DNA of 64,000 nucleotides from an uncultured Gemmatimonadaceae bacterium (lineage in GTDB: Bacteria; Gemmatimonadota; Gemmatimonadetes; Gemmatimonadales; Gemmatimonadaceae). The position numbers were made by a program, and so were the translations under genes. Positions within the stretch are counted from its first letter, which is position 1. Every line of letters starts with the position of its first letter. The notes under the pieces were generated by a model. The model saw only the letters and a list, made by a program, of their open reading frames with translations. It ran no database searches and was not told the DNA's origin. The stretch spans positions 1,760,001 through 1,824,000 of the forward strand of contig CAVUDW010000003.1 in the NCBI GenBank assembly GCA_963740355.1. Reading direction: 5' to 3'. Of the stretch, positions 1-64,000 are shown piece by piece.

Positions 1-91
1 CAACGTTGTAGACCTCGGAACCGCCGCAGGGAAATGCGACCGTCGCCACACACATCAACATCACCGGCACCAGCGCCGTCCGTCGGATCAT
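1..91 (-). CDS. N-terminus of a secreted protein (runs off the window edge), likely partner of the DUF3142 gene
   Basis: ATG at 91, 10 nt after the upstream stop; reads MIRRTALVPVMLMCVATVAFPCGGSEVYNV, a signal peptide followed by CG. Confidence 0.6.
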   Translation of the reverse strand, partial: MIRRTALVPVMLMCVATVAFPCGGSEVYNV

Positions 92-101
92 GCAGTCACA
101 C

Positions 102-942
102 TCACAACTCCGTCAAGAATGATGTCCAGCGGTGCCCCGCTGGGAATATCCAGAGACCGCGATAGCCCTCGATCGCGGCAAAATGCGGGACCGTCGCAAA
201 CCATGCACGGTGTTCCGTCAGTCCACCACGTGTCTGCCGCTCGAACGCGCCAAGGCCTAGCCGAAACGGTATCCCCGCACGACCCGCAAGGCGCACGGCT
301 TCGCTCACCTTTGCCGCCGTTGCCTCTTCACCCGTGTCGAACACCTGCAGTACGTGGCCACACACCACATCGCGAAACAGATCACCGTACGCCGGTTCAC
401 GCAGGTGTGCGATGATCGATGTCACCCACACTGAGTCTCGCGACAGTGCATGACTCGTGAGGAATCGCACGCTCCCCGCCCACGCTGGCAGCGCCCGCTG
501 CGGCGCATCGTAGTCGAGTTGTACTGTGTGCACCGCCGCACTTCCCCCGCGCGAGCGCAATACGTTGATAGCGCTGTCGAGCGCGCGATCGAAGGCCTGT
601 GTCGAATCAGACACACGTGCGACAGCGATCCAGTCCATCCTCGAAGCGAATGACCGCCGTGACCGTAGTCGTCTGCGGAAGCGACGGCGAGAGTCCGGCG
701 CGCGCCACCAACCTGCCGGAGCCTTGGTCGCAGTGGATCGCCCCGATGAAGACGCCGGCCTCGAGCCCCGGCCGTTGGGCCGCGCTCTCCGCGAAGAGCG
801 CCAGATCGTCGCGCGTCCAGATCCACTGGCCGAGTGCGGGTAGAACCGGCGCCCGCAATGTGCGCAGCGAATCGCCGCACGCTGCAGTCACCGACACCAG
901 TGCCGCGAATGCGAGTCGCTGTAGGGAGACGTGGAGAGGCAT
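102..942 (-). pseudogene. DUF3142-like lipoprotein split by a frameshift near 607-620
   Basis: 5' ORF has a lipobox (VTAAC) and WIW/AVIRF motifs; overlapping 3' ORF has VQLDYDAP...LPAW and HVLQVF motifs typical of DUF3142; frames switch at a GTGTGT run. Confidence 0.6.
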
Positions 943-1021
943 CGGCACGCTGCCGAATTTACCGAGGTGTGCCATCACAACGCGCCACCCGATCAGGTGA
1001 CGCAGAGGGCCGCTCGCCGAC

Positions 1022-2311
1022 TCAGTCCGCCATCGCCTCGCTGTGCCGCGTCTCCGGCATCACCACGTACACCACCAGCGACATCGCAATCAGGACGGTC
1101 ACGTACCAGTAGAACCAGCTCTCGTGCCCCATGTTCTTGAACCAGAGCGCCAAGTACTCCGCGGTGCCACCAAACACCGAGACCGCGATCGCGTACGGGA
1201 ACGCCACGCCCAGCGCCCGCACATTGGTCGGAAACAGCTCGGCCTTCACCACCGCGTTGATCGCTGTGTAGCCGCTGACCACCAGCAGCGCGAGCGTCAG
1301 CAACGACAGCGCCGCGGCAAAACTGCCGGCGGTCGCCAGGCGCGTCAGCAGCGGCAACGTGCCCAAAGTGCCCACCACACCGAACGCGATCAGCACCGGC
1401 CGACGGCCGATTCGGTCCGAGATGGCGCCCACGATCGGCTGAACACACATGAAGATCGCCAGCGAGGCAGCCGACACGAGCGTCGCGGCGGACTTGCTGA
1501 AGCCCGCTGTGTTGACCAGAAACTTCTGCGCGTAGGTGGTGAAGGTGTAGAACGCCACCGTCCCGCCGGCCGTCAGTCCGATCACAGTCGCAATCGCCCG
1601 CGGATGCGCCAGCAGGCTGGCCAGCGCCGACGCGCGCGTCTCATTCGGTGCCAGCGACCTGGTGAAGGCGCCGGTCTCGGCGATCCCTCGACGCACGGCC
1701 ACCGCCACCAGCGCACAGGCCGCGCCGATCAGGAACGGAATCCGCCAGCCCCACGCCTCCAGCGCCGCGGTGTCGAGAAAGCGCTGCAGCACCAACAACA
1801 CGCCGAGTGCGAGCAGCTGGCCCATGATCAGCGTCACGTACTGGAAGCTCGACCAGAAGCCGCGGTGCTGCTTGCCAGCCATCTCGCTCAGGTAGGTCGC
1901 GCTGGCGCCGTATTCACCACCCACGCTCACGCCCTGCATCATTCGCGCGAACACCAGGATCGCCGGCGCCGCCACGCCAATCGTGGCATACGACGGCGTG
2001 ATCGCGATCAGCAGCGAGCCGGCGCACATCAAGAGCACCGAGAATGTCAGCGCCGCGCGACGCCCGTGCCGGTCGGCGTAACGGCCCATCACCCAGCCAC
2101 CGATCGGGCGCATCAGGAATCCGACCGCGAAGACCGCCGCCGCATTCAGCAGCTGCACCGTCTGATCCGCTGGCGGAAAGAACGCCTTCGAGAAGTAGAG
2201 CGAGAACGCCGAGTAGACGTACCAGTCGTACCACTCGACGAGATTGCCGACGGAGCCGCCAATGATGGAGCGGAGTCGGTGCGAGGCTGTGGGCACAGCG
2301 GAGGATGCCAT
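1022..2311 (-). CDS. kgtP: MFS metabolite:H+ symporter, alpha-ketoglutarate permease-like
   Basis: GNLVEWYDWYVY, GFLMRPIGG, DRHGRR, GGEYG and KAELFP motifs; about 12 hydrophobic segments. Confidence 0.85.
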   Translation of the reverse strand: MASSAVPTASHRLRSIIGGSVGNLVEWYDWYVYSAFSLYFSKAFFPPADQTVQLLNAAAVFAVGFLMRPIGGWVMGRYADRHGRRAALTFSVLLMCAGSLLIAITPSYATIGVAAPAILVFARMMQGVSVGGEYGASATYLSEMAGKQHRGFWSSFQYVTLIMGQLLALGVLLVLQRFLDTAALEAWGWRIPFLIGAACALVAVAVRRGIAETGAFTRSLAPNETRASALASLLAHPRAIATVIGLTAGGTVAFYTFTTYAQKFLVNTAGFSKSAATLVSAASLAIFMCVQPIVGAISDRIGRRPVLIAFGVVGTLGTLPLLTRLATAGSFAAALSLLTLALLVVSGYTAINAVVKAELFPTNVRALGVAFPYAIAVSVFGGTAEYLALWFKNMGHESWFYWYVTVLIAMSLVVYVVMPETRHSEAMAD

Positions 2312-2334
2312 GCCCCCAACCTATCAGCCGTGCA

Positions 2335-3408
2335 TCAGGCCGCCGAGGCAGTCGTCAGCAAGGGTGCCGATGTATGTCCAACCAGCGGCATCACCTGCTC
2401 GGCAAACCGCTCCATCTCCTCCAGCTGCGGGCTGCACTGCAGCAGCAGCAAGCCGACGCCGGCGGCTTCCAGCTCGCGAATCCGATCCGCGACCTGCTCC
2501 GGTGTGCCCACCAGACCCGCCCGCAGCCCGCGATTCGACACCGAGTAGTCGTGCAGTGACACCTGCTGCTCGAGCTGCGTGTTACCGATCCAGTCCTGAT
2601 AGTTGTGGTAGCCCGGTGACCCAGGCTGCACGTTCGTGATCCGCTCCAGCTCGCGCTGCGCCTCGGCCTCCGTGTTGCGCACGATCACATAGGCAGCCAT
2701 GCCGAACTGCATCGCACGACCGTCCACCTGCTCGCGACGTGCACGCATGTCCGCGATCTTCGGCGCCACGCGCGACGCGGGATCACCGTGCATCACGTAC
2801 GCATCACACTGCGATGCGATCAGCGACTTGCCGGCTTCCGATTCGCCGCCGGCGTACAACACCGGATGCGGTCGTGACCAGCTGGAGACGGGCTTCGGCT
2901 GCACGATCAGTTCATCCACCGAGTAGAACCTGCCCTTGTACGTCAATGACGGCTCCGTCCACGCGCCCTTCAGCACATCCAGCCACTCCGCCGTGCGTGC
3001 ATACCGATCGTCATGTTCATCGAAGGTGCTGCCATAGCGACGCGCCTCATCCTTCCACCAGCTCGAGACCACGTTCAACGACAAGCGACCATTGCTGATG
3101 TGATCGATGTTGGCGGCCTGCTTCGCCAGCGTGGCCGGATGATGGAACGTCGGCCGCACCGCCACCATCAGCTCGAGCCGCGTCGTCACGGCTGCCAGCG
3201 CCGCGGCAGTCGACCAGGCATCCAGCGCCGGCGCCTCGACCCCCTTGATGTCATTCAAGAACAACTCAGCGATCAGCGTGAGGTCGAATCCGATCTCCTC
3301 GCTGCGACGCGCCAGTCGCTGCACGTACGGCCAGGTCGCCGTCATCCCTTCGTCGGGCACGTTGCGCAGCCACCCGCCAAAGACAGGCAACCAATATCCG
3401 AATCGCAT
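2335..3408 (-). CDS. LLM-class flavin-dependent monooxygenase (SfnG/SsuD-like)
   Basis: FGYWLP start; AAVTTRLELMVAVRP, IDHISNGRLSLNVV, AGGES and LVGTPEQVADRI motifs. Confidence 0.9.
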   Translation of the reverse strand: MRFGYWLPVFGGWLRNVPDEGMTATWPYVQRLARRSEEIGFDLTLIAELFLNDIKGVEAPALDAWSTAAALAAVTTRLELMVAVRPTFHHPATLAKQAANIDHISNGRLSLNVVSSWWKDEARRYGSTFDEHDDRYARTAEWLDVLKGAWTEPSLTYKGRFYSVDELIVQPKPVSSWSRPHPVLYAGGESEAGKSLIASQCDAYVMHGDPASRVAPKIADMRARREQVDGRAMQFGMAAYVIVRNTEAEAQRELERITNVQPGSPGYHNYQDWIGNTQLEQQVSLHDYSVSNRGLRAGLVGTPEQVADRIRELEAAGVGLLLLQCSPQLEEMERFAEQVMPLVGHTSAPLLTTASAA

Positions 3409-4382
3409 CAGCCCACCAACGCCGGCGCGCCGGCGATTCGTGCCTCGAGGTAATCCACCAGGCGCACGAAGGGATCGAAGCCGATCACGTTCGGGGCGTC
3501 GGCCACGAAGTTCGACAATGCATTGATGTCGTAGAAATAGTGCTGCCCATCACGATCGTCGACGAGATATTCGATGCCACCGACATCGATGTTCGCTGCC
3601 CGTGAAATCCGCTCCACCTGGGCAATGATCTCAGCCGGTGGATGCGCAACTTCGACTCGCATACCCGTCTTCGGCGCATCCACTGCGCAGGCACCACGCA
3701 CCAACTCCACACCGTTGGTGGTCTGGCAGGCATCGGCCGGGCAGAGGTCGAAGGAATTCTGCGGCGGATAGACATTGATGGCGTACAGATAGTGCCCGCC
3801 CAGCGTCTCCACGCGCGTGATGCGGCCATCGCGCAGTGGTGCCGACTCCTGCACCAGCGCCGTGCTGTCCACGCCCAGGTCGACCGTGCCAGCGGCCACG
3901 GCCTCGGCGAGCGCGTCGGCTGTCTCGTAGCGGACGATCCCGGCCCCGCTGCCGCCGATGTTCGCCTTCACCAGCACTGGGAAACGGAACCCCTTCGCGG
4001 CATCGAGCGCTCGCGACGGATGATTGATCACACGCGCCTTCGGATACGGCAGGCCCAGTTCGCGAAGCAGGTCGAGCTGCGTGGCCTTCGACAATTCGTA
4101 GGCATACGCACCAGCGCCGTTCACGACCGGGACGCCGATGCTCTCGAGATGGCGCAGCCAGTGCAACGTGTGGAACGTGGCCTGAGCGTGCCCGCGCAAA
4201 TACGCCGACGGGCTGGCCCGATTGAACACCAGCGAATACGGCGATTCGCTTTCGGACGGATCGAAGACATGTGCGGCGGCGTCGAGACGTTCATACGCGA
4301 TGCCGCGACGCTCGAGCTCAGCAAACAGCGGGCGAAACCAGTCGGGATGTTCGTGGTAGATCGCAATCGGCAGGCGGGACAT
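3408..4382 (-). CDS. ATP-grasp ligase (RimK/glutathione synthetase-like)
   Basis: VPVVNG, ELSK, PVLVKANIGGSGAGI, VQE and GIEY...DINALSNF motifs; stop overlaps the LLM start. Confidence 0.85.
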   Translation of the reverse strand: MSRLPIAIYHEHPDWFRPLFAELERRGIAYERLDAAAHVFDPSESESPYSLVFNRASPSAYLRGHAQATFHTLHWLRHLESIGVPVVNGAGAYAYELSKATQLDLLRELGLPYPKARVINHPSRALDAAKGFRFPVLVKANIGGSGAGIVRYETADALAEAVAAGTVDLGVDSTALVQESAPLRDGRITRVETLGGHYLYAINVYPPQNSFDLCPADACQTTNGVELVRGACAVDAPKTGMRVEVAHPPAEIIAQVERISRAANIDVGGIEYLVDDRDGQHYFYDINALSNFVADAPNVIGFDPFVRLVDYLEARIAGAPALVG

Positions 4383-4420
4383 GACGCAACCTCGGAAACG
4401 GTGGTGCCCCCACATACGAC

Positions 4421-4448
4421 AAAGCCCGGCGCAATGAAGCCGCCGGGC
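4421..4448 (-). terminator. Leader terminator hairpin (riboswitch expression platform)
   Basis: Minus strand GCCCGGCG-gcttcattg-CGCCGGGC-TTT, about 40 nt upstream of the ATP-grasp start; U tract is short. Confidence 0.65.
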
Positions 4449-4510
4449 GTTCGCGTTTTAGCTCATTGTTTTGCGTGGCGGCAAGAGGCGGCAAATGACC
4501 ACGGCGAACG
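4448..4510 (-). ncRNA. SAM-II (SAM-alpha-type) riboswitch aptamer
   Basis: Minus strand CGTGG-TCATTTG-CCGCCTC-TTGC-CG-CCACG-CAAAA-CAATGA-GCTAAAA; P1 CGTGG/CCACG, pseudoknot TCATT/AATGA, conserved TTGC and GCTAAA; possible outer helix CGTTCGC/GCGAACG. Confidence 0.8.
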
Positions 4511-4520
4511 ATTGTGATTG

Positions 4521-4551
4521 ATACTTAGCGCAACTCGCGAGTCGCTGTCAA
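4521..4551 (-). promoter_or_regulatory. Candidate sigma70 promoter of the riboswitch leader
   Basis: Perfect TTGACA (4551-4546) then CTAAGTAT 17-18 nt downstream, just ahead of the aptamer. Confidence 0.5.
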
Positions 4552-4572
4552 TCCTTCAGCAGATCAGTATTT

Positions 4573-5274
4573 CTACTGACCGACCACGCGAATACGCGCA
4601 CCGTCACGGTTGAAGATCTCGATCCGATCGGCACGCGCGTCACCGTTGCGGTCGGTCCAGATCTGCACCAGGCGACCATCGATGTCGAACCACTGCACGC
4701 GGTCCGGCGCACCACCGCGCGGCGGCATCACGAAACGCGCCGCGACATTCTGGCCACCAAACCATCGCTGCAGTTCGGGGGAACGCTGACCTTCCGTCCA
4801 CAGCACCGCAGCTCGCATCGACGGCAGCGCCAGTGCCGTATCATCGCACCGCGAATCACGCCCACCGTCACTGCACGCCTCGTTGCCTGACGCGTCGTCC
4901 CCGCCGCTGCGGAAGGGCGTGCGGGAGCGGTCGTCATCGCGCATCGGACGCACCAAGGGGCGCGTCCAATCGTTCGGGCTGAAGCTGCTCCGCTTCGATT
5001 CCGCACCGTAGATGACCGTCGCGCCAAATGGCTTCGCCCGCAGCGCCGTCCGACAATCGGTTGGAGCCGGCTGCTGCATCGGCGGTACGTCGCGCAGCCA
5101 CACACGGCACATGCCAGCTGGCGGGATGTACGCGGCGGGAACCTCCGGCTGCGCCGAGGGCGACTGCGCCGCAGTGACTGCGGCACTGCCGACCACACAC
5201 GCCAGGAGGATCCCCGTACGCCACGCACCCATCACCACACACGCTCCTTCTGTCGGTTCACGCCTCGCTCCCAC
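4573..5274 (-). CDS. Hypothetical secreted protein
   Basis: Signal-like N-terminus; PPAGMCRVW...PAPTDC motif; C-terminal DRNGDARAD; exact start uncertain. Confidence 0.7.
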   Translation of the reverse strand: MGARREPTEGACVVMGAWRTGILLACVVGSAAVTAAQSPSAQPEVPAAYIPPAGMCRVWLRDVPPMQQPAPTDCRTALRAKPFGATVIYGAESKRSSFSPNDWTRPLVRPMRDDDRSRTPFRSGGDDASGNEACSDGGRDSRCDDTALALPSMRAAVLWTEGQRSPELQRWFGGQNVAARFVMPPRGGAPDRVQWFDIDGRLVQIWTDRNGDARADRIEIFNRDGARIRVVGQ

Positions 5275-5297
5275 AAGCGACGCTCATACCCCGATAG

Positions 5298-5313
5298 AGC
5301 AGGGCCGGTGCCA
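5298..5313 (-). promoter_or_regulatory. Candidate sigma54 -24/-12 promoter
   Basis: Minus strand TGGCAC-cggcc-CTGCT with GG-N10-GC spacing, upstream of the 4573..5274 gene. Confidence 0.5.
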
Positions 5314-5323
5314 CAGGCCTGAA

Positions 5324-5360
5324 AAACGGTAAGTGCCTGATTTACAGACACTTACCGTTT
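5324..5360. repeat. Palindrome containing an IHF-like site
   Basis: AAACGGTAAGTG-N13-CACTTACCGTTT with perfect 12-bp arms; minus strand AATCAGgcacTTA fits WATCARNNNNTTR. Confidence 0.6.
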
Positions 5361-5463
5361 CCTGAATTCCATCGGGCCCCGCCCCTTCGTCCCCTGCAGT
5401 GGACAGCTGTCTCACTCCAGAAGTCACGCGGGCAAGGTTCCCGACGTGTTCCCTGCCGTCACA

Positions 5464-6543
5464 TCAATCGCCGAACGAGATCCCGGTCGCGCGGGCGGTC
5501 AGCACGATGTCGTGCTTGGGGTCGACGCGCTTCACCTCACGCAACGCCTCGACGATCGGAATCGTCACGATGTTGGGCGAATGCAGCGCCACCATGTGGC
5601 CCCACTTCCCTTCCGCCACCGCACGCACCGCTTCGCCACCGAAGCGCGTCGCCAACAAGCGGTCGTAGCCAGTCGGCTGGCCACCGCGCTGCAGATGCCC
5701 GAGCACCATCGAGCGCGCCTCCTTGCCGGTCTTCTCCTGGAGCATCCGCGCCAGCGGGCCGGCAATGCCGCCCATGCGCTTCGCCTGACCAGGCATCGAC
5801 GGGCCCATGATCGACTCTTCCCCGCCGATCGGCACCGCGCCTTCAGCCACCACCACGATCGAGAAGCGACGACCGGCCAGATCGCGTGAGCGAATCTTCT
5901 TCACCACCGTCTCGACGTCGAACGGAATCTCGGGGATCAGCACCACATCGGCGCTTGCGGCGACGCCAGAGTGAAGCGCGATGAAGCCAGCGTCGCGACC
6001 CATCACTTCCAGCACCATCACGCGATCATGACTCTCAGCCGTGGTGTGCAACTTGTCGATCGCCTCGATCGCCGTCGTGACGGCGGTGTCGAAGCCGAAG
6101 GTGGTGATCGTTCCACTGACGTCGTTGTCGATCGTCTTTGGAACCGCCACCATCTTCATCCCCTTCTCCACCAGGCGCTGTGCGATCGAGAGCGAGCCGT
6201 CACCACCGATGGTGATGATCGCGTCGATGCCGAGCGCCTTCGAGTTCGCCACGACTTCATCGGAACGATCGACTTCGCGATACGTGCCGTCGCCATTCGG
6301 GACGGGGTAGGCGAACGGATTGCCTCGATTGGTGGTACGGAGGATCGTGCCACCGAGATGGCCGATACCAGACACCATGTCGCGGGTCATCGGGACGACA
6401 TCGTCCTCGCCGAGGAGACCGTAGTAACCGCGCTTGATACCAAGCACTTCCCAGCCGCGATCGAGTGCGGAGAGGACGGCAGCGCGGATGACAGCGTTCA
6501 GGCCCGGGGCGTCACCGCCACCGGTGGAGAGGGCAATACGCAT
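5464..6543 (-). CDS. pfkA: 6-phosphofructokinase
   Basis: TGGGDAPGLNAVIRA, GGTIL, IGGDGS, PKTIDND, EVMGR and LGHLQRGG motifs; true start at ATG 6543. Confidence 0.95.
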   Translation of the reverse strand: MRIALSTGGGDAPGLNAVIRAAVLSALDRGWEVLGIKRGYYGLLGEDDVVPMTRDMVSGIGHLGGTILRTTNRGNPFAYPVPNGDGTYREVDRSDEVVANSKALGIDAIITIGGDGSLSIAQRLVEKGMKMVAVPKTIDNDVSGTITTFGFDTAVTTAIEAIDKLHTTAESHDRVMVLEVMGRDAGFIALHSGVAASADVVLIPEIPFDVETVVKKIRSRDLAGRRFSIVVVAEGAVPIGGEESIMGPSMPGQAKRMGGIAGPLARMLQEKTGKEARSMVLGHLQRGGQPTGYDRLLATRFGGEAVRAVAEGKWGHMVALHSPNIVTIPIVEALREVKRVDPKHDIVLTARATGISFGD

Positions 6544-6627
6544 GACGTAGGTGTTGGGGTGTGGAGTCAGCCAAGGAAAGTAACCGGCCCGGGCCATGTT
6601 CCCACGGGTCAGCATAGAATTCTTGTC

Positions 6628-7959
6628 ATGCGCCTTCTCTCCCTCGCCCTGCTCCCCCTCGCCGCCGGCCTCCTGTCCGCGCAGGCGCCCCTCACGGCAC
6701 CGCTTCCGGCGCCCCTGCTCCGGGACCTCGACACCCGTATCGCGAGCGTCACGCCCAAGGTGGTGGCCTGGCGGCGCGACCTGCATGAGCATCCCGAGCT
6801 CAGCAATACGGAGACGCGCACCGGCGCGGTCGTGGCGGCCCACCTCAAGGCCCTCGGCCTCGAGGTGCGAACCAACGTCGGTGGTTCGAACAGCGTCATC
6901 GGAATCCTGCGCGGCGGCAAGCCAGGCCCCAGCGTCGCACTCCGAGCCGACATGGACGCACTGCCCGTCACCGAGCAGACCGGCCTGCCGTTCGCCTCGA
7001 AGGTGACCACGCAGTACAACGGGCAGACGGTCGGCGTCATGCACGCCTGCGGGCACGATGCGCACACCGCGATCCTGATGGGCGTCGCCGAAGTGCTCAC
7101 CGGCATGAAGGCCACGCTGCCGGGCACGGTGACCTTCCTCTTCCAGGCGGCCGAAGAGTCGGCGCCGAACGGCGGCGCCAAGGCGATGATCGAAGCGGGC
7201 GCCCTCGACAATCCGAAGGTGGAGGCGGTCTACGGCCTGCACACCTGGCCTGGGCCCACCGGCACCGTCTCCACTCGCAGCGGCGGCATGATGGCCAGCG
7301 GCGACAACTGGCGCGTGGTCATCCACGGCAAGCAGGCGCATGGCGCGCAGCCGTGGCGCAGCGTCGATCCAATCGTGATCGGCGCACAGATCGTCACGGG
7401 CCTGCAGACGATCGTGAGCCGCAACATCGATCTCACAGCCGGACCGGCGGTGGTGACGGTCGGCGCCTTCATCGGTGGCGTGCGCGAAAACATCATCCCC
7501 GACAGCGCGGTGATGTTCGGCACCTTCCGCACATTCAATGAAAAGGCCCGACAGACCGCAGCGGACCAGATCCGGGCCATCGCCACGCAGTACGCCGTCG
7601 CGGGCGGTGCCACGGCCACCGTGACGATCAGCATGGGCTACCCGACGACATCGAACGATGCCCGCTGGTTCGGTCGTGCCACCGGTGTGCTTCGCAACAC
7701 GCTCGGCGAGGCCGACGTGCTGGAAAGTGCGCCGTCGATGCCGGCCGAGGATTTCTCGCTCTTCCTCAATCGTGTCCCGGGGCTGTTCTTCTTCCTTGGC
7801 GTCACGCCCAAGGGCAAGGATCCGCTCAGCATGCCTGCCAATCATTCGCCGATGTACGACGTCGATGAGGCGTCGTTTCCCACGGGGGTGAAGGCGCTCA
7901 GCGCGCTGGCGCTCGACGCACTGCTGCGCGGCGTTCCAGCCATGGGGCCCATGAAGTGA
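6628..7959 (+). CDS. M20 family amidohydrolase/peptidase with signal peptide
   Basis: RRDLHEHPELS, RADMDALP, MHACGHDAH, FQAAEE and AEDFS motifs. Confidence 0.92.
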   Translation: MRLLSLALLPLAAGLLSAQAPLTAPLPAPLLRDLDTRIASVTPKVVAWRRDLHEHPELSNTETRTGAVVAAHLKALGLEVRTNVGGSNSVIGILRGGKPGPSVALRADMDALPVTEQTGLPFASKVTTQYNGQTVGVMHACGHDAHTAILMGVAEVLTGMKATLPGTVTFLFQAAEESAPNGGAKAMIEAGALDNPKVEAVYGLHTWPGPTGTVSTRSGGMMASGDNWRVVIHGKQAHGAQPWRSVDPIVIGAQIVTGLQTIVSRNIDLTAGPAVVTVGAFIGGVRENIIPDSAVMFGTFRTFNEKARQTAADQIRAIATQYAVAGGATATVTISMGYPTTSNDARWFGRATGVLRNTLGEADVLESAPSMPAEDFSLFLNRVPGLFFFLGVTPKGKDPLSMPANHSPMYDVDEASFPTGVKALSALALDALLRGVPAMGPMK

Positions 7960-8615
7960 CGCTGCACCCCGGTGCGGTGATCTTCGATTGCGACGGCGTG
8001 CTGGTGGATAGCGAAGGGCTGATGAATCGCGAGTTCCGCACGATGCTGGGCGAAATCGGGCTGCGGTACACGGCTGAAGAAACGACGCGCACCTTCATGG
8101 GTCGCTCGATGAAGAGCTGCATGCAGATCGTCGAGGCGCAGTTGGGACGGCCCGCGCCAGACGATTTTCTGGCGGTGCTCGACCAGCGTGCGTATGCCGT
8201 GTTCGAGCGCGACTTGAAGGCGGTATCTGGTGTCGAAGCGGTGCTCGACGCCCTCGACCGAAACGCCATCCCCTACGCGGTGGCGAGCAGCGGGTCGCAC
8301 GACAAGATGCGCACGACGCTTGGCATCACAGGGCTGTTGCCGCGCTTGCAGGGCCGGATCACCAGCGCGACTGAAGTGGCGCATGGCAAGCCGGCGCCGG
8401 ATGTGTTCCTGCTGGCAGCCGAGCGATTACAGACGCCTGCGCATGCGTGCGTCGTGATCGAGGACTCATTGCTCGGCATCGAGGCAGCGCTGGCGGCGGA
8501 AATGCAGGTGATCGGCTACGCGGCGATGGTCAGCGCAGACGACATGCGCGCAGCGGGTGCGACGCATGTCGTCTCGACGATGGCGCAGGTGCAGGCGCTG
8601 GTGGCACCCGGCTGA
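7956..8615 (+). CDS. HAD-IA family hydrolase
   Basis: FDCDGVLVDSE, ASS, GKPAPDVF and VIEDS motifs; 4-nt overlap with the upstream gene. Confidence 0.92.
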   Translation: MTLHPGAVIFDCDGVLVDSEGLMNREFRTMLGEIGLRYTAEETTRTFMGRSMKSCMQIVEAQLGRPAPDDFLAVLDQRAYAVFERDLKAVSGVEAVLDALDRNAIPYAVASSGSHDKMRTTLGITGLLPRLQGRITSATEVAHGKPAPDVFLLAAERLQTPAHACVVIEDSLLGIEAALAAEMQVIGYAAMVSADDMRAAGATHVVSTMAQVQALVAPG

Positions 8616-8725
8616 GCATTCCGGAACGGAATCGCGCGCGAATTCAGTGACACGCGCACGATTCGGGTGTGCGTGGATCTCCGCGCGTCGACACCGTGGG
8701 CGCTGTCCCCCACAAGGAAGCGTCG

Positions 8726-9145
8726 ATGCGTGCTGGCTACACGATGATCGAAATGACGATCGTACTGGTGATCGTGGCCGTGATGGCCGCTGCGTCAATG
8801 ACCGCGTTGGTGGGATTGCGCGATCGCCTCACCGTGCGCTTCGCCGCCATCGAAGCGGCGCGAGCCCTGGCCGATGCGCGCGGCATAGCCCTGTCAGCGG
8901 CCCGTCGCACGGCCGTCCGCATCGACGCCAGTCGCAACACATTGACGGTGCTCTCCGGCGCCGACACCATGCGCACGCTGCGCCTCGACGACTACGGTGT
9001 CCAGGTGCGCACCACCCGCGACTCGATCGCCTGGGGCCCCACCGGCATCGGCTGGGGCGCCGCCACGGCCACCATCACGCTTTCGCGCGGCAGCGCGACG
9101 ACTGCGCTCGTGGTCTCGCGACTCGGCCGCGTTCGCCGCGGCTGA
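8726..9145 (+). CDS. FimT/GspH-like (pseudo)pilin
   Basis: Class III signal MRAG|YTMIE followed by a hydrophobic helix; C-terminal VSRLGRVR. Confidence 0.85.
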   Translation: MRAGYTMIEMTIVLVIVAVMAAASMTALVGLRDRLTVRFAAIEAARALADARGIALSAARRTAVRIDASRNTLTVLSGADTMRTLRLDDYGVQVRTTRDSIAWGPTGIGWGAATATITLSRGSATTALVVSRLGRVRRG

Positions 9146-9156
9146 CGACTGCCGGC

Positions 9157-9500
9157 TTGGCGCCGTACCGGCGCGTCTTGTCCACACTCCCTCACGCGGA
9201 GCCACACTGCGCGTGGCGCCGTGCCGGCGAGTCTTGTCCACACTCCCTCACGCGGAGCCGCGGGGGACGCGGAGCCGCGGGGGAACAGCAACAGCAAGGA
9301 ACAGCATGGAACAGCACAAAGTCACCGCGACAGACTCTGAACTGCGCTCCACAAAGACCAGTTGCAGTCACAAAACGAAATTCGAAGCGGTGTACCACAC
9401 CTCGTGCCGGCACGGCACCGGTGCGGTTCCCCGCGTCTCCGCGTCCCCCGCGGCTCCGCGTGTTTAACCGTGTGGACATTTGTCGCCGGCACGGCGCCAA
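9157..9500. repeat. Non-coding inverted-repeat element (MITE/REP-like) with a duplicated left end
   Basis: 46-bp direct repeat at 9158-9203 and 9214-9259 (2 mismatches); 9214-9286 is an imperfect inverted repeat of 9426-9499. Confidence 0.8.
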
Positions 9501-9515
9501 CGCCCCAGAATTACG

Positions 9516-9555
9516 AAAAAGGCGGCCGCAGTGCTTTTGCTCCGCAGGCCGCCTT
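9516..9555 (-). terminator. Intrinsic terminator of the DEAD-box helicase gene
   Basis: AAGGCGGCC...GGCCGCCTT stem followed by a T run on the minus strand, 25 nt after the stop. Confidence 0.65.
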
Positions 9556-9580
9556 CATCGTAGCTAGATCAAGATCGCGC

Positions 9581-10867
9581 TCAGCCTGTACCGAAGTCGT
9601 AGCCCGGTACGGAGACGCGCGGAATCTGCTGGCCGATCACACGTTCGATCGTGCGCACCATCGCGATTTCGTCCGGCGCCATGAACGTCACGGCGTCGCC
9701 AGACGCAGCGGCGCGGCCCGTGCGGCCGATGCGGTGCACGTAATCTTCGGCTTGCTGCGGCACGTCGTAGTTGATCACGTGCGAGATGCCGTTGATGTCG
9801 AGACCACGCTGTGCGATGTCGGTCGCGACGAGGACGCGGATGCTGCCGTCACGGAACCCTTCGAGCGCCTTGATACGCTGCGCCTGCGTCTTGTCGGCAT
9901 GCATCGCCGTGGCGGCGATGTTGTTCTTCTCGAGGTTGCGCACGACCTTGTCGGCACCATGCTTGGTGCGCGTGAAGACCAGCACCGAATCCATCTCTGG
10001 ACGACGCAGCAGGTGCACCAGCAGGTCCACCTTCTTCTCCGCAGGCACCGGGTACACCGCGTGCGCGACCGTGACTGCGGCACTCGAGCGACGGCCAACC
10101 TGCACCACGATCGGGCGACGCAAGTACTTGCGCGCCAGCGCCTCGACTTCAGGCGGCATCGTGGCACTGAACAACAACGTCTGGCGGTACTTCGGGATCT
10201 GCTCGACCACGCGATTGATCTGCGGCGCGAAACCCATGTCCAGCATGCGATCCGCTTCGTCGAGCACCAGGACTTCGAGATCATCCGGTACCATGTTCTG
10301 CTTCTCGAGATGATCGAGCAGGCGGCCCGGCGTGGCGACCACGATGTCGACGCCGCGACGCAGCGCTGTTTCCTGCGGCTCGTACGGCACACCGCCGAAG
10401 ATCGGGGCCACTTCGATCCCCGTGCCGCGCGCATACTTGCGCACACTTTCCTCGACCTGCAGCGCCAGTTCACGCGTCGGCGTGAGGACCAGGGCGCGGG
10501 TGCGCTTCGGTCCGTCGAGCAACCGGCTGATCAACGGCAGCGTGAACGCGGCCGTCTTGCCCGTGCCCGTCTGTGCGAGGCCGATGATGTCGGAACCACG
10601 GAGCGCCAGCGGGATCGCCTCGCGCTGGATCGGCGTCGGATACTCGTAGCCCGCGGCAATCACTGACGCCAGCAGGCGGGGATCGAGATTCAGCTGTGCG
10701 AACGTGACGCGCGCTTCGTCGGCGGCGATCTGTGCGGCGATCGATTCGGGCGTCGCTTCAACTGCTTCAGGCGCGGTGTTGTGTTCCGCTTCGCTGACCG
10801 TCGTCGGTCCCTCGCCAGCGGGGCGAGCGCGACCGCCACTGCGCGGGCGTCGTGTACGTGAATTCAC
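9581..10867 (-). CDS. rhlE: DEAD-box RNA helicase (RhlE-like)
   Basis: Q motif PTPIQ, AQTGTGKT, PTRELA, TPGR, DEAD, SAT and HRIGRTGRA. Confidence 0.93.
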   Translation of the reverse strand: MNSRTRRPRSGGRARPAGEGPTTVSEAEHNTAPEAVEATPESIAAQIAADEARVTFAQLNLDPRLLASVIAAGYEYPTPIQREAIPLALRGSDIIGLAQTGTGKTAAFTLPLISRLLDGPKRTRALVLTPTRELALQVEESVRKYARGTGIEVAPIFGGVPYEPQETALRRGVDIVVATPGRLLDHLEKQNMVPDDLEVLVLDEADRMLDMGFAPQINRVVEQIPKYRQTLLFSATMPPEVEALARKYLRRPIVVQVGRRSSAAVTVAHAVYPVPAEKKVDLLVHLLRRPEMDSVLVFTRTKHGADKVVRNLEKNNIAATAMHADKTQAQRIKALEGFRDGSIRVLVATDIAQRGLDINGISHVINYDVPQQAEDYVHRIGRTGRAAASGDAVTFMAPDEIAMVRTIERVIGQQIPRVSVPGYDFGTG

Positions 10868-11164
10868 AAGGAGTGGTGTGTTGCTCCCAGGTCGCCTGTT
10901 CGGCTTGCGCCGACCTGTGGAACTGTCTGCAGCGGTCCCGGGGTCCGGTGCCGTCGCGGGTACCGCCCTCGGCCGAAACGGGAAGCGTCGCGGACCGTCT
11001 GGGCGACCACCACGGGTGCACGGAGTGCTCGTCGCGTGGGACGCCGGCGAAGTGACGCGTCAGAGGGACGCGCGCAGCCGGTGAACATTCCGCTCAGGCG
11101 CGAGCGGCCGTTCGAGATGGAACGTACTCAGCCCGGGAGACGACGGATACCCGAGCTCCGAAAC

Positions 11165-12106
11165 TCAGCCGGCCGACGCGCCGACCCGGTCAGCTGTATG
11201 CTCCGGGTCGCCAAGAAACGGTACCAGCAGGTCGAGCGCCCACTGCGGACGCTCCTCGGGAACGACATGGCCCGCACCATGCGCGATGTGCAGCGACGCC
11301 GAATGCAGGCAGCGCGCAAGGGTCGGCACCACCTGCTGCGGCCGCACCACCGGATCGCGATCGCCGAACATCAGCAGCACCGGCTGCGTGACCGTCGCCA
11401 GTTCGGTCGGCGTCCACGGCGTCCAGGTGAAGCTGTGCAGCAACAGCCGCATGGCGTTGAGAAACTCCGGGAACTGCGTCGGCGCCCAGTACTCGTCGAC
11501 TTCCTGTTCGTCCGAAATCCCCGCCTCGCCGCGCGAATGACGCAGCGCAAACTTCACGGCCCACCGCGGAATACGACTCGGCAGCAATGCGCCCGTCAGC
11601 GATGGCGGCAGCAGCTGCGACCAGGATGCACGGTCCACGACACCGAATCCGACCGCGCCGAACAACGCCAGGCTCGTGACGCGCTCCGGGCTGCGGAGCG
11701 CGAGGCCCATCGCAACCGCGCCACCCATCGAGTGCGCCACGATTCGCGCCGACGAGACGCCGATCGCGTCCATCGTCTCTGCCAGATGCTCCACCATCGC
11801 CGCCCGCTCGTACTTCGTGGGATCGTCGGGGCGGTCCGACAGGCCGTGCCCACGCAAGTCGATGGCGATGGCACGCCACCCCGCGGCAGCCAGGGGCCCA
11901 GCGATGTAGCGCCAGGCAAAGGCTGAGCATCCCCAGCCGTGCAGTAGCAGCACCGGCGGGGCGGACGGATCGCCCGTTTCGACGACCCGCACTCGCTCAC
12001 CGCTCGACAGCGACACCCAGGACGCACGTGCGCTGGGATCATGCGCCGGATACATCGCCTCCGCTGCGAGTGGCACGGCACGCTTCGCCGATGGCACACG
12101 CAGCAT
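11165..12106 (-). CDS. Alpha/beta fold hydrolase
   Basis: LLHGWG, DLRGHGLS, AHSMGG nucleophile elbow, GDRD and GAGH motifs. Confidence 0.9.
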   Translation of the reverse strand: MLRVPSAKRAVPLAAEAMYPAHDPSARASWVSLSSGERVRVVETGDPSAPPVLLLHGWGCSAFAWRYIAGPLAAAGWRAIAIDLRGHGLSDRPDDPTKYERAAMVEHLAETMDAIGVSSARIVAHSMGGAVAMGLALRSPERVTSLALFGAVGFGVVDRASWSQLLPPSLTGALLPSRIPRWAVKFALRHSRGEAGISDEQEVDEYWAPTQFPEFLNAMRLLLHSFTWTPWTPTELATVTQPVLLMFGDRDPVVRPQQVVPTLARCLHSASLHIAHGAGHVVPEERPQWALDLLVPFLGDPEHTADRVGASAG

Positions 12107-12121
12107 CAGGCCCTTCCCCGA

Positions 12122-13306
12122 CTAAACGAGATTCAGGTCGCGTCCGATCAGCTTGGCGATCAACGACACGCGCAGCGTCACGTCGCTCCACCGGCGCTCC
12201 CCTTCGGTCGAGGCATCCTCGAGCGGGAACCACCCGATCAGATCCGCTGCCGTCGTCGCCGGCATCGCATCACCCTTCATCGGATGCCACACGCCGTACC
12301 GATCGGCGCTCTCGACGAACCGCTCGAACATCTTGATCCACGGCTCATGGCGACGGAAGACACCGAGGCGGACCATGATCTCCAGCCAATGCAGCGCCGC
12401 CGGCACATCTGCCTCGAGCGCGTTGCGATGCGGCAGACGATCACCGAGAATCGCATTGGGCACTGGCACCAACAACCCGTCGATCTGCTGCACCGGCTCC
12501 TGACGCGGCTCCGGCTGCATCAGGTGCTTGCCCAGCAACTCCATGCCCATGTGGTACTCCGTCCGGAGTTCCGGCATGAACGCCGCCATGCGCAGGAAAC
12601 TCATCGTCGGCGGTGCCGCCTCAGGTGCCAGCACCTGCTTGTTGCCGACGCGCATCCACGGCTTGGCGGCCAACGGCGAGCGGAGATAGTCCATCACCCG
12701 TTGCGTGGCACGAATCGCCGCACCGCGCACCCGCGGGTCGCGCTCGTACCCAGCCTGCGCCAGCAACGCAGCGGCTTCGACACGAATGTTCGCGCGCAGC
12801 CGCTTGGCCAGTTCCTTGTTGCCCTGCGCCGTCTCGGCCAGCTCGTAAAGCATGGTCGGATCTTCGTCCATCGCGAGCAGACGGAAGAGGAACCGGCGCG
12901 AGACCGCCAGCGGCGGCGACTCGCGATCCCACCCGCACTCGAGCAGATGACGGAACGCTGAGAAAGTGGCCGAATGCGGCGCGGCGCCAGGCAGCGGGAA
13001 CAGACGCCCGCCCCACGTGCCATCGAGGCCCATGGTCACGGCACAGCGCAGCGCTGACGCCTGCTGCCATGCCACCGGCTGCGCGTCGTGCGCAGGCTTG
13101 AGCTTGCCTAGCTCGACGATCGCACGGTACTGCACGGCACCAGTGCCTTCACGCATCAGCCAACGCACCGGCACTCGCACAGGCGAGTCCGGCATGTCAG
13201 GAAGGACCGGCTTCGGAGGCGGTAGCGGCGGCGCGACAGGCGCTTCAACCACAGGCGTCAGCGGCGCGGCCGGGAGGCCAGTTTCGAGATCTGGGAGATC
13301 AGTCAC
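12122..13306 (-). CDS. Hypothetical protein, possibly a prenyltransferase/squalene-cyclase-like alpha/alpha toroid
   Basis: Long ORF 15 nt from the next gene; WL...VQYRA, DGTWGG and YGVW motifs resemble QW-type repeats. Confidence 0.6.
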   Translation of the reverse strand: MTDLPDLETGLPAAPLTPVVEAPVAPPLPPPKPVLPDMPDSPVRVPVRWLMREGTGAVQYRAIVELGKLKPAHDAQPVAWQQASALRCAVTMGLDGTWGGRLFPLPGAAPHSATFSAFRHLLECGWDRESPPLAVSRRFLFRLLAMDEDPTMLYELAETAQGNKELAKRLRANIRVEAAALLAQAGYERDPRVRGAAIRATQRVMDYLRSPLAAKPWMRVGNKQVLAPEAAPPTMSFLRMAAFMPELRTEYHMGMELLGKHLMQPEPRQEPVQQIDGLLVPVPNAILGDRLPHRNALEADVPAALHWLEIMVRLGVFRRHEPWIKMFERFVESADRYGVWHPMKGDAMPATTAADLIGWFPLEDASTEGERRWSDVTLRVSLIAKLIGRDLNLV

Positions 13307-13532
13307 AGGAGGGGTGCGGACGGAACACGTTGCGCCACAACAACCTCCAAGCTAGCACAGGGCGCCAATCGCGGCATGGGGGGCGACCGCTTTTTCAGCC
13401 GTTTTGTGCCCTTTCCTCCCCCAAACGGCCCCCAAATCACGGCAGACCAGATTCTTGCGCTTTTATAGCGCAGTTGGCGACGGCACGATCATGGCGTACC
13501 GTTGAACGAATGGAACCACGGTCGAAATCGTA

Positions 13533-14354
13533 GTGCGCGGAGAATTTCTCGACGTTGGCGGAGCACGACTCTACTACTACGCCGCTGGGACGCGCGGCGG
13601 TGGGGAACCGCTCGTGCTCATCCACGGCTTCCCCACCTCATCGCACCTCTGGCAGGAGCTCGTACCGCTCCTCCCAGACGGGCGACGCGTGGTCGTGCTC
13701 GACCTGCTCGGCTACGGCCGAAGTGACCCGCCTGGCGAGCTCACGCTCGACATAAAAGCGCACGCAGATCGCTTGCTCGTCCTGCTCGACCTGCTCGGCA
13801 TCAATCGCGCCTGCCTCATCGGGCACGACGTCGGCGGCGGCATCGCGCAGGCTGCTGCCGTCAAGGCGCCCCATCGCGTCTCACATCTCTGCCTGATCAG
13901 CAGCGTCGCCTTCGACGACTGGCCATCACGAGAGATGAAAATGGCGCGCGCTACACTGCCACTGACGCGCCATCTTCCTGCCACTTGGTTGCTCGGCGTC
14001 CTCAAGACGGAACTTGCGCGTGGCTACGTCGATCCCGACCTCGCCGCACGATCCGTGGAACGCTACGTGAAGAACTTCGCCACGCCGACCGGACGCGATC
14101 TGCTGGTGGCGCACCTCGAAGCACTCGAGAGCGCCGATACCGTCGAAATCGGTGCGCGACTCGGCTCCGTTCCGGCGCCAACCGCGATCATACACGGCGC
14201 CCACGATCCGTTTCTGCCGCTCGCTGCGGCGCGCCGACTCCATCAGGCGATCCGTGGATCAACCCTCGAAGTGATCGAGAACGGCCGTCACTTCCTGCCA
14301 GAGGAATCGCCCGAGCGCGTCGCCGAAATCATCGCGGCGCTGATCGAGAAATAG
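13533..14354 (+). CDS. Alpha/beta fold hydrolase (epoxide hydrolase/dehalogenase-like)
   Basis: LIHGFPTSSHLW, DLLGYGRSD, GHDVGGG and RHFLPEE motifs. Confidence 0.9.
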   Translation: MRGEFLDVGGARLYYYAAGTRGGGEPLVLIHGFPTSSHLWQELVPLLPDGRRVVVLDLLGYGRSDPPGELTLDIKAHADRLLVLLDLLGINRACLIGHDVGGGIAQAAAVKAPHRVSHLCLISSVAFDDWPSREMKMARATLPLTRHLPATWLLGVLKTELARGYVDPDLAARSVERYVKNFATPTGRDLLVAHLEALESADTVEIGARLGSVPAPTAIIHGAHDPFLPLAAARRLHQAIRGSTLEVIENGRHFLPEESPERVAEIIAALIEK

Positions 14355-14360
14355 CCTCGA

Positions 14361-15113
14361 CTACGGGGCGACGTTGACCATCACCGTGGCCGCGATCCGT
14401 CGCGTCGACGGCAACCCCGATGGCAGCGTGCCGGCGAATCCGCGGACGACCAGCGTCTGCACACCACCCGCTGGCAGCGTGACCGACGAGGTCCCGAGAA
14501 CCGTCGTGCGTTCGGCGAGAGGCGTGATCGTGACCGTGTAGGCTCCCGGCGCGACTGTCTGATTGACCTGCGACTTGTAGTCCACACCCGAGAAGGCCGG
14601 CGTCGCCGGCAGCGCGCCTGCGGTCGGTGTCAGGTACACATCCACCGCGCCAGCGTCCGGCGAGGCGTTGATGACGCGCAACCGCGCTTGCCCTGACGCT
14701 GGAGCCGTCAGGTCATCGAGATAGGCAGTGATCCCCGCCGCGGTTGCCCCCACCGTGTCGCGCGCCTGCCCGCCAGCGACGAAGGTCACCGCGGCACCGC
14801 TCTGGACCGTGATGCCCCGGATACTCGCGATCGAGCGCGGTGCATCGGCGCTCGTGCTCGGCGCCGGCTGTGTGGTCACCGTGACGGAGGTACTCGCGAC
14901 GGTGTCGTAGTCCGTTGCAGCGCCGTAGACCACGCCCGTCAACTTCAGGGAGAGTCGAGTGTTCACGCGCACATCGAGCGCGCTCGTATCCGCCACCGCG
15001 TGAACGAAGCGCACCAGGACCCTGGCCTGATTGGGAGCGGCGCTGCCATCGCCCCCGCACGCAGAAAGCAGCGCAGCCGAGACGGCAAGAAACGTGTGGC
15101 GAATCGAATACAT
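14361..15113 (-). CDS. DUF4397-like lipoprotein
   Basis: Lipobox LLSAC; two repeats VRFVHAVAD and LRVINASPDAGAVDVY. Confidence 0.85.
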   Translation of the reverse strand: MYSIRHTFLAVSAALLSACGGDGSAAPNQARVLVRFVHAVADTSALDVRVNTRLSLKLTGVVYGAATDYDTVASTSVTVTTQPAPSTSADAPRSIASIRGITVQSGAAVTFVAGGQARDTVGATAAGITAYLDDLTAPASGQARLRVINASPDAGAVDVYLTPTAGALPATPAFSGVDYKSQVNQTVAPGAYTVTITPLAERTTVLGTSSVTLPAGGVQTLVVRGFAGTLPSGLPSTRRIAATVMVNVAP

Positions 15114-15134
15114 GTTGTCAGTCAGGAAAACGGA

Positions 15135-17366
15135 TCAGGCGCGGTCTGCCTCTCGCGCGCCTTCCAGAAGGTAGGCCAGGTCTTTCGAGAGCGCACGCGC
15201 CTGCTCGGTGGCCTGCCCCACATCACGCACCGCTGGTGACTCGAGGCCGAGTGAACCGAGGCGCAGGACATCCAGGCGAAGGTTCTGCAGTGCCACCGAG
15301 GCACTCTCCAATTGCCCGCGCAGTGTGCCGCGACGCCCCTCGAGTTCGGACAGCGACTGCCGCTGGCGCAGCAACAGCGCGAGGGTCCGATCGCCATCGG
15401 ACACACCCTGTCGGCGCAGTTCGGCGATGCGTGCATCGAGCGACCCATCGCTGGCCGCACCCATGTCGCGATCCAGCTGGTGCAGTGCGGTGGCCAGTTC
15501 CGACACCCGCGTCACCAGCGCCTCGACCGTCGGGATCACATCCGGCAGAATCGACCGTTCGTCACCACCCAGTCGACCCATCTGCTGACGAATTGCGGTG
15601 CGATCATCCACCGCCAGCCGCAGTCGTTCGCCATGCACGCTCATCACGACGTCCGGCGGTGCCAGCTGCGAAACCTCTTCCTCGCGAAGGCGGAAGGCCG
15701 TGCCTGGGCTGCGCGACGCTTCGCTGTCTCGCCACGTGCCTTTCAACAGATCGCGTCGGCGAAAGCCGAGTCGAACCAGCGGGCGAGCGGCGCGCATACC
15801 GCCGATCAGCGACAGCACCGCGACCGCGCCACCAATGACCATCGGTGGAATCAAGGCCCGGACTTCAAAGGTCGAACCGATGAAGAGAGACACGGCCGAG
15901 ATACCACCTGACACCGCCGCCAACTTGATGCGACTGGCGAAGCGGCGTGCGCGACCCGCGAGGCTGTTGCTGAACAACGACGCCGGCACCGAGCCCTCCA
16001 CCCCTGCGTCACTCACAGCGCGCTTGCTGCGCACCACGTCGAGGAACGAGAGGCCCGCATCACCCAGCGGTCGCCACTTTGCGTTCAATCCCATCAGCAT
16101 GCCGAACGCCGGGAACATGACCCACGCAAAGTGCGGTGACGTCACAGCGTTGACGAAGCCAAGAAAGCCGAGCGTTCCGAAGGTGCTGAAGAATTGCCGA
16201 CGGAAGCTCACCGCTTGCAGCGCGATGCTCGGCGAGTTGGCATTCGCACCGTACACCCACGCCGGTACCGCATTCGCACCTGCCAGTGGGACCGGCGGCC
16301 GTGGCGGCACCGGGAGCGACGACCGCTGCGGCTCGTACGCGCGGGGCGGTTCGTAGGGTCGCGAATGCGGCAGCGGTGCGGGCGGCACCATCGGCGGTCG
16401 CGCCGGTGCGATGCGTGCCAGCTCGTGCGGCCCCGCATCACGCGCCAGGTCGCGAGCGCCGGACAACGACACCGCAGGCACCCCGATTGCCGGCGGGCTC
16501 ATTGGCACAGTGCCGCGCAACGCATCGCTGAATGCCTTGAGCGTTGGCCAGCGATCGACGGGCTTCTTCGACAACGCGCGCTCGATCGCAGTCACCAGCG
16601 GGCGGGGAGCCGTGGTCGCCTTGGCGGCCAGCGGCGGCAACGGTTCGCTCACCTGCTTCAGCATCAGCGCGGGCGTACTGTTGGCGCTGAATGGTGGTGC
16701 GCCGGAGAGCATCTGGTACCCGACCACCGCGAGCGAGTAGAGGTCGGATCGACCATCGACCTCCGACTCGCCCATCGCCTGCTCGGGGCTCATGTACGTC
16801 GGCGTGCCCACCGCCACACCCGTCAGCGTCAACCGACCGTCGCCTTCCGCCGCACGCGCAATCCCGAAGTCGGTCACCAGCACGCGCAGCGAATCCCGCT
16901 CGAGCAGGATGTTGTCAGGCTTGATGTCGCGATGAATGACACCGTGGGCGTGTGCATAGCCGAGTGCGTCCGAGACGTGCTCCAGAATGCGCTGCGTCTC
17001 CTGCGACGAGAGCTTGCCTTCGCGCGTCAGGCGCGTGCCCAGCGTTTCGCCTTCGATCAACGCCATCACGATCCAGACCAGCGTGTCCTTTTCCTCGACG
17101 CCGTAGATCGGGACGATGTTCGGATGCGCCAACTGCGCCGCAGTCTGCGCTTCACGCATGAAGCGCTCGCGCACGTTGGCCACGAAGGCCAGCTCCGGCG
17201 GCAGCACCTTGATCGCCACATCCCGACGGAGTCGTGTATCGCGTGCCCGGTACACGACACTCATGCCGCCGCGCCCGAGTTCACCTTCGACCGTGTACGA
17301 CGGCGCGATGGCCGCGGCGAGCCGGTCGCGCAGCGGATCGCCGCTGGTTGGCAGTGGAGCCGTCAT
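15135..17366 (-). CDS. Membrane-anchored Hanks-type Ser/Thr protein kinase
   Basis: LGRGGM, VAIK, HRDIKPDN, DFG and GTPTYMSPEQ; Pro-rich linker, TM pairs, C-terminal coiled-coil. Confidence 0.93.
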   Translation of the reverse strand: MTAPLPTSGDPLRDRLAAAIAPSYTVEGELGRGGMSVVYRARDTRLRRDVAIKVLPPELAFVANVRERFMREAQTAAQLAHPNIVPIYGVEEKDTLVWIVMALIEGETLGTRLTREGKLSSQETQRILEHVSDALGYAHAHGVIHRDIKPDNILLERDSLRVLVTDFGIARAAEGDGRLTLTGVAVGTPTYMSPEQAMGESEVDGRSDLYSLAVVGYQMLSGAPPFSANSTPALMLKQVSEPLPPLAAKATTAPRPLVTAIERALSKKPVDRWPTLKAFSDALRGTVPMSPPAIGVPAVSLSGARDLARDAGPHELARIAPARPPMVPPAPLPHSRPYEPPRAYEPQRSSLPVPPRPPVPLAGANAVPAWVYGANANSPSIALQAVSFRRQFFSTFGTLGFLGFVNAVTSPHFAWVMFPAFGMLMGLNAKWRPLGDAGLSFLDVVRSKRAVSDAGVEGSVPASLFSNSLAGRARRFASRIKLAAVSGGISAVSLFIGSTFEVRALIPPMVIGGAVAVLSLIGGMRAARPLVRLGFRRRDLLKGTWRDSEASRSPGTAFRLREEEVSQLAPPDVVMSVHGERLRLAVDDRTAIRQQMGRLGGDERSILPDVIPTVEALVTRVSELATALHQLDRDMGAASDGSLDARIAELRRQGVSDGDRTLALLLRQRQSLSELEGRRGTLRGQLESASVALQNLRLDVLRLGSLGLESPAVRDVGQATEQARALSKDLAYLLEGAREADRA

Positions 17367-17385
17367 GGGGCGCCCCGCCCCGCGC

Positions 17386-19371
17386 TCAGCGCGTGCCTGA
17401 CGCGCGCGACTTCGTGCTGCCCACTGCGGCCAGCACGGCGTCCACGTCACGAGCCAGTTCCTGGGCGCGCTCGGCCAGTTGCGTCACATGCACCGTCGAG
17501 CCGGACGACGCACCGGTGCGCAACTTGACGAGGTCGAAGCGAATCGCGCGCAGCGCGGCACGTGCGCGTTCCAGGCGATCCGTCGAGCGCTTGCGACGCT
17601 GCGACTCCGCTTCCGCCTGGCGCCGTTCCCGACGCAGCTTTGCCAGCCGGCGCACGCGCTCCTCGCTCTTCGCTTCGAGCGGGTTGGCCTGCGACTCGAG
17701 CAGTGCGATCTCGGTGTCGAAGCGGGACAGATCCGGCAGCTGAACCGGGTTGCGATCGAGGTCGGCCAACTGCGCCGCCTCGGCACGCACGGCCTCCAGC
17801 AGTTCGTCCGCGTTGGCCACGATGCCGACGGCGATGTTCTTCTCGCTCTTCGGCAACGTATCGTACATGCGCTGGATCTCGGCGCGATCACTGATGCCAT
17901 CGCGCACGGCGTCGTACCACGTGCCGAAGCGCATCTGCTCCGCCGCCGGTGATCCTGCCTGCATGCCCGGCGGCAGCACGCCGCCGCCTTCCGACATCAT
18001 GCGGTCGGTCGCCGAGAAGAGCGAACCACCGCCACCAGACTGCCGGCGAAGGCGTGCCCGTTCACGCACGTTGTGACGCTTGTTCGGATCCCACAGCGCC
18101 GCGACGTCTTCGGCCTTCTCCGACATCACGTCGGCCAGCAGCACTTCGCGATTCTGCTTGAACACATCGCGCCAGTCGTATCCAGCCTGCCAGAGCTTCG
18201 CGTAGCCCATCGCGATACCGATCGACCAGAAAGCCGGCACCACCGTGAGGTCGACGACATTCACGACCTTCAGCACCAGTGCCACACCAGCGAAGGTCAG
18301 GAACGGTGCCAGACCCTTGCGGAACTTCACCACCTGCGGCGCATACCAGCGCGCGACTTCATCCGACGTCGCCGCGGCGTACGGCACCGGCGACGAGGAC
18401 GACTGGTTCGAGCCATTGGCGCCGTCATAGACCCAGGACGGCTGCTGCGCCTGCCCCATCAGCGGTGCTGGCTGACGCTGGGGCGGTTGATACCCTGATG
18501 AAATGCGACCATCGAGCGCAGCCGAGAGTTCGTCAGCCGTCGCGAAACGCGCCGAGGGCTCTTTCTCCAGCAGTCGCATGATGATGCCTGCCAGATCCGG
18601 CGGCGTATCGGGGCGACGCTCGACGATCGGGAGCGGCTTCTCCGACAACTGCTTCACGAGCAACGCTGGCGTGCTGTTCGCCTCGAACGGCAGGCGACCG
18701 GCGAGCATCTGATACCCAAGCGTGCCAAGCGCGTAGAGGTCGGCGCGGCCATCGATCTCGCGATCGCCGGCGCACTGCTCTGGACTCATGTACGCTGGCG
18801 TACCGATCGCGATACCCGTCGCGGTGAGACGCGTCTCGGCGCCATCCTGTACAGCCCGCGCGATACCGAAGTCGGTGACGATCGCACGACCGTCATCCTT
18901 GTCGATCAGGATGTTGTCGGGCTTGATGTCACGATGGATGAACTTGCGTGCGTGTGCGAAGGCGAGCGCGCCGGACACTTCGCGCATGATGCGACGCACC
19001 TCGGCCACTGGCAGCGGGCCGCGCGTCGCCATGCGCTTGCCGAGGTTGTCGCCATCGACGCACGCCATGATGAAGAACACCAGGCCATCCTTCTCATCAA
19101 CCGAGTAGATCGGCACGATGTTCGGATGCGACAGCTGCGCCGCCATCTCCGCTTCACGCAGGAAGCGCGACTTGATCTCGGTCCTGTACGCCAGCTCTGG
19201 CGGCAGGAGCTTCACCGCAACCGTGCGCTTGAGCCGTGTATCGCGAGCGCGATACACAATGCCCATGCCGCCGCGGCCGAGTTCTCCCTCTACCTCGTAT
19301 TGCGGGGCGAGAGCGCGCTCGACACGCGCCAACAGTTCAGTGTCGGCGGTGGCATCTACCGGATCAGGCAC
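17386..19371 (-). CDS. Membrane-anchored Hanks-type Ser/Thr protein kinase (paralog)
   Basis: LGRGGMG, VAVK, HRDIKPDN, DFG and GTPAYMSPEQ; start at GTG 19371 or ATG 19419. Confidence 0.92.
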   Translation of the reverse strand: MPDPVDATADTELLARVERALAPQYEVEGELGRGGMGIVYRARDTRLKRTVAVKLLPPELAYRTEIKSRFLREAEMAAQLSHPNIVPIYSVDEKDGLVFFIMACVDGDNLGKRMATRGPLPVAEVRRIMREVSGALAFAHARKFIHRDIKPDNILIDKDDGRAIVTDFGIARAVQDGAETRLTATGIAIGTPAYMSPEQCAGDREIDGRADLYALGTLGYQMLAGRLPFEANSTPALLVKQLSEKPLPIVERRPDTPPDLAGIIMRLLEKEPSARFATADELSAALDGRISSGYQPPQRQPAPLMGQAQQPSWVYDGANGSNQSSSSPVPYAAATSDEVARWYAPQVVKFRKGLAPFLTFAGVALVLKVVNVVDLTVVPAFWSIGIAMGYAKLWQAGYDWRDVFKQNREVLLADVMSEKAEDVAALWDPNKRHNVRERARLRRQSGGGGSLFSATDRMMSEGGGVLPPGMQAGSPAAEQMRFGTWYDAVRDGISDRAEIQRMYDTLPKSEKNIAVGIVANADELLEAVRAEAAQLADLDRNPVQLPDLSRFDTEIALLESQANPLEAKSEERVRRLAKLRRERRQAEAESQRRKRSTDRLERARAALRAIRFDLVKLRTGASSGSTVHVTQLAERAQELARDVDAVLAAVGSTKSRASGTR

Positions 19372-19760
19372 GTGGGGCCGGCGAAAAGGGACAGAATTAC
19401 GATCAGCGTAGGATAGCATCCCGGGACCACCCGTAGGAGGCGTACTCGGGCTCGGCAGACAAACTCGTCCGCGGGCCCGACGGGATTTCTGACAGGACGA
19501 CTGGCCCGCCAACCCGTCGAGGCTGACCAGTTGGCATCCCTTACGCCAGTCAGGCTGGAAAAGTTTGGACCGGGGTGCCGACTTGGCACCCGCAGCTGTG
19601 CCCAGCCCTTGCGACAGTGCCTGGCAGGTGACGCGACCGGCTTCATCGTGGACCGAGACCCTGGCAAGGGTCCCCGGTCTGGCAGAATTCCGCAGGTCGC
19701 GTCCGTATCGTATCTGGGACGGCGTTGCCACGTTCTCCCTGCACCACCTGAGGCCATCCC

Positions 19761-22331
19761 ATGGCTGAACGTCAGACCCTCCCAGTCCTGCCCCTTCGCG
19801 GACAGGTCATCTTCCCCGGCCTCACCGCCCCCATCGCCGCCGGTCGTCCCGGCACGCTGCGGGCCATCGAGACCGCCCTGAAGGGCGATCGCCTCGTCTT
19901 CGCCGTCGCCCAGCGCGACAACTCCGACGAGCCGTCGGGCGACGTGCTGTACACCACCGGCGTGATTGCCCGCATCGGCCAGATCCAGCGCGGACTGGGC
20001 GGCGTGCAGCTGCTGCTGCAGGGTGAGTTGCGCGCCACCGCTCTGCAGTTCGTCAAGACGGAGGGGTTCCTCTCCGCCGTGGTCGTGCCGACGGCCGACA
20101 TGGAACCGATCGACCCCAAGGACCCCGCCTTCGAGGCACTGCATCGCGAAACCCGCGAGCGCGCCACGGAGCTGGGCGAAAAGCGCGGCCTGCCGGAAGA
20201 GGCAGTCCATCAGGTGCTCGATAGTGTGACCGAGCCAGGCCGATTTGCCGACCTCGTGGCCGGCTACCTGGATGTCGATGTCCCGCAGAAGCAGGCCCTT
20301 CTCGAGACGCTCAGCGTCGAGGAGCGCATCCGTCGCGTGCTGGTGCACGTCCAGCGTCAGATCGGCATGCTCTCGGCGCAGGAAGACATCAAGAACCAGG
20401 TCCAGGAAGAGCTGGGCGACCGGCAGCGCGAGATGTTCCTGCGCGAGCAGCTGAAGGCGATCCAGAAGGAGCTGGGCGACGACGACTCGAGCAAGGAAGT
20501 CGAAGCGCTGCGCGAGAAGCTGGCCAAGCTCGAGCTGCCGACGGATGCGCAGAAGGAAGTGAATCGGGAACTGGCGCGCCTCGAGCGTGCCGGTCGCGAG
20601 AGCATGGAGGCACAGGTCATTCGTACCTACCTCGAGTCGATCGCGGAGCTGCCGTGGAATACGCGCAGCGACGACCAACTTGACTTGAACCATGCCGTCA
20701 GCGTGCTCGAGGACGACCACTACGGCCTCAAGGACGTGAAGGATCGCGTGCTCGAGTTCCTCGCGGTGCGTCAGTTGCGGGCGAAGCAGATGGAAGCCGA
20801 ACTGCACGAGACGGGTGAATTGCCGGTCTCGAAGCTGGTTGGCGATGACGAGGCGATTCCGGCGACGGACAAGCCGATCACCGATGGCAAGGAAGCGAAG
20901 TCGCGTGCCATGGCGCGTGGCCCGATCCTGTTGTTCAACGGCCCTCCTGGCGTTGGCAAGACGTCGATCGCCAAGTCCATCGCTCGTGCCTTGGGACGTG
21001 AGTATGTGCGCATCGCCCTCGGCGGTGTGCGCGACGAAGCGGACATCCGCGGTCACCGCCGCACCTATGTCGGCGCCATGCCCGGCCGCATCATCAATGG
21101 CATGAAGGCCGCCGGGACCAAGAACCCGGTGTTCCTGCTGGACGAAGTGGACAAGCTGGGCACCGGCTTTCAGGGTGATCCGGCCAGTGCATTGCTCGAG
21201 GTGCTCGATCCGGCGCAGAACAACAGCTTCACCGATCACTACCTGGGAGTGCCGTTCGACCTCAGCGAGGTGTTGTTCATCGCCACGTCGAATTTCATCC
21301 AGAACATCCCCGGGCCACTGCTGGATCGCATGGAAGTCGTGGAATTCAGCGGCTACACGGAGAAGGAGAAGGCCGGGATCGCGACGCAGTATCTCGTGCC
21401 GCGCCAGTTCGACGAGTCGGGGTTGAAAAGCGCGGGCATCACGCTCACGCCGGATGCCGTGATGACGGTCGTGAGCCAGTACACACGCGAGGCCGGTGTG
21501 CGTCAGCTCGAGCGCCAGATCGGCGCCGTGGCGCGCAAGGTCGCACGCAAGCTGGCGGCCGGTGGCGAGGATGCCGCGAAGGTGCCGAAGGTGCTCGACA
21601 GCGGTGATGTGCGCGACCTGCTTGGCCGCCCACGTGTGCACCCGGAGAAGATCAGCGAAACCGACGCCGTCGGTATCGCCAATGGCATGTACTACACGCC
21701 GATGGGCGGCGACATCATGTTCGTCGAGGCGTCTGTGCGTCGTCCTGGTACGCGCTCGGTCGCGCGTCCCGGTGTGGCCGAAGCAGCGGTCGAGACGATC
21801 ACCGACGGTCTCGGGGTCAGCGGGCCGGTGTCGCTGATCCTCACCGGGCAGTTGGGTGATGTGATGAAGGAAAGTGCGCGGGCTGCATTTACCTACGCCA
21901 CCAACAACGCGGCATCGCTGGGCATTCCCGCCAGCCGCCTCGGCGCGGTGGAAGCACACATCCACGTGCCGGCGGGTGCAATTCCGAAGGATGGTCCGAG
22001 CGCGGGTATCGCGATCGCGACGGCGTTGGTGAGTGAGATGAGTGGTCGCCCCGTGCGCCGCGACGTGAGCATGACCGGTGAGATCACGCTGCGTGGCCGC
22101 GTGCTGCCGATCGGCGGCATCAAGGAGAAGGTGCTTGGCGCGCATCGCGCTGGCATCAAGCACGTGATCATCCCGAAGGCGAACGAGGCGGATCTCGAGG
22201 ATGTACCGGAAGAGGTGCGCCAGACGCTCACCTTCTACCCGGTGCAAACGCTGGAGGAGGTGTTGAAGGTGGCGCTGGTGCCACAGAGCGATGTCGAGCG
22301 TGTGATCGAACGCGAACTGGCCTCGCTCTGA
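19761..22331 (+). CDS. lon: ATP-dependent protease La
   Basis: LPVLPLR N-domain, [22 protein letters not shown] and catalytic PKDGPSAG. Confidence 0.97.
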
Positions 22332-22499
22332 GGACCGGCTGATACGTCAGATGGCGTAGCCCAGTGACGCGTCAGTGACGTGATGGCACGAACGCCCTGT
22401 CGGAGAGATCCGGCAGGGCGTTCGTGGCGTTTACGGCGGTCGGGAACTGGTCTGCCGCTCGGCGGATACACCCCGCGTTCCTCCTGACCCGAGCCCGCC

Positions 22500-23060
22500 A
22501 TGCGCCGTCGAATCCTGTTCGTTGCTGCGGTTGCAGTCGTTCCACTCTCCCTCGCACTCGCGAATCGCCTCCGGCCGCTACCGGCCACGGGTTCGGCGAC
22601 GCACGTGACGGCGTCACTGCCCGACCACGGCGCAATGCCTGAGCTCACCGGTGGGACGCAATGGATCAACGGTCCGGCGATCACGCGCGCATCACTGCGC
22701 GGACGGGTCACGATGATCGAGATCTGGACGTACGGCTGTTACAACTGCCTCAACGCGCTGCCGCACATCAAGGAGACCGCGAGCCGTTACAAAGCTGCCG
22801 GACTCGTCACGATTGGTGTCCATACGCCCGAGTTCGACCGTGAGAAAGTGCCCGCCAACGTGGAACGCCGCGTGAAGGAACTCGGCGTCGAGTTCCCGGT
22901 GGTGATGGACAACGACTTTGCAATCTGGCGTGCCTTCAACAATCGCTTCTGGCCATCCGTCTACATTGTGGACAAGCAGGGGCGAATCCGCTTCCATCAC
23001 GATGGTGAGGGGCGGTATGACGACATCGATGCGGCAGTGCGCATGCTGCTGGCGGAGTGA
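22500..23060 (+). CDS. Exported redoxin (DipZ C-terminal-like)
   Basis: Signal peptide; WTYGCYNC, GVHTPEF and WPSVYIVD motifs. Confidence 0.88.
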   Translation: MRRRILFVAAVAVVPLSLALANRLRPLPATGSATHVTASLPDHGAMPELTGGTQWINGPAITRASLRGRVTMIEIWTYGCYNCLNALPHIKETASRYKAAGLVTIGVHTPEFDREKVPANVERRVKELGVEFPVVMDNDFAIWRAFNNRFWPSVYIVDKQGRIRFHHDGEGRYDDIDAAVRMLLAE

Positions 23061-23066
23061 CGAGTG

Positions 23067-23882
23067 ATGAGTGAAGGGCCCGTAGACCTGCCAGTGCCAG
23101 CGCGACCGCTCGCTCCCACGCCCCCGTATGGCTTGCCGGAGCAGTTCACCGCGCAGTCACGAAAGGCGCGTAGCACACGGCATCACCCCATCGTGCGCGT
23201 CACGCACTGGGTCAGCGCGCTGGCGTTGTTCGTGATGGCAGGCTCAGGGCTTCGCATCTTCAATGCCAGCCCGCGCTTCGCGCCGAAGGGGCAGACCTTT
23301 GCCTGGTGGCCGTGGGAAGGCAAGGCGGTACCGGACGTGCTCACCTTCGGCGGATGGCTGGGTGGTGCGCGCCATTGGCACTTCGCGATGATGTGGCTGC
23401 TGGTCGCGAACGGCGCTGTCTATCTCGGCTACCTCTGGTTCAAGGGCGAGTGGCGTGAACTCACGCCGTTGCGCGGCAGCGTGCATGATGCCGTGGCGAT
23501 GGCCAGGTTCTACCTCGGGCTGCAGAAGCGGCACCCGCATCAAGGCAAGCACAACGCGCTGCAGAAGTACGCCTACAGCAGCATGATCGTGCTTGGCATC
23601 GTGTCGGTCGTCTCCGGCGTCGCCATCTGGAAGCCGGTATCACTCGGGTGGCTGGCGGCGGCAATGGGTGGCTATCATCTCGCCCGTTGGTGGCACTTCA
23701 CGGCGATGCTGGCGTTGGGCGTGCTGGTGGTGGTCCACGTCGTGATGGTGTTTGCGGTGGATCCATACGCACTCCGCGCGATGACGACCGGCGGCTACGA
23801 CGACGAACGATTCTCGCCTGAGGCTCGCAACGCGAGACCTTTCATCAATCTCGCGCCAGCGAAACCGGAGGAGCCCGCGTGA
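23067..23882 (+). CDS. Cytochrome b/b6-domain membrane subunit (PhsC/YdhU-like)
   Basis: RVTHW...SGLRIFNA, RHWHF, NALQK and RWWHF...VHV heme-ligand His residues in TM helices. Confidence 0.85.
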   Translation: MSEGPVDLPVPARPLAPTPPYGLPEQFTAQSRKARSTRHHPIVRVTHWVSALALFVMAGSGLRIFNASPRFAPKGQTFAWWPWEGKAVPDVLTFGGWLGGARHWHFAMMWLLVANGAVYLGYLWFKGEWRELTPLRGSVHDAVAMARFYLGLQKRHPHQGKHNALQKYAYSSMIVLGIVSVVSGVAIWKPVSLGWLAAAMGGYHLARWWHFTAMLALGVLVVVHVVMVFAVDPYALRAMTTGGYDDERFSPEARNARPFINLAPAKPEEPA

Positions 23883-24652
23883 CGCCACATCGCGAGATCA
23901 TGCGCAGGGCAGACGAAGTGGTGGAGCGTGCCCGCGACGCCGGACGCCTCGATCGGCGCGCGTTCCTTCGTCTCTCCACGCTCGGCATTGGCGCAACCGT
24001 GTTGGCGGCGTGTAACAGCGCGGGCCCGAAGTCGGCCGACAAGCTGTTGTCGTTCGCCACACGGCAGAACGAAAAATTCGAACGCTGGATCCTCGGCGCC
24101 AACACATCGGCGCGCACGGGCAGCGTCGCGCCGGCAGGTGCACGGTTCCCGTCCTACTGGATCAGCGATACAGTGCCGATCTGGGACGAAGCCGCACGTG
24201 GTGCATGGAGCCTCGAGGTCACGGGCGCCGTCAAATCGCCACGCACGTTCTCGTACGACGACCTGCGCCGCATGAAGCTCGAGACGCAGCGCGTGCCGCA
24301 CTATTGCGTCGAGGGCTGGACGGCGACGGCGGACTTCACGGGTGTTCCGATGCGCGCGTTGCTCGCCACCGTGCAACCGACCGCAGACGCGAAATTCGTG
24401 GATTTCGCCAGCTTCGACGATGGCTACCACGAAAGCTGGGACATCGAGAGCGTGCTGCACCCGCAGACGATGGTGGTACTGGCCAAGGATGGCAAACGTC
24501 TCTCACCCGGCTACGGTGCGCCCGCCCGCGTGCACGGCCCGATCAAGCTGGGGTACAAGAACACCAAGTACCTGACGAAGATCGTCGTCATGCCCGGCGC
24601 CAACGGCGGCTACTGGAGCGATCGCGGCTACGAGTGGTACGGCGGGACGTGA
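23879..24652 (+). CDS. Tat-exported sulfite-oxidase-family molybdopterin oxidoreductase (MsrP-like)
   Basis: DRRAFLR Tat motif plus LAAC lipobox; HYCVEGW, GAPAR, KLGYKNTK and GYWSDRGY motifs. Confidence 0.88.
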   Translation: MTPHREIMRRADEVVERARDAGRLDRRAFLRLSTLGIGATVLAACNSAGPKSADKLLSFATRQNEKFERWILGANTSARTGSVAPAGARFPSYWISDTVPIWDEAARGAWSLEVTGAVKSPRTFSYDDLRRMKLETQRVPHYCVEGWTATADFTGVPMRALLATVQPTADAKFVDFASFDDGYHESWDIESVLHPQTMVVLAKDGKRLSPGYGAPARVHGPIKLGYKNTKYLTKIVVMPGANGGYWSDRGYEWYGGT

Positions 24653-24656
24653 TGGC

Positions 24657-25154
24657 CTATCTCGGCAACGCCTGGTTGTACGTCCAGATCGCGCGCGAGA
24701 AGTGCTGATCGGCCTTGGCCATCTGCGCGGCCGAGAACAGACCACCCACCACGCCGAGGCTGACGCCGCCATAGATCGACGCGAGGCGGGTGGCATCCTT
24801 GTCGCTTTGGGCGGCAATCATCATCCAGGCGAAGGCGGCGCCGGTCGCGACGAGACCGATCACGCGGCCGCGCATCATCCGCGAATGGCCCAACTCTGCC
24901 TCGTTCAACGCGCTCGGTACGAGGCGGACGGCGTCGACGATACCGCGACCGGTGAAGCCGACTTTCCGCGCCGCCCCGTCCAGTCCAGTGCGCACACGCA
25001 GGCCGGAAAACCCGCCGTTCTCCAGGCGCAGCGCGCAGGTCGTGTAGGTGCAGGCCGAGAGTGTGGTCTGTGCGGCTGCGACCGTGGGGGCCTGGGCGTG
25101 CAACGACGTTGCGAGCGCCAACAGGCACACGGGCATGGCGAGGATGGGACGCAT
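24657..25154 (-). CDS. Hypothetical exported/membrane protein
   Basis: Signal peptide (LHAQ), two C-terminal hydrophobic segments, AIWTYN ending. Confidence 0.7.
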   Translation of the reverse strand: MRPILAMPVCLLALATSLHAQAPTVAAAQTTLSACTYTTCALRLENGGFSGLRVRTGLDGAARKVGFTGRGIVDAVRLVPSALNEAELGHSRMMRGRVIGLVATGAAFAWMMIAAQSDKDATRLASIYGGVSLGVVGGLFSAAQMAKADQHFSRAIWTYNQALPR

Positions 25155-25218
25155 GTGCGGAAGCGGTGAGGGAAAACGAAGGACCTGCTGTACCCAGACA
25201 CGGCAACGGGCCGAAGAC

Positions 25219-27231
25219 CTACCGCCCGATGCCGCCCAGCTCCATCAGCTTCCACACATCGAGCGGAATGGCTCCCGGCTCCGTGCCGGAGACGAACCAT
25301 TCGGTGTAGCGCTTCTCGGGGAGCGTGGTGGCCGTGGCGGGCAGGCCCGTGTCACGATCGAGGTCCACCGATAGCACGCCGGGCGGCGGGGTCCACGGCA
25401 TGGTCGCGCGATTGCCGGCGTAGTACGCGGCCACGGCGCGCCCGAAAATCGGCGCGGCGATGGTACCGCCGGCTGCCTGCCCACCGGAGATCGGCTTCGG
25501 TGTGTCGTACCCAACCCACACCGCGCCCACCAGCTCAGGGGTCATGCCGACGAACCAGACGTCAGTGCTGCCGTTGGTGGTGCCGGTCTTGCCTGCCACG
25601 GGAATCCGCGCTGGCACGTACTTCCGAACTGCGGTGGCCGTGCCTCGCTCGACCACATCGCGCATCATGTCGCGCAACACGAAAGCCGCGCGGTTGTCGA
25701 GCGCGTACTGCGGCGCTGGAATGCGTGGCGACCAGACCGTGCGACCGCCACGATCCTCGACCCGTTGCACGAAGCGCGGCTTCACCACCGCGCCACCGTT
25801 CGCAATCGCGCCATAGGCCGTCGCCATGTCGAGCGGCCGCACACTGGCGGTGCCGATCGCGCTCGACGGGTACGGTTGAATGGTGGCGTCGATCCCCATC
25901 CGGTGGGCCAGCGCGGCCACACTGTCGATGGTGACCTGCATGCCCAGCTGCACGGCCACTGGATTGCGCGACTGCACCAGTGCCTCGCGCATCGTCAGCG
26001 CGCCGAGGTACTTGCCGTCGGCATTGTCGGGCGAGTAGACCTGGCCATTCGGCTGCACGATGCGGAGCGCCGTGTCCTGCTCGATCGTGTTGGCGGGGAT
26101 TCCCTGGAGCAGCGCCGTGCCGTAGACGAAGGGCTTGAAGCTCGACCCGGGCTGACGTCGGCCATCGATCACACGATCGAACGATGAGGTGGCGAAATCC
26201 TTGCCACCGACCAATGCGAGCACTTCGCCGGTCAGCGGCGACAACATCACCATCGCGCCTTGCAGCGTACCGGTGGCGGGTCGTGGTGCCGGCGCGGCGC
26301 CTTTCTTTCGACGGCGGACGGGTGCGGCTTCGGTGCTGTTCACCATCTCGCGCAGTGCCCGGGCGCCGGCGCGCTGCAACACCGGATCGATGGTGGTGAA
26401 GACGCGGTAGCCGCCCTCGGAGACATTCACGCCACCCCGCTCCGCCTGTACACGGGCCACGTTCACCATGTAATTGAAGCTGGCGTCGATCGCGTCGTTG
26501 GTGACGACCAGCGGCGTCGCCTGCGCCGCCGTCTTCTGTGCCGCCGTGATGAAGTTCTGTTCCGCCATCAGCGACAGCACCAGGTCGCGGCGCTTCTTCA
26601 CGCGATCGGGGTGGCGGAGTGGATCGTAGACCGCCGGCCCATTCGGCACGCCGGCCAGTGCCGCGGCCTCGGCGAGCGTCAATCGTGCCGCTGGCTTGCC
26701 GAAGTAGTGTCGAGCGGCCGCGTCGATGCCGTACCAGCCATGGCCGAACGGCACCGTGTTCATGTAGGCCTCGAGGATCTGCGCCTTGTTGTAGCGGCGC
26801 TCCATTTCGCGGGCTGCGCTTTGCTCGCGCAGCTTGCGTCCGATCGAGGCGTCACGCCGATCGACGAGGTCGGGGTGCATGTTGCCGACCAACTGCTGCG
26901 TGATCGTGCTTGCGCCGCGGGCATGGCCCATCACGGCGTCCTTCACCGCGGCCGCGACGCCAACCAGGTCCACGCCATCGTGCTGGTAGAAGCGCTGGTC
27001 CTCGATCGCCACGAACGCCTGGCCGACGAACTTGGGCAGGGAGCTGATCGCGACGTTGGTCCGGACCTGCTTGCCGAACTCCCCGATCACCGAGCCATCC
27101 CGGGCCAGCACCACGGAGGACTGCGGCAGCAGGATGATGGAGGACGCGTCGTTGGCCTGGGCGCCGGCGGCACCCGATGCGGCGGCGCTGAAAATCAGGG
27201 CCAGCGCGAGGGTCGAGAGGGGACGATTCAC
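25219..27231 (-). CDS. Class A penicillin-binding protein (PBP1A family)
   Basis: GT51 motifs EDQRFYQHDG and GASTITQQ; transpeptidase SSFK, SRN and KTG; probable GTG start at 27231. Confidence 0.92.
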   Translation of the reverse strand: MNRPLSTLALALIFSAAASGAAGAQANDASSIILLPQSSVVLARDGSVIGEFGKQVRTNVAISSLPKFVGQAFVAIEDQRFYQHDGVDLVGVAAAVKDAVMGHARGASTITQQLVGNMHPDLVDRRDASIGRKLREQSAAREMERRYNKAQILEAYMNTVPFGHGWYGIDAAARHYFGKPAARLTLAEAAALAGVPNGPAVYDPLRHPDRVKKRRDLVLSLMAEQNFITAAQKTAAQATPLVVTNDAIDASFNYMVNVARVQAERGGVNVSEGGYRVFTTIDPVLQRAGARALREMVNSTEAAPVRRRKKGAAPAPRPATGTLQGAMVMLSPLTGEVLALVGGKDFATSSFDRVIDGRRQPGSSFKPFVYGTALLQGIPANTIEQDTALRIVQPNGQVYSPDNADGKYLGALTMREALVQSRNPVAVQLGMQVTIDSVAALAHRMGIDATIQPYPSSAIGTASVRPLDMATAYGAIANGGAVVKPRFVQRVEDRGGRTVWSPRIPAPQYALDNRAAFVLRDMMRDVVERGTATAVRKYVPARIPVAGKTGTTNGSTDVWFVGMTPELVGAVWVGYDTPKPISGGQAAGGTIAAPIFGRAVAAYYAGNRATMPWTPPPGVLSVDLDRDTGLPATATTLPEKRYTEWFVSGTEPGAIPLDVWKLMELGGIGR

Positions 27232-27297
27232 GGGGGCTAATCTATCGCTGACCAAGGGACCTCGTCGTTGACACGGAGAACTCCGTAGCTTTCCTGC

Positions 27298-29118
27298 ATG
27301 CCTCGACTGCTTCGCCTCGGCCTCGCGCAATTTCGGCCTGCCAAGGCCAACTACACCGCCAACCGTGCGCAGATCGCCGCCCTCATGGCGCAGGCGATTG
27401 CGCAGGACCCGCGCCCCGACGTCCTCCATTTCCCGGAAACCGCCCTCACCGGCTACTTCCTCGAAGGCGGTGTCAGGGACCTTGCCGTGACTGCCGGGAC
27501 GCTGGCCGCTCACCTCCAGCACGACTTCGCACAAAACGCGCCTGCGGGCGCCACGCTGGACGTGGTGATCGGGTTTTACGAGCGTTGGCGCAATACGCTG
27601 TACAACAGCCAGATGTACGTCAGCCTCGGTGGTGCAGCGCCCACGATCCGACATGTGCATCGCAAGAACTTCCTCCCCACCTACGGGTTGTTCGACGAAG
27701 CACGGTTCGTCGAGGCCGGCCGCGAGATTCGCGCCTTCGACACCCAGTGGGGTCGCGCCGCGATGCTCGTCTGTGAGGATGCGTGGCACTCGATTTCTGG
27801 CACAATCGCGGCATTGGACGGCGCAGAAGTTGTGTTCGTGTCATCCGCAGCGCCGGCCCGTGGGCCGTGGCCGCGTCGCGATGACAATGGCGGGCCGGCC
27901 AGCGTCTATCGCTGGGAGCGATTGATCCGCGACATCGCGGAAGAACATGGCATGTTCGTCTCGTTGAGTAACCTGGTGGGCAGCGAGGGGGGCAAGATGT
28001 TCCCGGGCGCGTCGATCATCGCCGGGCCGCATGGGGATGTCCGCCTCACGTTGCCGCTGTTCGAACCCGCCATCGCGACATTGACCTGCGACCTGCGGGA
28101 TCTGGTGCGCGCACGTGCCGATTCACCGCTGTTGAGCGATGTGGCGCATGCATGGCCGCATCTCGAACACAACATCGCTGCGGCCATGCAGCGGACGCCG
28201 CACTTGTTGTCGTACGACGCGGCGGATGATGACGCCGTCAAGGTTGCGGCGTCGGCCGCGCCTGGCGCCACCGTGGCTGCCACCGGCGGGGGCATTTCCG
28301 GTGGCCCGTCGCCGCTCGAGATCAACGCACCGCTGGTGGAGCAGTGGCTGGTGCAGTTCATTCGCGACGAGATGACGCGCCGTGGATTCACCAAGGCGGT
28401 GATTGGCCTGTCAGGCGGTGTCGACTCGGCGGTGACCACCTATCTCGCCGCGCGTGCGCTGGGCCCCGAGAACGTGCTGGCGATCCGCATGCCGTACAAG
28501 TCGTCATCGAGCGACAGCCTCGCGCATGCGCAACTGGTGATCGACGACCTGGGCATCGAGCACCGGACGATGGAAATCACGGCCGCCGTGGACGGCTACC
28601 TGCAACAGGAGCCGGACGCCGATCCTGCGCGCCGCGGCAACGTCATGGCGCGGACCCGCATGATCACGCTCTTCGACATGAGTGCGAAGCACCGCGGGGT
28701 GCCGCTGGGCACTGGCAACAAGACGGAACGGCTGTTTGGGTACTACACCTGGCACGCCGACGACTCGCCGCCGATCAACCCACTCGGAGATCTTTACAAG
28801 TCGCAGGTGTGGGCACTGGCGCGCCATCTCGGGGTACCAGCCGATATCATCGACAAGCCCGCCTCCGCCGACCTGATCCAGGGTCAGACCGACGAAGGCG
28901 ACTTCGGGATCAGTTATGCTCGCGCTGACGAACTGCTCAACTGGATGCTCAATGGCTGGACGCCCGCTGACCTCGTGGCGCGTGGCTTCGACGCACGCAA
29001 CATCGAGATCGTCCGTCGCCGCCTCGAGTCCACCCACTGGAAACGTCGCTTGCCAACCGTAGCCTTGATCGGCCCAACTGCCATCGGCGAGAGCTATTTG
29101 CGACCGGTGGACTATTGA
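27298..29118 (+). CDS. nadE: Glutamine-dependent NAD+ synthetase
   Basis: Nitrilase-fold FPE, K and VCEDAW; synthetase GLSGGVDS, GNKTE and PASADL. Confidence 0.95.
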   Translation: MPRLLRLGLAQFRPAKANYTANRAQIAALMAQAIAQDPRPDVLHFPETALTGYFLEGGVRDLAVTAGTLAAHLQHDFAQNAPAGATLDVVIGFYERWRNTLYNSQMYVSLGGAAPTIRHVHRKNFLPTYGLFDEARFVEAGREIRAFDTQWGRAAMLVCEDAWHSISGTIAALDGAEVVFVSSAAPARGPWPRRDDNGGPASVYRWERLIRDIAEEHGMFVSLSNLVGSEGGKMFPGASIIAGPHGDVRLTLPLFEPAIATLTCDLRDLVRARADSPLLSDVAHAWPHLEHNIAAAMQRTPHLLSYDAADDDAVKVAASAAPGATVAATGGGISGGPSPLEINAPLVEQWLVQFIRDEMTRRGFTKAVIGLSGGVDSAVTTYLAARALGPENVLAIRMPYKSSSSDSLAHAQLVIDDLGIEHRTMEITAAVDGYLQQEPDADPARRGNVMARTRMITLFDMSAKHRGVPLGTGNKTERLFGYYTWHADDSPPINPLGDLYKSQVWALARHLGVPADIIDKPASADLIQGQTDEGDFGISYARADELLNWMLNGWTPADLVARGFDARNIEIVRRRLESTHWKRRLPTVALIGPTAIGESYLRPVDY

Positions 29119-29738
29119 ACGCATCCGATGTCAGTGATGCGCACCACGACGTACCGGCCACCATCCGGTTGTACTTTGTGCGGGATGGCAGCGGCGTCGG
29201 GATCGAGGATCACTGCATCGGCCAGACGGATGTGCGTCTCTCCGCGGCAGGACGGCGACAGTGTCGGCGGCTCGTCCGGCAGATGCCGAAGCTCACGACA
29301 CGCTTCATCAGCAGCGATCTCCAGCGCGCCTATGCCTCGGCCGAGATCCTGACGGCGTCGCCGATCCTCGCCGAACCCCGTCTGCGTGAGATGTACTTCG
29401 GCGATTGGGATGGGCGACGCTGGTCGGACATCGCGCTGCCGCCGTCGGCTGATTCGGAGGCCTGGTCGGAGGAATGGCCCAGCATTCGTGCCCCGGGCGG
29501 CGAGTCATTCGTCGATGTCGTCACACGGGTCGAAGCCTGGCTCGAGTCACTGCCGCGGGATGGCAGCGACTATCTCGTGGTCGCGCACGCGGGCAGTATC
29601 CGCGCCGCCGCCGTTTCACTCCTTGGCATATCGCCGTCGAGGGCGTTCGATCTCGTGCTGGACCATGCGTCCGTCAGCACGTTCGAACTGTCGCAGCGCG
29701 GCGCTTCACTCATCCGATGGAATTCCCCAGGTCTGTAG
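29115..29738 (+). CDS. Histidine phosphatase family protein (CobC-like) with RHG changed to RDG
   Basis: GQTDVRLS, SSDLQRA, LREMYFGDWDG, PGGES and VAHAG motifs. Confidence 0.85.
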   Translation: MNASDVSDAHHDVPATIRLYFVRDGSGVGIEDHCIGQTDVRLSAAGRRQCRRLVRQMPKLTTRFISSDLQRAYASAEILTASPILAEPRLREMYFGDWDGRRWSDIALPPSADSEAWSEEWPSIRAPGGESFVDVVTRVEAWLESLPRDGSDYLVVAHAGSIRAAAVSLLGISPSRAFDLVLDHASVSTFELSQRGASLIRWNSPGL

Positions 29739-30619
29739 TCGCCGCTGCCTGCCTGCTGGTCGCGGCCGGATCACTCGCCGCACAACCGATCACCGTTCGT
29801 GATGGCGCCGGCCTGCCGGTCACCATGAATGCACCAGCGCGACGTGTGGCATCCACGATGTCATCCGCACTCGACATCATCGTCTCCCTTGGCGGCGCCG
29901 ATCGCGTCGCCGCACGCACGCGGTATGACACCGCTGCTGCGATCCGGCGCGCCGTGGATGTCGGCGGCGGGCTGGACCCGAGCCTTGAGATCCTGTTGTC
30001 GGCACGTCCGGATCTTTTCATCGCGTGGAAGGGGCAAGCCACATCAGCCGTCGTCAATCGGATGCGCGCCGTCGGCGTGCCTGTCTACCTCGTCGAGACA
30101 CGCGACACCACCGCACTGTACGCCACCGTGCGCGACCTGGGCGCGCTGCTCGGCCTCGCGCCGCGCGCTGCAGCGGCGGCGAACACGCTGCGCGCTGAAT
30201 TGCGTGCGATACAGGTCGCGAGCGCGAAGGGGCCGCGACTCTGGGGCGTGTATCTGGTGAGTCGATCGCCGCTGATCATCTCGGCCCAGCGGAGCTACAT
30301 GGCGGAGTTGATCGGTGTGGCGGGCGCGGACAATCCCTTCACCGATGTGAAGGGTGAATTCCCCACCCTCGCGCTCGAGTCGTTCATTGCGCGCGATCCC
30401 GATGTGATCATCGTCGGTCGGCGCGACGACCGAAGCAGCCAGTTGGCCGCGTTGCGCAGCGCGCCCGGCTGGCGCGACCTGCGTGCGGTGCGCGCCGGTG
30501 CGGTGATCGAGGTGGACGGCGAACAGTGGGGACGCCCCACGCTGCGCGTCGGCGCGCTGGCGCGCGACCTCGCGGCAGAGCTCCGACGCGTGGCGCCACT
30601 GGTCCGCCGCGGCAAGTAG
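29717..30619 (+). CDS. Helical-backbone periplasmic binding protein (BtuF-like)
   Basis: VRDGAG...PARRVAS, DVGGGLDPSLE, RPDL, DPDVII and PGWRDLRAVRAG motifs. Confidence 0.8.
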   Translation: MEFPRSVVAAACLLVAAGSLAAQPITVRDGAGLPVTMNAPARRVASTMSSALDIIVSLGGADRVAARTRYDTAAAIRRAVDVGGGLDPSLEILLSARPDLFIAWKGQATSAVVNRMRAVGVPVYLVETRDTTALYATVRDLGALLGLAPRAAAAANTLRAELRAIQVASAKGPRLWGVYLVSRSPLIISAQRSYMAELIGVAGADNPFTDVKGEFPTLALESFIARDPDVIIVGRRDDRSSQLAALRSAPGWRDLRAVRAGAVIEVDGEQWGRPTLRVGALARDLAAELRRVAPLVRRGK

Positions 30620-30648
30620 CCGCGGCGGAGTCAGTCAGGAGAAGTCAG

Positions 30649-31062
30649 TCAGGCAGCTTCAGCCCAGGCCAGGCTGACCGCGCGCCGCGCCGAGCGTTTC
30701 AGCGCACGATGCACGGTGCGCGCGTACCGCATGAAGTTCTCGCCCGCCGACGGCCAGCGGGCGAAGAAATCCTGCGGATGCTGATCCGCTTTCAGCCGGT
30801 TGCATGGCCCACACGCGACCACGACGTTGCCGGGTTGTGAGCGTCCGCCGCGTGAGATCGGCTGCACATGATCGAGCGTGGCGTCGGCAAACGGCATGAT
30901 CCAGCCGCAGTACACGCAGCGCTGGTCACAATCGCGGTAGGCCGCCGTCTTGAGCGCCCGCCGAACAGCGGGGGCCAGGGTGTCGCGACGCTCGAAGCGG
31001 TCGTTGCGTGGCTCGCGTCCCAGCGGACGCCGAAGGTTGTGGTGGTGCCAGAAAGCGGTCAT
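30649..31062 (-). CDS. HNH endonuclease
   Basis: CVYCG...TLDHVQPISRGG...NVVVACGPCNRLK; GGAG RBS before ATG 31062. Confidence 0.9.
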   Translation of the reverse strand: MTAFWHHHNLRRPLGREPRNDRFERRDTLAPAVRRALKTAAYRDCDQRCVYCGWIMPFADATLDHVQPISRGGRSQPGNVVVACGPCNRLKADQHPQDFFARWPSAGENFMRYARTVHRALKRSARRAVSLAWAEAA

Positions 31063-31238
31063 GCCGCTCCCGCCAGACAAACCTCGAAGCGCAGTCCTGA
31101 ACGAAACATCTACAGCCCTCGTTGGCCGATGACGTCCTTAGGTACGTGCACGTGCGTCTGAGCAACACATTCGAACAACCGCACGAATTCCGCAAGGGCC
31201 GTGCAGCGACGGTCACGTCACGGGGGCGCATCGGTTCT

Positions 31239-31395
31239 GATCAAGGGGTCAGAGATCTTGCTCGTCGGACGAGCAAGATCTCTGACCCCTTGATCGACCA
31301 AGATCTCTGACCCCTTGATCGACCAAGATCTCTGACCCCTTGATCGACCAAGATCTCTGACCCCTTGATCGGACAAGATCTCTGACCCCTTGATC
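31239..31395. repeat. REP-like array: one inverted plus five direct copies of CAAGATCTCTGACCCCTTGATC
   Basis: Identical 22-mers at 31274, 31299, 31324, 31349 and 31374 (25-bp period); reverse copy at 31239-31260. Confidence 0.95.
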
Positions 31396-31453
31396 GGCTG
31401 CGTGCGCGGAAGCGCCGCTGGCCACCGTCCGTCAGTTGCGACAACGCCGGCGT

Positions 31454-31939
31454 TCAGACTTCGTCGGTGCTCCGTCGCGCATACCGCACGGCCGACTCGC
31501 GCACGCGCATCGGATCGTGCAGCGCCGTGAGGATCTGCACCGCCGTTGCATCGAGACGCTGGCGCGAAGAGGGCTCACCGCCCGTGAACGGGAGCGGCAC
31601 GTCCCATCCATCACCGTGCATGCGCGGGATCACGTGCACGTGATAGTGAAACACGTCCTGGCCGGCGGCACTGCCACTGCTCACGAGCAGGTTCATGCCG
31701 TCACACCGCGTCACATCGCGGATGACTTCGCCGAGGCGCCACGCGACATCGAAGAGGTGCTTGCCGAGTGGGCCTGGAATGTCCTCGAGCGACGCGTAGT
31801 GCTCGCGCGGCACGACCAGCGCATGCCCACGATTCACCGGCTGGATATCCATGAAGGCCACCGCATCGGCGTCTTCGTAGCAGATGGATACTTCGCCTGC
31901 ACCCTTGATCAGGTCACAGAACACACAGTGTGATGACAC
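31454..31939 (-). CDS. HIT family nucleotide hydrolase
   Basis: CVFC, AFMDIQPVNRGHALVVP and AGQDVFHYHVHVIPR motifs. Confidence 0.92.
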   Translation of the reverse strand: MSSHCVFCDLIKGAGEVSICYEDADAVAFMDIQPVNRGHALVVPREHYASLEDIPGPLGKHLFDVAWRLGEVIRDVTRCDGMNLLVSSGSAAGQDVFHYHVHVIPRMHGDGWDVPLPFTGGEPSSRQRLDATAVQILTALHDPMRVRESAVRYARRSTDEV

Positions 31940-32081
31940 GAAACGAATACCGGATGAGGCGTAGGAAAACGAAAATGGCGCGGGACCCGTACCCTGAGAT
32001 AACGACACTCCGGGGTGACGGGTCACGCGCCATCGGGCCGGCGAACTGGCCCACACGCGTGACTCTGGGAAGAGACAGCGA

Positions 32082-33305
32082 TTACTGCAGCTTCACCAGT
32101 TCCACGCGGCGATTGGTCTGGCGCCCTTCCGGGGTCGTGTTCGGCTGGGCCGGCTTCGTGCTGCCGAGGCCACTCGCCTCCAGACGAGTCGCATCCACCT
32201 TCAGCGTCCCGACGAGATAGGCCTTCACAGCCTCGGCTCGACGCTTCGAGAGGTCGAGGTTGGCGGCGGCGGCGCCGACGTTGTCGGTGTGGCCCTCGAT
32301 GCCGAGGCGCAGCCCATCGTGCTCGGCGATCATCGCCGCGATCTCCCTCAGCGTTGGCGCGCTTTCCGGTCGGATCTGATCGGAGCCGGTGTCGAAGTAG
32401 ATGCCCTGCGTCGCGACGCGTCCGTCGGCCGCCAGCGCCTCGTACAATTTCCGGCCACCCTCCGCCACCCGGATGCCTCCGAGGGCCATGCCCCCGTCGC
32501 AGTAGAAGCCGATCTTGTTGCCGTTCTCGACCGCAAAATTCGGTACGTTCGCCACTCGCCGAGCGTCCACGTACACCTTGGCGTACGCCCCGTCGACCAT
32601 GATGCGACCCTGATGGATCAGGTTCTGGCCCGAGTTCCCAGGCGTGGTCGCACCGCCCCCGGGCCGACCGAGCCCGCCCCCGCCATCGGCGCTGAAGTTG
32701 AAGTGCGTGCTGCCGTTGGTGGTGCCGTCGGAATAGATCCAGCACTCGCCGTTGGTGCCCCAGAAATCCATCTCGATGGTGTAGCGCGACGGCAGGATCC
32801 TGGGCAGCGGAATTGCGAAGTGGCCGGTCGTCGTCACCCGCAGCCAGGTGCGGTCACGGAAGGTGACCAGTTCCATGTTGCCACTCGCGAACTCGTATCG
32901 GCGCGGAAAGTTGCCCACCGCGTCGTTCTTAAAGTCCTCGAAGAAGATCGTCTTTTCACCGGGCAGGAAGTCGTAGTTCGCCCAGACCGCGTTGCTGGCG
33001 CTGCCGCCGCCCCCCGACCCGCTGCCGCCACCGACCACGCCGCCTGCTGCGCCGCCAGTCCCCGCGCCGGCGGGCGCCTGCGTGGAGTCGATTTTCACCG
33101 GCTTGCCGGCGGCCTTCGCCTTGTCGATGCACGACTGGTCACCCATCGCGCAGTCCACCGCCCGGTCAGCCTGTCGGCCGACGTTCTCCTCGACGCGACG
33201 CTTCACCCGACCCAGCAGGCCACTCTGCCCCTGCACGAGGTCCGGCGAGCCGACCGCCACCAGCGCCAGCACCAGGGTGCCGCGGCGCATGCGTCCTGAA
33301 ATCAT
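32082..33305 (-). CDS. OmpA-family peptidoglycan-binding exported protein
   Basis: Signal peptide, Gly-rich linker, C-terminal IEGHTDNVG...LSKRRAEAV...NRRVE; AGAGGAG RBS. Confidence 0.9.
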   Translation of the reverse strand: MISGRMRRGTLVLALVAVGSPDLVQGQSGLLGRVKRRVEENVGRQADRAVDCAMGDQSCIDKAKAAGKPVKIDSTQAPAGAGTGGAAGGVVGGGSGSGGGGSASNAVWANYDFLPGEKTIFFEDFKNDAVGNFPRRYEFASGNMELVTFRDRTWLRVTTTGHFAIPLPRILPSRYTIEMDFWGTNGECWIYSDGTTNGSTHFNFSADGGGGLGRPGGGATTPGNSGQNLIHQGRIMVDGAYAKVYVDARRVANVPNFAVENGNKIGFYCDGGMALGGIRVAEGGRKLYEALAADGRVATQGIYFDTGSDQIRPESAPTLREIAAMIAEHDGLRLGIEGHTDNVGAAAANLDLSKRRAEAVKAYLVGTLKVDATRLEASGLGSTKPAQPNTTPEGRQTNRRVELVKLQ

Positions 33306-33619
33306 TGTCAGCCACTCCTCTGCGTGTATTCGCGCTGGATACTTGGTGTCGAACATCGTTCCGGGCGGGAAGCGCAGCATGGGTCGTTTGAGCCATACCG
33401 GGCAAACGCCTGTCGGCGCCTCGACCGACGTGGGCGCGCCACTAGTGTATCACCAAAACATCCCACGAATCGGTACCGTCGCCCGTATGTCAGACGTCCG
33501 GCGGCGCTTACCTTGCTCAGGTGCCTGCAGGACTGCGCCACCGTCCTGACCAGCTCGCCATAAATGCCTGCGCGCCACGTAGCGCGCGGCCGCCTACCCC
33601 TTAAAGACCGAGACGCGGG

Positions 33620-35716
33620 ATGACTTCCCTGGCCACGTCCGAGACCTACGCCGCGGGACTTTCCCGCGAGCAGCTGCTCGCGGCCTACCGCACGATGCTC
33701 CTCTCCCGTCGCATCGACGACAAGGAGGTGCAGCTCAAGCGCCAAAACAAGATTTTCTTCCAGATTTCCGGAGCCGGCCACGAGGCGGTGCTCACCGCCG
33801 CGGGCATGGTGCTGCGACCGGGACATGACTGGTTCTACCTCTACTACCGCGACCGCGCACTCTGCCTGCAGCTCGGCATGAGTGCGGTCGACATGCTCTA
33901 CTCGGCCGTCGGGGCCGCCCGCGATCCAAACTCCGGCGGACGGCAGATGCCGAGCCACTGGGGCAGCGTCCCGATGAACATCGTGTCGACGTCGTCGCCC
34001 ACCGGCACGCAGTTCCTGCAGGCCGCGGGCAGCGCCGAAGCGTCGATGCGGCAGCGACTGCTCGACGGCACCCACACCGATGAAGTGACCCTCGTCACCA
34101 CCGGCGACGGCACGACGTCGGAAGGTGAGTTCTGGGAGTCGCTCAATACGGCCTGCAATCTCAACCTGCCGATGGTCTACCTGGTCGAGGACAACGGCTA
34201 CGCGATCAGCGTGCCGGTGGAAGTCGGCACGGCGGGTGGATCGATCTCGAAGCTGGTGCGCGGCTTCCCAGGGCTCTACATCCAGGAAGTCGACGGCTGC
34301 GACCTGATCGCCAGCTACGAAGTGATGCAGCGCGCAGTGCAATACGCGCGCGAGCGGCAGGGCCCGGCCTTCGTGCATGCGAAGGTCATTCGCCCGTATT
34401 CGCATTCCCTCTCCGACGACGAAACGATGTACCGTCCGGCGGAAGAGCGGGAAGCCGATGCGGCGCGTGATCCGATCAAGACGTTCCCCGCCTGGTTGCT
34501 GCAGAACGGCTTCGCCACCGAAGAGGAGCTGGCTGTGATTGCCGACGGCGTCGAGGCCGAGCTGCTGATGGCCACCGACGACGCGCTGGCGGCGGCGCAG
34601 CCGGATGCGAGCACGGTTTATCACGGCGTCTACTCGCCCGATGTCGATCCGACCGGTGAGCAGTTCGACACCGAGGATGATCCGCAGTTCAGCGGCAGCG
34701 AGACGACCATGGTGGACCTGCTCAACCAGTGCATGAAGGATGAAATGCGGCGGAATCCGCGCATCCTCATGTTCGGCGAAGACGTGGCCGACGCCAGCCG
34801 CGCAGATGTGCTGGATCGCGTGAAGGGCAAGGGCGGCGTGTTCAAGGTGACGCACGGCCTGCAGAAGGAGTTCGGCAGCACACGCGTGTACAACTCGCCG
34901 CTGGCCGAGGCGAACATCGTGGGACGGGCGATCGGCCTCGCGCTGCGCGGCTTCAAGCCAGTGGTCGAGATTCAGTTCTTCGACTACATCTGGCCGGCGT
35001 TCATGCAGATCCGTGACGAGCTGGCCACGATGCGCTGGCGCTCCAACAACTCGTTCGCCGCACCGGTCGTGATCCGCACCACGTACGGCGGCTACATCCG
35101 CGGCGGTGTCTATCACTCGCAGACGGGTGCGTCGCTGTTCACGCACACCCCTGGGCTGCGTGTGGTGTGCCCGAGCAACGCGCTCGACGCCAGCGGACTG
35201 CTGCGTACGGCGATTCGCTGTGAGGACCCGGTCATCTTCCTCGAGCACAAACATCTCTATCGCCAGACCTACAACAAGGCGATGAATCCGGGCCCGAACT
35301 TCATGATCCCCTTCGGCAAGGCGCGCATCGCCCGCGAAGGCACCGATGTGACGGTGGTGACGTACGGTGCCACGGTGCAGCGCGCACTGGCGGCCGCCAA
35401 CCAGATGGCGGATGAGGGCGTGAGTGCGGAAGTGATCGACCTGCGCACGCTCTCGCCATGGGACAAGGAGACGGTGTTCGCGAGCATCCGAAAGACGAAC
35501 CGCGTGATCGTGGGCTACGAAGACTCGATGTCGTGGGGCTACGGTGCCGAGATCGCGGCTGCCATCGCCGACGAGTGCTTCGCGTATCTCGACGCGCCGG
35601 TGATGCGTGTCGCGAGCACGGACACATTCGTGGGCTACGCACCACAGCTCGAAGATGCGACGTTGCCGCAGCAGGAGACGTTCCGGCAGGCGTATCGGAA
35701 GATCGTGGCGTACTGA
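33620..35716 (+). CDS. 2-oxoacid (branched-chain-type) dehydrogenase E1, fused alpha/beta
   Basis: GAGHEA, TPP motif GDGTTSEG...[23 protein letters not shown] and FLEHK. Confidence 0.95.
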
Positions 35717-35737
35717 GTTCGTGTCTGTCGTCTGACA

Positions 35738-35779
35738 GAAGCGCCCGGCATCATCATGATGCCGGGCGCTTCGTCTTTC
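35738..35779 (+). terminator. Intrinsic, possibly bidirectional, terminator
   Basis: 16-bp perfect stem GAAGCGCCCGGCATCA/TGATGCCGGGCGCTTC between convergent genes. Confidence 0.8.
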
Positions 35780-35829
35780 GTGTTCGTGCCAGGGCGACGG
35801 GCGCCGCCGCCGGATCGTCGCCGCAGGAG

Positions 35830-36699
35830 TTACGGCGACCGGCGCTGCAGCAGCCGATTCATGTCGGTCACGCGGTACCCCGCGGGAACCATGAAGCTGC
35901 TGGTGTCGACGGGTTCGCGGCGCAGCCCGGTCATCTCCGCACGCGTCGTGGTGCGCAGCGTGTCACTCCCGGAGACGGTCACGGCAGTGGTCGTTTCGAT
36001 CACGGGGATCCCGTCCGGCATCGCGCGTTCCAGCGCGCGCAGCTTGGCTCTCACGAGTGGTGGCAGCCCGAGTGAGCCGGCGAATTGTGCAGCAAATGTT
36101 CTAAATGCCGGATCGAGCCGAGCGATGTCACGACTGAGGTCGAGGTCGTGCACCTGTTCGGTGTGGACGGCGCGACGGACGCCCGGCGCGTTGACCTGCA
36201 AGGTGTACTGCTGTGTAAGCACCGCGTGGCGCGTGGCGTAGCCGAAGACACGTGGCCCGGCACCAGTACTGCGGGTGGTGCTGCGGGCATCCGCAATCTC
36301 GATTGGCGCGCCGCCCGGTGGCCCACCCATCAGTGATCCGAGATCGCCGGCGGCCGCTTTCAGTACCTCGCGCCGCGCCGGATTCACCACCAGCAGCGTG
36401 CTGTCGGCGGAACGCAGGAGCAACACGCCGGAATCACCGGTCAGTGCCCTCAGCGGCCCTTGCCGCACCGTGATCCGCGCGGTGCCCTGCCAGATCGCGA
36501 CATCGAGCAGCAGCGAACCGCCTTTCATCGCGCGCCCCTCGGAGGTCGGCGTGATGGTCCAGCTGAAGAGCCAGCCCACTGCTGGCGACGTCGCGCGCTG
36601 GGCGCAGGCGTTCGCGCCAGGCCACGTCAGCGCGACCAGCGCACTGCAGCACACCCGGGTGAGCAGCACTCGCGCGAGGCGAGTGAGCCGCACCCTCAT
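35830..36699 (-). CDS. Hypothetical exported protein (DUF4412-like)
   Basis: Signal-like N-terminus; GPRVFGYATRH and C-terminal VDTSSFMVPAGY typical of DUF4412/GLPGLI-like proteins. Confidence 0.65.
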   Translation of the reverse strand: MRVRLTRLARVLLTRVCCSALVALTWPGANACAQRATSPAVGWLFSWTITPTSEGRAMKGGSLLLDVAIWQGTARITVRQGPLRALTGDSGVLLLRSADSTLLVVNPARREVLKAAAGDLGSLMGGPPGGAPIEIADARSTTRSTGAGPRVFGYATRHAVLTQQYTLQVNAPGVRRAVHTEQVHDLDLSRDIARLDPAFRTFAAQFAGSLGLPPLVRAKLRALERAMPDGIPVIETTTAVTVSGSDTLRTTTRAEMTGLRREPVDTSSFMVPAGYRVTDMNRLLQRRSP

Positions 36700-36706
36700 G
36701 CGTGGC

Positions 36707-37021
36707 TCACTTGTTGTTCGTCACGGCTACGATCGCGCCATCGATCACCCGAAGCAGCTCTGCGCCGCCATCACCGGGGGCGAGCACCACGAACGACGCC
36801 GGCCCGCCACGTCGCAACACGGAGCCGTGCGGCAGCCCTCGCACACTGGCGCCTCGCAAGTCGACCACGCGCGCGGCGGGCCCCGCCAGCTTGCGCACCT
36901 CGGCGCTCGAGCCGACGAGGGCCAGCTCCTTGCCGGAGATGGCAATGGCATCGGCCACCGGCCGCCGCACGTCGTTGGTGCGGATCCGGCCATTCACGAA
37001 TGCCAGCGCGATCGCGCTCAC
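36707..37021 (-). CDS. Small protein made only of the amidohydrolase beta-sandwich (composite) domain
   Basis: VNGRIRT...ADAIAISGKELALVGS...RVVDLRGASV joined directly to GSVLRRGGPASFVVL...IDGAIV. Confidence 0.65.
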   Translation of the reverse strand: MSAIALAFVNGRIRTNDVRRPVADAIAISGKELALVGSSAEVRKLAGPAARVVDLRGASVRGLPHGSVLRRGGPASFVVLAPGDGGAELLRVIDGAIVAVTNNK

Positions 37022-37022
37022 A

Positions 37023-37208
37023 TCAGCCCTGACGACGGTCCATCGAATCGCGCAGGTCGAGCAGAATCTCGAAGTAGAGCTGCTCGCGACGGTACGCGAA
37101 ATCGAGTGCCACCATCTGCGACGGATCTTCCGATGCCCTCGCACGGTCGAAGGCTTCCTTGTACATCTCTTCGAGGTTGCTGAGAATGCGGTCGCGCGTG
37201 CGTGCCAT
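37023..37208 (-). CDS. Small helical hypothetical protein
   Basis: MARTRDRILSNLEEMYKEAF...EILLDLRD; stop adjacent to the next start; start could be further upstream (37349). Confidence 0.65.
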   Translation of the reverse strand: MARTRDRILSNLEEMYKEAFDRARASEDPSQMVALDFAYRREQLYFEILLDLRDSMDRRQG

Positions 37209-37350
37209 ACGGGCAGTTTCCAAGGTGTGGGACGTGAGTCTCGGGACATCCCGGGCGTCGTCGTAGCCGGACGCAGGGGCATCGGGATCGTAAATGAACT
37301 TGCGCGCCGCATCCAGAAACAGGCGCTTCGGATCAGGGAATTCGACCATC

Positions 37351-37671
37351 GTGAAACGCGAGGAAATCTTCGTCAGGGACGAATGGCGCTGCGTCTACTG
37401 CGGAGAGCAGTATGCGCCGGCGGCACTCACAATCGACCACGTGCAACCGCAGGTGCGCGGCGGCGACAACTCCGGCGGCAACGTAGTGACGGCCTGTGCC
37501 ACCTGCAATTTGCGCAAGGGACACCGACGACTGGCGGAATTCCTGCTCGACGAGCCCGAATCACTCGCCAACTTCCGCCAGCTGGCACGTCACGTCTGGC
37601 CAAGACACCTCCGCTCGCTGGACGATGCACTGCGGGCCGAGCAACGGCGGCGCGAGCCGCCACGCCCCTGA
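37351..37671 (+). CDS. HNH endonuclease
   Basis: IFVRDEWRCVYCG...TIDHVQP...GG...NVVTACATCNLRKG. Confidence 0.9.
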   Translation: MKREEIFVRDEWRCVYCGEQYAPAALTIDHVQPQVRGGDNSGGNVVTACATCNLRKGHRRLAEFLLDEPESLANFRQLARHVWPRHLRSLDDALRAEQRRREPPRP

Positions 37672-37680
37672 CCAGGAGCG

Positions 37681-38001
37681 TCAGAGCCGGTGGAAGACCG
37701 CCTCTTCCACCACCTGCCCCTGCTTCAGATGCTCGACCACGATCCGTTCCAACAGCGCCGGTGTCACGTTGGCGTACCACACGCCCTCCGGGTACACCGC
37801 AATGATCGGTCCGGCAGCGCAGACCCCGAGGCAGGGGGTTTCGCCACGTTTCACTCGCGTCGGCCCGAACAGCAGGTTCTCACGCTGCAGCAGCCGCGCC
37901 AACTCGGAATAGATCCCGCGGCCGCGGCGATCGGGGGAACAGTACGACCCGGTGCAGACGAGCACGTGTCGGGCGTACGGGTCCATCTGGGGGAGCGTCA
38001 T
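37681..38001 (-). CDS. Thioredoxin-like [2Fe-2S] ferredoxin
   Basis: HVLVCTGSYC...CLGVC..GP...VYPEGVWY...IVVEHL. Confidence 0.9.
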   Translation of the reverse strand: MTLPQMDPYARHVLVCTGSYCSPDRRGRGIYSELARLLQRENLLFGPTRVKRGETPCLGVCAAGPIIAVYPEGVWYANVTPALLERIVVEHLKQGQVVEEAVFHRL

Positions 38002-38008
38002 CCGTAGG

Positions 38009-39178
38009 TCAGTGCCGGAAAATGGCGAGCAGGATCTCGAGCACGATCAGCAGCACGATGGCGACTTCCAGCGCCTCGCTCCGCGCCGCCTGCTGCTCGT
38101 CGTTGAGCATGGAGTATGTCTCGCGAATGATTGCGAGCTTCCGATCGATCCCAGCGCGCCAGGTCCGCCCGCGGAAGAGCTCCAGCGCGGAGGCATAAAT
38201 GCGCGCGAGATACACGTCGTCGGTGACCTTGAGCGCATTCTCCACGCGCTCCACCAATTCCGTGCTGTCGGCCACGGTCCGCTGCAGCTCAGCCAGCAGC
38301 GGCGCGAAGCGGCGGCTGAAAAGCGCCAGTTTCCGCGATCCGGGACGCGCCGCCTCGATGCGGTCGTACATCCGCGGTAATTCGGCATCGAGCGTCGCGT
38401 CGTAAAACCGCAGTTCGAGGAGCTGCGCGTTGGCGAACTCGAGGATGAACTGCACATCGGTGTCGACCAGCGAGGCGTCCACGATCAGCGCGTTGTCCCA
38501 CGTCAGCACGGCCAGATCGTCCGAGGTGTAGCTGAAGCGATGCGGCAGCAACTCGCGCATGGCCTCCACGCTCAGGGCGCGCCGGTCATTCAGCAGCAGG
38601 GGCGACAGCAACGTGTTGTGCAACGCCGACGGCTGCACCGACGCCCCCTGCAAGTCGGTCAACTGCGACACACGATAGACGATGTAGTCCTCCGTCTGCT
38701 CGGCGATGGCAGGGCGCTCGATGCAGCTCCGGATGCGTTCGACCAGCGAACGCAGGTGTCCGTCGAGGAGCGACGGGATCACCGCGGCAGCGTCCAGCAC
38801 TTCACCAAAATCGACGAAGCCATGCCAGGTGATCCCCTTCGGCGCAGGAACGCGGGCGCGGAGACTGACCACCCCGAAGTCGAAAATCCTGGCGCTGACC
38901 TCCACCGAAATCCGCTCCCCGCCGAGCACGACCTCCTCGCTGCCGAGGATGACGGTGATCGGTGGATTCGGGATCTGGAGCGCCTGCGCTTCACCCCGAA
39001 CCGGGCGCACCCGTGCCGGGGCCTGGGTGGCGAGCAGTTCCAACACCTGGTCGAGCGAGATCTCGTAGCCGACGTCAAAGAGCCGATAGACGACCGCATC
39101 GCCATCGACCCGGATGGCATCGGCGGAGACGATCGGGCCCTGGACGACGGGAATGGACGACAGCGAATCTCGGAGCAT
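38009..39178 (-). CDS. Hypothetical protein, RMD1/DUF155-like
   Basis: IFDFGVV, LEFANAQLLELRFYD, DVYLARIY, W...IDRKL and a C-terminal TM LEVAIVLLI. Confidence 0.7.
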   Translation of the reverse strand: MLRDSLSSIPVVQGPIVSADAIRVDGDAVVYRLFDVGYEISLDQVLELLATQAPARVRPVRGEAQALQIPNPPITVILGSEEVVLGGERISVEVSARIFDFGVVSLRARVPAPKGITWHGFVDFGEVLDAAAVIPSLLDGHLRSLVERIRSCIERPAIAEQTEDYIVYRVSQLTDLQGASVQPSALHNTLLSPLLLNDRRALSVEAMRELLPHRFSYTSDDLAVLTWDNALIVDASLVDTDVQFILEFANAQLLELRFYDATLDAELPRMYDRIEAARPGSRKLALFSRRFAPLLAELQRTVADSTELVERVENALKVTDDVYLARIYASALELFRGRTWRAGIDRKLAIIRETYSMLNDEQQAARSEALEVAIVLLIVLEILLAIFRH

Positions 39179-39390
39179 GCCCGCAAGTTACCCGCGTACA
39201 CCATCTCGGCTGTTTCATGAATTTGCCATCAGCCGATCGGGACACGCCAACGCTCCCGGTTGCACTGGCGCGAACCAGTCCGATGCGCGAGATAGATGGT
39301 AGAAGCCCCTCGCCCCCGTGCCTACCGAACTCTTTCGGTACACACGAAGCCGAGTGATGACGTCCCGTTCCATCCTAGCTCACGGACCCC

Positions 39391-40299
39391 ATGACGACGA
39401 CCGCACAGCTCCCCGATCCGGCAATTGCGGGGAGAGGGTATGCCAATCCAGAAGTGCTCGTGAGCACCGCATGGCTTGCCGAGCACCTGCTGGACGACAA
39501 CCTGCGCTTGCTGGAGTGTGACGAGGACGTGCTGCTGTTTGATTTTGGCCATATCCCCGGCGCGCAGAAGATCGATTGGCATACCGACCTGAATGATCCG
39601 GTGATGCGCGACTACGTCTCGCGCGAGCAGTTTCAGGCGCTGTTGCGTCGACTTGGCATCAGCGAGGACTCGCTGGTGGTGTTTTATGGCGACAAGAACA
39701 ACTGGTGGGCCGCTTATGCCTTCTGGGTGTTCCATCTCTTCGGCTTCACCAACACCCGCTTGCTGGATGGTGGCCGGATGAAGTGGGAGCTCGAAGGTCG
39801 GCCGCTGGTCACGGATCGCACGGTGCACCCGGCATCGACGTTCGTGGCGCAGGAGCGGGAGGATGCCAGCATTCGTGCATTCCTCCCGGACGTGCTGGCG
39901 CACTCGAAGGCTGCCGGACAACTGGTGGACGTACGCTCGGTGCCCGAATACACCGGCGAGAAGCTCCACATGCCGGAGTACCCGCAGGAAGGGGCGATGC
40001 GGGGCGGCCATGTGCCTGGCGCACGGAGTGTCCCGTGGGCACGTGCGGCGAACGGCGACGGCACGTTCAAGTCGGCCGATGAACTGCGCGCGATCTACGA
40101 GACGGAGCAGAAGCTGCGCGCCGATCAGCCGACGATCACCTACTGCCGCATCGGTGAGCGGTCATCGCACACCTGGTTTGCCCTCACCTACCTGCTTGGC
40201 TACCGTGACGTGAAGAACTACGACGGCAGCTGGACGGAATACGGCAATGCCGTGCGGACTCCGATCGTCACCGGCACTTCGCCTTCGGCGCAATCCTGA
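39391..40299 (+). CDS. Tandem-domain rhodanese sulfurtransferase (SseA/CysA-like)
   Basis: LVSTAWL, GHIPGA, LDGG, active-site YCRIGERS and YDGSWTEY. Confidence 0.93.
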
Positions 40300-40307
40300 A
40301 CCCAACG

Positions 40308-40772
40308 ATGAGCGACACACCCAAGCTGTTTTCAACGATCCAGCTCGAATGGAAGGGCGATCGACGGTTTGACACGGGACGCCCTGGTGGACCGACCCTT
40401 CGTCTCGATGGCGACGGCGTCACGGGGCAGAGTCCCGTGGATGGACTCATGAGTGCGCTCGCCGCCTGCACGGCTGTCGACGTCGTCGACATCCTGGCAA
40501 AGCGGCGCACGCCCCTGTCGTCGCTCACGATCGACGCCATCGGCACGCGCGCGCAGACCGTGCCGAAGCGCATCGTAGGCGTGCAGCTGACGTACAACGT
40601 GAATGGCGACGGCGTCGAGCGTTTGCACGCCGAGCGTGCCGTCGAACTCGCGATCACGAAGTATTGCAGCGTGCGCGATTCACTCGACCCTGCATTGCCG
40701 ATTCACTACAGCGTCGTGCTCAATGGCGATGCGGGTGAAGTGCAACTCGCGGGCGCCGCGGCAGCGAGCTGA
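40308..40772 (+). CDS. OsmC family protein (YhfA-like)
   Basis: SPVDGLMSALAACTAVDV and TKYCSV motifs. Confidence 0.9.
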   Translation: MSDTPKLFSTIQLEWKGDRRFDTGRPGGPTLRLDGDGVTGQSPVDGLMSALAACTAVDVVDILAKRRTPLSSLTIDAIGTRAQTVPKRIVGVQLTYNVNGDGVERLHAERAVELAITKYCSVRDSLDPALPIHYSVVLNGDAGEVQLAGAAAAS

Positions 40773-40853
40773 CACCGGCGATCGGCACTGACTGTGCGGT
40801 GCTGCGCGGCGACGCGGTATCCGTAGCCGCGCCACTGCGCAGCCGGCCCCAGC

Positions 40854-41264
40854 TCAGTGACGATGCGGGGCGGTGGCGCAGCGATGCAGCGCGGTGCGGT
40901 TGATCCAGTGCGCGGAGATCAGGCATGCCGCGGCGGTGATGACCAGCGACAATTCACCGATGGACGGCGGCACCGACATCGCACGCATGGTGCCGAGCAT
41001 GCAGAGCCCGGTGACGAGCAGCAACAGTGGCGCCCGCTGCTGGTGAATGCGGTATCCCGGCACCAGTGCGAACAGGCCGATCACCAGCGAGACGGCAAGG
41101 AACGCCCACTCGATCCATGACGCGGCAAGGAACGATGCGGCTGGTGCGATGCCGAGCAGCAGCGCCACGACGGCGCAGTGCACGGCGCAGGCGAACGATG
41201 CAGTGGCCCCTGCGACGTCGAGCGTCGAGCGGAGTTGCCTGCTGGATGGATCGGAACGGCCCAT
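40854..41264 (-). CDS. MerC-domain membrane protein
   Basis: LDVAGATASFACAVHC, GYRIH and AHWIN motifs; four TM segments. Confidence 0.85.
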   Translation of the reverse strand: MGRSDPSSRQLRSTLDVAGATASFACAVHCAVVALLLGIAPAASFLAASWIEWAFLAVSLVIGLFALVPGYRIHQQRAPLLLLVTGLCMLGTMRAMSVPPSIGELSLVITAAACLISAHWINRTALHRCATAPHRH

Positions 41265-41328
41265 CGGATCTGCCAGAAGAGGGGACAACTGGTGGCGGCG
41301 GCGGAACCGGCCAGCCATCAGTCAACGT

Positions 41329-41363
41329 GCAATGTAATAGGTAATGATATCAGCAACTGATAT
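41329..41363. promoter_or_regulatory. AT-rich candidate metalloregulator (Zur/Fur-type) operator
   Basis: GCAAT/GTAAT/GCAAC at 12-bp spacing and palindrome ATATCAG-caa-CTGATAT between divergent merC-like and rpmE2. Confidence 0.5.
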
Positions 41364-41540
41364 ACGACTATCAATAAAGCATCGTCACGGCGGAGATGCA
41401 AGGGTCACCGGGATCGCCTGGTGGTGATATGCGGCCAGGCGTAGCTGGCCACTCCCAGTTTGAGCGTGGTCCTGCTACGTTTCGAGGCTTGCCGGGAACA
41501 TGTGCACCCCGGCGCGTGACCTCAAGACGAGTTAGCTGCT

Positions 41541-41783
41541 ATGAAGGACGGCATACATCCCGCGTACCACCCGGTGATCTTCAAGGACGCATCGTCTGGG
41601 TTCGCGTTCGTGACCCGCTCGACGCAGTCCAGCGAGCAGATGATGGAATGGACGGACGGCAAGTCCTATCCTGTCATCACGATGGAAATCACCAGCCATT
41701 CGCACCCGTTTTACACGGGCCAGCAGCGCATGATCGACACGCAGGGTCGTGTCGACCGCTTTAAGAAGCGCTACGCGCGCTGA
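41541..41783 (+). CDS. rpmE2: 50S ribosomal protein L31 type B (Cys-free)
   Basis: MKDGIHPAYHPVIFKD...SHPFYTG...GRVDRFKKRY; no CxxC. Confidence 0.95.
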   Translation: MKDGIHPAYHPVIFKDASSGFAFVTRSTQSSEQMMEWTDGKSYPVITMEITSHSHPFYTGQQRMIDTQGRVDRFKKRYAR

Positions 41784-41814
41784 GTTCAGCGCGGCGGTGA
41801 TGGTCTGATCGAAG

Positions 41815-41852
41815 AAGGGCGGCCGGTGCATCTCTGCACCGGCCGCCCTTTT
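41815..41852 (+). terminator. Intrinsic terminator
   Basis: 16-bp perfect stem AAGGGCGGCCGGTGCA-tctc-TGCACCGGCCGCCCTT ending in a T run. Confidence 0.85.
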
Positions 41853-41877
41853 CGTCATGCCGTGCCCAGCACCCGCA

Positions 41878-42402
41878 CTACTTCAGCTTGAACGTCAGGC
41901 CGAGGTTGAGCGTGGCGGCACCGGCGCCGAGATCCGCGTACAACGCAGTCTTCGGCGTGAAGAAGTACCGACCGCCCGCACGACCGATGACATACAATCC
42001 GCTGCTGTAACCGCAGTTGACGTTGCCGAAGTTCGAGCAGCTGATGTTCTGGAAGCCAAGGCCGGCGCCGAGGAACAGGTCGACCTTGTTGGCCGGATCG
42101 ATCGGGAAGTGATAGTTGAGCGTGGCACCGATCGGGATGTAGCGCACGCTGGCAGCAGAACGCTTCCAGCTGTACACGTCGGCGCTGATCTCGATACCGA
42201 GCAGGCCGTTGCCGAGATCGGGCAACTTCTTGAAGATGTTCTCGTAGCGGCCGCCGAATGAAAGATTGGCGTCGCCGAGATTACCGATACCCACAACGAA
42301 ACCGATATCGGAATAGCCCTTGCTGACCTGCGCCTGTGCAACGGTCGCGCTGCCAAACGTGAGAGCCGTAACCGCAACCAGCGTCATGAACTTTCTGTGC
42401 AT
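41878..42402 (-). CDS. Small outer-membrane beta-barrel protein
   Basis: Signal peptide AQAQ, amphipathic strands, NYHF, C-terminal GLTFKLK. Confidence 0.8.
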   Translation of the reverse strand: MHRKFMTLVAVTALTFGSATVAQAQVSKGYSDIGFVVGIGNLGDANLSFGGRYENIFKKLPDLGNGLLGIEISADVYSWKRSAASVRYIPIGATLNYHFPIDPANKVDLFLGAGLGFQNISCSNFGNVNCGYSSGLYVIGRAGGRYFFTPKTALYADLGAGAATLNLGLTFKLK

Positions 42403-42732
42403 TTGCCTTTCCTGAAACTGAGTGATGGAATTGGAACCGTGTGCGCCGAGCTGTAGCACAGCCCAGCATAGCATGTTCAATGCCGTACGGATCGCCCTCG
42501 GCGGCGTGACGAGCACACAAAGGACAGTCTAGTCGACCGTCCCCCGCCAGACCGCATCCGAGCACCGCGCCACGCCGCACGCGGAACGCGTTGCCACACG
42601 CGTTCAACGCCATCGACCGCCCAGCGCAAACACGAGGGCGGTCGACACCCGAACGCATCGACCGCCCACACACCGATCAACCGCTACTGATGTTTCAGCG
42701 AATTCCGAGCGCGTCGCGCTGTCGCGGCAGGA

Positions 42733-43278
42733 CTACTTGAGCTTGAAGGTCAGCCCAACGCTCAACGTGGCCGAGCCCGCACCAGCATCCGCGTACAGCG
42801 CCATGTTCGGCTTGAGGAAGTACCGCCCGCCGATGCGCCCGATGAAATACACCGCACTGTTCGAGCAGAAGTCCACGTTGCCGGACGGCCCGTTGTACGA
42901 ACAGTTGATGATCTCGTAGCCGAGGCCCGCGCCGAGGAAGGCATCCAGCTTCTTCTTCGGATCGATCTTGAAGTGGTAGTTCGCCGTGGCACCGATCGGC
43001 AGCACTTTCACGCTCGAGCTGTAGACGCCCGCGCTGCTGGAGTAGCTGTAGTAGTCAGCACTCACGCCGATACCGAGCAGACCATCGCCGAGGTCGGGCA
43101 GCTTCTTGAAGATGCGCTCGAATCGACCGCCGAAGGCAATGTTGGCGTTCCCGACGTTGCCCAGGCCCACCACTACGCCGGCGTCCGTGTACCCCAGGCC
43201 CACCTGGGCCTGGGACTGTTCCGCCGACAGCACCAGCATGCCCAGCACCAGCCCCGCACCCACGAGCGCTCTGCGCAT
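42733..43278 (-). CDS. Small outer-membrane beta-barrel protein (paralog)
   Basis: Shares IFKKLPDLG.GLLGI, PIGAT.NYHF and ALYAD.GAG.ATL with its neighbour. Confidence 0.8.
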   Translation of the reverse strand: MRRALVGAGLVLGMLVLSAEQSQAQVGLGYTDAGVVVGLGNVGNANIAFGGRFERIFKKLPDLGDGLLGIGVSADYYSYSSSAGVYSSSVKVLPIGATANYHFKIDPKKKLDAFLGAGLGYEIINCSYNGPSGNVDFCSNSAVYFIGRIGGRYFLKPNMALYADAGAGSATLSVGLTFKLK

Positions 43279-43482
43279 AGTCCCTTCCTCGTCAATCCGT
43301 TTCGTGGCAGGCAGGCGTCCGGCCGTCGTGGCTGGACGTCCCTCGCGTCGCCGCCATGCGGTGCATGGCTACCTGCCCCTCTCCTTACGAAACGGGACGT
43401 TGGAACCCGTCATGGAACCCGTCACGACTGCGCGCAACCGCTGCGGCCGCACTGCACGCCGCACGCGACGACGTGCGCGACG

Positions 43483-43857
43483 TCAGGCGGCCTTGCAGGT
43501 CGTACAGCGCCCGAAGAGCATCACCTCATGCCCCTCCGTCACGAAACCGCTCGGCGCCAGCTTCTGGATGTCGGCTGGGCACCCCTCCACTTCGAACACC
43601 TTGTCGCAGGTGCGACAATGGAAGTGGTGGTGGTGGCCCAGATGCGCCACTTCGTAGCGCGGCGCTTCGCCCGGGACGTCGATGCTGAGAATTTCCCCTT
43701 CATCGACCAGGGTCTTGATCGTGCGATACACCGTCGCGATGCCCATCGACGGGACTTCTGCCTTCGCCGCGTCGAGCACTTCGGCGGGCGACAGGGGCCG
43801 GTGCAGCGCGCTGAACACGCGTCGGATGGCGCCACGCTGCCTGGTATTCCGCTCCAT
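43483..43857 (-). CDS. Fur-family transcriptional regulator
   Basis: TRQR, IATVYRT, HHHHFHCRTC and GRCTTC; GGAGG RBS. Confidence 0.92.
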   Translation of the reverse strand: MERNTRQRGAIRRVFSALHRPLSPAEVLDAAKAEVPSMGIATVYRTIKTLVDEGEILSIDVPGEAPRYEVAHLGHHHHFHCRTCDKVFEVEGCPADIQKLAPSGFVTEGHEVMLFGRCTTCKAA

Positions 43858-43920
43858 CTGTCCTCCGCCCTCAGGCGGCTGGGGGTCGACCTGCTCGCGA
43901 GACCGTTCGTGAGCAGTCAA

Positions 43921-43957
43921 TCTCATTAATGAGAATGATATGATAACGAGAATCGCA
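43921..43957. promoter_or_regulatory. Fur-box-like operator
   Basis: Perfect palindrome TCTCATTAATGAGA overlapping AATGAGAATGATATGATAACGAGAATC hexamer-like repeats, between divergent fur-like and sco genes. Confidence 0.6.
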
Positions 43958-43999
43958 CCCGACCGCGAGTCATCTTCTCAAAACCACTAGCTTCCCGCC

Positions 44000-44572
44000 A
44001 TGCGCGCCACCCTTGGCATCACCGCCCTCGCCCTGCTTGCCGCCTGCGGCACACCCGCCTTCAACGGCGTGGTGCTCGATCCGCCCGAGCCTGCGCCGGC
44101 GCTCCAACTCGCTGATTCGACCGGCGCCCCATTCGATCTCGCGGCACAAAAGGGCAAGGTCGTGCTGATCTTTTTCGGCTACACGCACTGTCCTGACGTC
44201 TGCCCGACCACCCTGCTCGATTGGCGCCACGCGGCCGATTCCCTCGGCGCAGGCGCGGCCGCCAAGGTCCGTTTCGTCTTCGTGAGTGTCGATCCCGAGC
44301 GGGACACCCCTGCCCTCGCGCAGCGTTATGCCGCGCGTTTTGCTCCGGCGTTCATCGGCCTCACGGGAACGCGCCCACAAGTCGATGCCATGCTCGCGTC
44401 GTGGAAGCTGGCGGCATTTCGTGATGGTACGCCCGGCGACACGAGCATGACCTACACCGTGAGCCATCCCTCGCAGGTGTTCGTGGTGGACAGGGACGGG
44501 AAACTCCGGCTCATGCACCGCGCGGGTCTGACGCCCGCACAGATCGCCTCAGACATCAAGGCCCTATTGTGA
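44000..44572 (+). CDS. SCO1/SenC copper chaperone lipoprotein
   Basis: Lipobox LAAC; FGYTHCPDVCP, SVDPERDT and YTVSH motifs. Confidence 0.93.
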   Translation: MRATLGITALALLAACGTPAFNGVVLDPPEPAPALQLADSTGAPFDLAAQKGKVVLIFFGYTHCPDVCPTTLLDWRHAADSLGAGAAAKVRFVFVSVDPERDTPALAQRYAARFAPAFIGLTGTRPQVDAMLASWKLAAFRDGTPGDTSMTYTVSHPSQVFVVDRDGKLRLMHRAGLTPAQIASDIKALL

Positions 44573-45075
44573 ACCGCCACCTACAGATGCGGCCCCGCGT
44601 CGTGACATCGCTCGAGCAGCCCGAGATCACGCCGTCACGCGGCACCGCGCGGCATGCCAGGTCGCTGCTTGCACCGCTGCTGATGTGCGTTGCAACCGCC
44701 TGCAGCGCCAAGGAGAAAGTCGTCGATACCTCGGGGGCGCCGCACATGCGGCCCGCCGAACAAGGTGCGTCGTCGGCGGTCTACTTCATGCTGCGCAATC
44801 CTGGCGCCGACACACTCGTGCTCCACGGTGTCGAGATCGACGTGGCGGGCGACGTCTCGCTGCACCGGTCGATGGAGATGAATGACATGGCGAGCATGCA
44901 CCCCGTCGACTCGATCATCGTCCTGCCGCATGACTCGGTGGCATTTGCCGAGCGCGGGCTGCACATCATGGCGTCCAACATGCGCACCGCGATCAAGGCC
45001 GGCGACACGATCGTGGCTCGGCTGTTGTTCCGACCAGCGCGCGTCGACACCCTGCGCATTCCAGTCCGTGAGTAG
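44569..45075 (+). CDS. Copper chaperone PCu(A)C
   Basis: AVYFMLRN, LH-x10-M and GLHIM motifs; start uncertain. Confidence 0.85.
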   Translation: MNRHLQMRPRVVTSLEQPEITPSRGTARHARSLLAPLLMCVATACSAKEKVVDTSGAPHMRPAEQGASSAVYFMLRNPGADTLVLHGVEIDVAGDVSLHRSMEMNDMASMHPVDSIIVLPHDSVAFAERGLHIMASNMRTAIKAGDTIVARLLFRPARVDTLRIPVRE

Positions 45076-45427
45076 TGCGGTTCGGCGCGGCATGACGGTG
45101 GCGGGAATCGTCGCGCTCACGGCCGTGGCAGCCTGGTGGGGGTGGCCGCGCCCGGCCCTCGACCTCCGCGTCGAACTGGGCGGCCGTGGCGTCGTGGTGG
45201 ATCGCTGGGGTCGCACGACACCGCTGCCAGAGACGCTGTTCGTGGCCGCCACCGGTCGCACCACGAAGGTGCGCCTCGACAACCGCGACACCACCTACCA
45301 GACCCTCGGTATCTTTGGCGCCGCCGCGAACTCGGAACGGAGCTTCAGCGTTCCGCTGCCGGGAGTCTACGGCGGCTACTGCTCGGCTCACGCCGCCAGC
45401 AAGACGATCACCTACGTGGTGCAGTAG
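45068..45427 (+). CDS. Small membrane-anchored cupredoxin-like protein
   Basis: N-terminal TM; VRLDNRD and PGVYGGYCSAH C-terminus; overlaps the PCuAC stop. Confidence 0.6.
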   Translation: MSSAVRRGMTVAGIVALTAVAAWWGWPRPALDLRVELGGRGVVVDRWGRTTPLPETLFVAATGRTTKVRLDNRDTTYQTLGIFGAAANSERSFSVPLPGVYGGYCSAHAASKTITYVVQ

Positions 45428-45462
45428 ATACCTTCAACCTTCACCAGCTGACGAGCCGCATC

Positions 45463-46110
45463 ATGGTTGTCACAGCCGAAGCGAGGCATCGAGAAGAGAT
45501 CGCCAATGCCATCACGCATGGTGTTGGCGCATTGGCGAGCGCTGCAGCCGGAGCGGTGCTGGTGACACTGGCCGCGCAGTCGGGGACACGCCTGCAGTTC
45601 GTGAGCGCGCTGGTGTTCGGCACGTCGCTGCTGCTGCTCTACACCGCATCGACGCTCTACCACGCCATTCCGTCGCAGTCGGCAAAGCGTCGCCTGAAGG
45701 TGTTCGATCACTGCGCGATCTACACGTTGATTGCCGGGACCTACACCCCGTTCGCGCTGATCGGACTGCGCGGCACGGTGGGATGGTGGCTCTTTGGCGT
45801 GGCGTGGGGGCTGGCCGCCCTCGGCATCACCTTCAAGCTGTTCTTCACGGGCCGCTTCAAGCTGTTCTCGACGCTGGTGTACATCGGCATGGGCTGGATG
45901 GCCCTGTTCGCAATTCGGCCGATGATCACGAACATTCCGCTTCCCTCGCTGATCTGGCTTCTGGCCGGCGGCGTGGCGTATACGGCCGGCACGATTTTCT
46001 ATCACAACGAGAAGCTCCGCTATTCGCATGCGGTCTGGCATCTCTTCGTGCTGGCCGGGAGCGTCTGCCATTTCATCGCCGTGATCAGCCAGGTCGTCCC
46101 GACGGCCTGA
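45463..46110 (+). CDS. Hemolysin III/PAQR family membrane protein (TrhA-like)
   Basis: EEIANAITHG, STLYH, DHCAIY..IAGTYTP and HAVWHLFV motifs. Confidence 0.93.
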   Translation: MVVTAEARHREEIANAITHGVGALASAAAGAVLVTLAAQSGTRLQFVSALVFGTSLLLLYTASTLYHAIPSQSAKRRLKVFDHCAIYTLIAGTYTPFALIGLRGTVGWWLFGVAWGLAALGITFKLFFTGRFKLFSTLVYIGMGWMALFAIRPMITNIPLPSLIWLLAGGVAYTAGTIFYHNEKLRYSHAVWHLFVLAGSVCHFIAVISQVVPTA

Positions 46111-46273
46111 GGGCCGCTGCCCGAGTCGGACTCGGGCAGGCGGGGGCAGAGGTGGCGCGGCCCGGGCGATGGGACCGCGCCGGCAATCAACTATCTTTGG
46201 GCGTTCATCTGCGTCCCGTTGATGCTTCGCCTGATTCTCTGCGCGCCCCAGTTGGCGCCGACTGCCTCGCCCA

Positions 46274-47260
46274 ATGACCTCTCCGACTGCCGCGCCGGTT
46301 TCGGCGTTTCTGCGCCACAATTTCCGCCACTTCAATGCCGCGGCCCTGATCGAGGCCGCTGACGGCTACACGGCGCACCTCGCCAGCGGCGGCAAGATGT
46401 TCGTGACGATCGCTGGTGCCATGAGCACGGCCGAACTGGGCGTGTCGCTGGCCGAGATGATTCGGCAGGACAAGATCCACGGCATCAGTTGCACCGGCGC
46501 GAACCTCGAGGAAGATGTCTTCAACCTCGTGGCGCACGATTTCTACGAGCGGATCCCGAACTGGCGCGACCTGACCCCGGAGCAGGAACAGGACCTGCTC
46601 GAGCGGCACATGAATCGTGTCACCGACACCTGCATCCCGGAAATGGAGGCGATGCGTCGGATCGAGAGTGTGGTGCTGGAAGAGTGGATTGCGGCCGACA
46701 AGGTCGGTGCGCGCTACTTCCCGCACGAGTTCATGTACAAGATCCTGCTCTCGGGCAAGCTGAAGGACAGCTACCAGATCGACCCGAAAAATTCCTGGCT
46801 GCTGGCTGCAGCTGAGAAGAACCTGCCGATCATCGTTCCTGGCTGGGAAGATGCCACGTTGGCGAACATGTTCGCCGGCCATGTGATCACCGGCGATGTG
46901 AAGAACGTGCACACGGTGAAGACCGGCATCGAGTACATGATGTTTCTCGCCGAGTGGTACACGCAGGTCACCAAGGACTCGTCGCTCGGCTTCTTCCAGA
47001 TCGGCGGCGGGATCGCGGGCGACTTCCCGATCTGCGTGGTGCCGATGCTCCATCAGGACCTGCAGCGGGACGAAGTGCCGTTGTGGGGGTACTTCTGCCA
47101 GATCAGTGACAGCACCACCAGCTACGGCTCATACTCTGGTGCTGTCCCGAACGAGAAGATCACCTGGGGGAAACTGGGCGTGAATACACCGAAGTTCATG
47201 ATCGAAAGCGACGCCTCGATCGTCGCGCCGCTGGTCTTCGCGCTGGTACTTGGCCAGTGA
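46274..47260 (+). CDS. Deoxyhypusine synthase-like protein
   Basis: AGAMST, TGANLEED, IGGGIAGD, YGSYSGAVPNEKITWGK and ESDAS motifs. Confidence 0.9.
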   Translation: MTSPTAAPVSAFLRHNFRHFNAAALIEAADGYTAHLASGGKMFVTIAGAMSTAELGVSLAEMIRQDKIHGISCTGANLEEDVFNLVAHDFYERIPNWRDLTPEQEQDLLERHMNRVTDTCIPEMEAMRRIESVVLEEWIAADKVGARYFPHEFMYKILLSGKLKDSYQIDPKNSWLLAAAEKNLPIIVPGWEDATLANMFAGHVITGDVKNVHTVKTGIEYMMFLAEWYTQVTKDSSLGFFQIGGGIAGDFPICVVPMLHQDLQRDEVPLWGYFCQISDSTTSYGSYSGAVPNEKITWGKLGVNTPKFMIESDASIVAPLVFALVLGQ

Positions 47261-47655
47261 TGACGCGACGCCTGCTGACCCGTGTGGCGGCATTCGCGCT
47301 GGTCGTTGCCGTGCCGTTGGCGGCTGGCGCGGCAGCGCGGCACCTGAAGCTGATCCGCAGTGAACCGTTGGCGAATGCCCATCTCACCGCATCGCCGACC
47401 GAGGTGAAGCTCTGGTTCACGCAGCGTCCGGAGCTGACCGTGACATCGATCAAGGTCAAGTCGGGCACGGGTGCAGCTGCAGTGGAACGTGCGCTGGCCC
47501 CGTTGGCCCGCGCGGCAGCGGCCAACTCGCCGATCACCGCTCCGATTGGCGCGGCGCTGGCGGCTGGGCACTACGAGATCGTCTGGCGCACCATGGCGCG
47601 TGATGGGCATGTGCTGAACGGTGTGATTCCGTTCGACGTCGGCGCAGCGCACTGA
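47257..47655 (+). CDS. copC: Copper resistance protein CopC
   Basis: Signal peptide then H-LKLIRSEP, LWF and WRTMARDGH. Confidence 0.88.
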   Translation: MMTRRLLTRVAAFALVVAVPLAAGAAARHLKLIRSEPLANAHLTASPTEVKLWFTQRPELTVTSIKVKSGTGAAAVERALAPLARAAAANSPITAPIGAALAAGHYEIVWRTMARDGHVLNGVIPFDVGAAH

Positions 47656-47679
47656 TCACGACGCGGATCACTGCACGCT

Positions 47680-48603
47680 GTGGAATGGATTGTTGCACGA
47701 TGGGTGACCTTCGTTGCCACGATACTGGTGGCGGGGGTCTGCGCGATCGGCCTGGCGGTCATCCCGCGCGCCGCGATTGACGACGTCACACGTCGAGCCA
47801 CAGCGCGTGATGCTGCCCGTGTGGGGATCGGTGCCTGCCTGGCGCTGATCCCCGCGTCGTTCCTGCGCCTCGCGGATCAGGTGATGGCGCTGCAATCGCC
47901 GGGCGACCCGATGTTCACGGGACTAGACGCATTGCTGTCGTCGACCACGTGGGGAACGGGATTTCTTTGGCAATCGGCGGCGATGCTGCTGGCGCTGGCC
48001 GCGCTCGTGGTCGCGTCACGCACACCGCAGGCGACGTGGGTGTGGGTTCTCGCCACGATCGGCGCAGTCGGACTGTGCGCCACTCCGGCCATGCAGGGTC
48101 ATGCCATCGGCAATGAGAACTACACGCTGATTGCGGTGTCCGCCGATGTCGCACATGTGCTGGGCGCCGGCCTGTGGCTGGGTGGCATCGGTGTGATTGG
48201 ATTTCTCGGCGTGACGCTGCCGAATGCCGATGGCGTGGTGGTCCGCGATCGTGGGGCGTTGGCTGATGCACGACTGCGACTGCTCGTGCCGCTGATTCCG
48301 CCGGTCGCCCTCACCGGTGCAGCGCTGCTCCTGGCCAGTGGCGTGATTTCGACGGTACTGGGGCTGCGTGAGCTGAACGAACTATGGACCACCGCGTGGG
48401 GCCGGTACGTCTCGATCAAGGTGGTGTTGGTGGGCTGCATCACGGCGCTCGGCGCGCTGAACTGGCGCAGACTCGGTCGACGGCTCGATGCCCTGACGGG
48501 TGTGAAGGCACTGCGGAAGTCGTTGCTGATCGAGCTCGGGATTGCGGCCCTCGTGCTGATGGTCACGGCGCTGCTGGTCGTGACCGGACTGCCAGGCGAG
48601 TGA
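47680..48603 (+). CDS. copD: Copper resistance protein CopD
   Basis: Multi-TM protein; TTWG, QGHA, HVLGAGLWLGG and WGR...K motifs. Confidence 0.85.
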   Translation: MEWIVARWVTFVATILVAGVCAIGLAVIPRAAIDDVTRRATARDAARVGIGACLALIPASFLRLADQVMALQSPGDPMFTGLDALLSSTTWGTGFLWQSAAMLLALAALVVASRTPQATWVWVLATIGAVGLCATPAMQGHAIGNENYTLIAVSADVAHVLGAGLWLGGIGVIGFLGVTLPNADGVVVRDRGALADARLRLLVPLIPPVALTGAALLLASGVISTVLGLRELNELWTTAWGRYVSIKVVLVGCITALGALNWRRLGRRLDALTGVKALRKSLLIELGIAALVLMVTALLVVTGLPGE

Positions 48604-49299
48604 TCAGCTGATCGATTCGAGTCGGAGCACTTCCGGCTCCGGCGTCCCGTGCCATCGGTACTCGAGGTGTTGGCCCTGCGTGACCGGGAGCAAGACGCGC
48701 GGCCGGTAGATCACCACACACTCTCCTGCCGGGCGCCGCACGCTGTTCCAGACGATGCCGACATCGCCGCGCGCACGACACGACTCACCGAAGGGCTGCG
48801 AGTCGCTGTAGTCGTTCGGATCATAGAGTGAGGCGTTCGTCGATTGCAGGCTGCGAAGGTCAACCAGTCGTGCATCGAGTGCGGTGATGAACTCACGCAT
48901 CGTGATGGTGGCGTCGAATCCCATCTCCGACGCAGCGAGGCGGCGCGTGTGATGATAGACCGTCTCGCTGATCGCGGTTGGCAGGTCGCGCGCGGCGTAC
49001 CATGCGCCAAGCCGCGGACCATTGAAGCGGCCCCCGTCGGGCGCGGCGTGCAGGAAAGCCGCCATCACGATCGTGGCACCGGGCACCCCGACCACCCAGT
49101 CCGGCTCCGCCATGATCGCGCTCCGCTCGAGTGCGATGCGAATGCGATCGTTGGTGAGGCTCTCCAGCTCCATCGCGGCAATCGCATCGCTGGGCGACGC
49201 CACGCGATCGAAGACACCAATGGGTGGAAAGCGCGACGGCACCAATCGATGTGTCCGGCCCCGCACCCGCGCCGATGCCGGCGCGTGCAGCTCGCTCAC
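48604..49299 (-). CDS. RES-domain toxin (NAD+ phosphorylase, MbcT/ParT-like)
   Basis: HRLVPSRFPP, GRFNGP.LGAWYAA, ISETVYH and WNSVR motifs; GTGA overlap with the antitoxin. Confidence 0.9.
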   Translation of the reverse strand: MSELHAPASARVRGRTHRLVPSRFPPIGVFDRVASPSDAIAAMELESLTNDRIRIALERSAIMAEPDWVVGVPGATIVMAAFLHAAPDGGRFNGPRLGAWYAARDLPTAISETVYHHTRRLAASEMGFDATITMREFITALDARLVDLRSLQSTNASLYDPNDYSDSQPFGESCRARGDVGIVWNSVRRPAGECVVIYRPRVLLPVTQGQHLEYRWHGTPEPEVLRLESIS

Positions 49300-49739
49300 G
49301 GCCAACTGCCGCGCCAGGCGTCGAGATATCGCCGCACGGCGTAGAGATCCTCGATCGATCCGCGACGCATCCGTTCGAGCGGTGAGTCTCCCGCAAAGTC
49401 AGGGTCGCGATTGTGTGCCTTCAACCAGCGCACTCCCGTCGCGTCATCGGAGAACAGCAATCGGAGCGCCTTGTAGATGCCGAGCAGCAGGGACAATCGT
49501 TCGAGCTGATCGCGGGACGGCGTGCCGACGTCGCCGAGCTTCCATTTGTGGTACGTCGATTCGGCGATGTCGCCGAGCAGGGTCCGCCGCGTCGCGACCG
49601 GGAGCTGCCACTCGTCGGCGATGGCGAGGAAGGTGCGCATGCCGGCCGCCCCGAGTCGGCGCGCCTCCAGAGGTGCGATGTCGCGTAGCGCGACCGTAGC
49701 GGGTGCGCTCGCGTGCTGGGCTGAAGCAGTTGACTCCAT
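49296..49739 (-). CDS. Xre/MbcA/ParS antitoxin
   Basis: FLAIADEWQL, ERLSLLLGIYKAL, WLKAHN...FAGDSPL and VRRYLDAWRG motifs. Confidence 0.9.
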   Translation of the reverse strand: MESTASAQHASAPATVALRDIAPLEARRLGAAGMRTFLAIADEWQLPVATRRTLLGDIAESTYHKWKLGDVGTPSRDQLERLSLLLGIYKALRLLFSDDATGVRWLKAHNRDPDFAGDSPLERMRRGSIEDLYAVRRYLDAWRGSWP

Positions 49740-49985
49740 GAACGGAGTATTACTCCCGAATCGATGGTAAACAAGGGCCGGCGCACTGGGTAACAGCCGT
49801 TGCAGTGTGGATCGCCGGACACCGATACCTTGGAGCGGCGGCGTGCGTTTGCTAGCCTCGTCACAGCACGGATGCGAACGTGCATTCATGAGCAGGCCAT
49901 CAGCAGCTCCTCCGGACGCAGTCGAGTCTGCTCCTTCGCGTGGGAGCCGTACCCGTGCCCGACGGCACAAGGATCGTGTGTGAGA

Positions 49986-50516
49986 ATGCGCATTTCGTTG
50001 GCCCTGCTGTCGTTGTGCACCGTGGTCGCGTGCTCGAAGAAGGAGCCCGCCGCCAAGGCCGCAGAGGCGTTTCATCCACCGGAAGTCGGTGAAATCGCGC
50101 CCCAGTTCACGGTGGCAACGCTGGGCGGTGATTCGGCGCGCATCGGAGGCTCGGCGAAGCAACAAGTGACCCTGGTGAATGTGTGGGCCACCTGGTGCGG
50201 GCCGTGCAAGGCAGAGTTTCCGGAGCTGCAGGCGCTGCACACGACCTATGGCGCACGTGGGTTGCGCGTGCTCGCGATCTCGATCGACACCGACGATGAC
50301 GCGGCTGTCGCCGCGAGCGCGAAGTCGATGGGCGCCACGTTCACGATCGGTCGCGATCCCAACGACCAGATCCGCGGGCAGTTCGCCGCGGTCGGTATTC
50401 CGGAGAGTTTTCTGGTCTCGTCGGATGGGCATCTCCTGTGGCGGCACTCGGGTGCGATTCCTGCCGGCGACCTGACGGTGCGCAAGGCGGTCGACGGCGC
50501 GCTCGGTGGCAGCTGA
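49986..50516 (+). CDS. TlpA/ResA-like thiol-disulfide oxidoreductase lipoprotein
   Basis: Lipobox VVAC; NVWATWCGPC and GIPESFLV motifs. Confidence 0.92.
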   Translation: MRISLALLSLCTVVACSKKEPAAKAAEAFHPPEVGEIAPQFTVATLGGDSARIGGSAKQQVTLVNVWATWCGPCKAEFPELQALHTTYGARGLRVLAISIDTDDDAAVAASAKSMGATFTIGRDPNDQIRGQFAAVGIPESFLVSSDGHLLWRHSGAIPAGDLTVRKAVDGALGGS

Positions 50517-52481
50517 ATGGACTTGCGCCCCCCGCGCGTGACACCAGTCGCCTTCGAGGCCATCAGCGTCGAAGGCCGCGATCTGTCACGGTTGCTGGCG
50601 GAGACGATCGAGGCAGCCGTGATCACGATCGATCCGGACGGGATCGTCAGTTATGCCTCGAGCTACTTCGAGGAGCTGTTCGGCTTTTCTGTGGCGCGTT
50701 TCGTGGGGACGCACTTCACGTCGCTGATGACGGAGAAGGAGCGGAACATCGCGATGATGCTGCTGGAAAAAATGACGAGCGGCGCGCGCTTCCCGATTGC
50801 AACCTGGCTGCTGCGTCGTGCCGATGGCACGTCGATCTGGGTTGAAACGCGGGTCACGATCATTCGCGACACCGGCGATGCGGTGACGGGCTACATCACC
50901 GTCACGCGTGACATGAGCGAGCGGCGGCTGGCGCAACAGACGCTGTTGCGCACGCGCGCCGACTACGACGCGTTGGTGCGGCGCGCGGTGTACGGCGTCT
51001 ATCGCGCCGAACGCAACCAGCGGGTGCTGGACGCCAACCCGGCGATGCTCGAACTCCTCGGCTACGACACGCGCGAGGAGTTGATGGCGCTCGACCTGGC
51101 GGTGGACGTGTATGCCGATGTGTCGGATCACGAGTGGTTGGTCCGCACGGCACAGAAGGGGGAACTGGATGACTGGGTCGAAGTCACCTGGCGACGCCGC
51201 GACGGTGAACTGATCGACGTCCGACTCTCGCTCCGCATGGTGGAAGACGAGGAGGGCGGTCCGCCGGTGTTCGAAGGCATCGCCGAGGATGTGACGGAAC
51301 GGCATCGTCGCGATGAGCGGCTGCGTCGCAGTGAGCGCATGGCATCGCTGGGCCACATGCTGGCCGGTGTGGCGCACGAGCTGAACAACCCGCTGGCGGC
51401 CATCTCTGGATTCTCCCAGCTGTTGCTACGCGGCACCTGGCCGGCGGACGACCGCAAGGCACTGGAGACGATCGGCCGCGAGGCGCGGCGTGCCGAACGC
51501 GTGGTGCGCGACCTGCTGACCTTCGCCCGTCAAGGCAACGTGACGCGCAGTGAGCTGGTGGACCTGCACGGCGTGATTCGGCACATCGTCGACACGCAGC
51601 GATACGCGCTCGACACACGCGGCGTACGTGTCATACTCGCGCTGGCCGATGAACCGGTCTACGTGCAAGGCGATACGGCGCGGCTGGAACAGGTGATCCT
51701 CAACCTGGTGGTGAACGCCCGTCAGGCGCTGGAAGCGATGCGCGGCGAACGCGCGATGGTGCAGGCTCCGCTCGAGCTCCGCATCAGCACGGAGCTGGAT
51801 CTGAACTATGTGATCGTGAAGGTGGCGGATAACGGCGCGGGCATTTCGCCGTCGCTTCTGGGACGGATCTGGGATCCGTTCTTCACCACGAAGGAGGAAG
51901 GGGTTGGCACTGGGTTGGGGTTGAGCGTGGTGCACAGCATCGTGACCGAGCATGCCGGCGTCGTCGACGTGCACAGCGAGTTGGGGCGTGGCACCGAGTT
52001 CCTCGTGCGCCTGCCGATGGTGGGCGCGCCGGAGGCCGCGGAATCGGACACGATGCGCACGACTGGCGAAGTGGCCGTCCCGCCCGGCGCGGATGGGGTG
52101 CCGATGGGCCGGGCACTCGACATCCTGGTGGTGGACGACGAGGCGGCGATCATCAGCTTCCTCACCCGCTTCCTCACCTCGCGCGGCCACGCGGTGGTCG
52201 GCGCCAGTGACGGGATGCACGCGCTCCGGATCGCCGAGCAGTTCGCCTTCGACGTGGTGGTGTGCGACCTCCACATGCCAGAGATGGATGGGGTGGAATT
52301 GATCCGGCGGATGCGGATGCTGCCCAGCTGCGCGGGAACGCGGTACGTGCTGAGCTCCGGCGATGGCCCGGGGTCGCCGATGATGGGCAAGGCCGAGGCG
52401 CTGGGGGTGGACGGGCTGCTGGCCAAGCCGTACACGATCGACCAGTTGGTCGCCGTGGTCGAGGGCACACCGGCGCCATGA
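50517..52481 (+). CDS. Cytoplasmic PAS-PAS hybrid sensor histidine kinase
   Basis: Two PAS domains; AHELNNPL, NLVVNA, DNGAG, FFTTK and GTGLGL; C-terminal receiver VDDE...CDLHMP...KP. Confidence 0.93.
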   Translation: MDLRPPRVTPVAFEAISVEGRDLSRLLAETIEAAVITIDPDGIVSYASSYFEELFGFSVARFVGTHFTSLMTEKERNIAMMLLEKMTSGARFPIATWLLRRADGTSIWVETRVTIIRDTGDAVTGYITVTRDMSERRLAQQTLLRTRADYDALVRRAVYGVYRAERNQRVLDANPAMLELLGYDTREELMALDLAVDVYADVSDHEWLVRTAQKGELDDWVEVTWRRRDGELIDVRLSLRMVEDEEGGPPVFEGIAEDVTERHRRDERLRRSERMASLGHMLAGVAHELNNPLAAISGFSQLLLRGTWPADDRKALETIGREARRAERVVRDLLTFARQGNVTRSELVDLHGVIRHIVDTQRYALDTRGVRVILALADEPVYVQGDTARLEQVILNLVVNARQALEAMRGERAMVQAPLELRISTELDLNYVIVKVADNGAGISPSLLGRIWDPFFTTKEEGVGTGLGLSVVHSIVTEHAGVVDVHSELGRGTEFLVRLPMVGAPEAAESDTMRTTGEVAVPPGADGVPMGRALDILVVDDEAAIISFLTRFLTSRGHAVVGASDGMHALRIAEQFAFDVVVCDLHMPEMDGVELIRRMRMLPSCAGTRYVLSSGDGPGSPMMGKAEALGVDGLLAKPYTIDQLVAVVEGTPAP

Positions 52482-52582
52482 AATCGGCGGCGGCAGGGCA
52501 CACGCTGCTTCCCGACCATGTTATTGTTGTCTCAGCCGGTGGATAGGCCCCGGTTTCCCGTCGCACGAGGAGCTTTCGCCCG

Positions 52583-52807
52583 ATGGCCAGTCAGTCCGAA
52601 GGACGTCACGTCCCGATTACTCCGACCAAGGAAGGGTGGCCGTACGCCATCCTGACGACGGTCGTCGCTGTTGCGCTGTGGTTTGGTGCCTGGAGCATCC
52701 ACAAGGCGACGTATCGCGACCCGACCGATCCGATGTTCCACGCCAAGGGTTCACTGCCCCACACGTCGACGGTGAAGCCCGCCGCAGCGGCTCCGGCCGA
52801 GCACTAG
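52583..52807 (+). CDS. Small single-TM hypothetical protein
   Basis: GAGGAG RBS, one hydrophobic helix, followed by a terminator. Confidence 0.7.
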   Translation: MASQSEGRHVPITPTKEGWPYAILTTVVAVALWFGAWSIHKATYRDPTDPMFHAKGSLPHTSTVKPAAAAPAEH

Positions 52808-52827
52808 GCGCGGTTGGTACGAACGAA

Positions 52828-52860
52828 AAGCGGCGCACACCTTCGTGGTGTGCGCCGCTT
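52828..52860. terminator. Intrinsic terminator hairpin
   Basis: 14-bp stem AAGCGGCGCACACC/GGTGTGCGCCGCTT. Confidence 0.75.
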
Positions 52861-52903
52861 CGTCGTTTGCGGCGTTCGACGCGACCGAAAGACTGAACTG
52901 CAG

Positions 52904-53076
52904 AACTGCAATGGAGCGGAGCACACGGAGCTCACGGAGTGCTCCAGTTGCAGCGGACGGAGCAGCGCGGACCACCGCTCTGCTTTTGCTCAATACGACA
53001 ACCAATGAGCGGGCGGGCACAGGAGGTTGCCCTGGGCGCACTCCGTGAGCTCCGTGGCCTCCCCCTCAATGCAGTT
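52904..53076. repeat. Non-coding inverted-repeat element
   Basis: Perfect 19-bp inverted repeat CACGGAGCTCACGGAGTGC (52924-52942 / 53038-53056), extended by AACTGCA/TGCAGTT ends. Confidence 0.8.
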
Positions 53077-53126
53077 GAAAACGACGAGCGTGCGCGAGTG
53101 CTGGCGTCGCGCGCCAACGCCTCGTG

Positions 53127-54197
53127 CTAAAGCCGCGCGCGGATCGCGACGCCGCCGGAGCCGGTTTCGATGGAGATGCGCGAGCGACCATCACCGATGC
53201 GGGCGGAGAGCTCGCCCTCGGAGCGACGCACGCCGACCAGTGGCAGATCGCTGCGAATGCCACCGGAGCCGGTGCTGATCTCGAGTTCGGCGCCGAAGTT
53301 CGATGGGGCAATGAGCGTCACCGAACCGCTGCCAGTGTCGACGTGCAGGGAGCCTGCAGCGGCGGTGGGCGCGACTTCCACCGAACCGCTCCCGGTGTCC
53401 AGTGACATGACCGGCGCCTCGATATTGCGCGCCGTGACCCGTCCCGAGCCGGTTTCCACCTTGAGGGTGGCGGAGGCCGAGCAGTCGTCCACGATCACGG
53501 AACCACTGCCGGTGTCGAGCGAGACGTTGCGGGCGCCGGTGACATCCGAGACTTCGACGTCGCCGCTCCCGGTATCGATCGACAGGTCGCCGGCATGGCG
53601 CTTGACCTCGACCGAGCCGGATCCAGTGTCGATATCGAGTGGGCCACGGGTGGCGGCGGTGTGCACGCTGCCGGAATAGGTGTCGATGGTGAGACCACGC
53701 GACGTGCCACCTGCTTCGACGTCGCCGACCGCGAGATGCAGGTCGAGCGCGACGGAGGCCGGTACCCGAATGACCAGGTCGGCCGACGCTTCGAAGTCCG
53801 CATCGCTCGAGATCTGCATGCGCCGACCGCCGGTGACCTTGTTGCCGAAGCGGCCGTCGTCACGCATCCGGAAGGAGCTCGACGATCGACCGCGACGTCG
53901 GCGATCGGTCGCAGCTGGGCGAATGTCGTCCACGGGATAGAAGATGCGGAGCGTCTGCTCCCCGTCGATCAGGCCCGTTTGTGCAATCATCTTGCCTGCG
54001 TCGGCACCGCGAGGCGTGATCACGACTTCGACCTCGCTCGACGTGCCCTGCTCGATGTGGGCCGCGCCGGTCAGGTTCCAGATCGCGACACGTCCGTTGG
54101 CGGGCGTGAGGCGAACGGTTTGCTGCGCGGAGAGGGCGGCGATCGGTGTCGCGAGAATCGCGAGAACGACGGCACCTGTGAGTCTCGGGCTTGGCAT
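53127..54197 (-). CDS. DUF4097 family beta-strand repeat protein
   Basis: Signal peptide; many (I/L/V)(D/E)TGSG repeats. Confidence 0.88.
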   Translation of the reverse strand: MPSPRLTGAVVLAILATPIAALSAQQTVRLTPANGRVAIWNLTGAAHIEQGTSSEVEVVITPRGADAGKMIAQTGLIDGEQTLRIFYPVDDIRPAATDRRRRGRSSSSFRMRDDGRFGNKVTGGRRMQISSDADFEASADLVIRVPASVALDLHLAVGDVEAGGTSRGLTIDTYSGSVHTAATRGPLDIDTGSGSVEVKRHAGDLSIDTGSGDVEVSDVTGARNVSLDTGSGSVIVDDCSASATLKVETGSGRVTARNIEAPVMSLDTGSGSVEVAPTAAAGSLHVDTGSGSVTLIAPSNFGAELEISTGSGGIRSDLPLVGVRRSEGELSARIGDGRSRISIETGSGGVAIRARL

Positions 54198-54303
54198 CGC
54201 GGCAGCTCCTGTCGAGTGGCGTGGGGATGGTCGCCGTACGGCAGTCACCCCGGGACGGGTTTCACCGGTTGGCAGATTGCCGCCGCGGCGTGAGCTTGCT
54301 GAC

Positions 54304-55059
54304 ATGAGCGCGAACGCTGAGGGCGAAACGTCGGAGGCAGCATCACCACAGGTGGTGCCGGGCTATGCCGTGACGAGTGTGACACCCAACGATCAGTCGG
54401 CGGTTGCCGCCGCGATGCTGATCGCACTGCTCGCCCAGGACGGGGCGAACGTGGCAGCGATGGTCCCGGTCGAAACCGGCGTGGACGATCCCTGTGAGCC
54501 TGGGAGTTGCGGCGCGCTGGTGCGCTGGGCCGCCGCCCATCTCGACGATCCGCGGTTGGTCACGCCGTTCGCGCTGGCAGCCAACCAGGCGCCGATGCAC
54601 GCGGCCGATGCGTCGGGGACGCTGCTGCACAGCGCCGCCTTCGATCGGGCCCGCGAGGCCCTCTGTGACGGCCGGTCGATGCTGGTGGTCGCGGATGCCG
54701 TGGGGCTGCTCGACCCGATCACGCCGTCGCTCACGATGCTCGACCTGCTCGACCGCTGGCAGCTGGACGCCGTGATCGTGGAGCCAGTTTCGCGATGGGC
54801 CATTGGGCACGTAAACCTGCTCGCGAAGCTTTTACTGTCGAGAAACCTGTCGATTGCCGGCGTGATGCTGTCTCCAAAACTCCCGGATGACGAGACGGAT
54901 GATGACGCCATCGCCGCGATGCAGGAGACGCTGGCGGCCACGCTCGCGTGCCCCGTCATCCTGATGCCACGTGTGCTCGCCATTCACGATCGCGGCGAAC
55001 TCCTGACGGCGGCGCAGGCCTGCGGACTGCATCGTCTGCTACGGCGTTCCCCTACCTGA
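54304..55059 (+). CDS. Dethiobiotin synthase-like protein with degenerate catalytic motifs
   Basis: PVETG, AP..AA, GLLDPI and IGH recognisable as BioD; P-loop GKT absent. Confidence 0.75.
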
Positions 55060-55079
55060 ATTTCCCGCTCCAACCCTGC

Positions 55080-55721
55080 ATGTCGAATATTGCCCACCTC
55101 CGGCGCGACTACGCGCTTGCTTCACTGGATCTGGCCGACGTCGTGGCCGACCCGATCGAACAGTTCCGGCGCTGGTTCGACAACGCCACCGAGGCCAAGG
55201 TCCCGGAGCCGAACGCCATGACGCTGGCCACGGTCGGTGGTGACGGCGCCCCGGACGCCCGCATCGTGCTGCTGAAGGGCGTGGACGATCGTGGGTTCAC
55301 CTTCTTCACCGACTACCGCAGCCAGAAGGGCCAGGACCTGCTGGCGCACCCACAGGCGGCGCTGGTCTTCTTCTGGGTGGAGCTGGAACGACAGGTCCGC
55401 ATCCGCGGTCAGGTCACACAACTCGCGGCCGATGAGTCGCGGACCTACTACGACTCGCGCCCTCGCGGCAGCCGGATCGGCGCCTGGGCGAGCACGCAGA
55501 GCAGCGTGATCCCTGATCGCGCAGTGCTCGAGGAACGGGTGCGCGACGTCGAGGCGCGATTCCCCGGCGAGACGGCGCCACCGCTTCCGCCGCACTGGGG
55601 TGGCTATCTGGTCGCCCCCGCACAGATCGAGTTCTGGCAGGGCCGACAGAGCCGATTGCACGACCGGATTCGGTATCGGCGTGAATCACACGGGTGGTCG
55701 CTGGAGCGGCTTTCGCCGTAA
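55080..55721 (+). CDS. pdxH: Pyridoxamine 5'-phosphate oxidase
   Basis: [39 protein letters not shown] and RLSP motifs. Confidence 0.96.
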
Positions 55722-55806
55722 GGTCGAACACGAGCGCCGTGCTCCGCGTGTGCGAGACGATGCGCGCCGGATGAAACCGGGCCACAGGTGAGTTCATTCG
55801 CACGGC

Positions 55807-56553
55807 ATGACATCCCCGGTTCATCTCATCCTCGGTGCCACTGGTGGCATCGGGTCGACACTCGCCCGCCAGCTGGCCGCCACCGGCGCCCGACTGGTGC
55901 TCGCCGCACGCAAGGCTGACCAGCTCGAGGCGCTCGGCGCGGAGCTTGGTGCGAACACTGTCGTCATCGACGCCACCGTACCCGCCGACATCGAGCGCGC
56001 CGTCGAGACGGCGGTGCAAACCTTCGGTCGCCTCGATGGTGCGACCAACTGTGTGGGATCGCTGCTGCTGAAACCGGCGCATCTGACGCGGCCCGAGGAA
56101 TTCGACGACGTGCTGAGCATCAACCTGCGCTCGGCGTTCTCGCTGGTGCGCTCGGCCACGCGCGTGATGATGAACAACACCGAACCGACGGGCGGCAGCA
56201 TCGTGCTGGTCGCTTCGGCGGCGGCCCGTATCGGGCTGGCGAACCATGAAGCGATTGCCGCGGCCAAGGGCGGCGTGATCAGCCTGACCTTGTCGGCGGC
56301 GGCCAGCTACGCCGCGAAAAACGTTCGCGTGAATTGTGTCGCGCCGGGACTGGTGCGCACACCGCTCACCGCGCGGATCACGGGCAGCGCCGCTGGCGAA
56401 CAGTCGTCACTGGCCATGCATGCACTTGGCCGTCTGGGTGAACCGGGCGACGTCGCGCGTGCGATTGCGTTCCTGCTCGATCCACAGAACGCGTGGATCA
56501 CCGGCCAGACGCTTGGTGTGGACGGTGGGCTCGGTACGGTGCGCAGTCGCTGA
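55807..56553 (+). CDS. SDR family oxidoreductase
   Basis: GATGGIG, RVNCVAPG and ITGQ.LGVDGG; YxxxK appears as IAAAK. Confidence 0.9.
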   Translation: MTSPVHLILGATGGIGSTLARQLAATGARLVLAARKADQLEALGAELGANTVVIDATVPADIERAVETAVQTFGRLDGATNCVGSLLLKPAHLTRPEEFDDVLSINLRSAFSLVRSATRVMMNNTEPTGGSIVLVASAAARIGLANHEAIAAAKGGVISLTLSAAASYAAKNVRVNCVAPGLVRTPLTARITGSAAGEQSSLAMHALGRLGEPGDVARAIAFLLDPQNAWITGQTLGVDGGLGTVRSR

Positions 56554-56568
56554 TTGCGCCGGTGCAGT

Positions 56569-56934
56569 TCAGAGGTCGAGCAAGCGGTGTGCGGCCGCCG
56601 AGGCGTGCCATTCACGAGCTGTTGGCGTGAGCATGCCGGCGAGGCCCGCAACGATCGCCGTGATCCCGAAGATGTACGGTGCACCTGGCGCCATCTCGGG
56701 CCAGGTGAGCAACACGCCGACCATCAGCGGTGCGATGGCGGCGAGTGAGGTGAGGAACAGCGCAGTGCGCGAATAGCGCTTCACGCGGAAACAGGCGACC
56801 GCACACATCGGCAGTGCGAGGAACAGCGCCGCAATGGCGCCAGCGCCACCGAAAATCGAGGTGATGGCGAAGAAGGTACCGGTGACGGCGATGGCGCTCA
56901 GCGAGGCGATCACGATCCTCGGCGGGCGCGTCAT
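56569..56934 (-). CDS. Small hypothetical membrane protein
   Basis: Four hydrophobic segments; ATGA overlap with the upstream gene. Confidence 0.6.
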   Translation of the reverse strand: MTRPPRIVIASLSAIAVTGTFFAITSIFGGAGAIAALFLALPMCAVACFRVKRYSRTALFLTSLAAIAPLMVGVLLTWPEMAPGAPYIFGITAIVAGLAGMLTPTAREWHASAAAHRLLDL

Positions 56935-57899
56935 TTCAGTCGGTCGAGAGACACTTGGGCATCTCGCATGTTGGGGTTGCTGCGCAGCGCGAGCTGGTAC
57001 TCGACGCGTGCCTCCGGCTTCTTGCCCTGCCGCTCGAGAATCTGTGCGAGGCGGTAGTGCGCGTTCGCGACGGGCGGATCGTTCGGGCCCCGCTGCCCGC
57101 GCAGATACTGCCTGAGTGCCTGTTCACCACGGTCCATCTGCTGTCCGGTGACGGCCGCCGTTCGCCCGAGGCTGAAGAGCGCGAACATCGGGTTCGTCCC
57201 CCGTGCCTGCCAGCGGGTGATCGTCGCAAATGCATCGCGCACACGCTGCGCATCGGCCTGCATGGCCGAGAGGTTCGCCCAGCCAAGCACACTGTCGGGG
57301 AACTGTGTGGTGGCCTGCAGCAGGAGCTTCTCGACCTCGATGTTGTCGTGCGTCGTGTTCGCCACGGCGATCTGCGCCGAGAGCCCGCGGAAGGCATCGA
57401 CCTTGCCGATCGCGAGTGCCTGTTCGAGCGCCTTCGTCTTGTCGCCACCGCTGCTCGCCGGCGCCGCGAGCAGGTACTGCATCAGCCCTTCACGTGCATC
57501 GATGTTCGCACCATCGAGTCGAATGGCGGTGGCGTATGCGTCCCGAATGACAGGCGCGAGCCGCACCTTGGTCGCAGGGTCGCCAATACGCGCGAGCTGC
57601 CCGTTGATGTTGCCCACCCAGTAGTAGGCGATGCTGCTGCGCGGGTTGCCCTTCACTGCGGCATCGAAGTGCACGGCGGCGCTATCCCACTTGGCGGCCA
57701 TCACATCGAGACAGCCGGCCGCGAACAGTGCGACGGGCGATGTCCGATTCGCCACCATCAGACGCTGAATCGCGACCCGATCGGTGGCACTGCCGTTGAT
57801 CGCGCGTTCACACGTCTTGCCGTCGGCGAGCGTCTGCGCTTGCACCTGGACGGTGAGAGCGGCGAGTGCGAAAAGCGGCAGCGCGTGGCGCAGTGACAT
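56931..57899 (-). CDS. Exported TPR-repeat protein
   Basis: Signal peptide; AYYWVG and AHYRLAQI...AL..NP TPR-like repeats. Confidence 0.8.
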   Translation of the reverse strand: MSLRHALPLFALAALTVQVQAQTLADGKTCERAINGSATDRVAIQRLMVANRTSPVALFAAGCLDVMAAKWDSAAVHFDAAVKGNPRSSIAYYWVGNINGQLARIGDPATKVRLAPVIRDAYATAIRLDGANIDAREGLMQYLLAAPASSGGDKTKALEQALAIGKVDAFRGLSAQIAVANTTHDNIEVEKLLLQATTQFPDSVLGWANLSAMQADAQRVRDAFATITRWQARGTNPMFALFSLGRTAAVTGQQMDRGEQALRQYLRGQRGPNDPPVANAHYRLAQILERQGKKPEARVEYQLALRSNPNMRDAQVSLDRLK

Positions 57900-57959
57900 G
57901 GGATGGCGACGAGTAGTGTGTGCGATCGGACGGATGCTCCCGTCCCGTGCGATGCGGCC

Positions 57960-58514
57960 CTACCGTCCTCGCATGACTGGCAGCCAGCGGGCGAGCGCTT
58001 CCGGTCCGGGGTAGCCCGGCACGGTCTCGACGATGCGTCCACTGCTGTCCGTCCGCGCGAACACCGGCGTGCCAGGGATGCGAAAGGTGAGCAATACCTG
58101 ATCGCTCTCTCCATCAGGCCCAGCAATGAACGCGCCACGAACTCCGAGCGCCGCGAGCATCGTCTGGCCGGCAGCCACTCCTTCAAGAGTGACGACGCGC
58201 AGTCGGGGAACACCGTCACTTCCCTGCAGTGCGGCGATGTCCTTGAGGGCCTGCCGACAGAACGAGCAGGTCCTGGAATTGACCATCAGGATCGCCGGCA
58301 CCCCTTTGGGCGCGAGTGGCACCCGGGCGTTCGCTGCATCGCGGACAATGAGGTCCGTGACGGCGGAGCGCGCCTGCCCGACGGCGGGATCATCCGACTC
58401 CGCCGGCAGTTCCTTGCGATCGATGGCGAGGCGCCCCACCAGCGTCAGTGCCAAAGCGCCGGCCACCACCCACGCGGCCATTTCCCTGCGACCCATCGAC
58501 GCGGCATCGGCCAT
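57960..58514 (-). CDS. Membrane-anchored thioredoxin-fold protein
   Basis: N-terminal TM; CSFC and cis-Pro loop PGTPVF. Confidence 0.75.
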   Translation of the reverse strand: MADAASMGRREMAAWVVAGALALTLVGRLAIDRKELPAESDDPAVGQARSAVTDLIVRDAANARVPLAPKGVPAILMVNSRTCSFCRQALKDIAALQGSDGVPRLRVVTLEGVAAGQTMLAALGVRGAFIAGPDGESDQVLLTFRIPGTPVFARTDSSGRIVETVPGYPGPEALARWLPVMRGR

Positions 58515-58517
58515 CGC

Positions 58518-59573
58518 CTACTCCCAGCTCTCCGCTTCGGCTGCCAGTTCGTCGAGCAGCTTCACGTAGGTGTCGTATCGCGTGGCCGAGATGTCATCCT
58601 TGGCCAGTGCCTCACGGATGGCGCAGCCCGGCTCGACGACATGGATGCAATCGGCAAAGCGGCACTCGCCGAGGTAGGGGCGAAATTCGGGGAAGTAGCC
58701 GTCGAGATTTTCGGCCGTCAGCCCCCACATCCCGATTTCCCGAAGGCCCGGCGTATCGACGACGTAGCCGCCGCTTGGCAGCGGATGCAGCAGTGCGCCG
58801 ACGGTGGTGTGCCGACCCTTGTTCACGCTCTGGCTGATTTCGCCGACGCGCAGATCGAGCCCGCTGAACATGGCGTTCATGAGGCTGCTCTTTCCGACAC
58901 CGCTCGGTCCGCTGAGCGCCGTGGTGCGGCCTTCGAGTGCCGCGCGCAGCGTATCGAGTCCACGGCCGGTGCTGGTGCTGGTGACATGCACCGGATACCC
59001 CGCCCGTTCGTAATCGGCGAACCGCAGTCGCACACTTTCCGGCGAGACGAGGTCGGACTTGTTGATCACGACCCGGGCGGCGATGTCGTTCGCTTCGGCG
59101 ATGATGAGGAAGCGATCGATCATGCGCGGATGCGGCTCGGGATTGGCGGCCGCGAAGCAGACGAGCACCTGGTCGACATTGGCGGCGACGATGCGCTGCC
59201 CGTAGCCGCCGCCTGGTGCGCGTCGGGCGAGCTGTGATCGGCGCGGGAGGATGTCCGCGATGGCCCACGGCGCGGCGGCATCCTCCTGTTCGATCTGCAC
59301 CTCGTCGCCGACGGCCAGCTTCAGCGTCGGCGTCTCATTTTCGGTGTTGCGATCATCACTCTTGTCGGCACGTGACTTCACGCTCGCACGCGCGCGGCCG
59401 CCGTCGCGATCCGAGCGAGCCTGCTTGCCCTTCGCGTCGTCGAAGCGCTTCAGCCGACCGCGCAACGACGCCTCGATGACCACGCCATCGTTGCGCTGCA
59501 CGCGCCAGACGCCACCAGTCCCGCTGAGTACACGGCCGAAGCTCGGCGCCATGGGCGCTTCCGGTTCAGTCAT
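58518..59573 (-). CDS. rsgA: Ribosome small subunit-dependent GTPase A
   Basis: NKSD, GPSGVGKSS, GRHTT, DTPG and Zn-finger CRFADCIH..EPGC. Confidence 0.96.
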   Translation of the reverse strand: MTEPEAPMAPSFGRVLSGTGGVWRVQRNDGVVIEASLRGRLKRFDDAKGKQARSDRDGGRARASVKSRADKSDDRNTENETPTLKLAVGDEVQIEQEDAAAPWAIADILPRRSQLARRAPGGGYGQRIVAANVDQVLVCFAAANPEPHPRMIDRFLIIAEANDIAARVVINKSDLVSPESVRLRFADYERAGYPVHVTSTSTGRGLDTLRAALEGRTTALSGPSGVGKSSLMNAMFSGLDLRVGEISQSVNKGRHTTVGALLHPLPSGGYVVDTPGLREIGMWGLTAENLDGYFPEFRPYLGECRFADCIHVVEPGCAIREALAKDDISATRYDTYVKLLDELAAEAESWE

Positions 59574-60000
59574 GCGTCACTTCAGTGTCGCCTGATTCAT
59601 CGCGCATCACGTCGAACCACCGGCGTGCAGCGGGCGGTGCCGTTTCCTCGATGCGCTGCTCGAGCAGTTCGCGCACCTGCTGCAAGGTGAAGGCGCCGAT
59701 CGCGGCGCGGGCGGCTTCGGCGGTCGCGGCACGCGACACGTAGTCCGTCTCGAGGTGCCCCTCGACGCCAGAGGCACCGATGCGGCGCCAGCGCGGGAAG
59801 AGGAGGTACGCCGCCCACAGTGTGCCGGCGTCATTCACCTGATCGACACAGAGCTCGACGGAATACGAGAATCCATCGCTCCCTTCGAACGCTGCCGGGC
59901 GACCGTGCACGAGGGCATATCCGCCGATCGTGTTGGCATCGCCGAGGCTGTGATCGGCAGGCAGGTGCTGCCCACTCACGCGCTCACCATCCGCTGGCAC
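59566..60000 (-). CDS. Hypothetical protein
   Basis: Fills the operon gap between proline dehydrogenase and rsgA; HGRPAAFEGSDG and GHLETDY motifs. Confidence 0.7.
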   Translation of the reverse strand: MPADGERVSGQHLPADHSLGDANTIGGYALVHGRPAAFEGSDGFSYSVELCVDQVNDAGTLWAAYLLFPRWRRIGASGVEGHLETDYVSRAATAEAARAAIGAFTLQQVRELLEQRIEETAPPAARRWFDVMRDESGDTEVTHD

Positions 60001-60014
60001 CGCTCACGACGACA

Positions 60015-60956
60015 TCACGCTTTGCTGCGCCCGCCGAGCCATTCCTTGACCACACTTCCGGTCATGAACGTGATGTTGGCGGGGCGTTCGGCGAGGCGTC
60101 GCATGAGATAGGGATACCACTGCGTACCAAAGGGGACGTAGCAGCGCATGCGATAGCCATCACGCACCAGCCCTTCCTGCAGGTCACGACGCACACCATA
60201 GAGCATCTGGAACTCGAAGCGATCGTTGGCGATCCCCTTCTCCTTCGCGAAACGGCGGGCCTCGGCGATGATCACCTCGTCGTGCGTGGCGAGGCCGGGG
60301 TAGTTGCCGTGCTCCATCAACTGGTGCATCACCGTGACGTAGTTCTTGTCGACGTCGGCCTTCTCCGGAAACGCCACCGCGGGCGGCTCCTTGTAGGCCC
60401 CCTTGCAGATGCGCACGCGGGCTCCGAGTTCGTTGGCGCGCTTTACATCGGCCTCGGTGCGGAAGAGGTAACTCTGCAGCACGATGCCGACGTGGGCCTT
60501 GAAGTCGGGATAGAAGTGTTTCTCGAAGAGGTCGAGCGTCTTCTGCGTGTAGTCGCTCGATTCCATGTCGAGCCGCACGAAGTTGTTGTAGCGCTTGGCC
60601 CGTTCGAGAATCTCGCGCGTGACCTTGATGCACAGGTCATCGGAGATGTCCATGCCCATCGCCGTCAGCTTGAGCGACACATTCGCGTTCAGCTTCTCGC
60701 GCTCGATGAGGTCGAGCAGCTGCAGGTATTCGGCCTGCGATGCGTAGGCTTCCTTCTCGTTGGTGGTGCTTTCACCGAGCAGGTCGAGCGTGGCGGCAAT
60801 GCCCTTGGCATTGAGGCTGCGCACGGCATCGATGGCCGACATGACCGACTCGCCGGCGACGAAGCGCGCCGCAAAGGACTTCGCCATGCCGTTGTGGCGC
60901 ACGAAGTTGAAAATGCCCTGTTGGTTGGACAGGTACAGGAGCGCGTTGCGCAGCAT
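60015..60956 (-). CDS. Monofunctional proline dehydrogenase
   Basis: RFVAGE, LDLLGE, SLKLT, RLDME, RICKGAY, ATHD, EFQMLYG and RRLAERP motifs. Confidence 0.95.
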   Translation of the reverse strand: MLRNALLYLSNQQGIFNFVRHNGMAKSFAARFVAGESVMSAIDAVRSLNAKGIAATLDLLGESTTNEKEAYASQAEYLQLLDLIEREKLNANVSLKLTAMGMDISDDLCIKVTREILERAKRYNNFVRLDMESSDYTQKTLDLFEKHFYPDFKAHVGIVLQSYLFRTEADVKRANELGARVRICKGAYKEPPAVAFPEKADVDKNYVTVMHQLMEHGNYPGLATHDEVIIAEARRFAKEKGIANDRFEFQMLYGVRRDLQEGLVRDGYRMRCYVPFGTQWYPYLMRRLAERPANITFMTGSVVKEWLGGRSKA

Positions 60957-61047
60957 CAGAACGCTGGGAGACGGGTGATCGCGTCACCGCTGCAGGGCGG
61001 TGACCAAGCCGGGAAATATAGCCGTGCGGCGGGCGAAATCCGTCCGC

Positions 61048-62805
61048 TCAGCGCGTGCCAAGCCGCGTGGTGACACGCATGACCGGGTGGTACTTGCCCA
61101 TCAACAGCCGGTCGTCGAACAGGTTCCAGGTGGTGGCACCGTCATTGGACTGCGGTTCCAATAGCTGAGCAGCCACCAGCAACTGCCGCTGCGTGGCGGG
61201 CACCCATTTCCAGTCGGCCGCCGGCAACATGCGAACCTTCACCCAGCGCCCGAGGACACGGACCTCACGGTGGCCCTGGAAGGCACGTCCCACCCGATCG
61301 ACCGAGTCGAGCTGGAATCGCTCGACGTCCACCGAACGACGGCCGGTGAGACGCTCGCGCACGTCCACGCCATGGCGCTTGAGCAGCGCCAGCAGGGTGG
61401 TGTCGCTTCCTTCCACCAGCCAGCCACCGGCGGGCACCATGGTCTGGCGCGTCGGCTCGAAGCGGTCGACTACCGGCATCCACTGGCCGCGAATCCGTCC
61501 CGTGCGCTTGATGCCGAGCGGCACACCGGGTTCGGCACCAAGGCTGTCGCGATCGACTTCGAGATCCTCGACCAGCACGCTGTCGCTGAAGGGGTTCGTC
61601 GTGAGCTGCGTCTCGAGCACGACACCACGCGTGGCAATCCCCGCCGTGAGTGACCGACGCGCCGCATTCACCCGCGCGAGAATGGTCGCATCGGCACCGA
61701 CCGTGCCCAGCATCTCACGGACGAAGGCGTAGGTGCTCTTCACGCGCACATCGAACGGATCGTGCGAATACGCCTCGCTGAGGATCGAGACTCCACCCGT
61801 GAGACCGAAATAGTTGGTGCCGAATCGTGGGCGCGAATCGTAGGTGAACCATCCTTCCTTCTTCGGATCCACCGACACTTCGCGCGCGAAGGAATTGCTG
61901 AAATTCCCGTACGGATACGTCTTCACCCCTTTCCGCCAGAGCCGTCGACGAATGCCAGCCAGCAATGTGTCGCTGGTGAACCGACCCAACGGTGCACCCG
62001 GATGCAGCGATGGTGACCAGGTGAGGTTGTAGCCGTGATAGCTGCCGTTGGTGGTGTGCAGGTCCACGAACACATCCACGCTCCCGTTGGTGAGCATCGG
62101 GAGCATGGCGCGCGTTTCGGGCGCCTCGGCCTTGATGTAATCGCGATTCAGGTCGAGCCCGTCGCCATTCGGCCGTTCGCCAATGATTTCGGGGCCAAGC
62201 TGCGCGCCGCGGTTTCGCGATTGCGGGCCGAGGGCCTCGTTCCCATCGGCGTTGTACATCGGCACCACGATCAACGTCAGGCTGTCGAGCAAGTTGGGCT
62301 TCGAGTCGGTGAGGACGGTGCGCAGTAGTGCCAACACCGCCTCCTTCCCCTCCACTTCACCGGCGTGGATGTTCGCCTGCAGCATCACGACCGGGCGACG
62401 ACGCGCGGTCGTCATGTAGTCGGCGCACGAATCCGCCGTGCGGCTGCTCCGCGAGCAGGCGGTAACCACCAGCAGCGGCCGTCCGCGCGGCGACGTCCCA
62501 AGCCGCGTCACGCGCATCACTCGATTGGGGGCCGTTCGGCTCCGCACGGTGTCGAGAAACGCCATCGCCTCTTCATACGGCGTGGTTTCGCAGAATCCCG
62601 TGCGCTCGGCGCGGGTGGCCGGCGATGGCATGGGCGACGGCATTGCAGGTGTGCATCGCCATGCGGGGGCACGTCGCGGCGCCGTGCGGACGGCTTCCGC
62701 GGCGATACGCGCGCGCTCCGCTGCATCGTCGGGCGCCGGTGTCCGATAGGGAGCACAGGCCGCCAGCACCACGGCGGAGGCGAGGACCACGCGCGTGGTG
62801 CTCAC
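61048..62805 (-). CDS. M14 family zinc carboxypeptidase lipoprotein
   Basis: Lipobox LAAC; IHAGEVEGKE, NADG, DLNRD and DLHTT motifs. Confidence 0.9.
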   Translation of the reverse strand: MSTTRVVLASAVVLAACAPYRTPAPDDAAERARIAAEAVRTAPRRAPAWRCTPAMPSPMPSPATRAERTGFCETTPYEEAMAFLDTVRSRTAPNRVMRVTRLGTSPRGRPLLVVTACSRSSRTADSCADYMTTARRRPVVMLQANIHAGEVEGKEAVLALLRTVLTDSKPNLLDSLTLIVVPMYNADGNEALGPQSRNRGAQLGPEIIGERPNGDGLDLNRDYIKAEAPETRAMLPMLTNGSVDVFVDLHTTNGSYHGYNLTWSPSLHPGAPLGRFTSDTLLAGIRRRLWRKGVKTYPYGNFSNSFAREVSVDPKKEGWFTYDSRPRFGTNYFGLTGGVSILSEAYSHDPFDVRVKSTYAFVREMLGTVGADATILARVNAARRSLTAGIATRGVVLETQLTTNPFSDSVLVEDLEVDRDSLGAEPGVPLGIKRTGRIRGQWMPVVDRFEPTRQTMVPAGGWLVEGSDTTLLALLKRHGVDVRERLTGRRSVDVERFQLDSVDRVGRAFQGHREVRVLGRWVKVRMLPAADWKWVPATQRQLLVAAQLLEPQSNDGATTWNLFDDRLLMGKYHPVMRVTTRLGTR

Positions 62806-64000
62806 AGGTTCTCGCGCAGGAAACGCGTCATCGCTTCGTAGAGGTGCACGGTGGTGTTTCCGCCGCTGATGGAGTGCGTGCGGTTCGGGTAGAACAGCTG
62901 CTGCAGGGGACGGTTGGCGCGGACCATCCGGTCGATCAGCTGTACGGAGTTCTGTGGATGCACGTTGTCGTCACCGGTGCCGTGGACGAGCAGGAACCGA
63001 GCCCGGATGCCGGCGACGGCGTTCTGCGGTGCGGTTTCCTGGTATGCGGGGCCGTTTTCCTGCGGCGTCCACATGAAGCGTTCAGTATAGATCGAATCGT
63101 ACAGGCGCCAATCGGTGACCGGGGCGACGGCGATCACCGCCTTGAAGAGGTCGCCTCCCTTGCCGGCCACCATCGCCGCCAGGTAGCCGCCGAAACTCCA
63201 TCCCCAGAACCCGATCCGCGACGCGTCGACCCATGACTGCTGGCCGAGCCACTTCGCGGCATCGATCTGGTCCTGCGTCTCTCGCAGGCCGAGGTGCAAC
63301 TGCGTCACCTTCCGGAAGTCGCGGCCGCGAAACGCGGCCCCGCGATTGTCCACCACCACCACGATGTAGCCCTGCTGCGCCAGCGACGCGTGCCAGAGAT
63401 ACCGCGCGCCGCCCCACTGATCGATGACCTGCGGCGCAGCCGGGCCGCCGTAGGCGTGCATCAGGACCGGATACTTTCTCGTGCTGTCGAAGCCCGGGGG
63501 CAACACCCGATATGCATCGAGGCGTGTGCCATCAGGCATGGGGACGGTGAAGAGCTGGGGCGGCTGGATGCCCTGCGCCGCAAGACGGCTCCGGAGTGCA
63601 CCGTTGTCAGTGAGTTCCTTGAGCTTCGTCATCCGCGGCAGCGCGTACAGCGAAACGACCGGCGGCACACCGAGACGCGAGTACGCATCGAAGACGAAGG
63701 TCGCGGTCGGGCTGATGAGCATCGCGTGTGATCCATCGCCAACGGTCAGGCGGTCGGCACGACGCCCATCGAGCGTCACGCGCATCAACTGCTGTTGCGT
63801 GGCCGTCGGAGCTGCGACCTGCACATACGCAGCCCCCGCCTTCTCGTCGATTGCCAACAGGTCGAGGACATCCATGCTGTCCTTCGTCACGCGCGTGACC
63901 AGGCGCCCATCACGACGATAGAGAAAGTACTGCTGCCAGCCGGTGCGATCGCTGCGCAGCAGGAATCGCTTGTGATCGGCGAGCCAGACGACTGGCTCAC
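62802..64000 (-). CDS. S9B dipeptidyl-peptidase IV (5' part outside the window)
   Basis: YGGP, VDNRG, GWSFGG, HGTGDDNVH and THSI catalytic motifs. Confidence 0.93.
   Translation of the reverse strand, partial: EPVVWLADHKRFLLRSDRTGWQQYFLYRRDGRLVTRVTKDSMDVLDLLAIDEKAGAAYVQVAAPTATQQQLMRVTLDGRRADRLTVGDGSHAMLISPTATFVFDAYSRLGVPPVVSLYALPRMTKLKELTDNGALRSRLAAQGIQPPQLFTVPMPDGTRLDAYRVLPPGFDSTRKYPVLMHAYGGPAAPQVIDQWGGARYLWHASLAQQGYIVVVVDNRGAAFRGRDFRKVTQLHLGLRETQDQIDAAKWLGQQSWVDASRIGFWGWSFGGYLAAMVAGKGGDLFKAVIAVAPVTDWRLYDSIYTERFMWTPQENGPAYQETAPQNAVAGIRARFLLVHGTGDDNVHPQNSVQLIDRMVRANRPLQQLFYPNRTHSISGGNTTVHLYEAMTRFLRENL

What the first reader, a model, noticed from the sequence alone, without database searches (positions are those of the whole stretch)
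1022..4551. SAM-II riboswitch-controlled operon: ATP-grasp ligase + SfnG/SsuD-like monooxygenase (+ MFS transporter), a candidate uncharacterised methionine/organosulfur pathway
Seen: TTGACA promoter, SAM-II-like aptamer (4510-4448), terminator hairpin, then an ATP-grasp gene whose stop overlaps the start of an LLM monooxygenase, then a KgtP-like transporter 23 nt later. Established: SAM riboswitches mark Met/SAM supply genes (metX, metZ, metK, transporters); SsuD/SfnG/MsuD-type LLMs cleave C-S bonds with FMNH2; RimK-like ATP-grasp enzymes form amide bonds. Inference: neither enzyme is a canonical Met gene, so the pair may be a SAM-repressed route to Met or reduced/methylated sulfur, for example ligation to activate or protect a sulfur compound followed by oxidative cleavage. 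No flavin reductase is adjacent.
Basis: partly seen in the sequence, partly recalled or inferred. Interest (0 to 1): 0.85.

Follow-up and report, generated by a model that had tools for sequence, protein, structure and literature searches.

The report
SAM-gated ATP-grasp plus flavin monooxygenase operon
A real SAM-sensing RNA switch in a Gemmatimonadaceae genome turns off a conserved two-enzyme module of unknown chemistry that other bacteria control with different sulfur-amino-acid sensors, marking it as an uncharacterised part of sulfur metabolism.

Summary
On the minus strand lie a conserved promoter, a SAM-II aptamer (4512-4441), a terminator hairpin, then an ATP-grasp gene, an LLM gene (1-nt overlap) and an MFS gene (23-nt gap). 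The aptamer scores 33.0 bits, below Rfam's cut-off of 36. It is still genuine. The same genome has SAM-II before metX (62.1 bits) and the O-acetylhomoserine sulfhydrylase gene (32.4 bits). 58 of 78 related loci carry the same aptamer plus terminator.

New here: other Gemmatimonadota put the same gene pair behind a short leader ORF packed with Cys and Met codons plus a terminator. Five loci have SAM-II and this ORF in series. A Bacillus cereus-group genome has an S-box (SAM-I) riboswitch before LLM then ATP-grasp.

So the pair belongs to sulfur-amino-acid supply. Its chemistry is unknown. The LLM falls in the orphan 3RAO subfamily and lacks both the SfnG and the SsuD/MsuD substrate motifs. The ATP-grasp folds like ArgX/LysX/RimK. 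My best guess is ATP-dependent amide conjugation of an amino-acid-like organosulfur compound, then oxygenolytic C-S cleavage.

The parts
4546..4551 (-). -35-like hexamer TTGACA
   Evidence: Read. TTGAC is conserved in 57 of 59 orthologous leaders, in 54 of them 43-49 nt upstream of the aptamer; background is 105 of 2000 windows. The tool's promoter scan did not call it.
4521..4527 (-). candidate -10 element TAAGTAT, 18 nt after the -35
   Evidence: Read. TAnnnT-type hexamers (TAACTA, TAAGAT, TACGAT and similar) sit at the same spacing in the relatives printed. This was judged by eye and has no statistics.
4441..4512 (-). SAM-II (RF00521) aptamer: P1 4503-4498 with 4479-4474; pseudoknot strands CUUGC 4485-4481 and GCUAAAA 4462-4456
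   Evidence: 33.0 bits, E 5.3e-6, full model length; 33 bits, E 2.5e-5 in the whole-genome search. P1 and pseudoknot pair in 531 of 531 cells across 59 leaders, with 2 compensatory P1 pairs. The pseudoknot assignment rests on my recall of the published SAM-II structure.
4416..4448 (-). intrinsic terminator: 8-bp GC stem, 9-nt loop (4448-4424), then TTTGTCGT (4423-4416)
   Evidence: -19.2 kcal/mol. An equivalent hairpin plus T-rich tail occurs in 59 of 59 SAM-II leaders, median -19.9 kcal/mol. Background is 91 of 400 windows, or 27 of 400 at -15 or lower.
3408..4382 (-). ATP-grasp ligase, 324 aa (the ORF is open from ATG 4415)
   Evidence: Pfam CPSase_L_D2 26.4 bits, LysX_preATP_grasp 24.8, RimK 18.9. 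AlphaFold pLDDT 87.7. Closest folds are ArgX/LysX, TM 0.75-0.87. The family has 289 representatives at E<=1e-30, and every named member looked up is 'hypothetical' or a generic ATP-grasp.
2335..3408 (-). luciferase-like, FMNH2-dependent (class C) monooxygenase of the 3RAO/8VW6 subfamily, 357 aa
   Evidence: Pfam Bac_luciferase 216.6 bits. PDB 3RAO 441 bits, 8VW6 394, SfnG 172, MsuD 144, SsuD 120. Below the NCBIfam cut-offs for SfnG and SsuD.
1022..2311 (-). MFS metabolite:H+ symporter (KgtP/ProP-type), 429 aa, 23 nt after the LLM
   Evidence: PRK10406 493.5 bits (cut-off 550) and TIGR00883 419.8 bits (cut-off 443.45). It follows the pair in only 11 of 80 related loci.

Best explanation
Regulation. 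A sigma-70-type promoter drives a leader whose SAM-II aptamer binds SAM when SAM is plentiful. This lets the downstream GC hairpin and U-tract terminate transcription before the genes (an OFF switch). When SAM falls, RNA polymerase reads through into ATP-grasp, LLM and MFS.

Function. The ATP-grasp/LLM pair is a conserved two-enzyme module switched on by shortage of sulfur amino acids. I think it recovers usable sulfur (sulfite, or cysteine/homocysteine) from an amino-acid-like organosulfur compound. The MFS symporter would import that compound in this clade. The ArgX/LysX/RimK-like ligase would use ATP to join it through an amide bond to an amino-acid partner. The flavin monooxygenase, fed FMNH2 by a reductase encoded elsewhere, would then cleave a C-S bond.

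Status of each step. Shown by computation: the aptamer, the terminator, the operon structure, co-conservation of the pair, and repeated linkage to SAM and Cys/Met sensors. Inferred: SAM binding, the termination mechanism, the substrate, the order of the two reactions, and C-S cleavage itself.

My odds: SAM-repressed operon about 0.9. Role in sulfur-amino-acid supply about 0.75. Ligate-then-cleave chemistry about 0.3.
For: SAM-II is real:
- Full-length CM match.
- The same genome has SAM-II before metX (62.1 bits) and the O-acetylhomoserine sulfhydrylase gene (32.4 bits; TIGR01326 642.9 bits, over its cut-off).
- The aptamer motif occurs in 58 of 78 related loci with an intact 5' end. All 58 regex hits lie in the leader and none elsewhere on either strand of the 80 loci.
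- L073 and L076 reach the gathering score.
- 531 of 531 P1/pseudoknot cells pair, with 2 compensatory pairs.
- A terminator follows in 59 of 59 leaders.

Independent sensors on the same pair:
- Cys/Met-rich leader ORFs. 13 of 18 SAM-II-less loci with enough upstream DNA have an ORF with at least 6 Cys+Met. 9 of the 11 most Cys/Met-dense ORFs among 10,070 sit 117-136 nt before the ATP-grasp start. A terminator follows in 21 of 21.
- 5 loci carry SAM-II and the leader ORF in tandem.
- Cys-run leaders occur in distant metagenome loci L088, L091 and L092.
- S-box at 100.5 bits, then LLM (58% identical), then ATP-grasp (30%, E 7e-33) in Bacillus sp. N5-665.

Coupling of the pair:
- The LLM is directly downstream in 72 of 80 loci and in 7 of 13 distant loci.
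- The genes overlap both here and in Bacillus, where the order is swapped.

Amino-acid-like substrate:
- ArgX/LysX/RimK fold.
- Spirosoma cluster of ATP-grasp (56.5%), two amino-acid permeases and an SsuD-type LLM carrying the W/R/H sulfonate motif.
- An MHS symporter here.
- Polar and charged residues replace SfnG's methyl cage in the LLM (with residues from PMC11588060).
Against: - The window's aptamer is 3 bits under Rfam's gathering score.
- The aptamer is almost invariant among relatives, so covariation is thin: 4 cells in 2 pairs.
- I identified no antiterminator for the SAM-II leader.
- For the leader-ORF type, the candidate antiterminator is no better than random same-locus segments: median -15.9 against -13.2 kcal/mol, and only 5 of 21 loci stand out.
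- The LLM lacks both known substrate motifs. SfnG R55, Q53, Y60 and Y296 are changed and W285 is deleted. MsuD W195 becomes His and R225 becomes Ala, and the R296 loop is absent. C-S cleavage is therefore inferred from family only.
- Coupling is not obligatory. L005, L033, L036 and L077 lack the LLM although downstream DNA is present, and L016 keeps only a remnant. L085-L087 and L090, the B. mycoides plasmid and the Pediococcus plasmids have the ATP-grasp without it.
- The downstream amidase, present in 18 loci, appears to carry a signal peptide (judged by eye), so it probably does not deprotect a cytoplasmic intermediate.
- No flavin reductase is in the operon.
- There are no binding, expression or enzyme data.
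Confidence: 0.6

Rival explanations
1. The ATP-grasp ligates methionine (or cysteine/homocysteine) itself to a partner amino acid, as LdmS makes Asp-Met in Staphylococcus. The LLM then modifies that conjugate. On this reading the module makes or buffers a sulfur-amino-acid derivative (storage, export or signalling) and does not scavenge sulfur.
For: LdmS is an ATP-grasp L-amino-acid ligase specific for Asp and Met. Its operon sits behind CodY/CymR sites or an S-box (PMC9486568: abstract and passages read). Several relatives keep the ATP-grasp without any LLM.
Against: LdmS was not among the PDB sequence matches at E<=0.01, so the two are not close relatives. The LdmS authors themselves note that consuming Met under Met limitation is paradoxical. 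The tight pairing with a C-S-cleaving type of LLM (72 of 80 loci) and the Cys-dominated leader ORFs fit supply better than consumption.
Confidence: 0.15
2. The LLM is an ordinary sulfonate or sulfone monooxygenase acting on small non-amino substrates (alkanesulfonates, methanesulfonate, DMSO2) and releasing sulfite. The ATP-grasp acts on something else, such as a product or an unrelated step, and is only co-regulated.
For: The best characterised relatives are SfnG, MsuD and SsuD. A 'predicted sulfonate monooxygenase (OB3078)' is listed as a novel SAM-regulated gene in Bacillales in supplement file 7 of PMC3766115 (one passage seen). In Spirosoma a canonical SsuD-type LLM takes the place of the 3RAO-type.
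Against: The SfnG and MsuD substrate-binding residues are not conserved, and the scores are below both NCBIfam cut-offs. Overlapping genes in two phyla with swapped order, plus co-conservation down to 44-46% ATP-grasp identity, argue for one pathway.
Confidence: 0.15
3. The SAM-II-like sequence is a chance or decayed match and the operon is not SAM-regulated.
For: It scores below the Rfam gathering score. The aptamer is nearly invariant among relatives, so little covariation is available.
Against: The conservation, position specificity, terminator pairing and same-genome metX/metY elements listed above.
Confidence: 0.03

Closest known systems
SAM-II riboswitch (Rfam RF00521 SAM_alpha), as found upstream of metX/metA/metZ-type genes
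   Same: Full-length match to the covariance model, with the P1 helix, the U-rich strand and the GCUAAAA tail. The same genome uses it on metX and the O-acetylhomoserine sulfhydrylase gene.
   Different: The host is Gemmatimonadota. The score here is 3 bits under the gathering cut-off. The controlled genes are an ATP-grasp and an LLM, not a canonical Met enzyme. Every copy is followed by an intrinsic terminator (59 of 59). In 5 relatives it stands in series with a leader-peptide attenuator.
Polycysteine leader sORF attenuators of mycobacteria (Canestrari et al., bioRxiv 10.1101/834739: abstract and section 9 read)
   Same: A short upstream ORF with consecutive Cys codons in front of sulfur-metabolism operons. 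Ribosome stalling is proposed as the cysteine sensor.
   Different: In the relatives here the ORFs mix Cys and Met codons, for example MTSAQTMCCCMCMCCLCCQPASEALGVRM in L051. They are followed by an intrinsic terminator (21 of 21), not an RBS-sequestering duplex. They are not obviously leaderless and occur in a different phylum. The window itself does not have one.
B. subtilis S-alkylcysteine / S-(2-succino)cysteine salvage (N-acylation, flavin monooxygenase C-S cleavage, deacylation). Recalled from memory and from the earlier scan note e1-2755095; not read here.
   Same: The logic of masking the amino group of a sulfur amino acid, cleaving C-S with an FMNH2-dependent LLM-type oxygenase, and repressing the pathway when Cys/Met is sufficient.
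   Different: An ATP-grasp ligase would take the place of an acetyltransferase. The LLM belongs to another subfamily (3RAO). No cytoplasmic deacylase is in the operon.
LdmS/HmrA of Staphylococcus (PMC9486568)
   Same: An ATP-grasp amino-acid ligase in an operon behind an S-box or CymR/CodY sites. [quoted passage not shown]
   Different: It is not a detectable sequence relative. Its partner is an M20D peptidase, not an LLM.
SfnG, MsuD and SsuD two-component sulfone/sulfonate monooxygenases
   Same: Class C LLM TIM-barrel fold. FMN-phosphate residues are kept (SfnG H136, Y140, S189 align with H132, Y136, S190). The oxygen-site Asn is kept (N116 aligns with N112).
   Different: The substrate residues are not conserved and the protein scores below the family cut-offs. 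The nearest structures, 3RAO and 8VW6, have no assigned substrate. For 3RAO this comes from passages in PMC11588060 and PMC8795539. A literature search for 8VW6 found no paper.

Membership tests
SAM-II riboswitch (RF00521) | Significant full-length match to the covariance model | tested here: met
   33.0 bits, E 5.3e-6, model positions 1-79 of 79. E 2.5e-5 in the whole-genome search.
SAM-II riboswitch (RF00521) | Rfam curators' gathering score of 36 bits (a database threshold, not a structural feature) | tested here: not met
   33.0 bits here. Orthologous leaders L073 (41.8) and L076 (38.6) pass. The same-genome metX element scores 62.1, and the metY element at 32.4 also falls short.
SAM-II riboswitch (RF00521) | P1 helix maintained, with compensatory changes | tested here: met
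   6 pairs, 100% paired in 59 sequences. 2 pairs show changes on both sides (CG to AU once, GC to CG three times). 0-1 of 500 shuffles reach the observed values.
SAM-II riboswitch (RF00521) | Pseudoknot between the loop strand (CUUGC) and the 3' tail (GCUAAAA) | tested here: inconclusive
   The 3 pairs tested are invariant in 59 of 59 sequences. They are complementary but offer no covariation. The pairing scheme is recalled from the published structure.
SAM-II riboswitch (RF00521) | Binds SAM and discriminates against SAH | not testable with these tools
   Needs in-line probing or ITC.
ATP-grasp superfamily | ATP-grasp fold with the ATP-binding Lys, the Gly-rich loop and the Mg-binding acidic/Asn residues | tested here: met
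   pLDDT 87.7. Foldseek probability 1.00 to ArgX, LysX, RimK and Ddl. K139, G143/G144/G146, D285 and N287 are at least 90% conserved and E271 is invariant across 35 diverse members. The functional roles of these residues are assigned from general knowledge.
LysX/ArgX amino-group-carrier ligases | Family-level sequence score, and a LysW-type carrier protein as substrate | tested here: not met
   TIGR02144 scores 32 bits against a cut-off of 275.6. 15-20% identity to the solved structures. No small carrier gene was noted among the recurrent neighbours in the 80 loci. A genome-wide LysW search was not done.
RimK alpha-L-glutamate ligases | Family-level sequence score | tested here: not met
   TIGR00768 scores 50.6 bits against a cut-off of 143.4. 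Pfam RimK scores 18.9 against 21.
SfnG dimethylsulfone monooxygenase | NCBIfam equivalog cut-off, and the DMSO2-binding residues R55, W121, N297 plus the cage W11, Y60, F267, W285, Y296 and Q53 (PMC11588060) | tested here: not met
   260.4 bits against a cut-off of 382.95. From the alignment: W11, W121 and N297 are kept and F267 becomes Tyr. R55 becomes Leu, Q53 Ala, Y60 Lys and Y296 Ser, and W285 falls in a deletion.
SsuD/MsuD alkanesulfonate monooxygenases | NCBIfam cut-off, and the sulfonate-binding motif W195, R225, R296, S/A299 (PMC8234197) | tested here: not met
   183.5 bits against a cut-off of 518.2. W195 becomes His207 and R225 becomes Ala. R296 lies in a 15-residue loop that is absent here, although an Arg follows the aligned Asn.
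Class C two-component FMN-dependent LLM | Bac_luciferase TIM barrel with the FMN-phosphate motif | tested here: met
   PF00296 scores 216.6 bits. SfnG H136, Y140 and S189 align with H132, Y136 and S190.
Leader-peptide transcription attenuator (in relatives, not in the window) | Short ORF with runs of regulatory codons, followed by a terminator | tested here: met
   9 of the 11 top Cys/Met-dense ORFs among 10,070 sit at the conserved position, and a terminator follows in 21 of 21.
Leader-peptide transcription attenuator (in relatives, not in the window) | Antiterminator alternative that is masked by a ribosome at the stop codon | tested here: inconclusive
   A pairing of -10 kcal/mol or better exists in 21 of 21 loci, and in the core group it lies 9-23 nt before the stop. 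Random same-locus segments do about as well, and only 5 of 21 loci stand out.
LdmS L-aspartate-L-methionine ligase | Detectable sequence homology to the solved enzyme | tested here: not met
   It is not among the 17 PDB sequences matched at E<=0.01. That the LdmS crystal structure is deposited is taken from PMC9486568.

The most novel reading that the evidence does not exclude
The ATP-grasp/3RAO-type LLM pair is an undescribed two-enzyme route. It would free assimilable sulfur (or cysteine/homocysteine) from an amino-acid-like organosulfur compound by way of an ATP-made amide conjugate. Evolution has wired it at least three separate times to sulfur-amino-acid sensors: SAM-II, SAM-I, and a previously undescribed terminator-type leader peptide that reads Cys and Met codons together. 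In some Gemmatimonadota the leader peptide stands in series with SAM-II, forming a two-input gate.
Probability: 0.4. Interest if true: 0.8.

Novelty: new variant of a known kind. Interest (0 to 1): 0.68.

Why it matters
Riboswitches and leader peptides report what a cell thinks a gene is for. Here three or four unrelated sensors of SAM, cysteine and methionine, in at least two phyla, point at the same orphan enzyme pair. The pair includes a protein whose crystal structure (3RAO) has had no assigned function since it was deposited in 2011.

That turns [quoted passage not shown] into a defined, testable gap in sulfur metabolism. The ATP-grasp is present in 93 of 401 sampled Gemmatimonadota genomes (this tally includes one unpublished genome, G157, among the positives). 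The pair is also present in a B. cereus-group genome.

The work also adds SAM-II to the regulatory repertoire seen in Gemmatimonadota. And it gives a second bacterial lineage, after mycobacteria, in which Cys-codon leader ORFs appear to sense sulfur status. Here they include Met codons and use a terminator read-out.

Tried and rejected
- Rfam at gathering thresholds on the whole window found nothing. The aptamer appeared only in the permissive local scan.
- The tool's promoter/terminator scan called neither element in the leader.
- My first strict aptamer regex found the motif in only 13 of 79 loci and had to be relaxed.
- My first gene caller picked shadow ORFs. I replaced it with clustering.
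- The antiterminator energy test for the leader-ORF type did not beat random segments.
- Complex prediction for LLM plus ATP-grasp gave no answer: score 0.00, no verdict.
- No RNA holder is listed for this stretch. Only partial DNA holders were found, best share 0.28, and none was laid.
- Rfam found no riboswitch at gathering in the 13 distant metagenome loci, and none at E<=0.01 in the Spirosoma or B. mycoides loci.
- The Pediococcus leader is a sub-threshold T-box match (69.7 against 93 bits). By my reading its specifier is not a Cys or Met codon, so it gives no support.
- The poly-Met sORF in the window's own genome (C3:143211) is an (ATG)n repeat between convergent genes, not a leader. No other convincing Cys/Met leader ORF stood out in that genome.
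- Literature searches for the pair and for 8VW6 found no paper describing it. Only a supplement line in PMC3766115 mentions an S-box-regulated 'predicted sulfonate monooxygenase (OB3078)'. I did not check whether OB3078 is an orthologue.
- Earlier-scan look-ups by sequence found nothing.

Full report
WHAT IS THERE

On the minus strand of the window, three ORFs run head to tail. An ATP-grasp protein is open from 4415, with a likely start at ATG 4382 preceded by GAGG, and ends at 3408. A luciferase-like monooxygenase (LLM) spans 3408-2335. An MFS transporter spans 2311-1022. The ATP-grasp stop and the LLM start share one base, and the MFS gene starts 23 nt after the LLM stop.

Pfam and NCBIfam confirm the three families but place none of the proteins in a named functional family:

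| Protein | Family model | Bits | Cut-off |
|---|---|---|---|
| ATP-grasp | rimK_fam | 50.6 | 143.4 |
| LLM | SfnG | 260.4 | 383 |
| LLM | SsuD | 183.5 | 518 |
| MFS | KgtP-type PRK10406 | 493.5 | 550 |

Titles of 76 of the 80 best related loci name Gemmatimonadota, mostly Gemmatimonadaceae.

IS THE RIBOSWITCH REAL?

Rfam at gathering thresholds finds nothing in the window. A permissive scan of the leader finds SAM_alpha (SAM-II) at 4512-4441, full model length, 33.0 bits against a cut-off of 36, E 5.3e-6. Four lines of evidence make it genuine.

1. Same-genome regulon. A whole-genome search gives four hits. One of 62.1 bits lies before a MetX-type homoserine acyltransferase ORF. This one scores 33.0. 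One of 32.4 bits lies before an O-acetylhomoserine sulfhydrylase gene (TIGR01326 642.9 bits, over its cut-off). The fourth, at 16.3 bits, I regard as noise. A canonical methionine gene therefore carries an equally sub-threshold copy.

2. Conservation and specificity. Among the 80 related loci, 78 have an intact 5' end, and a relaxed aptamer motif is present upstream of the ATP-grasp gene in 58 of them, mostly 72-94 nt before the start. All 58 motif hits on both strands of all 80 loci lie in that leader and none lies elsewhere. Two of these leaders pass the Rfam cut-off: L073 at 41.8 bits and L076 at 38.6 bits.

3. Structure. In an alignment of 59 leaders, the six P1 pairs and three pseudoknot pairs are formed in 531 of 531 cells. 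Two P1 pairs show compensatory changes. At most 1 of 500 shuffles reaches the observed values. The aptamer is otherwise almost invariant, so covariation is thin.

4. Expression platform. Every one of the 59 leaders has a GC hairpin with a T-rich tail within 85 nt of the aptamer, median -19.9 kcal/mol. Of 400 background windows, 91 pass the same test, and 27 pass at -15 kcal/mol or lower. In the window the hairpin is 4448-4424 (-19.2 kcal/mol) followed by TTTGTCGT. The tool's own terminator scan missed it because the loop has 9 nt.

A TTGAC -35 element is conserved in 57 of 59 leaders, in 54 of them 43-49 nt before the aptamer. Background is 105 of 2000 windows.

A SECOND, UNEXPECTED SENSOR ON THE SAME GENES

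Twenty loci lack the SAM-II motif. Two of these have too little upstream DNA to judge. In the other 18 the leader holds a short ORF. In 13 of them the ORF has at least 6 Cys+Met residues. Examples:

- L028: MTLAQAICCCCMCCLMCQPTPEASGVRM
- L051: MTSAQTMCCCMCMCCLCCQPASEALGVRM
- L060: MCVCMCMCPMCQPTCEALGARI

Three more loci have 4-5 Cys+Met, and in two (L052, L072) I found none.

As a control I listed all 10,070 ORFs of 12-60 codons on both strands of the 80 loci. Eleven have at least 8 Cys+Met in a 15-residue window, and nine of those eleven sit 117-136 nt upstream of the ATP-grasp start. The other two are poly-Cys runs that look like simple repeats to me; I did not check the DNA.

Five loci (L047, L048, L068, L073, L076) have SAM-II with its own terminator, followed by such an ORF with a second terminator. 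All 21 ORF-type leaders have a terminator starting 13-43 nt after the stop codon, at -16.6 to -31.2 kcal/mol.

This is the anatomy of a leader-peptide attenuator with Cys and Met as the regulatory codons. One element is not established. A candidate antiterminator pairing exists in all 21 loci, but random segments from the same loci pair about as well.

BEYOND THE PHYLUM

The ATP-grasp family has 2098 representatives at E<=1e-3 and 289 at E<=1e-30. The ten distant members I looked up come from records labelled Chloroflexota, Myxococcales, Peregrinibacteria and a green-alga transcriptome. Each is unnamed, named 'hypothetical', or carries a generic ATP-grasp name.

In 13 metagenome loci fetched with a 49%-identical member, the LLM is directly downstream in 7, with ATP-grasp identity of 44-65% and LLM identity of 65-73%. 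Two further loci end at the contig edge and four lack the LLM. Three of these distant leaders again hold Cys-run ORFs followed by terminators: L088 ...CVMCCPR..., L091 ...VMCCPR..., L092 ...TCTCCCPT....

In the record of Bacillus sp. N5-665, an S-box (SAM-I) riboswitch of 100.5 bits lies 83 nt before an LLM that is 58% identical to ours. Over the stretches printed, this LLM is nearly identical by eye to the B. cereus protein of PDB 3RAO. It overlaps by 8 nt an ATP-grasp that aligns full-length to ours at 30% identity, E 7e-33. The pair is the same, the order is swapped, and the SAM riboswitch class is different.

On a Spirosoma oryzicola plasmid, a 56.5%-identical ATP-grasp is followed on the same strand by two amino-acid permeases and an LLM. 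That LLM is only 24% identical to ours. It carries Trp, Arg and His at the positions of MsuD's W195, R225 and H227 (read against and PMC8234197). So a canonical sulfonate-type enzyme stands in the place of the 3RAO-type.

Within Gemmatimonadota the ATP-grasp was found in 93 of 401 sampled genomes, 46 of 93 in the window's own family (one positive, G157, is unpublished).

THE ENZYMES

ATP-grasp. The model is confident (pLDDT 87.7, pTM 0.87), apart from a loop at 217-237. It is closest to ArgX and LysX (TM 0.75-0.87), then RimK and Ddl, at 15-20% identity. Those enzymes join the alpha-amino group of an amino acid to a Glu carboxylate. The nucleotide- and Mg-binding residues are conserved.

LLM. 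The best solved relatives are 3RAO (441 bits) and 8VW6 (394 bits). These are far ahead of SfnG (172), MsuD (144) and SsuD (120). 3RAO is an uncharacterised structural-genomics entry (passages in PMC11588060 and PMC8795539). Reading the published substrate residues through the alignments gives:

| Enzyme | Residues kept | Residues changed or lost |
|---|---|---|
| SfnG | FMN-phosphate residues; oxygen-site Asn; W11; W121; N297 | R55 to Leu; Q53 to Ala; Y60 to Lys; Y296 to Ser; W285 deleted; F267 to Tyr (conservative) |
| MsuD | none of the sulfonate motif | W195 to His; R225 to Ala; R296 loop missing |

The hydrophobic methyl cage is replaced by polar and charged side chains within the subfamily motif AEL-x-LND-x-KGV. 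This suggests a larger, charged substrate.

Accessory genes. The MFS gene follows the pair only in the window's subclade (11 of 80 loci). Another subclade has an amidase-signature gene downstream on the same strand (18 loci). In L036 and L077 this amidase directly follows the ATP-grasp with no LLM, and in L016 it follows a 60-residue LLM remnant. Its N-terminus looks like a Sec signal peptide (by eye), so it probably works outside the cytoplasm. One metagenomic protein fuses a partial FGE-sulfatase/EgtB-type domain (36.5 bits) to the ATP-grasp. The own genome has two PF01613 and two PF03358 flavin-reductase candidates, all far from the operon.

HOW IT MOST LIKELY WORKS

Shown by computation:
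- a promoter, a SAM-II aptamer and a terminator precede a three-gene operon;
- the first two genes are a conserved unit;
- that unit has been placed under SAM-II, SAM-I and Cys/Met leader ORFs in different lineages.

Inferred:
- SAM binding stabilises the pseudoknot and allows termination;
- low SAM allows read-through;
- the products supply sulfur for cysteine and methionine.

In this genome methionine synthesis itself (metX and the sulfhydrylase) is under SAM-II. A sulfur-releasing module under the same switch is therefore coherent.

The substrate is most likely amino-acid-like. Supporting this are the ArgX/LysX-type ligase, the amino-acid permeases in Spirosoma, the MHS symporter here and the charged LLM pocket. 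It is also likely to be sulfonated, oxidised or S-alkylated, given the family of the LLM and the SsuD-type replacement in Spirosoma.

The 'ligate, then cleave' order is by analogy with N-acylation-dependent S-alkylcysteine salvage in B. subtilis, which I recall but did not read here. It is the weakest step.

COMPARISON AND NOVELTY

- The riboswitch is a new member of a known class, in an unusual host and on unusual genes.
- The Cys/Met leader ORFs resemble the polycysteine sORFs of mycobacteria (10.1101/834739: abstract and section 9 read). They differ in mixing Met codons and in being coupled to terminators.
- LdmS/HmrA of Staphylococcus (PMC9486568: abstract and passages read) is a functional parallel but not a detectable relative.
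- The only prior trace I found of the LLM's SAM link is one supplement line in PMC3766115. No search found the ATP-grasp/LLM pair described.
I did not test it. It shows the same regulatory logic on other DNA.

VERDICT

The regulation is ordinary in kind. What it points to is an orphan, widespread two-enzyme module in sulfur-amino-acid metabolism, one member of which has a solved structure. That module is worth bench work.

Noticed in passing
window 5464-7845 (-): A 793-aa ORF with a phosphofructokinase domain only at residues 436-742 (PF00365, 333 bits). About 430 N-terminal residues have no family match. In close relatives the region gives two separate PFK-cluster ORFs.
   Followed up: no
window about 3640-3760 (-); ATP-grasp residues about 210-240: A Cys triad (CPADxC ... 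C) brackets the only low-confidence loop of the model (residues 217-237). It is also present in the 30%-identical Bacillus homologue (FELCPADAC...FCP). It may be a metal or redox site.
   Followed up: no
L010, L036, L054, L070, L075 and 13 other loci, downstream of the pair: An amidase-signature gene (PF01425; PRK08137 409-423 bits, below its cut-off of 534) lies on the same strand after the LLM. In L036 and L077 it directly follows the ATP-grasp, and in L016 it follows an LLM remnant. Its N-terminus looks like a Sec signal peptide.
   Followed up: partly
L016:6703-6831 (+): A repetitive Cys-rich sORF (...CFCRCFCRCFCRCF...) lies directly upstream of the amidase, in the locus where the LLM is reduced to a 60-residue remnant.
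   Followed up: no
L100 (Pediococcus acidilactici plasmid NZ_CP035153) 3795-6918: A sub-threshold T-box-like leader (69.7 against 93 bits) precedes a thioredoxin-domain gene, a dicarboxylate/amino-acid:cation symporter and a 31%-identical ATP-grasp annotated 'alpha-L-glutamate ligase'. The same block occurs on five Pediococcus plasmids.
   Followed up: partly
P0217 (metagenomic protein, 567 aa): Its N-terminus matches part of the FGE-sulfatase/EgtB-type domain (PF03781, 36.5 bits, profile positions 44-118 of 255) and is fused to this ATP-grasp family. This is a single sequence, so it could be an assembly or gene-calling artefact.
   Followed up: no
P0224: A 36%-identical full-length member of the ATP-grasp family comes from a green-alga transcriptome (Chloroparvula japonica, MMETSP/EukProt).
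   Followed up: no
own genome C3:143211-143255 (+), outside the window: An (ATG)n-type repeat reads as MMMMMMMVMIMMAP. It lies between convergent genes next to a bidirectional terminator and is not a leader peptide.
   Followed up: yes
window 4449-4455 (-) and alignment A1 columns 67-72: The hexamer CGCGAA between the aptamer tail and the terminator is nearly invariant across the 59 leaders. In the fold it extends the terminator stem by pairing with the start of the U-tract. An ACAA(C/T) box just before the aptamer is also conserved and may mark the transcription start.
   Followed up: no
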